DNA of 27,873 nucleotides, from IMG/VR virus record IMGVR_UViG_3300044768_000009, positions 1 through 27,873 of that record; one strand, given 5' to 3'. Of this stretch, positions 1 to 27,873 are shown piece by piece; within the stretch, counting starts at the first letter, position 1, and every line of letters begins with the position of its first letter. Origin of the DNA: a virus. Its lineage: Duplodnaviria > Caudoviricetes. The translations under genes and the position numbers were made by a program. Under the pieces are notes generated by a model, which made no database searches, was not told the origin of the DNA, and was given only the letters and a program-made list of their open reading frames with translations.

Positions 1-247
1 ACTGCGGACTGTCGATATCGTCGGCTACCAACTCAATCTCGGCAGCCGCAACAAGATCACCCTGTCGCGCGTCGCGAGCGTGCCGATCGGCAAGGAGTGC
101 ATCCAGGCCATGTCGGTTACAGATCCATTCCGCACCGTGTACATCATCAAGGATCGGCTGTGGGCCGTGATGGACCCGAACCCAAAGAAGCCGGGGCAGT
201 TCTACACGCGGCCGAATCAGGTATGGGCGCGGTGCGAGGCGACATGA
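1..247 (+). CDS. Hypothetical phage protein, 5'-truncated (C-terminal ~81 aa)
   Basis: Frame 2 is open from the window edge (LRTVDIVGYQLNLG...WARCEAT*) and ends in TGA at 245-247, overlapping the next ATG (ATGA). Not in the ORF track. Confidence 0.6.
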   Translation, partial: LRTVDIVGYQLNLGSRNKITLSRVASVPIGKECIQAMSVTDPFRTVYIIKDRLWAVMDPNPKKPGQFYTRPNQVWARCEAT

Positions 248-498
248 GCGACTTAAAACTGCCGTTCGGCTCGAACAAGTGCAAATGCGATGCATGCGGA
301 GAATATTTCTTCAGTTCGGGTGCATTTGACCGGCATCGAACCGGTTCCTACACACAACGGCGCTGCTGGACGTACGAGGAGATGGTCGCTGACGGCATGA
401 CGATAACCGCCAGCGGATACTGGACTCATGGCGATAGTGCCGGTCTGAGGCAGAGGATCGGGGCTTCTGGCGTACATCGACAGGATGCCGTCACGTGA
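244..498 (+). CDS. Small zinc-finger protein, FDXHR-type (CxxC...FDRHR)
   Basis: CKCDACGEYFFSSGAFDRHRTG motif. ATG at 244 is coupled to the upstream stop and preferred over the track start at 97. Confidence 0.7.
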   Translation: MSDLKLPFGSNKCKCDACGEYFFSSGAFDRHRTGSYTQRRCWTYEEMVADGMTITASGYWTHGDSAGLRQRIGASGVHRQDAVT

Positions 499-538
499 CT
501 ATGCCCAAGGACTATGTCGTGGCGAAGTGCGCGCAGTC

Positions 539-901
539 ATGAGCGCTCCAGTTGTCGAGCGCTGCCGCTTCGAACCCGCGGATACTCAGCGGGAGAACGA
601 ACTGATCTGCGAGAAGCTGCTGGGGTGGATAGCTTGGCAGGAGCCGGGCGAATCCTTGGGATGGAAAAACCTCAAGGCTCATCCAGGCGAGATTCTTGAC
701 ACGCCAGACTTCTCCGATTGGGCCGAGGCCGGGCTGATCCTGGATGCGCTGAGTTCTGCTGATCCTACGCTGGGGCACTCCGAAGGCAAATGGGATTGTT
801 ATGGCGACGATCCTTACGAGAGCTTTTTCCACGCCTATGCTGACACCGGCCCGCTCGCGATCAGAGCCGCCGCCCTTGAGTACTTGAAGGCGCAGTCATG
901 A
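539..901 (+). CDS. Phage hypothetical protein, ABA-sandwich/BC1872-like
   Basis: Pattern ICEKLLGW...PDFSDWAEAGLILD...TGPLAIRAAAL. Start is 539 or 485. ATGA overlap with the next gene. Confidence 0.55.
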   Translation: MSAPVVERCRFEPADTQRENELICEKLLGWIAWQEPGESLGWKNLKAHPGEILDTPDFSDWAEAGLILDALSSADPTLGHSEGKWDCYGDDPYESFFHAYADTGPLAIRAAALEYLKAQS

Positions 902-1155
902 AGCCGCCCGTCTGCCAGTGCGCCAACAATTCAGACGATCCGGCGATCATCTGGCACCGGCGCGCATGGCGCTGCTATCGGTGCGCACGCCGAGTTTTCG
1001 AACCGAACCTGTCGATTCGTCGCGGCTTTGCCCAGAAATCCTACGAAGAGTGGGAAGCGGCGCACGCCATGACCAAGCGCGTCAACGACCTGTGCCGGCA
1101 GATGGTGCTGGGCCAAATCGTGAATAGGCTGGCGAAGTGCGAGCGCCGAGCATGA
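898..1155 (+). CDS. Hypothetical protein with putative Zn ribbon (CQC...CYRC)
   Basis: ATGA-coupled to the upstream gene; paired cysteines. Confidence 0.55.
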   Translation: MKPPVCQCANNSDDPAIIWHRRAWRCYRCARRVFEPNLSIRRGFAQKSYEEWEAAHAMTKRVNDLCRQMVLGQIVNRLAKCERRA

Positions 1156-1407
1156 CTAGATCTGCGCCCGAGCAAGTCGCCGAGCGGTTTTCAGCGCTGT
1201 CTTGGCGTGCGCCGTGGCATCAAACAAAGCGGCGTCGCCGGTCAGCCGCTCGTGCATCTCGCATATCGCCCGCGTCAGGGAACCGGTGGGGCCGCCGAAT
1301 TGCCCGCGGATCGCCTGAGCTTGCGCCGGTTCCAGGTGCACTAGATACGCTTCCTTACGCTCGTTGCCGACGATGGGGCGGCCACGCTTGGCTTTCTTGG
1401 ATTTCAT
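1156..1407 (-). CDS. Small DNA-binding protein, ribbon-helix-helix/antitoxin-like
   Basis: KRGRP followed by KEAYLVHLEP strand and two predicted helices. TAATG coupling to the upstream gene. Confidence 0.55.
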   Translation of the reverse strand: MKSKKAKRGRPIVGNERKEAYLVHLEPAQAQAIRGQFGGPTGSLTRAICEMHERLTGDAALFDATAHAKTALKTARRLARAQI

Positions 1408-1607
1408 TAGCGCGAGATGCCGCCGAGCACGCCGTAGTTATTCGCCGCGTGCGCGACGTCACGGGCGATCTGATCTGCCTTGCGCGCAGTGCCAGCGGGA
1501 CGCCCCTCGACCACGTATTCACGGTTGGCAGGAGCCCATTCGACATGCACGCCGTGGCGCTGCGTGATCTCTTTCGCGACGCGTTCAAATCGGTTCAGAT
1601 CATTCAT
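1407..1607 (-). CDS. Hypothetical 66-aa protein (MNDLNRFERV...)
   Basis: GGGAGA Shine-Dalgarno before ATG at 1607, downstream of a near-consensus promoter. Confidence 0.6.
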   Translation of the reverse strand: MNDLNRFERVAKEITQRHGVHVEWAPANREYVVEGRPAGTARKADQIARDVAHAANNYGVLGGISR

Positions 1608-1644
1608 CTTCGTTCTCCCGTGCTCGGTATTGAGCATGGGGGAG

Positions 1645-1673
1645 ATTATAGATATCGATATCGTATAATGCAA
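1645..1673 (-). promoter_or_regulatory. Sigma70 promoter TTGCAT-N17-TATAAT with overlapping palindromic operator
   Basis: Minus strand reads TTGCAT tatacgatatcgatatc TATAAT; the spacer is exactly 17 nt and contains the palindrome GATATCGATATC. Confidence 0.75.
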
Positions 1674-1699
1674 CTAAGTACTTATACCGAGCGCAGAGC

Positions 1700-1861
1700 A
1701 TGAACGCACTGCTCGACTCCATGCGCTACCCGCTCGCCCACGTCGTGCCCATGTCCGCCAAGGAGCAGCGCGTCATGATCAAGCGCGGCAAGCGCGTCCA
1801 CGGCGGGGACCGGCGATCTCAAGCGTATCGACAGGCGCGGTGGCAGGAGATGCGGGCGTGA
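1700..1861 (+). CDS. Hypothetical 53-aa protein (MNALLDSMRYP...HGGDRRS...EMRA)
   Basis: Translated by hand and absent from the track. Starts at the ATG inside the second direct repeat; its stop overlaps the GTG of the next gene (GTGA). Confidence 0.55.
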   Translation: MNALLDSMRYPLAHVVPMSAKEQRVMIKRGKRVHGGDRRSQAYRQARWQEMRA

Positions 1862-2298
1862 TTCGTGAGATGGATTCCGTCATGCGTCGGGCCATCGATG
1901 GCGAACTGAATCTGTGGGGCGCATGGCATGAGCGACACTCAGACTACGAAGGCTATCCATGTTGCGACAATATTCAGGCGTTTTTGAATGGCGCCGGCGG
2001 TGGAACGCCTGGGTCTAGGTCTCTATGTCTTGACATGCCAACGCACATTTATGCAGTGCATGGGCGCGTTTTGCTATTACCGGAGGCAGAGCGTGAGGCT
2101 GTCTACGTGTACTTTGCCTTTCGGCTTAAGCCGAATGGGCAGTATTGGACGGTCGAGGAGAAGTGCCGGATAGCCGGTATCCAAGAAGATTCGATGCGTC
2201 GTCGCCTTCGCCGTGCGCGGTACCGAATAGCAGGCATTCCCTTACCGGGCAGACGGGAATTGAAACAAGCACTTGCGGCCGTGTCCGTCGTGGGCTAG
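1858..2298 (+). CDS. Late-gene antitermination protein Q-like
   Basis: IDGELNLWGAW N-terminal motif and C-terminal HTH-like segment (EEKCRIAGI...RRRLRRARYRIAG). Last early gene before the late operon. Start 1858 (GTG, coupled) or 1840. Confidence 0.7.
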   Translation: MIREMDSVMRRAIDGELNLWGAWHERHSDYEGYPCCDNIQAFLNGAGGGTPGSRSLCLDMPTHIYAVHGRVLLLPEAEREAVYVYFAFRLKPNGQYWTVEEKCRIAGIQEDSMRRRLRRARYRIAGIPLPGRRELKQALAAVSVVG

Positions 2299-2329
2299 AT
2301 TCGTGCTCATCTGAGATTTCCAACTCAGT

Positions 2330-2354
2330 AAAGCCCCGCTCAGTGCGGGGTTTT
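2330..2354. terminator. Probably bidirectional intrinsic terminator
   Basis: AAAGCCCCGC-TCAGT-GCGGGGTTTT between convergent genes. Confidence 0.75.
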
Positions 2355-2363
2355 GCGTCCTTC

Positions 2364-2525
2364 CTATCGCAGTTTCGCCAGGGAACGCTTCACCTGATCG
2401 ACGTCGCGGTTGTATTGGGGCTGCGTCAGCGCGAGATGGCGCAACCGCTTAAGTTCGCGCTCCAGAAAGCGCTCATCGCTTGTGGTGAGGCGCGAGAAGA
2501 GACGGCGAAAGAACTCGCGGAGCAC
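2364..2525 (-). CDS. Possible 53-aa basic helical protein (MLREFFRRLFSRL...)
   Basis: GTG lies 2 nt after the methyltransferase stop and the ORF runs to the terminator. It is the 3' part of track ORF 2364..2870. Confidence 0.4.
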   Translation of the reverse strand: MLREFFRRLFSRLTTSDERFLERELKRLRHLALTQPQYNRDVDQVKRSLAKLR

Positions 2526-2527
2526 GG

Positions 2528-3205
2528 CTACCGCCCCATGATCCGCTTGTACCTGCCGAGCGTCATTTTCAGCAGATCCACGGTTGGCCTCGCCAGTCCC
2601 ACCGGCTGAAGCGCTAGCATGGCCATGTGAAAAGCGTTCCAGGCGGCGCGAGTTGCCAGTGATTTCTTCGGTAGCCGCGTCTGAATCAGCACGTTCATGA
2701 TCGTGTAGTCCGATCCCACGATGACATGGCGCTGTATCGGCCGGTAGCGGTCGAAAAACCCTTGAGTGATGTACGTCTTGTGCCGCTCCAGCTCGTTGCC
2801 GTAAGCGCCGTCCTGGAAGATGTCGTGCAGCGGGGCGACGATGATGATGTGGTCGAACTTGCGCATGCACAGTTCCAGGCAGCGATGAACCTCGCGCGGC
2901 GTCAAGTGCTCGATCACGTCGCCGAAGATTGCCACCGAGTACGGCGCGTTGTTGTTGTCGAGCCAGTCTTGCAATAGCGAATGGCTCACGCGGTCATAGA
3001 CGCCGCTTGATTGCAGCGCGTCGGCCGCGGGCCCAAAGCCCTCGACCGCTACTAGCGTGCATGCGTTGCCCAGTATCCTGCGTACAATCTCGCCGTTTTT
3101 TCCGTGGCCCGCGCCGAAATCCACTACGCTGGTAGGCGCGAGTTTTCGCAACTGTTCGACCAGCGCGAAGTCGCAAATATATTCACTGAGTCCGAACTGC
3201 GTCAT
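2528..3205 (-). CDS. Class I SAM-dependent methyltransferase (moron-like)
   Basis: Motif I VVDFGAGHGKNG, acidic AVEG after strand 2, GDVIEHL motif. Confidence 0.85.
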   Translation of the reverse strand: MTQFGLSEYICDFALVEQLRKLAPTSVVDFGAGHGKNGEIVRRILGNACTLVAVEGFGPAADALQSSGVYDRVSHSLLQDWLDNNNAPYSVAIFGDVIEHLTPREVHRCLELCMRKFDHIIIVAPLHDIFQDGAYGNELERHKTYITQGFFDRYRPIQRHVIVGSDYTIMNVLIQTRLPKKSLATRAAWNAFHMAMLALQPVGLARPTVDLLKMTLGRYKRIMGR

Positions 3206-3343
3206 GTTGCCCCGCCTGTTTTGTTATTTCATTGTCGATCGGCCGTCGTTCAGCGGCTGTGACAGGTTACCCGTTCGCAGGATGTATACCTGTATCGATG
3301 AGACTTAAGGCGGCGGATTAATCGTTTTCGCCCGTCCCCGCTT

Positions 3344-3368
3344 GCCGGCCCAGCGCCGGCTTTTTTTT
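3344..3368 (+). terminator. Strong intrinsic terminator, tR'-like, preceding the late operon
   Basis: GCCGGC-CCAGC-GCCGGC followed by T8. Confidence 0.8.
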
Positions 3369-3438
3369 GGAGATTGTCATTGCCGCTAGTCAGCATCGCT
3401 GGATCTGGCTCGCGGCTCCTATTGCAGGCCAATAGCTA

Positions 3439-4848
3439 GTGGGTGTGCTGATCCTTCGCTCATCGCTGTCTGATGAGCCCGCGACGTTCGATTTCTACAT
3501 CTCGCCGACAGGATCGGACAGCAATGACGGGCTGACGACATCCACGCCGTGGGCAATCACGGCCATCAATACCAAGCAGGCGACGTACTCGCCGACCACG
3601 ATGACCGGCGACGTGCGCATCGGCTTGATGAATGGTACCTGTGACATTTCAGGTTTCACACCGAAAACCGGCGGATACGATCCGATACTTCAGGTCAAAG
3701 GCGGAACTTCCGGTGGTTCCGTCGTCCTTGAGGCGGTGAATGATCGCCTCGCGGTCATCGACGCGACCGGCGGCGGCTTTATCGATTGCCCGATCATGGG
3801 CGACAACACCGCCTCGCGTCGTGGCTATATCCAGATTCGTGGCATCAAGTTCGTGGGCGGCGAGTCGAAAACAATCTCGCTAGGCGACAACGGCTCGGCT
3901 ACCCCGGACTACGCAGGCTATGTGTTGGAGGATAACGAGATCACCGGTATGGACTGCCGCGGAGTGGCGGGCGGCGGCAATTACAGTTGCGTCGAGATCC
4001 ATTCTTTCGACGGGCCTATCCTGCGAAACAACTACTGCCACGACAACATCGGGCACACGCTGAACAGCGCGGATCATTGGGCAAATTTTCAACTCTGGGC
4101 CGGACAGAACCCGACGGTTGAGTACAACACTCTTATCGCCGGCGCGGTGTACGGCAAGGCGTCGAACTGCACCGGGCACCTGATTCGGTACAACTACATC
4201 GATGTCAGTTCGTTGACCGCTGCCGCGTGCTCGGCACTGCAGGATTGCGCTGGCACCGATTCGACCACGACCGGCACAAGCATATTCGAGCACAACGTGC
4301 TGATCGGCTCGCAGAACGACATGCGCGAGACGACAGGAAGTTCTTACTTTCACCACGCCGCGATATTTCGGTTCAACACGATCGTCATCAAAACCGCATC
4401 CGCGTCGGGCGGCTTGCTACTGCGCGCCGGCGCCGGATTGCTCGACCACTACGGCAATATTTACTACGAGGAGAGCACAAGCGGCGACCGCGGGTTCGTT
4501 TGGATAAACGACGAAGCCGACAACGTGTTCGACTACAACCATTACTACAACGTCAGCGGTGACAAGGTGTGGAAGCAATTCCTTGCACCAGCCGACAACA
4601 ATCGCAACAGCTACACGACACTGGCCACATTTATCACCGGCATGGGCGGCGGCATCGATGCGAATAGCGCAGATAGCGGCGATCCGCTGTTCGTTGGCTC
4701 AGGAGCAGGTGCGTTGTTCTATCAACTGCAAGGGGGAAGTCCGTGCAAAGACTCCGGCAAGAGCAACGGCCTTTCTGGTGGCACTACCTGCGACAAAGGC
4801 GCGTGGGGCGGGGCGACTCCGCCGACTCGCATAGGGTGTGACTTCTAA
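3439..4848 (+). CDS. Right-handed parallel beta-helix protein (pectin-lyase-like fold), putative polysaccharide-binding/degrading protein
   Basis: N-cap FYISPTGSDSNDGLTTSTPW; Asn-ladder coils (ILRNNYCHDN, VEYNTL, IRYNYI, FEHNVL, FRFNTI); C-terminal GDPLFV...YQLQGGSPCKDSG...DKGAWG. No signal peptide evident. Confidence 0.8.
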   Translation: MGVLILRSSLSDEPATFDFYISPTGSDSNDGLTTSTPWAITAINTKQATYSPTTMTGDVRIGLMNGTCDISGFTPKTGGYDPILQVKGGTSGGSVVLEAVNDRLAVIDATGGGFIDCPIMGDNTASRRGYIQIRGIKFVGGESKTISLGDNGSATPDYAGYVLEDNEITGMDCRGVAGGGNYSCVEIHSFDGPILRNNYCHDNIGHTLNSADHWANFQLWAGQNPTVEYNTLIAGAVYGKASNCTGHLIRYNYIDVSSLTAAACSALQDCAGTDSTTTGTSIFEHNVLIGSQNDMRETTGSSYFHHAAIFRFNTIVIKTASASGGLLLRAGAGLLDHYGNIYYEESTSGDRGFVWINDEADNVFDYNHYYNVSGDKVWKQFLAPADNNRNSYTTLATFITGMGGGIDANSADSGDPLFVGSGAGALFYQLQGGSPCKDSGKSNGLSGGTTCDKGAWGGATPPTRIGCDF

Positions 4849-5462
4849 TGGCGTGGACAACGCAAAAATACATAAACCTGCGCGCGACACAGGCATATGT
4901 TACTGACGGCACGAACCAGACCAGCCTTAACGAGGACGATGTTGCCGGCGGCGTCTACCCGATCAGTGTCACCCTCGACAGCGACACGTTCAATATTGGC
5001 TTCACCGATCCCCCTCAGTATCGAGACCGCGACAGCGGCGCCGACGCGCGATTGGCCGGCATTGGTTTCGGAAACAATGACGGAGCCGGCGTTCGCGAAC
5101 TGCGAATCAATACGCCGGCTGCCAACATTGGCGTGAGATTGGCGTTCGGCGACCCAGCTGGCGACCACCCATATCAAGAATGGGCGATCTATAACGACAC
5201 TACACTGCTTGAAACGATTGTTGTGTCAACCAATACGCCTGCGACACAGTGGCGCGATGCGTTCGGCACTTTGCACACTAGCAACGCCAACTGGATAGCT
5301 AATAACGCCGAGAAGACCTACAACATCACGAGTGGGATTTTGTGGGTCAAATATTGCTCTGTCGCCGCACAGACCGATGTCACATGCCTGGCGACGGTGG
5401 GTTTTAGGCAGATCGCTACAGCGGGAAGTCCGAGAAATCTTCTCTTGCTAGGCGTTGGCTAG
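4848..5462 (+). CDS. Beta-rich hypothetical virion accessory protein with C-terminal LLLLGVG tail
   Basis: TAATG-coupled ORF of 204 aa ending PRNLLLLGVG*. Confidence 0.7.
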   Translation: MAWTTQKYINLRATQAYVTDGTNQTSLNEDDVAGGVYPISVTLDSDTFNIGFTDPPQYRDRDSGADARLAGIGFGNNDGAGVRELRINTPAANIGVRLAFGDPAGDHPYQEWAIYNDTTLLETIVVSTNTPATQWRDAFGTLHTSNANWIANNAEKTYNITSGILWVKYCSVAAQTDVTCLATVGFRQIATAGSPRNLLLLGVG

Positions 5463-5463
5463 T

Positions 5464-7257
5464 GTGGGCTTCCTGTTACTTCGATCTTCGGTCATCGAGG
5501 TAGCTACCGGCGAGACGACAGTCCCGTTTAAATTTTCACCCGGTCATTACATCCTGCTGCCCAGTACGACGGGCTCGTGGGCGATAGAGGATGACATGGT
5601 GGTCATGGCGCTCTATGAGAACGATCCGCGAATCAAGGGATACGTGAAGCGGATTCGATGGCGGCACCTTGAGACCAATACGCAGGGAGACTACAGCAAC
5701 GGAGATGCGTTGCTTGCAACGTACTTAGGTGCGCTCGGTTCGGGCCAGAGGCTGGTGCTGAGTGTGCTCACGCAGCTCTATGGCGGCGTGCCGGTAGCGG
5801 ATGCACATAGCCTGCTGCCCACGTACTTGGACAACATTGACGGCGGTCCGTACTTCTACGACGGCACAGGGGCTGACTGGGGCGGCGCCCAGAACATTCA
5901 AGCTCATCTGAATACTCCCGGCGGCATGGAGGCCCATATCAACCTGTTCGAGCATCTGGCGGGACTGCTCGATGACGACGATCGCTTCGAAATGATCTCG
6001 AAGGGCGAGACCGCCGTGAGTACGCCATCCGCGCTGGGCTGGAGTTACAGCGACTACAAAAACGAGTTGATTACCAATTTCATTCCTCGTGCACGCACTG
6101 CATGGACGCGGACGCCGATCCGGATCGGCGTGAACTACATGCAGACCCAGGCACATATGCAGGAGGTGATAGAGGCCATGGTGCCCTATCAAATATGCGG
6201 CGGCGGTCCGGATACGCTGCCCAGAAGCGCCAGGGTGATCTGGGGCAATGACATCTATCAGGGCCGCACGGGCAGCCCGACGAAAGATTATCGCGGACTG
6301 ATTCCATGGATCTCGCAAGTGGATCTCACTGAGGTAGGCGGATATCTCGGCAATTTCACGCCAGCCCAAATATGGGGCGATCCCGACTACGGTCACGATG
6401 CGCTCAGGCCCACGCATTGGTTTTGGTATTACAACCAGCCAGGCGCCGCGCCCGACAGCACGGCAGCGACGCAATTCAATTCGATGCTGGCGTGGATGGA
6501 ATCGCATCCACTCACGACAGAAAACACGACGAATCCTTACGGCTCTGGAGTGGCGCCTCCCGATCCTGACCCGGGCGGTCCGGGGCCGATTGAATATATT
6601 GCGACGGGATCGGTGGTGGAGGCGAACTACGCGCCCGTCACGGTGGCGTATGGAGCTACGCCGCAGGCGGGTGACTTAGGTCTGATCTTTGCGTTCATCC
6701 AGACCGGATCGGCGGGCAAGACGCTCGCTTGCAACAATGGCTTCACGCTGCTGGATAGCTTCGGCGCCAGCAGCCAACAGCCGATGTACGTGTTCGGCAA
6801 GATCCTGAGCGCCGCAGAGACGGGTGCGATTATCACGCCCAGCGGCGGGGCGTCGGGTAACGTGGTGCAGGCATTCACGGTCCTGCTGCGCAACACCGCA
6901 GGCCCGATTTCCTCTGTCGTGCATAGCTTTGCACACAAGTCCACGACGGGCGCCAGTCAGACCAATGCGATTCTGACGCCGGCATTGACGATGACACAGG
7001 ACGACTGCATCGCATTCCTTGCAGTGTCTTTTCAGCTGGATTCCACCGGGATGGGCACCTTCAATCCTGGAGGTGCGGGCGCATGGACACAGCGCAAGCA
7101 TCAGTCCACGACGACGGGAAATAACCAGTCGATTGCGCTGTATTCGAGCCTGCAGACGACTGCGGCAAACATTGCGGCATCAACGCTGGCTGTCACCGGC
7201 CAGGCAACGGGTGTTACGGCGCGAACGATTGCGATTTCGATCAAGGCAAGTGTTTAA
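5464..7257 (+). CDS. Two-domain protein: glycoside-hydrolase-like (TIM-barrel) N-domain, Pro-rich linker, C-terminal beta-sandwich
   Basis: KFSPGHY, RIRWRHLETNTQGDYS, GETA and GGPD segments resemble GH-type barrels; linker APPDPDPGGPGP; Thr/Ala/Ser-rich C-domain. GTG at 5464 preferred over TTG at 5455. Confidence 0.6.
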   Translation: MGFLLLRSSVIEVATGETTVPFKFSPGHYILLPSTTGSWAIEDDMVVMALYENDPRIKGYVKRIRWRHLETNTQGDYSNGDALLATYLGALGSGQRLVLSVLTQLYGGVPVADAHSLLPTYLDNIDGGPYFYDGTGADWGGAQNIQAHLNTPGGMEAHINLFEHLAGLLDDDDRFEMISKGETAVSTPSALGWSYSDYKNELITNFIPRARTAWTRTPIRIGVNYMQTQAHMQEVIEAMVPYQICGGGPDTLPRSARVIWGNDIYQGRTGSPTKDYRGLIPWISQVDLTEVGGYLGNFTPAQIWGDPDYGHDALRPTHWFWYYNQPGAAPDSTAATQFNSMLAWMESHPLTTENTTNPYGSGVAPPDPDPGGPGPIEYIATGSVVEANYAPVTVAYGATPQAGDLGLIFAFIQTGSAGKTLACNNGFTLLDSFGASSQQPMYVFGKILSAAETGAIITPSGGASGNVVQAFTVLLRNTAGPISSVVHSFAHKSTTGASQTNAILTPALTMTQDDCIAFLAVSFQLDSTGMGTFNPGGAGAWTQRKHQSTTTGNNQSIALYSSLQTTAANIAASTLAVTGQATGVTARTIAISIKASV

Positions 7258-7272
7258 GAGGTATTTGCAGCC

Positions 7273-9318
7273 ATCGCGAGCAACACTACGCTCAACCCCG
7301 GCGTGTCAGGGGACGTCATTGCGACAAAGGAGCGCACGCACGACGGTGACGCCACGAAGGTTCAAGTTGTTACGCTTGCCGGTGTCACGGGCACGGAGGG
7401 CGCGTATACCTTTGCCGATGTGGCTGCAGGCGCCGGCGCAGAGGCGGCAGCGCTGCGGGTTACGCTCGCGACTGAGTCGTTAGCCGCGCTTGAGACGATC
7501 AGCGTTGCGGCCATTGCGGCCGGTGACAACAACATCGGCAATGTCGATATCGTGTCTTTGCCGGCCTCGACGAATACCCTCGAAGTCGTCGGCGACGCGG
7601 CGCACGACGCAGCCGCAGCAGGTAACCCCGTCCTGATCGGTGGCTACGCCTCGGCGACAGAGCCTGCCGATACGAGCGCGGACGGCGATGCGGCTCAATT
7701 GTGGCTGCTACGCTCTGGCCTGCTGCCCACGACGATGCGCGACTCCGTCGGCGACTCAGCCATGGACGACGCCAACAACGCACTGCGAGTCAACGTCGTG
7801 GCGGGCGGCGCGGCGGGCGGAACCTCGACGGCAGACGATGCGGACTTCACCGCTGGCACGACTGCGGGCACATCGATCCAGGGTGTATACGAGTCCAGCC
7901 CGACGAGCGTGACGGATGGCGATCTGGGAACGGTAGGGATCACCCAGACGCGAGCCCTGAAGGTATCGATTGCCTCCGGTGGCATCGCCGGCGTCGTGGA
8001 AGACGCGGTAGCGGCGGGTGCGGAAGAGGGGATCATGGTCCTGGCGGTGCGCCGGGATGCGGCGAGTTCTGGCGTGAGCGCTGACGGAGATTTTGCCGCT
8101 TTGTCGGTGACTTCGGACGGCTCGCTGCGGGTATCCGGATCCTCCGGCACCACTCAGTACACCGAAGATGGCGCAAGTGCAGGCGCCGAAGCGCTGTGCT
8201 TGATGGGCGCGGTACGCCGGGATACGGCGGCGTCCAGTTCTGGAACGGACGGGGACTATTCCACGATCAACGTGGATGCCAGCGGTCGCGTTCACGTCAA
8301 CGTCGGGGCATTGCCTGCGTCGACCAACACCATTGAGGTCGTTGGCGATGCCGCCCATGACGCCGCCGCCGCCGGCAACCCGGTACTGAACGGCGCCTAT
8401 GCCTCTGCGGCGGCTCCAACAGATGTTTCTGCCGATGCGGACGCGGTCCGTCTTTGGGCTTTGCGCAGCGGCGCGCTGGCGGTCCAACCCACCATGGCGG
8501 GCGTGCTGGCCGTCGCCGGAAACGGCGCCTCTGGCACGGGCGTCCAGCGCGTCACCATTGCCAATGACTCCACCGGCATTTTAGCGACCGTCACCAACGT
8601 CGCTACGATCGGTACGTCGGTCACGCCTGGCACGGCAGCGGCCAATCTCGGCAAAGCAGAAGACGCTGCGCACGGCTCGGGCGACACCGGCGTCATGTCC
8701 CTCGCGGTGCGGACAGATACTGCGGCGGCATCCTCTGGCACGACGGGCGACTACGAGCCACTCCACACCGACTCGGTAGGCGCCCTGTGGACGCGAAGCA
8801 CGGGCGAGCTGGCTGATGATGCCGCATTCACCCCCGGCACATCCCGCGTGCTTCCTGTCGGTTTCCAGGCCGATGAGACCGCAACCGACAGCGTCGATGA
8901 GGGAGATGTTGGCGCGGCCAGGATTACGCTGGACCGCAAGCAGATTGTCACCCTACAGCCGCATACTCAGGGCGGATTGACCATCTTCCGGTCCCTGGAT
9001 ATCGATGAGACGGAAGAGGACGTCAAGACTTCCGCGGGGCAGTTGTACTTCATCCATGCCATGAACATGGTGGCCACGGCGCGGTATTTGAAGTTCTACA
9101 ACGCGACGGCGGCGAACGTCACCGTGGGGACGACGACTCCATTGCTCACGTTCCCTGTTCCTGCAAACAGCACGACCGGTGCCGGGTTCACTGTATCCAT
9201 TCCGCAGGGAATTCCTTTCAGCACGGCAATCAGCGTCGCATGCACTACGGGATTGGCCGACAATGATACCGGCGCACCTGGAACTTCGGATGTTATAATC
9301 AATCTCGGATATATGTAG
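7273..9318 (+). CDS. Long Ala/Asp/Gly/Thr-rich repeat fibre protein with C-terminal globular domain
   Basis: At least seven ~45-55 aa internal repeats. Start uncertain: ATC at 7273 after a GAGGT SD, or GTG at 7303. Confidence 0.75.
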   Translation: MASNTTLNPGVSGDVIATKERTHDGDATKVQVVTLAGVTGTEGAYTFADVAAGAGAEAAALRVTLATESLAALETISVAAIAAGDNNIGNVDIVSLPASTNTLEVVGDAAHDAAAAGNPVLIGGYASATEPADTSADGDAAQLWLLRSGLLPTTMRDSVGDSAMDDANNALRVNVVAGGAAGGTSTADDADFTAGTTAGTSIQGVYESSPTSVTDGDLGTVGITQTRALKVSIASGGIAGVVEDAVAAGAEEGIMVLAVRRDAASSGVSADGDFAALSVTSDGSLRVSGSSGTTQYTEDGASAGAEALCLMGAVRRDTAASSSGTDGDYSTINVDASGRVHVNVGALPASTNTIEVVGDAAHDAAAAGNPVLNGAYASAAAPTDVSADADAVRLWALRSGALAVQPTMAGVLAVAGNGASGTGVQRVTIANDSTGILATVTNVATIGTSVTPGTAAANLGKAEDAAHGSGDTGVMSLAVRTDTAAASSGTTGDYEPLHTDSVGALWTRSTGELADDAAFTPGTSRVLPVGFQADETATDSVDEGDVGAARITLDRKQIVTLQPHTQGGLTIFRSLDIDETEEDVKTSAGQLYFIHAMNMVATARYLKFYNATAANVTVGTTTPLLTFPVPANSTTGAGFTVSIPQGIPFSTAISVACTTGLADNDTGAPGTSDVIINLGYM

Positions 9319-9323
9319 CCAAT

Positions 9324-9411
9324 GCGTGCTGTAGCTCAGTGGGAGAGCAGGAGCGTCGAGGTTACCTCGGTTAGCTTTTCGTCGCAGGTTCGATCCCTGC
9401 CAGCACGCACC
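9324..9411 (+). ncRNA. tRNA-like RNA with canonical D and T arms but an extended, near-closed anticodon arm
   Basis: Acceptor GCGTGCTG/CAGCACGC; TA; D arm GCTC-AGTGGGA-GAGC; T arm GCAGG-TTCGATC-CCTGC; anticodon region GGAGC-GTCGAGG-TTA-CCTCGGT-TA-GCTTT; no encoded CCA. Confidence 0.75.
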
Positions 9412-9416
9412 TAGCC

Positions 9417-9824
9417 ATGCTGCTCACGCTCCAGCTCAACAACCTGCTGGAAGATGGGGCAGAGGACACCACCCCGAACCAGTTCAGCTTCACCGATCAG
9501 TCCGGGGTCGCGCTCTCAAGCACGATCACGAGCGCACCGGTCACCATCACCGGGATCGATGCCGCCGCAGCCATCACCGTCTCAGGCGGTACCTACGACA
9601 TCAACGAAAGCGGAACGTTCGTCAGCACTGAAGGCACGGTCGTCAGCGGCGATACGGTCAGGGCGCAGCATACGTCGAGCGCGAGCTATCTCACGGCCAC
9701 AAACACCGCCGTGACGATCGGTGGGGTGGCGGATACGTTCACGAGCACGACCGTGATCGATCCGGCGGATATCACCCACGCGACGAACGACAAGATTCAC
9801 TTCGGCTTTGGTTTCGGATTCTGA
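9417..9824 (+). CDS. Small beta-sandwich adaptor with C-terminal FGFGFGF tail
   Basis: DTTPNQFSFTDQSGVALSSTITS Ig-like domain; N-terminus MLLTLQLNNLL; C-terminus KIHFGFGFGF*. Confidence 0.75.
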   Translation: MLLTLQLNNLLEDGAEDTTPNQFSFTDQSGVALSSTITSAPVTITGIDAAAAITVSGGTYDINESGTFVSTEGTVVSGDTVRAQHTSSASYLTATNTAVTIGGVADTFTSTTVIDPADITHATNDKIHFGFGFGF

Positions 9825-9831
9825 GGTAGCC

Positions 9832-10101
9832 ATGACAAATCCCATCGGCCCGGTAACAGTGCCGTCGTATCCCGGCCGAGTGGTCGCCGTGACGGCGAGC
9901 GATTCGACGCGTTTTGCGCCCTCGGTGATTGTGCTCGGTAGCCCCGGCGTAGCCCACTTGATTCCAGCCATTCCGAACGGCGCCACCGCTATTGTATGGA
10001 CGACGACGGCTGAGAACTTCGTCGTGCCGGGCCTGTACGTCGGCGTCAACGCAACGAGCCTCACCGCCAGCGACGTGAAGCGAGTGCAGGTGAACGAGTA
10101 A
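9832..10101 (+). CDS. Putative capsid head-spike base protein (RcGTA Rcc01079-like)
   Basis: GAGGT SD; 89 aa; VAVTASDST...VIVLGSPG...VVPG...VNATSLTASDV resembles the family pattern as I recall it. Confidence 0.6.
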   Translation: MTNPIGPVTVPSYPGRVVAVTASDSTRFAPSVIVLGSPGVAHLIPAIPNGATAIVWTTTAENFVVPGLYVGVNATSLTASDVKRVQVNE

Positions 10102-10400
10102 TGTCTACGGACTACGGACTCACTCCCGACAGCGGGCCAGCGAGCTATAGCAAGACGCCAGATGAGGCGATCGCTGTCGAATTTCCGTGGGCCGCAAGAT
10201 TGGATGGCGAGACGATCTCCAGCGTGAGCTACGAACTGCCAGACGGGCTGACGAACGAGGCAGAGGCGGGATCGACCTCGCTGCGAACGGTGAGAGTCTC
10301 AGGCGGTAGCTGCGGTCTGTATCGCGTCATTGGGAAGGTGACGACCAGCGCAGCCAGGGATCTGGAGTGGGTGCAGCGGGTTATTGTGAGGGAGGGGTGA
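10101..10400 (+). CDS. Phage fibre-adaptor-like small protein
   Basis: KTPDEAIAVEFPWAARLDGETISSV...VRVSGG..G.YRV pattern; TAATG-coupled. Confidence 0.6.
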   Translation: MSTDYGLTPDSGPASYSKTPDEAIAVEFPWAARLDGETISSVSYELPDGLTNEAEAGSTSLRTVRVSGGSCGLYRVIGKVTTSAARDLEWVQRVIVREG

Positions 10401-10588
10401 TGGATACGATGCAGGTCGAGATTGAGTGTCGTCGCAAGGCCGAAGAAGACCGCGTGAAAGCGGAAATGGCGCTTGCCCGACAGAAGAACACGGAAGACCG
10501 GCTGAATATGGCCATGAACTTGTACATCGCGCAGATCATCGCTCCGTGGCAGGTGTTGGCGGATCAGATCCGCAGTGAGATGCGGTAA
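10400..10588 (+). CDS. Hypothetical 62-aa coiled-coil protein
   Basis: GGAGG SD and TGATG coupling at 10398-10402. Confidence 0.6.
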   Translation: MDTMQVEIECRRKAEEDRVKAEMALARQKNTEDRLNMAMNLYIAQIIAPWQVLADQIRSEMR

Positions 10589-10653
10589 TGCCCGCCGGCC
10601 GCCCGACTAAGTACAGCGAGGATTTGTGCGAGCAGGAGGGCGCTCGTGTATGA
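10588..10653 (+). pseudogene. 21-codon remnant resembling the N-terminus of a second terminase small subunit
   Basis: MPAGRPTKYSEDLCEQEGARV*, coupled on both sides (TAATG, ATGA). Confidence 0.5.
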
Positions 10654-11138
10654 GCCGCCCTTCGTCATACACGCCAGAAGTCGGCGATGAGATATGTCGA
10701 CGGATGGCGGAGGGTGAGTCGCTGCGCAGCGTTTGCCGCGATGACGCAATGCCTTCCATGTCCACGGTAATGCGTTGGGCAATCTCAAACGAGGCATTCC
10801 GGGAGCAATACGCGCACGCTCGCGAGTTGCTTATGGAACACTGGGCCGAAGACATCATCGAAATATCCGATGATGGATCAAGGGATTACGTTGCAACTAG
10901 CGACGAAGATGGAGCCCATCGTGTCGACCACGATCACGTATCTCGCTCAAGGCTGCGGGTCGACTCGCGCAAATGGCTGCTGTCGAAACTCGCGCCCAAG
11001 AAATATGGGGATCGCGTTGGCCTGGAGCATTACGGGCCTGGCGGCGGGCCAATAGAGACAAAGGCAACGATAGACATATCCGCGGCGACCGATGAGCAGC
11101 TCCGAGCGCTCTCTAGTATCCCGATTCACGATCGCTGA
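10650..11138 (+). CDS. terS: Terminase small subunit (Sf6 gp1-like)
   Basis: RPSSYTPEVGDEICRRMAEGESLRSVC...RLRVDSRKWLLSKLAPKKYGD; AGGAGG SD before ATG at 10650. Confidence 0.92.
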   Translation: MSRPSSYTPEVGDEICRRMAEGESLRSVCRDDAMPSMSTVMRWAISNEAFREQYAHARELLMEHWAEDIIEISDDGSRDYVATSDEDGAHRVDHDHVSRSRLRVDSRKWLLSKLAPKKYGDRVGLEHYGPGGGPIETKATIDISAATDEQLRALSSIPIHDR

Positions 11139-12684
11139 CGTTATTGCGGCTCGCCGGGAGCTGGCGCGGCGTAGCTTGAACGACTTCGCCTGCCTGATTG
11201 ACATTCCGACCGTCCCGCTGACGGATGCGGATGACGAAGACCAGTTCAGCGTCATGCGGCTGGACCGGCTGGTAAAGCATCACGCCTTGCTGCTCACGAA
11301 GTTACAAGGGGTCGAAGCTGGGACGATCCCGAACCTGATGGTGCTCATGCCGCCAGGTAGCGCGAAAAGCTCCTACGTCGACGTCGTATTCGTTCCCTGG
11401 TTCATGGCCAGGAAGTCGCGCCGCAACGTGATTCTCGCGAGTTACGCCAGCGACATCGCCCGCAAGCAGGGGCGGCGCGCGCGGCAATTAATCAAGTCAA
11501 AGTCGTTCGCGAACCTGATGGAAGTCGGGCTGAAGGACGACCAGCACGCCGCGGATGAGTGGGCGCTGACGAACGGCTCGGAATACATGGCCGGCGGTCT
11601 GTTGTCGGGGCTCACGGGCAACCGAGCGGCGCTGGGAATCATCGACGATCCGTTGCGCGGGCGTGAGGCGGCGGAGTCGGAAGTCATCCGGGATAAGACA
11701 TGGGACGCGTACATGGACGACTTCTGCTCCCGCCTGATTCCCGGCGCGCCGCAGGTGATGATTCTCACGAGATGGCACGAGTTGGATCTTGCCGGCCGGA
11801 TTCTTCCCGAAGGCTGGGATGGACAGTCGGGTCGCTTCGAGGGGCGCGACGGCCGGCAATGGGAAGTGCTCTGCCTACCTGCGATAGCTGACCGCGCAGA
11901 CGACCCGCTCGGCCGAAAGATTGGCGAAACCCTGTGGCCCGAGTGGTTCAGCCTGGAACATTGGGCGCCGTTTCAGCGAAATCGACGGACGTGGTCGAGC
12001 CTGTATCAGCAGAAGCCAACCGCCGCAGAAGGTACATTCTTCCAGCGCGCATGGTTTCGCCGGTATACGGCAGACCAGTTGCCGAAGAATCTGCGCAAGT
12101 ACATCAGCAGCGATCACGCGCCCGCTGGCGAGAGCGATAGCGACTATTCCTGCGTCCGCGTCTGGGGCATTGATGAGCGCGGCGACTTGTGGCTGCTCGA
12201 CGGCTTCCGGCATCAGGCCACGATGGATGTGACCGCCGAGCGAATCGTCGGGAGCAAAGCCGAGAAGAAAGCCGGCCTGATCCAGAAGCACAAGCCGCTG
12301 TGCTGGTTTCCCGAGGACGACAACAACTGGAAGTCCGTGGCGGGATTCGTGACCAAAGCGATGCGCAAGGAAGGCACGTACTGCCGCGTCGAGCCGATGA
12401 GCCCGCATGGAGCGGACAAGCAGATCAAGGCGCAGGCGTTCCAGGGCATGGCCGCAATGGGCTGTGTGTGGCTCCCCGTGGGTCCGGAAGGCGATGACGT
12501 GCTTGATCAGTACCTGAAGTTCCCCGGCGGCAAGAACGATGACGAGGTTGATGCGGCTGGCGTTATCGGCCGAGCGATTGACCAGGCGCATCCCGCATTG
12601 GCGACGCAATCGAAGCCGACCGAACCAGCCGACCGTTACCGCGAAGTGAAAAAGGCAGAGAGTAAAAAGTGGCGAGCAGTGTAG
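11092..12684 (+). CDS. terL: Terminase large subunit
   Basis: Walker A MPPGSAKS, Walker B IIDDP, coupling motif LTRWH, nuclease residues SSDHA...DDEVDA. Confidence 0.96.
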   Translation: MSSSERSLVSRFTIADVIAARRELARRSLNDFACLIDIPTVPLTDADDEDQFSVMRLDRLVKHHALLLTKLQGVEAGTIPNLMVLMPPGSAKSSYVDVVFVPWFMARKSRRNVILASYASDIARKQGRRARQLIKSKSFANLMEVGLKDDQHAADEWALTNGSEYMAGGLLSGLTGNRAALGIIDDPLRGREAAESEVIRDKTWDAYMDDFCSRLIPGAPQVMILTRWHELDLAGRILPEGWDGQSGRFEGRDGRQWEVLCLPAIADRADDPLGRKIGETLWPEWFSLEHWAPFQRNRRTWSSLYQQKPTAAEGTFFQRAWFRRYTADQLPKNLRKYISSDHAPAGESDSDYSCVRVWGIDERGDLWLLDGFRHQATMDVTAERIVGSKAEKKAGLIQKHKPLCWFPEDDNNWKSVAGFVTKAMRKEGTYCRVEPMSPHGADKQIKAQAFQGMAAMGCVWLPVGPEGDDVLDQYLKFPGGKNDDEVDAAGVIGRAIDQAHPALATQSKPTEPADRYREVKKAESKKWRAV

Positions 12685-14579
12685 AGAAACCCAAGACGGC
12701 GAGTGAAGACGCTCACTCCCTCGTCAAACAGCAGTTTCTCGATTCCGAAAACTCGACGCTGACGGAGCGCACTGAGGCTGAGACGCACCGCGCGTACTTC
12801 GATGGCAAGCAGTGGACGGACGAGGAAGTCGCCGAGATCGAGGCTCGCGGCCAACCGGTCATCACCGACAACAAGATCAAAGACAAGGTCGAGTATTTGC
12901 TCGGGATGGAGCGTAAGACGCGCACCGACCCGAAGGCGTATCCCAGGAATGCGCGGGATGAAGCCTCAGCAGACGCCGCGACCGATGCGCTGCGCTATGT
13001 CGCCGACGACAACATGTTCAATTACGTGCGCTCCGATGCCTCGGAGAACATGTTTATCGAAGGCCGCGGCGCGATCGAGATCATCGTCGACAAGAAGTAC
13101 GGCGGCAAGATCCCGAAGATTTGCTTAAGGCACATCCGCTGGGATCGCCTGTACGTCGACCCACATTCGATGAAGGCGGACTACTCGGATAAGTCCTACG
13201 TCGGCACGATCACGTGGATGGATTTCGATGTCGCGGTCGAGAAGTGGAAAGACAGGCGCGCCGTTCTGGACCTGTCCTTCGCCGAAGTCATGCCGAGCGA
13301 GACTTACGACGACACGCCGCAGTTCGTCATTCTCACGACGACGCGCAAGCGTATTCAGATCTTCCAGCACTACTACCTGAAAGGCGGCAAGTGGTGGTAC
13401 TGCGAATTTGTGAGCGGTGGCTTTCTCAAAGACCCAGCCGAATCTGCGTATCTCGATGAGAACAGAGAGCCGAGCTGCCCGATTGAAGTCCAGGCGATGT
13501 ATCGGGAAGGCAAGACCGGCCGCGCGTATGGCGTGATTCGCCGATACAAGGACCTGCAGGACGACTGGAACAAGAGGCGTTCGAAGTCGCTGCACTACCT
13601 GAACACGAATCAGGTCGTGATGGAGGATGGCGCGGCGGGATCTGAGCCGGATGCGGTGGACCGCGTGCGCGCCGAGGCGGCGAGGCCGGACGGGGTCATT
13701 CGTCGCATTCCCGGGATGGAGCTGGAGCTGGTGAAGAATCTGGACCTGTCGCAGGGCCACATCAGCTTGATGATGCTCACCGGCCAGTCGCTCGATGCCA
13801 CCGGGCCCAATGCGGCGCTATCCGGCCAGACCGGCAGCATCTCAGGCCGCGCCAAGCAGATCGACCAGCAAGGCGGACTGGTCCAGATCGACAAGCCGTT
13901 CGATGCGATCAAATACCTGACCCTTCGCGTCTATCGTCAAGTGTGGAACCGCGTGAAGCAGTTCTGGACGGCCGAGACCTGGATTCGCGTGCGCGATGAT
14001 GAGCAGCTGAAGTTTGTCGCGCTGAATCGCAAGGTGACACGTGCCGAGGTGATCGCCGACGAACTGAAGTCAGCGGATATGCCGGATGAAGAGAAGGCCG
14101 CCATCCTGCAGCAGATCGCGAGTGATCCTTGGTACAAAGAGCCCGTCGTGCTGAACAATGTCGCGGAGATCGACGTGGACATCACCATCGACGACAGCCC
14201 GGACGTGCTTACGCTGCAGCAGGAGCAGTTCGGCACACTGGCTGAGTTGGCCAAGGCGGGTTTGCCGATCCCGCCCAAGGCGCTGATCGAAGCGTCCAGC
14301 CTGCGCAACAAACGCAAGATTCTGGATGCCATGTCTGGCGCCAACGATCCGATGCAACAGCAGATGGCACAGGTGCAGCAGCAGCTTGCGCAACTGGAAC
14401 TGTCCAATAAGCAGATGCAGGGGATGTTGCTGGAAGCTCAAGTGCGCAAGACCGTCACGGAAGCCGAGAAGAACGCGGCGGCCACGGTGGAATCCAATGT
14501 GGATGCGGCCGTCAAGGTCGCGCAGTTCATCTCGCCCGAGACGCCGGCGGCACCGAAGACGCAGGTTTCAGTCAATTGA
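12669..14579 (+). CDS. Portal protein (P22-like, with C-terminal Gln-rich barrel)
   Basis: YFDGKQWT...RGQPVITDNKIK; follows TerL; Q-rich coiled-coil tail. Confidence 0.92.
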   Translation: MASSVEKPKTASEDAHSLVKQQFLDSENSTLTERTEAETHRAYFDGKQWTDEEVAEIEARGQPVITDNKIKDKVEYLLGMERKTRTDPKAYPRNARDEASADAATDALRYVADDNMFNYVRSDASENMFIEGRGAIEIIVDKKYGGKIPKICLRHIRWDRLYVDPHSMKADYSDKSYVGTITWMDFDVAVEKWKDRRAVLDLSFAEVMPSETYDDTPQFVILTTTRKRIQIFQHYYLKGGKWWYCEFVSGGFLKDPAESAYLDENREPSCPIEVQAMYREGKTGRAYGVIRRYKDLQDDWNKRRSKSLHYLNTNQVVMEDGAAGSEPDAVDRVRAEAARPDGVIRRIPGMELELVKNLDLSQGHISLMMLTGQSLDATGPNAALSGQTGSISGRAKQIDQQGGLVQIDKPFDAIKYLTLRVYRQVWNRVKQFWTAETWIRVRDDEQLKFVALNRKVTRAEVIADELKSADMPDEEKAAILQQIASDPWYKEPVVLNNVAEIDVDITIDDSPDVLTLQQEQFGTLAELAKAGLPIPPKALIEASSLRNKRKILDAMSGANDPMQQQMAQVQQQLAQLELSNKQMQGMLLEAQVRKTVTEAEKNAAATVESNVDAAVKVAQFISPETPAAPKTQVSVN

Positions 14580-14586
14580 GGCACGT

Positions 14587-14919
14587 ATGAAGCTGACCAG
14601 CATGGAAATGACCAAGGCCGAGAAGAAAGAAAGCTCGCCTGTGGCCATGCCTGAATACAACGGGCCGGATTTTCCATACGGTTTGAAGCTGTGCTTGGAC
14701 AATGCCTCGCTCGAAAAACTCGGCTTCGGCACGTTGCCCAAGGTTGGCGCGAAGATGTCGATCAGCGCGACTGGCGTTGTCGTCGAAGTCAGCCAGCACG
14801 AGAGCAAGAATCACGAATCCCGCCGCGTTGAGATTCAGATCCAGCGCCTGGGCGTCGAGGACGAAGACGAGAGCGACGAGTTGGAATCGATCGTCAAGCG
14901 CCGAGCCAAGAGCGGCTAA
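14587..14919 (+). CDS. Small head protein (capsid-staple-like)
   Basis: FPYGLKLCLDNASLEKLG motif; GAGG SD before ATG at 14587; lies between portal and scaffold. Confidence 0.65.
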   Translation: MKLTSMEMTKAEKKESSPVAMPEYNGPDFPYGLKLCLDNASLEKLGFGTLPKVGAKMSISATGVVVEVSQHESKNHESRRVEIQIQRLGVEDEDESDELESIVKRRAKSG

Positions 14920-14944
14920 CGCTCCACCAACAAGATTTCGAGAT

Positions 14945-14970
14945 GGCCGCCATTGAGCGGCCTTTCATTT
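14945..14970 (+). terminator. Terminator-like hairpin
   Basis: GGCCGC-CATTGA-GCGGCC-TTTCATTT. Confidence 0.55.
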
Positions 14971-14974
14971 CTAC

Positions 14975-15074
14975 GGTTCCGCTGTCCGTAACAGCGGCGC
15001 GACTGCGGCGATACGGCTGATTCGGGTTCTTGCTCGCCCGCCCTTGAGCAAGCGCGACTGCGGCGATACGGCTG
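14975..15074 (+). repeat. Tandem structured leader: two copies of a 7-bp hairpin plus a 23-bp perfect direct repeat
   Basis: GCGCGACTGCGGCGATACGGCTG at 14997-15019 and 15052-15074. Confidence 0.85.
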
Positions 15075-15082
15075 TTGGAGAC

Positions 15083-15946
15083 ATGACGATGGATTCACTG
15101 GCAGATATTTTGTCCGGTGCGGGTGAGCCCGCATCTTCTGAGAGCACGCCTGAGCCTGCCAAGGCCGCGGCGACGGATGTAAAACCCGCTGAACCTGCAA
15201 AGGAAGCGCCCGCTGCGACATCGGCAGCGAAGACGCCTGAGGCTCCTGCTGAAAAGGTCGAATTGACCGAGACGGCAGAGCAAGCCGCAGAACGTACTCG
15301 GAACGAAAAGGGTCAGTTTGCAAAACCTGACGAGATCAAGGCGCTACAGCAAGGACTCGCTGAGGAGCGGCGCAAGCGTCAGGAGTCGGAACGCAAACTG
15401 CGAGAGATTGAGGCTGCGAAGAAACCAGACGAGCCGAAGAAGGACTTCTGGGAAGACCCGGAAGCCGCTCTGGAGGAGCGTCTATCGCCTCGTGAAGAGA
15501 AGCTACGGCTTGAGTCCGAGTCCAGGTTTTTCACGCTGTGTGAAGATTTGGCGAAGGACAAGCATGCTGACTACGAGGATGTCGTCAATGAGTTACTGAC
15601 CGAGGCACAGGAAGATGCCGCGCTCGGCCCTCAAGTCTTCGCGCAGGCCAAAGCGGCTCGCAATCCGGCTGAGTTTCTCTACAAATTCTCGCTGAATCGA
15701 CGTGAGATGAAAGCGGTGGGCGGTGACCTTGGCAAGTACAAGGAAACCGTCACCGCAGAATTCAAAACGAAGATTTCAGCGCTGGAAGCAGAGAACAAAG
15801 CACTCAAGACCCAGCTGGACAATATCGGCAAGGTTCCCTCGTCGCTGAACGCAGAACCTTCAGCGAGTCGAGCGGCTGTTGAGAAAGAATCAGTCGAGAA
15901 CGAACCGCTGGGGGAAATTTTCAAACCCCGCAAGCGCCGAGCATAG
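15083..15946 (+). CDS. Scaffolding protein
   Basis: Low-complexity A/E/P/K N-terminus, RNEKGQF motif, coiled coil, basic C-terminus KPRKRRA; directly upstream of the capsid gene. Confidence 0.85.
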   Translation: MTMDSLADILSGAGEPASSESTPEPAKAAATDVKPAEPAKEAPAATSAAKTPEAPAEKVELTETAEQAAERTRNEKGQFAKPDEIKALQQGLAEERRKRQESERKLREIEAAKKPDEPKKDFWEDPEAALEERLSPREEKLRLESESRFFTLCEDLAKDKHADYEDVVNELLTEAQEDAALGPQVFAQAKAARNPAEFLYKFSLNRREMKAVGGDLGKYKETVTAEFKTKISALEAENKALKTQLDNIGKVPSSLNAEPSASRAAVEKESVENEPLGEIFKPRKRRA

Positions 15947-15968
15947 CCACCCACGAGGTGGCTTTTTT
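15945..15968 (+). terminator. Intrinsic terminator-like hairpin
   Basis: AGCCACC-CACGA-GGTGGCT-TTTTT. Confidence 0.65.
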
Positions 15969-15991
15969 ATGCCCGGCCCTGGAGATAGATC

Positions 15992-17074
15992 ATGGCCGAG
16001 ACTGCATTAACCACTGAACTGCGCGTCAAGAAGTGGGAGAAGAAATTCTTCAAAGAGTACGTGCGCGATGGCCGGTTCTCCCCCTACATGGGGACGACCG
16101 AATTCTCAATGATCCAGGTGAAGGAAGACCTGACGGCGACAGCCGGCCAGGCGCTGTCCATCACCCTCATCAACCGACTGACCGGCGCGGGCGTTACCGG
16201 CAAATCCACGCTGAAAGGCAATGAAGAGCAGATGGACCAGAGAACCTTTGTGTTCTCCGTGGACCGCGTGCGTCATGCCGTTCTGCACGATGGCCTGGAT
16301 GAGCTGTTCTCCCCCATCGATCTGGTCGAGGCGAAGGACGCCGTGATCAAGGACTGGTTCAAGGAAAAAATGCGCGACGAGCTGATCGCCGCGATGGGCT
16401 CGATCAACGGCATTGCCTACGCAACCGCCTCGGAGGCGCAGAAAGACGCTTGGCTGGTCGACAACGCGGATCGCGTGCTCTTCGGCGCATCGGTATCGAA
16501 CAATGCGGCCAACGATCACTCCGCTGCACTGGCGAACATCGACAACACCGCCGACAAGTTCACCGGTTCGGTGTTGAAGCTGCTCAAGCGTCGCGCCAAG
16601 AATGCCAATCCGAAAGTCCGGCCGATCAAGATTTCGGGGGACGAGGAATGGTATGTGGCATTCGCTGGAACCAACACCTTCCGGGACTTCTCGGAAGACC
16701 CTGTGGTTCAGCAGGCCAGTCGCGAAGCGTGGGAGCGCGGGAAGGATAACCCGCTGTTCACCGGCGGCGACCTGATTCTCGACGGCGTCATTGTTCGCGA
16801 GGTGTCCGACATCGCAGATATCGCGGGCGTGGGTGCCGGTGGCATCGACGTGGGTCCGGTTTATCTGTGCGGCGCACAGGCGTTGGGCATCGCGTGGAAA
16901 CGCCGAACCAAGATGATCACCGACACCGATGACTACGGTGCCAAGCGCGGCGCGGGCGCCGAGGAAGTCCGCGACATCAAGAAACTGTTGTTCGGTAAGG
17001 GCGCCAGCGATCGTGATGACCTCGTACAGCACGGCATCGCGACTCTGTACGCAGCTTCAGTCGACGACGCTTGA
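15992..17074 (+). CDS. Major capsid protein (N4-gp56/DUF4043-like, HK97 fold)
   Basis: 360 aa after the scaffold; LTGAGVTGKSTLKGNEE, NPLFTGG and LCGAQALGIAW motifs. Confidence 0.9.
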   Translation: MAETALTTELRVKKWEKKFFKEYVRDGRFSPYMGTTEFSMIQVKEDLTATAGQALSITLINRLTGAGVTGKSTLKGNEEQMDQRTFVFSVDRVRHAVLHDGLDELFSPIDLVEAKDAVIKDWFKEKMRDELIAAMGSINGIAYATASEAQKDAWLVDNADRVLFGASVSNNAANDHSAALANIDNTADKFTGSVLKLLKRRAKNANPKVRPIKISGDEEWYVAFAGTNTFRDFSEDPVVQQASREAWERGKDNPLFTGGDLILDGVIVREVSDIADIAGVGAGGIDVGPVYLCGAQALGIAWKRRTKMITDTDDYGAKRGAGAEEVRDIKKLLFGKGASDRDDLVQHGIATLYAASVDDA

Positions 17075-17089
17075 TAGGAGCAACAACAA

Positions 17090-17644
17090 ATGGAAACACT
17101 CCAATCAACACTCACTGAGAATGGAGTGAACCAAGGTGACATGGTTCGCTTCATGAAAAACGTCCGTGACGTGGTCAATGACATTCAGGATAAGCTGACG
17201 GGTAACTACGTCATCGGTGTCCCGGCATTGGCCATCGGCTCAACGACTACGGCGGTCTCAACGGCGCTGTTCCACTACATGATTGGTGGAAAGCACTACA
17301 TCAAGGCCGCGGTCGCGGCGGGCACGGCACCGGGAAACGACGTGATCCCGGAGGATCTATTCGGGGCCGTAGCGTTGGACATCGGCGCGGACGGCACGCT
17401 GGATGCGATCGAAGCGACGGCGAATGCAACGGGGTACGCCTCGGCGGCTCTGGCGGTTGCTGGATTGCCAGCGGCAGCATCCGCGCATGCCCGCGTCGGC
17501 TGGGTGACGGCGACGAAGTCGGATGGTGCATTCACGTTCGGGACCACTGCGCTCAATGCGGCGAACTCGACCGTGGCGTACGCCGATGCGACAACGCTGG
17601 CCAATTCCATTGAGACCACCGCGCTCACACTTTCGAAAGGTTAA
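17090..17644 (+). CDS. Virion structural protein, probable capsid decoration
   Basis: AGGAG SD; Ala/Gly/Thr-rich; immediately after the capsid gene. Confidence 0.6.
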   Translation: METLQSTLTENGVNQGDMVRFMKNVRDVVNDIQDKLTGNYVIGVPALAIGSTTTAVSTALFHYMIGGKHYIKAAVAAGTAPGNDVIPEDLFGAVALDIGADGTLDAIEATANATGYASAALAVAGLPAAASAHARVGWVTATKSDGAFTFGTTALNAANSTVAYADATTLANSIETTALTLSKG

Positions 17645-17655
17645 GGAGAGAGATC

Positions 17656-18165
17656 ATGACTACATTTACGGCTACGAGAGCCGCAGAAACGTTTCCCATC
17701 TTCAAGGCGCACGGCGCCGGACTGCTGCAGGTGGCCCGCGGCACCTACGCGATTGCCGTCAATCCGGTGGCTGCGGACATTTATCAGATGTGCTGGGTGC
17801 CAGCCGGCGCGGTGATTGTCGGTGGTCGACTGGTCGCAGCCGACCTGGACACCAACGGTACCGAGACGCTCGATATGGACTTGGGCTGGGCTGCCAACGG
17901 GGGTTCGGGCACCTACGACGCATTGGATGCGGACGGACTGGGCAACTTCGGCGTCTGGGTCGGTGATGCATTTGCGGGTGGCAATACTTTCGGGATCGCA
18001 GGCAACGGCTTCGATCTCGCCGGCATCCTGGCCACGGGCATCCACCCATACTTCACGCGTCCAACGCTGATCCAACTGACCGCTGTGGCGACCGCAGCAA
18101 CGCTCACGGCGGGATCGGTGTCGGTGGCTGTCCATTACGTCGTTGACGAGTCCTTGGTCGCGTAA
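17656..18165 (+). CDS. Probable capsid cement/decoration protein (jelly-roll-like)
   Basis: AAGGAG SD; VPAGAVIVG...DLDTNG...LDMDLG pattern. Confidence 0.65.
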   Translation: MTTFTATRAAETFPIFKAHGAGLLQVARGTYAIAVNPVAADIYQMCWVPAGAVIVGGRLVAADLDTNGTETLDMDLGWAANGGSGTYDALDADGLGNFGVWVGDAFAGGNTFGIAGNGFDLAGILATGIHPYFTRPTLIQLTAVATAATLTAGSVSVAVHYVVDESLVA

Positions 18166-18167
18166 CC

Positions 18168-18197
18168 GAAAGCCCCTGCTCGTGAGGGGCTTTCTTC
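18168..18197 (+). terminator. Intrinsic terminator after head genes
   Basis: GAAAGCCCCT-GCTCGTG-AGGGGCTTTC-TTC. Confidence 0.7.
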
Positions 18198-18209
18198 TCG
18201 TGAGGTGAT

Positions 18210-18461
18210 ATGAAATTCCGATACATCGAAAAATGCGCAAAGGGCTACGTGGAGTTCACGCGCGGTGATGAAGTGATCACGATGGAGACGGGCGAGGTAG
18301 TTGAAGTACCTGACTGGCTGGCCACCAAGCTATCGGCCAACGATCACTTTGAGCAGGTAACCGATGATGGCGTGGCTGTGTCAGCTAGAAAAGGCTGGCC
18401 GAAGGGGAAGCCGAGAAAGCCCGTTGCCAAACAGGTGACCAGTGACGCCGACGGAACTTAA
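18210..18461 (+). CDS. Hypothetical phage protein
   Basis: GAGGTG SD; KLSANDHFE motif and basic tail. Confidence 0.7.
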   Translation: MKFRYIEKCAKGYVEFTRGDEVITMETGEVVEVPDWLATKLSANDHFEQVTDDGVAVSARKGWPKGKPRKPVAKQVTSDADGT

Positions 18462-18810
18462 AACAGCCGCGCTCGTCCGGTTGGCGGCGCTGCCGGCCGG
18501 CGAGGCCGCTGATCCGGATGACTTCGCCACGATGACGACGAAGTACGCATCGCTGCATGCGTTGCTGCTGACCAAGGAGCTAGTCACTTGGTCGCTCACT
18601 GAAAGCATTCCGGTGAAGGCGCAGGAGCCAGTAACAGCGATGCTCGCCGCGCTGTGCGTGAACGAATTCACCGTGCCGGAGCCGCGCAAGTCGCAGCTGA
18701 TAGCCGAGGGCGCGTTGGACATGCCGACGCCTTCGTTAGCGGAACGGCAGCTCAGGAAGGCGCTCGCGCGGCGCTACGTGTCTACTTCGTTGCGCACGAC
18801 GTATTTCTAA
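18442..18810 (+). CDS. Head-tail adaptor (P22 gp4-like)
   Basis: Helical 122-aa protein (ALVRLAALPAGEAADPDD...TYF) directly before the tail-hub gene. Confidence 0.7.
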   Translation: MTPTELKTAALVRLAALPAGEAADPDDFATMTTKYASLHALLLTKELVTWSLTESIPVKAQEPVTAMLAALCVNEFTVPEPRKSQLIAEGALDMPTPSLAERQLRKALARRYVSTSLRTTYF

Positions 18811-20187
18811 ATGCGCCTTCAATTCGGACTTGAGGCGTACCAACATCGAAGCAAACCGGTGGCCGCGCAGCGCCTGGTCAATTGCTGGCTAGAGAAGTCG
18901 CCGGTCGGTGCAAAGAATCCAGTCGCATTGATTGGCAGTTATGGAATCGCCGATTTCACCACCGCCGGAACGGGCTACTTGCGCGGCGGACTGGTTGTTA
19001 AGAACGTGGCCTGCGTCGTGTCCGGAACCGGTCTCTACCGGATCAGTTCAGGCGGCACGGCGACACTGCTCGGCACAGTGCCCAATTTAGACCGCGTGAG
19101 CATGGCAGGTGACGGCACGAATATCATGATTGTCACCGGTGGTGACGGTTATGTGTGGAATGGCACGACTGTCGCGCAGATTACCGATCCGGACTTCCCC
19201 GGCGCGGATTGGGTCGTGTACCTCGACGGATATTTCGTCATCGGGATCAATGGCGAGGTGTACATCTCTGACCCGTTCGATCCCACGGCATGGAACGCGC
19301 TGGAATTTGCAAGCGCTGAAGCCTCCCCTGATGACATCGTCGGCGCCATCGTCGAGAAACGCGAGTTGTTCATCGGTGGCCAGGACACGATTGAAGTCTG
19401 GATGAATACCGGGAATGCCGACTTTCCGTTGGAGCGTATCCCCTCCGGGGTCTGCGAGATCGGCTTGTTGTCCCGATTCGGATTCGCGAAGGCGGACAAC
19501 TCCGTGTTCTTTCCGGCAACGGATTTTACGGTGCGTCGAATGGACGGCTACACGCCTGTCATCATCTCGACGCCCGTCATCTCTCAGGCCATCGAAGACT
19601 TGGCCGACAAGACCATGTACGGCATGACATGGACCGAAGGCGGTCACACGATGTACGGATTGACGTCGAGCGAATGGACCAAGGTTTTCGATACCTCCTC
19701 GCAGTTGTGGCACGACAGGAAAAGCTACGGCTACGAGTATTCGCGGCCGATGTTCGCGCTGAACACTTACAATAAGTGGTTGATGGGTGACGCGCTGTCG
19801 AACAAGATCGGGCAGTTGTCTGCGGATACCTTCACCGAGTGGGGCGACCCGCTCGTCATGCTGGGCTCGGCCTATGTGAGCGCGCAGGACAACGCGCAGA
19901 TCACCTCGGGACGACTTGAGCTTGCCTTTGAGCAGGGCGTGGGGCTCGCCACTGGCCAGGGCTCAGACCCGCAAGTGATGATGCGGCAATCCTTCGATGA
20001 CGCCCGTAAATGGACGAGTGAGGCGTGGCGCGACATGGGGCGCATTGGCGAGACCACGAAGACGGCGGTATGGAATCGATGCGGCAAGGTTCAGCATCCC
20101 GTGTCCAGAACGCTTGAATTCTCAATCTCCGATCCCGTACGACGTGCTTTGATCTACGCCACTTACGGACCGAGGGAAGGCGAGTGA
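18811..20187 (+). CDS. Packaged-DNA stabilisation/tail hub protein (P22 gp10-like)
   Basis: 458 aa; YLDGYFV, FASAEASPDDIVG, TIEVWMNTG, DPQVMMRQSFD, ISDPVRR motifs. Confidence 0.88.
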   Translation: MRLQFGLEAYQHRSKPVAAQRLVNCWLEKSPVGAKNPVALIGSYGIADFTTAGTGYLRGGLVVKNVACVVSGTGLYRISSGGTATLLGTVPNLDRVSMAGDGTNIMIVTGGDGYVWNGTTVAQITDPDFPGADWVVYLDGYFVIGINGEVYISDPFDPTAWNALEFASAEASPDDIVGAIVEKRELFIGGQDTIEVWMNTGNADFPLERIPSGVCEIGLLSRFGFAKADNSVFFPATDFTVRRMDGYTPVIISTPVISQAIEDLADKTMYGMTWTEGGHTMYGLTSSEWTKVFDTSSQLWHDRKSYGYEYSRPMFALNTYNKWLMGDALSNKIGQLSADTFTEWGDPLVMLGSAYVSAQDNAQITSGRLELAFEQGVGLATGQGSDPQVMMRQSFDDARKWTSEAWRDMGRIGETTKTAVWNRCGKVQHPVSRTLEFSISDPVRRALIYATYGPREGE

Positions 20188-21011
20188 CGGTCGGGATTCT
20201 GCGCATTCCGAAGCAGTTGCCTAAGAACAATCGCGAGTGGGAGCAGTTCACGCAGAAGCTGAATCAGGGAATTCAGTTGAACGGTGAGCAGATCGTACTG
20301 AGCACGCTGACAACTATCGCGGAACGCACGGGAACCGACTTAGATTCGCTGCTCGCACTGATCACAGATGACGGACGTGCCGAGAACCAGCGATTCCTGA
20401 ACATGATCACATTCGGAAACGCACCGAGCGTTCAAAGCTCAATTCCGATTACGGCGTCCGCGGACGCGGTGACGGCCGAGATCCAGATCGGCGCACACAC
20501 GCTTCACTATGGCGGTCTCACGCTCGCCTATAACGCCGGCACGGTCACCGGTCTTTTGCCATCCGCCGATTATTATGTATACGCGGACGATCCGACCCTT
20601 GTCGGTGGCGCGGTGACGTATCAGGCGACGACGAACTACGTCAATCTCGCGGGATCGAAGAATCGCTACCTGATCGGCGCCATCAGGACGCCGGTGTCAT
20701 CGATCTCCGCGGCTGTGAGCGCGGCCACGAATGCAAATCCCTGTGCGATCACGACGGGCGCGGCACATCTGATGAGCACCGCAGATCAGGTCACGTTCTC
20801 CGGCGTGGGCGGCATGACGCAGTTGAATTCACTACCGGCGGCGGCGATCACGGTAACTAGCCCAACGTCGTTCACGCTGAATGGCGTCGACTCGACTGCG
20901 TTTGGCGTATACACCGCAGGCGGCACAGTGACACGCGTAACCTCTCCTGCGGACGGCTTAGGCGGTGGTGCGGGCTACGGCTACATCTACGACATCGGGA
21001 TTTACTACTGA
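20184..21011 (+). CDS. Tail-associated protein with C-terminal FCCH-like beta domain
   Basis: GTGA-coupled; ATNANPCAITT..HLMSTADQVTFSGVGGMTQLN...FTLNGVDSTAFGVYTAGG; occupies the tail-needle position. Confidence 0.65.
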   Translation: MTVGILRIPKQLPKNNREWEQFTQKLNQGIQLNGEQIVLSTLTTIAERTGTDLDSLLALITDDGRAENQRFLNMITFGNAPSVQSSIPITASADAVTAEIQIGAHTLHYGGLTLAYNAGTVTGLLPSADYYVYADDPTLVGGAVTYQATTNYVNLAGSKNRYLIGAIRTPVSSISAAVSAATNANPCAITTGAAHLMSTADQVTFSGVGGMTQLNSLPAAAITVTSPTSFTLNGVDSTAFGVYTAGGTVTRVTSPADGLGGGAGYGYIYDIGIYY

Positions 21012-21015
21012 AGCT

Positions 21016-21252
21016 ATGGCCGTCACCGTAAAGCGCGTCCTCATCGGCAACGATCACGACGATACGAAATGGATCGTCATTGAGGGGTCCATCGAAGGCT
21101 GCCTGCAAGTCACGAAACGCCGCACGATCAACACCTCGGCCCTGGCGGATGGATCGCTGACGCTGGCCGCGGAGAAGGCGAAGCTCATCGCTGATGTCGA
21201 GGAATATCACGCCCGTTGGATCGCGGTGCAGAGCGCGCTTGAGGATCTTTGA
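21016..21252 (+). CDS. Hypothetical protein
   Basis: ATG at 21016; TGATG coupling to the next gene. Confidence 0.6.
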   Translation: MAVTVKRVLIGNDHDDTKWIVIEGSIEGCLQVTKRRTINTSALADGSLTLAAEKAKLIADVEEYHARWIAVQSALEDL

Positions 21253-21878
21253 TGCGGCACACGTTGATTCAGGTCGATGACTTTGCGCCAGACGCGGCGG
21301 AAGTCAGGAAGGCCGTGATTGAGGCGGGTTTTTCAACTGAGAAGGGGCCTGACGGTTTCGATTACACCGGCATCTGCAAGTACGAAGTGCCGCACTGGTT
21401 CGATCTGATATCGAAGGCGCTCGGGCAGAAAATCACGCCAAAGCTGTCGTGCTTTCGCCTCAACCTCGCCGGTGAATTGCCGCATAGCTGGATTCACAGC
21501 GACGACATCTGCGCGCAATTTGCGAGTGTCCTATACCTGAATCCGCCTGAGCAGTGTCGTGGCGGAACGGCTTTCTGGCGGCACACTGGGCTGCAGCTTG
21601 ATGAAATGCCGCCCTGGGAATCGCATCCCTCGCAAACCAGCGGTGAGTGGTTCCTGTCGATGATGAATCGCGAGTGGAAGGATTTGACCTTCTGGGAGCA
21701 ATCCGGATTCGTGTCGATGCGCTTCAATCGGTTCATCACGTATCCGACGTCACGGTTTCATAGTCGCTACCCGTTCGAGGGATTCGGGACTGGGCCACAG
21801 GATGGTCGTCTTATCTGGGCTTGCTTCTTCTCTGTAGAGGATTCGCTTGAGCGAACTGCACCTGCTAACAGCAGCTGA
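21252..21878 (+). CDS. 2OG-Fe(II) oxygenase-like protein (DUF6445-like)
   Basis: HSD...H facial triad (WIHSDD, RFHSR), VLYLNPP...GGTAFW, FNR, distal RL. Confidence 0.8.
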   Translation: MRHTLIQVDDFAPDAAEVRKAVIEAGFSTEKGPDGFDYTGICKYEVPHWFDLISKALGQKITPKLSCFRLNLAGELPHSWIHSDDICAQFASVLYLNPPEQCRGGTAFWRHTGLQLDEMPPWESHPSQTSGEWFLSMMNREWKDLTFWEQSGFVSMRFNRFITYPTSRFHSRYPFEGFGTGPQDGRLIWACFFSVEDSLERTAPANSS

Positions 21879-22290
21879 GGTTCCGCTGCTCTTGCCGCTG
21901 ATCCGCCAGTTCTTCGCGGAGGGCAATATTCCCGGCAAGCTCAATGAGCCCTATGCGGTCTCGACATTGCAGAAGCACCTGCAAGCCGACAGTGGATTCG
22001 TTATTGCGGCTGGTTGTCCGATTCGCGGCGCTATTTGCGGCGTGATGTTTCCAGATATGGCGACTGCGGAGCCCTGCGCAATAGAATTTTTCTGGTACTG
22101 CATGGCAGAGGAGCGCGGGTCGCTCGGGATTCGCCTGCTCGACGCGTTCGAGAAGGAAGCATTCCGACGCGGCGCGGTGCGCGTGATGATGTCGCATCTA
22201 TCAACACCAAAAACGGAACGGTTTGAATCCATGTACGCACGGCGAGGCTATGTGAAGCGAGAACAGATCTTCATGAAGGCGGCGCCATGA
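21847..22290 (+). CDS. GNAT-family acetyltransferase
   Basis: EFFWYCMAEERGSLGIRLLDAFE motif A and YARRGY; P22 gp14-like position. Confidence 0.82.
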   Translation: MSELHLLTAAEVPLLLPLIRQFFAEGNIPGKLNEPYAVSTLQKHLQADSGFVIAAGCPIRGAICGVMFPDMATAEPCAIEFFWYCMAEERGSLGIRLLDAFEKEAFRRGAVRVMMSHLSTPKTERFESMYARRGYVKREQIFMKAAP

Positions 22291-23150
22291 GCGGCGTTAC
22301 TGGCGCAATTATCGGCGGGGCCGTCGTTACTGCTGGCGCTTCCGTCTACAGTTCCAGGCAGGCATCGAATGCGACCGGCAGTGCTGCAAGTTCAGCTACC
22401 GCAGAAAACTCACGCCAGTTCGATACTGTTCGCGCAGACACCGCAGCACAGCGTCAGCTCGGCCAGGGCGCTACCGGATTGCTCTCGCGCCTCTACGGCC
22501 TGCCCGCGTACTCTGAGGCGGGTGCACGAGCGCAAGCCCCTGTGGTAATGGGTGATACAGAGTTGCCGCCTGGCACGATGGCAGTCAGCCCGGGAAACAA
22601 GAGCGGCTCCGATATCACCCTCAATGGACAGGTGATCGGCCGCGTAGTGCCTGGCGGCGCTAACGGTCGTTTTCTCCCGGCGGCTGGCGTAGATATCAAC
22701 GCGCTGTGGGCGCAACAAACGCAACAGCCAGGAGCGACTCCTGCAACGAACGCAGCGACTGGTCCTGATTTATCAGGATTCTTCGAGAGTCCGGACTATC
22801 GCTTTAATCTCGGGGAAAGCGAGAAGGCGTTGGACAGATCACTGCTCGCGCGCGGTCGAGGCATATCCGGCGCCGGGGTGAAGGAAGGCGTTCGCCTAGC
22901 ATCCGGCGCAGCCTCGGGTGAATTCGGCAACTTCTTCAACCGATTGACCACGCTCGCCGGCATTGGCAGTGCCGCAACTAACACCTCAGCACAAGCCGGG
23001 CTCACTACCGCCGCAAACAATTCGAACATCATTACGAATGCCGGCAATCAGCGGGCGAGCGCATATGTGCAGGGCGCTGCCGGAGTGAACAACTCTGTGC
23101 AAGGCGGACTCAGTAATTGGCTGCTTATGAACCAGATGAATAAGGCATAA
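22287..23150 (+). CDS. DNA ejection/pilot protein (P22 gp7-like)
   Basis: Hydrophobic Gly/Ala N-terminus; FFESPDYRFNLGE...RGISGAGVKE motif. Confidence 0.75.
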   Translation: MSGVTGAIIGGAVVTAGASVYSSRQASNATGSAASSATAENSRQFDTVRADTAAQRQLGQGATGLLSRLYGLPAYSEAGARAQAPVVMGDTELPPGTMAVSPGNKSGSDITLNGQVIGRVVPGGANGRFLPAAGVDINALWAQQTQQPGATPATNAATGPDLSGFFESPDYRFNLGESEKALDRSLLARGRGISGAGVKEGVRLASGAASGEFGNFFNRLTTLAGIGSAATNTSAQAGLTTAANNSNIITNAGNQRASAYVQGAAGVNNSVQGGLSNWLLMNQMNKA

Positions 23151-23838
23151 ATTTCTTGCTGGGATTTCTTGGCGTACCCCGTCTGTGGAAGGTTGGAATT
23201 GAATTAGGTTGATTCTTTAATCTATACGGAGAAGGACCGAGAATTTTATCTGCAGGCAATCCATTATGGAGACGGTTGATTATTGTTATGTATGGAATGC
23301 CAAGTTCTTTGGACCATTGCAACGGAGTCATTGTTTTTCCGAAAGCGGAAATGCTTCCTAAGGATCGACTGGTGTTATTCATTTGTTCGTCGTTGGTAGC
23401 CCAACGACAATTTCCTGGCTCGTAATTGCCATCGTTGTTTGGGTAGCGGTCGATACTTAGTCCATTTGGCTTCTGACCCATGTCGGCGAGGAAGTTTTCG
23501 AAGAGAGCCCATCGCTCGCAAACAGCGATACCGCGACCACCGTATGATGACCATCTGGCGTTCTTAGGATTGGTGCAGCGCTGCCAAATCCTAACCCATG
23601 TTGTGTAGGTTGGATTTGCGGCATTGCCGTGAGTCTTTCGGCGCTTGCTTACTACTTCGCGCCGAAAGCATCCGCAGCTTTTTGTTTTGCCGGCAGTCAG
23701 TTCACTAGATTTTATTGTCTTAACAGTGCCGCAATCGCACTGGCAGTTCCAAGTTGCGCGACCTTTTGGTTTTGAGTGAAGATTTATTACTAAAAGTCGA
23801 CCGAATCGTCGGCCGGATTTATCATTGAATTTAGCCAT
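23125..23838 (-). CDS. Free-standing HNH-family homing endonuclease
   Basis: GRRFGRL...WNCQCDCG...TKSCGC, YGGRGIAVCERW, SIDRYPNNDGNYEPGNCRWAT; AGGAG SD before ATG at 23838; visibly AT-richer than its flanks. Confidence 0.88.
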   Translation of the reverse strand: MAKFNDKSGRRFGRLLVINLHSKPKGRATWNCQCDCGTVKTIKSSELTAGKTKSCGCFRREVVSKRRKTHGNAANPTYTTWVRIWQRCTNPKNARWSSYGGRGIAVCERWALFENFLADMGQKPNGLSIDRYPNNDGNYEPGNCRWATNDEQMNNTSRSLGSISAFGKTMTPLQWSKELGIPYITIINRLHNGLPADKILGPSPYRLKNQPNSIPTFHRRGTPRNPSKKFMPYSSGS

Positions 23839-23871
23839 GTCGTCACTCCTGTTCAGTGGTGGCTTGGTGAG

Positions 23872-23917
23872 AGGCCCGAGTAACGTTAGCGCGTTCTCGG
23901 GCTTCGCTATTTTAGCA
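23872..23917 (-). promoter_or_regulatory. Extended -10 promoter (TGcTAAAAT) and leader hairpin for the HNH gene
   Basis: Minus strand: TGCTAAAAT, then GCCCGAG-AACGCGCTAACGTTA-CTCGGGC. Confidence 0.55.
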
Positions 23918-23931
23918 CTGGAGCGCCCGTA

Positions 23932-25074
23932 ATGGCCGGATTCCAAACATTTTCGTTAGGCGACGTCCTCTCTACAGCTGAATCGATCAAAGGCGCCCGC
24001 CGGCAATCGAAACTCGATGAACTTCGCGAGATCTCCACGCGTCAGCAGATCGACATTCAGGGTCAACAAGCAAAGCAAGCGCAGACTCAGTTCACCGAGC
24101 AACAGCGCTTGGAAAATACGCGGTGGCTTGCGAATGCGACAGATCAGGTTCTGGCGATCACTGATCCCGCGCAGCAGATGGAGACGCTGAAGACGCTGGG
24201 CGAGGAGGGCAAGCGACGTGGAATCCTCGCGCCCAACGCAGATCTGAGCGGCGTGGATATGGCGAAGCTTGCGCAGTTGAATCGGAATGCGAAGCTGTCG
24301 CTGGGATCCGCTCCGCAACAAGAAACGATTCGCGATGAGAGCGGTGCAGTGTTGCAGCGTGATCCGACTACAGGCGCACTTAAGCAAGTGGTGGCGCCGC
24401 AGAAGCCCGCGCCCGTTGATCATTTCGCCGAAGCTGAGGCGGGCCGCAATGCGCGCGCAGCGCAGACGCCGAAAGGCCAGTTCCGAGCGCTGAACGCTCA
24501 GGAAATTGAAGCCGCTGGCCTGCCTGCCGGCTCCTCGGCGCAGATTGATGAGGGCACGGGGAAAATTGATGTGCTGTCCAAGAGAGACGCTACCGCGGCA
24601 CTGAGCCAGAAAGATGCAACCGCGGCTAAACTGAAACTTACGACTATCCAGGTTGGCAGAAGGCAACTGGAGAACATCAGGAAGGCGTTTGAAGAAGGCC
24701 GGACAGGTATAAATGCTTTCGGTCCAGGGCAAGGTCTTCTGCCAACGCAGGCCGGAAAGAAATTTGACGCAGCTATCAACCAGATTCGCGGCACATGGAC
24801 TGCGCTGAAGCGAGTGCCCGGAATCGGGTCGATGTCTGACTACGAATCCAAAATGGATGCCGCTCAGTTTCCTGGGCGAAACGATTACGAGTCTGTGATT
24901 GAACAGAAACTGCAGGACATGGAAGATCAGTTGGCACTGCTCGAGAACGGCTATTCGGGGCTGTTGAGCGGTGGCAGCGGCAGCAATTCAGCCAACGCCA
25001 CCGAGCAGGCATCACCGAAATCAGGCGCGACTTATAAGCACGCCAGTGGTGCCACCGTCGAGATTCTTCAGTAA
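23932..25074 (+). CDS. DNA ejection protein (second internal virion protein, gp20-like position)
   Basis: Helical Q/A-rich 380 aa; VPGIGSMSDYE motif; synteny. Confidence 0.65.
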   Translation: MAGFQTFSLGDVLSTAESIKGARRQSKLDELREISTRQQIDIQGQQAKQAQTQFTEQQRLENTRWLANATDQVLAITDPAQQMETLKTLGEEGKRRGILAPNADLSGVDMAKLAQLNRNAKLSLGSAPQQETIRDESGAVLQRDPTTGALKQVVAPQKPAPVDHFAEAEAGRNARAAQTPKGQFRALNAQEIEAAGLPAGSSAQIDEGTGKIDVLSKRDATAALSQKDATAAKLKLTTIQVGRRQLENIRKAFEEGRTGINAFGPGQGLLPTQAGKKFDAAINQIRGTWTALKRVPGIGSMSDYESKMDAAQFPGRNDYESVIEQKLQDMEDQLALLENGYSGLLSGGSGSNSANATEQASPKSGATYKHASGATVEILQ

Positions 25075-27221
25075 TGAGTGAGGCCATTGTCACCTTGCCG
25101 GACGGGCGCAAGGCTAAAGTTACTTTTGAGTCGCAAGAGCAGTTGGATGCGACGGTCAATGACCTTGTCGAGCACGCTCAACCAGCGGCAGAGCCGCCAA
25201 CAAAGCCTGTTGATAATCGCCCCGTCGGTGATCTCGCGGACGTCATCATGGACCCGCTGCGCGTAGTTGGAACATCGGCAGTGGCGGCTCCTGTCGCTGG
25301 CATCGCCGGATTGGGCGCGGCGGCGGGTAAAGCCATGGGATTGACTGACGCGCAACCCGAAGATGTCGTCGAACGCGTTCAAGCCGCGATGACCTATCAG
25401 CCAAGAACAAAAGTCGGACAAGCGACGACGCGCGCGCTGATGTGGCCATTCGAAAAATTGACCGAGGGCGCCGACTGGCTCGGGCAAAAAGTGGCCGATG
25501 CGACCGGATCACCGGCCGCCGGCGCCGCAGTAAAAACGGCTGTCCAAATTGTTCCGGCGGTGGCGCTGCGCCGCGCTCCGGGTGGCAAATCAGAGCCAAA
25601 GGCCGCTGATTTGTCCCTAGTTGAGGAATCGGCGCCAACTCAGACCGCCATACCGGCACAAGCCCCGCCAGTCCAGACTACGGTCGCGCGTCCGGCACAG
25701 AGATCGCCCGCCCAGGCGACCGAACCTGCGTATGTCGCGCCTGATCTGGTCCTGCAGACAGAAGCCAGAAATCGGCCGTCCTCTGCTAAAATAGACCCCA
25801 CCCAAAAAGCTGCTGAAACCCGCGCCAGAGACTATGTCACTCGCACTGCTGGTGTGGATTGGAATGCTTTGCCTCGTGAGGTCCAGGCTTCGCTCGTTGA
25901 AGTGGCGAAGGATGCCAATAACCTCGCAACCCTGGACGCACGAGGGCTCGCCAGACAGGTCCAGCTCCAGGCCCTTCCCAAGCCTGTCCCCGCTACTCAA
26001 GGTCAGCTCACGCGCGATCCGGTTCAGCTTCGCAACGAGGGTAACGTATCGGCTACGAAAGCCGGGGAACCCATTCGACAAATCCACCTGGACCAAAACC
26101 AAGCGCTACTCGACAACCTTGATATTCTGAAAGGGCGAGTCGCAAACAAGACGAATCCGGCGCAGACCGCAGAAGCGGTTGGCATCTCAGTGCAGGATCA
26201 GGCGTTGCGGGCAAAGCTCGAGCTTTCTAGGCGGGGCGTCAAGGAAAAGTACGCCGCTGCGGAAGCGGCTGGCGAATTGCAAGCCAAAGCCTCGCCCGTG
26301 CTAATTCTAAGAACGATCGCCGCATCACCCGACAAAACTCACTTCGGCTGGGTTCAGTCGTGGATGAATGAAATGGGCGTCGTACAGAAGACGACGAAGG
26401 GCACGATCACAAGAAAGCTCACGTTGAAGGAAATGGAGGATTTGCGCCAAGCAGCAGTTGCCCGCGCAATGGATGGTGGAACCGAAGGTTTCTACGCCGG
26501 CAAGGTGATCTCCGCCATTGATCAAGCAACGGAGGGAGTGGGCGGAAATCTCTATAAGGAGGCACGTGCCGCGCGGCGCGCTCAAGCGCTGGAGTTCGAG
26601 GAGACCGGCGCCATCGCCAGACTGGTCGAGAACAAAAGCCGCACCGATCGCGCAACCGCGCTGGAAGACACATGGCGCAAGACCGTCATTGGCGGATCAG
26701 TGCAGGATCTGCGCAACGTCAAGCGCAGCCTGCTCACCGGAGGAGATCGGCAGACGAGATCGGCCGGAAAGAGAGCATGGCGCGACGTGAAGGCGCAGAC
26801 GATGCAGTACATCAAGGACGAGGCGACGAAAGGAGTGGCGCTCAACGAACGCGGTCAACCAAACGTAACGCCGGCCGCGATGAAGCGCGCTATCGATTCT
26901 ATCGGCAAAGAAAAGATCGACGAGATCTTCGGGTCAGGCACAGCCGTCCAGTTGAATCGAATCATGGAGGCTGCGCGGACCGTAAAGACCGTGCCGCCCG
27001 CCGGACACGCCGGCTCATCGACCATGAGCAATCTGTTGTCATTCCTTGAGCGCGGTCTCGGCCGGGTTCCGGTCATTGGCGACGTTGGCGCTGGTGCAAT
27101 CCGCGCTGGCGTGCAGCTCAAGCAGATGGGGGAAGCCGGAAGACTGAGCAGGGAAGCGCAGCGCACTCCGCTATCAGAAGCGGAACAACAACGTATAAAA
27201 AACACGCCGTTAGATTACTGA
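25074..27221 (+). CDS. Large DNA ejection protein (gp16-like position)
   Basis: 715 aa, Ala-rich and helical; VTLPDGR N-terminus; TYQPRT motif; TAATG-coupled. Confidence 0.7.
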   Translation: MSEAIVTLPDGRKAKVTFESQEQLDATVNDLVEHAQPAAEPPTKPVDNRPVGDLADVIMDPLRVVGTSAVAAPVAGIAGLGAAAGKAMGLTDAQPEDVVERVQAAMTYQPRTKVGQATTRALMWPFEKLTEGADWLGQKVADATGSPAAGAAVKTAVQIVPAVALRRAPGGKSEPKAADLSLVEESAPTQTAIPAQAPPVQTTVARPAQRSPAQATEPAYVAPDLVLQTEARNRPSSAKIDPTQKAAETRARDYVTRTAGVDWNALPREVQASLVEVAKDANNLATLDARGLARQVQLQALPKPVPATQGQLTRDPVQLRNEGNVSATKAGEPIRQIHLDQNQALLDNLDILKGRVANKTNPAQTAEAVGISVQDQALRAKLELSRRGVKEKYAAAEAAGELQAKASPVLILRTIAASPDKTHFGWVQSWMNEMGVVQKTTKGTITRKLTLKEMEDLRQAAVARAMDGGTEGFYAGKVISAIDQATEGVGGNLYKEARAARRAQALEFEETGAIARLVENKSRTDRATALEDTWRKTVIGGSVQDLRNVKRSLLTGGDRQTRSAGKRAWRDVKAQTMQYIKDEATKGVALNERGQPNVTPAAMKRAIDSIGKEKIDEIFGSGTAVQLNRIMEAARTVKTVPPAGHAGSSTMSNLLSFLERGLGRVPVIGDVGAGAIRAGVQLKQMGEAGRLSREAQRTPLSEAEQQRIKNTPLDY

Positions 27222-27243
27222 AGTCAAAATGCATCCGCTCACC

Positions 27244-27270
27244 AAAGCCCCGCCTCGCGCGGGCTTTCTC
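27244..27270 (+). terminator. Terminator-like hairpin before the tailspike
   Basis: AAAGCCCCGC-CTCGC-GCGGGCTTT with one bulge. Confidence 0.6.
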
Positions 27271-27287
27271 ATTTATGAGGATATGAA

Positions 27288-27873
27288 GTGTCACTAGTCA
27301 CTCTGCCCAGGCAACTTGCCGTCGACATCAACGGCACTCCAAGAGTCGGGGCGCGAGCTTACTTCTACCTGCCCACGACGACAACCGAGATCACGATCTA
27401 CACCACGGCGAGCTATTCGACTCCACACACGAACCCGGTGGAATCGCTCACTGGCGGGCTTTTTCCTGCAACGTACATCGACCCATCAGTAAACCCAACC
27501 TTTAAAATTGTCATAACGGATTCCGCCGATGTCGAGATCTACAGCGATGACAACGTCCCGGCGCTGGGATTTACTGTGGTCGATATCGGGTCGCTGCTCA
27601 ACCCGCGCACCGCCGCCGAGATCGCCGCGGGCGTTACGCCGGCGAATTACACGATCCCCTCCCACGACAATGTCGGCGTCGTCTACGTGGAGCGCTACGG
27701 CACGGCCGGCAACGCCACCGCGCTCGCCAATGCCCGCCTAGTCGCGAAGCAGGCGAACGCCGTCCTGTGGATTCGTCCCGCCACCTACAGCATCTCGACT
27801 GTATTCCTGATCGATCAGGATGCGATGAATGTGCACCTGGAACGTGGGGTCACTATTTCATACACCGGCACGG
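27288..27873 (+). CDS. Tailspike protein, 3'-truncated (head-binding domain and start of beta-helix)
   Basis: Translated by hand from GTG at 27288 (GAGGA SD): MSLVTLPRQLAVDINGTPRVGARAYFY...PHTNPVES...PRTAAEIAAGVTP...VERYG...LWIRPATYSI; open to the window end. Confidence 0.82.
   Translation, partial: MSLVTLPRQLAVDINGTPRVGARAYFYLPTTTTEITIYTTASYSTPHTNPVESLTGGLFPATYIDPSVNPTFKIVITDSADVEIYSDDNVPALGFTVVDIGSLLNPRTAAEIAAGVTPANYTIPSHDNVGVVYVERYGTAGNATALANARLVAKQANAVLWIRPATYSISTVFLIDQDAMNVHLERGVTISYTGT

What the first reader, a model, noticed from the sequence alone, without database searches (positions are those of the whole stretch)
3439..10400. Candidate multi-component, enzyme-armed capsid spike assembled through short terminal peptides
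Seen: seven closely packed late genes lie between the tR'-like terminator and terminase, with no evident signal peptides. They encode a beta-helix protein, a 204-aa protein, a glycosidase-like protein, a repeat fibre, an Ig-like adaptor, an 89-aa protein and a fibre-adaptor-like protein. Four have short hydrophobic terminal tags outside their folded domains: MGVLILRSS, MGFLLLRSS, ...LLLLGVG*, and MLLTLQLNNLL plus ...FGFGFGF*. Known, from memory: in the Rhodobacter gene transfer agent a pentameric spike base (Rcc01079) on capsid vertices holds a head fibre (Rcc01080) by an N-terminal Leu-Gly alternating peptide. Inference: here that two-part spike is expanded into a chain of base, adaptor, fibre and carbohydrate-active tips, a cellulosome-like antenna on the head, separate from the tailspike at 27288.
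Basis: partly seen in the sequence, partly recalled or inferred. Interest (0 to 1): 0.85.

Follow-up and report, generated by a model that had tools for sequence, protein, structure and literature searches.

The report
Peptide-tagged multi-part phage head spike
An uncultured short-tailed phage encodes a relative of a known capsid-corner socket protein beside a linker, a fibre and three proteins predicted to bind or cut sugars, and short end-tags that travel with particular partner genes across unrelated phages likely plug these parts into one branched spike on the virus head, though no binding has been shown.

Summary
The seven genes and all five tags are real. Two corrections: 7273 is an ATC start, and a tRNA-like RNA fills 9324-9411.

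9832-10101 is a distant member of the Rcc01079 / Carin-1 gp40 spike-base family (PDB 8CJZ_h, E 1e-6). The 135-aa Ig-like linker just upstream ends IHFGFGFGF, spaced like the RcGTA star peptide but C-terminal.

The tags are not conserved with their protein bodies; they are swapped and follow partner genes. Star tags sit beside 8 of 12 other bases. LLLGVG-type ends occur in 16 of 72 loci holding a 681-aa-type hub, against 1 of 64 other viral loci. The linker's two tags combine independently in 120 homologues.

Best reading: base pentamer, then bivalent linker, then hub fibre, then sugar-binding tips. No binding was tested. The socket for the two xLxLRSS proteins is unknown. Enzyme activity rests on one language-model lead. 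The Gp77-like gene looks like a separate neck collar.

Head spikes and peptide-docked branched tail proteins are known; a multi-tag chain on a vertex base was not found in my searches. This scan noted similar cassettes on other DNA. New variant of a known kind.

The parts
3344..3368 (+). Intrinsic-terminator-like hairpin plus T8 ahead of the cassette (tR'-like by position; inferred)
   Evidence: Q-like gene upstream is a weak hit
3439..4848 (+). 469-aa tip protein with N-terminal tag MGVLILRSS (3439-3465); beta-helix/lyase-like look is recalled, not tested
   Evidence: no family or PDB hit; 32% identical homologue in L099 with a different N-terminus
4848..5462 (+). 204-aa protein, conserved core of about 185 aa (lectin/CBM-like by recall) with exchangeable C-terminal tag LLLLGVG (5439-5459)
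   Evidence: no Pfam hit
5464..7257 (+). 597-aa tip protein: tag MGFLLLRSS (5464-5490), glycoside-hydrolase-like domain (about aa 15-365), Pro/Gly linker, C-terminal domain
   Evidence: ESM Atlas score 0.97 to clusters with PF02449 GH42 on 15-20% of members; 48% identical full-length homologue in L030 starting MAILIAKRS
7273..9318 (+). 681-aa hub fibre: ATC start, conserved N-cap (about 7273-7386), repeated DA-type units about 50-57 aa apart, C-terminal jelly-roll domain (8941-9315)
   Evidence: 78 viral loci; model pLDDT 89; generic jelly-roll matches, best Z 7.2; ATC also in L030 and L025
9324..9411 (+). tRNA-like RNA whose anticodon loop is replaced by a 19-nt hairpin; no encoded CCA
   Evidence: (Rfam tRNA 45.7 bits)
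9417..9824 (+). 135-aa bivalent linker: N-tag MLLTLQLNNLL (9417-9449), conserved core of about 100 aa (Ig-like by inference), C-terminal star peptide IHFGFGFGF (9795-9821)
   Evidence: RcGTA peptide from PMC7296036
9832..10101 (+). 89-aa head-spike base homologue (Carin-1 gp40 / Rcc01079 family, divergent)
10101..10400 (+). 99-aa Gp77-like collar / fibre-tail adaptor, probably separate from the spike chain
   Evidence: Pfam PF23148, 43.7 bits against a cut-off of 27

Best explanation
The block encodes a spike-base homologue, a two-tagged linker, a hub fibre and three putative sugar-binding or sugar-cutting proteins that likely assemble through short terminal peptides into a branched spike on the capsid corners. 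Steps, with my odds. (1) The 89-aa protein forms the vertex pentamer: homology shown, location inferred, 0.85. (2) The linker's C-terminal I-F-F-F-F fills the five pockets as RcGTA's I-L-L-L-L does: motif and co-occurrence shown, binding inferred, 0.8. (3) The linker's MLLxLQL N-tag holds the hub's N-cap, and the hub's jelly-roll head holds the LLLLGVG protein: co-occurrence only, 0.55. (4) The two xLxLRSS proteins are alternative or extra tips on a socket within this chain, which I could not identify: 0.45. (5) The tips bind, and perhaps trim, capsule or biofilm polysaccharide for first, reversible attachment before the short tail engages: by analogy to RcGTA; catalysis 0.35. The Gp77-like protein is likely a separate neck collar.
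For: Base: phmmer to 8CJZ_h E 1.2e-5, profile E 1.4e-6; Carin-1 gp40, 92 aa, is annotated 'head spike base protein, structurally validated'; hhalign of its family A1 to Rcc-like set A3, probability 89.9, E 1.7e-6; A3 to Rcc01079 E 2e-15; NF048002 hits 7 of 12 A1 members. Star: RcGTA IALGLGLGL binds five pockets. 8 of 12 other bases have a star-tagged neighbour, 4 C-terminal and 4 N-terminal, against 13 star-like ends in 2049 genes. In L079 an unrelated PASTA protein ends CHLGLTLGF before an 80% identical base. Linker C-tag follows the next gene: star then Rcc-like base 3 of 3; RRxL[LF][HQ] then a 161-aa family 3 of 3; Arg-rich then Gp77-like in 2. NF048002 is in 1 of 5 whole records, the star-tagged one. 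Hub: LLLGVG-type ends in 16 of 72 hub loci vs 1 of 64 other viral and 0 of 76 MAG loci, p 1.7e-4; MLL tags 8 of 72 vs 1 of 64, p 0.036. LLLGVG goes with the J1/J2 jelly-roll head (12 of 35 vs 4 of 37, p 0.023), not with the N-cap (7 of 27 vs 9 of 45, p 0.57); MLL goes with the N-cap (6 of 27 vs 2 of 45, p 0.046). Linker N- and C-tags combine independently (p 0.72 on 73 of 120 proteins). The same gene order recurs with different portal and capsid genes; L030 has two RS-tagged genes, an LLGVG gene, an MLL Ig linker and a hub.
Against: No structure or binding evidence for any pair. The window's own base misses NF048002 at E up to 1 and was not found by HMMs built from A3. Three of 12 bases have no star neighbour and one has only a weak one. 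56 of 72 hub loci have no LLLGVG-type gene by my pattern. The patterns were written after seeing examples, the control loci are partly tail-fibre loci, and the p values of 0.02-0.05 are post hoc. xLxLRS tags are not enriched with the hub (4 of 72 vs 2 of 64, p 0.68). Four of 5 cassette-bearing records lack an Rcc-type base, so such cassettes need not sit on that base. Three of 14 short linker loci (L087, L093, L111) have no obvious base next to them. The hub starts at ATC, so it may be scarce. Four of 13 homologues of the 204-aa protein, and one base (L088), carry signal-peptide-like leaders, which fits a virion part poorly. Enzyme calls lack Pfam or PDB support.
Confidence: 0.55

Rival explanations
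1. Only the base and linker (perhaps with the hub) form a head spike. The other tagged proteins dock independently on other virion sites such as a decoration protein, the collar or the tail, so the block is a set of parallel appendages and not one chain.
For: xLxLRS tags show no association with the hub and occur with different hub types. No socket was identified for them. The window has two further uncharacterised genes right after the capsid gene (17090, 17656).
Against: LLLGVG and MLL tags follow different ends of the hub. Gene order is kept across phages with different portal and capsid genes, which a socket inside the cassette explains better than one on the variable capsid.
Confidence: 0.25
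2. The block is a mosaic of late-transcribed accessory genes. Several tags are orphans left by recombination, and the sugar-active proteins are released at lysis or act off the virion.
For: Tags and bodies are freely shuffled. Related cassettes carry signal-peptide-like leaders. The position between Q and terS also holds a reverse-strand methyltransferase-like gene. The tRNA looks degenerate and the Gp77-like gene has no evident partner.
Against: All frames are intact. Every tag with an inferred socket has that socket gene in the block. The ATC start is shared with 2 of 20 scored homologues, so it is not decay. No signal peptides in the seven.
Confidence: 0.12
3. The fibre and tips hang from a Gp77-type collar at the neck, as the fibres of podophage GP4 do, and not from capsid vertices.
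For: 10101-10400 passes the Pfam Gp77 cut-off. GP4 and DEV collars give attachment sites for tail fibres (PMC13730344, section 8).
Against: Gp77-like genes are absent from 12 of 12 other xLxLRSS loci although the same HMM finds them in 8 other loci. In 4 of those 8 the preceding gene ends in an Arg-rich tag, which no gene of this block has. The linker here ends in a star tag next to a spike base.
Confidence: 0.08

Closest known systems
RcGTA head spike: base Rcc01079 pentamer plus fibre Rcc01080 (PDB 6TB9; PMC7296036, PMC10218006) and Carin-1 gp40 plus gp39 (PDB 8CJZ; PQ119497)
   Same: Homologous small base; adjacent gene with an alternating hydrophobic/Gly peptide (Carin-1 gp39 starts MLGLGLGI); proposed first attachment to capsule.
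   Different: Star peptide is C-terminal and aromatic. It sits on a 135-aa linker that has a second tag, not on the sugar-binding fibre. Three further tag types and a hub are present.
Branched tail receptor-binding systems (Klebsiella phage KP32 branching domain plus conserved peptide; CBA120, G7C; PMC13352976)
   Same: Short terminal peptide docks a second sugar-active protein onto a domain of a first one; layered; modular.
   Different: Those sit on the tail through an anchor domain and T4 gp10-like branching domains with N-terminal peptides. Here the root is a capsid-vertex base homologue, both N- and C-terminal tags are used, and no T4 gp10 match was listed for the hub head.
HFTV1 turret (gp30 hexamer plus gp31 trimer; PMC12494034)
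   Same: Head appendage with a carbohydrate-binding and a putative deacetylase domain, proposed for first attachment.
   Different: Two components on hexons of an archaeal virus; no terminal-tag series in the passages read; only a weak generic fold match to the hub head (E 0.018).
Podophage GP4 collar gp77 (Pfam PF23148; PDB 8JOU as cited in PMC13730344)
   Same: 10101-10400 passes the family cut-off.
   Different: No fibre with the Arg-rich end seen before Gp77-like genes elsewhere; role here unresolved.

Membership tests
Rcc01079/Carin-1 gp40 spike base (NF048002) | Sequence homology to a solved spike base | tested here: met
   8CJZ_h E 1.2e-5 and 1.4e-6; link to Rcc01079 through A3
Rcc01079/Carin-1 gp40 spike base (NF048002) | Scores on the curated HMM | tested here: inconclusive
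   window protein no hit at E up to 1; 7 of 12 family members hit, best E 2.3e-6
Rcc01079/Carin-1 gp40 spike base (NF048002) | Small jelly-roll fold | tested here: inconclusive
   single-sequence model failed, pLDDT 40
Rcc01079/Carin-1 gp40 spike base (NF048002) | Adjacent gene with an alternating hydrophobic/Gly terminal peptide | tested here: met
   IHFGFGFGF* ends 7 nt upstream; RcGTA peptide
Rcc01079/Carin-1 gp40 spike base (NF048002) | Pentamer bound to capsid vertices | not testable with these tools
Two-part RcGTA head spike | One fibre held by its N-terminal peptide | tested here: not met
   star is at the C-terminus of a 135-aa linker; no N-terminal star in the block
Branched tail RBP systems (KP32, CBA120) | T4 gp10-like branching domain | tested here: inconclusive
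   hub head is a jelly roll, best Z 7.2, no specific match listed
Branched tail RBP systems (KP32, CBA120) | Tail anchor domain on the primary protein | tested here: inconclusive
   no Pfam, PHROG or PDB hit for the hub
GP4 gp77 collar (PF23148) | Pfam gathering score | tested here: met
   43.7 bits vs 27
GP4 gp77 collar (PF23148) | Ring at the neck holding fibres | not testable with these tools
   needs virions
Cellulosome | Cohesin and dockerin domains | tested here: not met
   no such Pfam hit in the seven proteins
GH42-like glycoside hydrolase (597-aa protein) | Family match and catalytic glutamates | tested here: inconclusive
   Atlas 0.97, PF02449 on 15-20% of members; no Pfam or PDB hit; E182 and E290 are among 17 acids shared with L030; catalytic role untested

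The most novel reading that the evidence does not exclude
Environmental phages use a swappable vocabulary of mutually exclusive terminal peptides and sockets to build a three- or four-tier, enzyme-armed antenna on capsid vertices. A bivalent Ig linker with independently exchanged ends connects any of several vertex bases to any of several hubs, and an ATC start sets the hub's amount.
Probability: 0.4. Interest if true: 0.75.

Novelty: new variant of a known kind. Interest (0 to 1): 0.57.

Why it matters
Solved head spikes have two parts, and peptide-docked branching is documented for tails. If this holds, phage heads carry layered sugar-binding and sugar-cutting assemblies built from a small set of 7-11-residue plugs. 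That would explain recurrent hydrophobic ends on many unannotated phage proteins, allow partners to be predicted from tags, and give small peptide-socket pairs that are easy to test and could serve for capsid display.

Tried and rejected
Complex prediction (hub head x3 plus the LLLLGVG 30-mer) was not available, so no binding was modelled. The profile search of protein representatives was not available, so base and 469-aa alignments stayed shallow. Single-sequence fold of the base failed. Viral-contig searches with the base, its alignment and the 597-aa protein found nothing; tblastn of the base against cultured phages found nothing. DNA scan for LLLGVG*: 114 matches, only 9 end a called gene of 100 aa or more, 4 of them on 621-nt loci and one (L317) unrelated; most are chance. 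Four of the 5 long ones carry a J2 jelly roll, one of which seeded that HMM. Pfam Gp77 in 0 of 5 records had no positive control. Fold searches gave only generic jelly rolls, so the hub's oligomer state is unknown; T4 gp10 was not listed, which does not exclude it. Weak TIGR04197 hits lie below the cut-off. No RNA holder listed; run X1 (sediment metagenome) may be the source of the DNA, and X2 holds only pieces. ARAGORN's tRNA-Leu(GAG) call is doubted after Rfam and folding. The idea that xLxLRSS plugs into Gp77 was dropped. The primary Carin-1 and GP4 structure papers were not obtained. No supplements were read; the fold-comparison table of PMC7296036 could bear on base-family limits.

Full report
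Setting. The window is a whole 27,873-base viral contig. It has a P22-like portal, an Sf6-type small terminase, head-closure and DNA-ejection genes, so it is a short-tailed phage; the host is unknown. The best sequencing run is a sediment metagenome that may be the source of the DNA. The block lies between a weak Q-like hit and terS, behind a terminator-like hairpin.

Observation. The seven ORFs and five tags are as stated. GC3 is high in all seven and a crude check finds no signal peptide. The hub begins at ATC 7273. Homologues align from that residue, and 2 of 20 scored homologue starts are also ATC, one (L030) behind a nearly identical upstream sequence. A tRNA-like RNA lies between hub and linker; its anticodon loop is replaced by a 19-nt hairpin.

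Base. The 89-aa protein matches PDB 8CJZ_h 'Spike Base Protein'; the 92-aa Carin-1 gp40 is annotated as the validated head spike base. Its 12-member family aligns with eight Rcc-like bases from other phages (probability 89.9), which match Rcc01079 at E 2e-15. NF048002 hits 7 of 12 members but not the window protein. HMMs from the Rcc-like set did not recover it, and its single-sequence model failed. It is a divergent member by transitive homology.

Star peptide. In RcGTA, IALGLGLGL binds five pockets of the base pentamer (PMC7296036, passages). The linker's IHFGFGFGF has the same spacing at the opposite end. Of 12 other Rcc-like bases in my loci, 8 have a star-tagged neighbour (four upstream C-terminal, four downstream N-terminal, including Carin-1 gp39), one a weak one and three none. 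The background is 13 of 2049 genes, five of them those neighbours. L079 puts a star on an unrelated PASTA protein ahead of a close base homologue.

Linker. I examined 120 of 192 homologues. They share a core of about 100 aa that also occurs in bacterial genomes, flanked by exchangeable ends. N-tags: MLLxLQL 63, IW-repeat 29, three small classes 13, other 15. C-tags: star 27, RPFSFNWW 38, GGMMIFG 24, RRxLLQ 4, other 27. The two main N classes and three main C classes combine independently (p 0.72). In 14 viral loci with a short linker-like ORF, the C-tag tracks the next gene: star with Rcc-like base 3 of 3, RRxL[LF][HQ] with a 161-aa family 3 of 3, RPFSLNWW with a 109-aa protein once, Arg-rich with Gp77-like twice. 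Three have no obvious base next to them and two look unrelated. NF048002 was found in 1 of 5 whole records, the star-tagged one.

Hub and its two tags. LLLLGVG is absent from all 13 homologues of the 204-aa protein, which end in other recurring motifs. Similar ends occur on unrelated proteins in 16 of 72 dereplicated hub loci, 1 of 64 other viral loci and 0 of 76 MAG loci; MLL tags in 8, 1 and 0. LLLGVG goes with the jelly-roll head classes and MLL with the N-cap. These tests are post hoc, with patterns written after inspection, and for I dropped L028 and added L024 by eye. The head folds confidently (pLDDT 89) and is a common uncharacterised viral jelly roll (36 BFVD matches at E up to 0.001) with no specific solved match.

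xLxLRSS proteins. This tag opens the cassette's upstream gene in at least 12 other loci, with several hub types and with different portal and capsid genes. It is not enriched with the 681-aa hub and occurs without Gp77 (0 of 12). Its socket is unknown; the conserved linker core is one candidate (inference, and most of these loci were selected by the linker). The 597-aa protein has a GH42-like lead and a 48% identical homologue in L030, a phage that repeats the hub and three of the four tag types, lacking only the star. The 469-aa protein has one 32% homologue with another N-terminus and no family hit; 'beta-helix' is recalled from its appearance.

Mechanism. Shown: homology, motifs, gene order, tag-partner co-occurrence. 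Inferred: all binding, virion location and activity. The likeliest chain is capsid vertex, base pentamer, linker, hub, LLLLGVG protein, with xLxLRSS proteins as further tips, serving first attachment to polysaccharide. RcGTA's fibre binds capsule and is helpful but not obligatory (PMC10218006, passages). Confidence in the whole is 0.55.

Comparison. It works like an RcGTA or Carin-1 head spike at its root, and like the branching-domain plus conserved-peptide systems of tails further out (PMC13352976, passages). HFTV1 shows a head turret with a putative enzyme domain (PMC12494034, passages). GP4 and DEV collars hold fibres (PMC13730344, passages and section 8). PMC13317679 was read as passages. 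Other papers were seen only as search listings. Nine searches listed no paper describing a multi-tag chain on a vertex base; the library lacks most subscription papers, including the primary Carin-1 and GP4 structures.

Earlier scan notes. Unchecked notes describe similar cassettes in other genomes: C-terminal star peptides, spike arrays between Q and terS, and exported versions. They gave the NF048002 lead and are not counted as support.

Verdict. Real feature; first reading partly supported; new variant of a known kind; interest 0.57.

Noticed in passing
window 9324-9411: tRNA-like RNA with a 19-nt hairpin in place of the anticodon loop and no encoded CCA; may be a processing site or a degenerate tRNA inside the operon.
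   Followed up: partly
window 7273-7275; L030:9350; L025:6376: ATC start codon shared by three hub genes; the upstream sequence in L030 is almost identical to the window's.
   Followed up: partly
window 2528-3205 (-): Reverse-strand methyltransferase-like gene (Pfam E 0.002) between the Q-like gene and the cassette; L089, L093 and L096 have extra enzyme-looking genes inserted inside their cassettes.
   Followed up: no
L088:9301-13029; L082:3285-6897; L355:7738-11643; P0137-P0139, P0141: Related cassettes whose base, hub or tips start with signal-peptide-like leaders.
   Followed up: no
L081, L083, L084, L087, L096 (about 2800-10400): A second hub family starting MRDI pairs with a GRLVGGKLVGGNL C-terminal tag in 5 of 5 loci.
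   Followed up: partly
L082:7344-7829, L090:10372-10857, L096:10375-10860; L081:10363-10692; L030:9005-9331: Unnamed 108-161-aa proteins in the base position, each with its own linker tag; candidate new socket families.
   Followed up: partly
L080, L085, L094, L143: Genes directly before Gp77-like genes end in Arg-rich strands, a candidate collar tag.
   Followed up: partly
window 23125-23946 (-): HNH endonuclease inserted on the reverse strand among the ejection genes.
   Followed up: no
window 20184-21011: Tail-region protein with a ubiquitin-activating-enzyme FCCH-like domain (Pfam E 4e-13).
   Followed up: no
window 21249-22290: DUF6445 and GNAT-like genes inside the tail/ejection block.
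   Followed up: no
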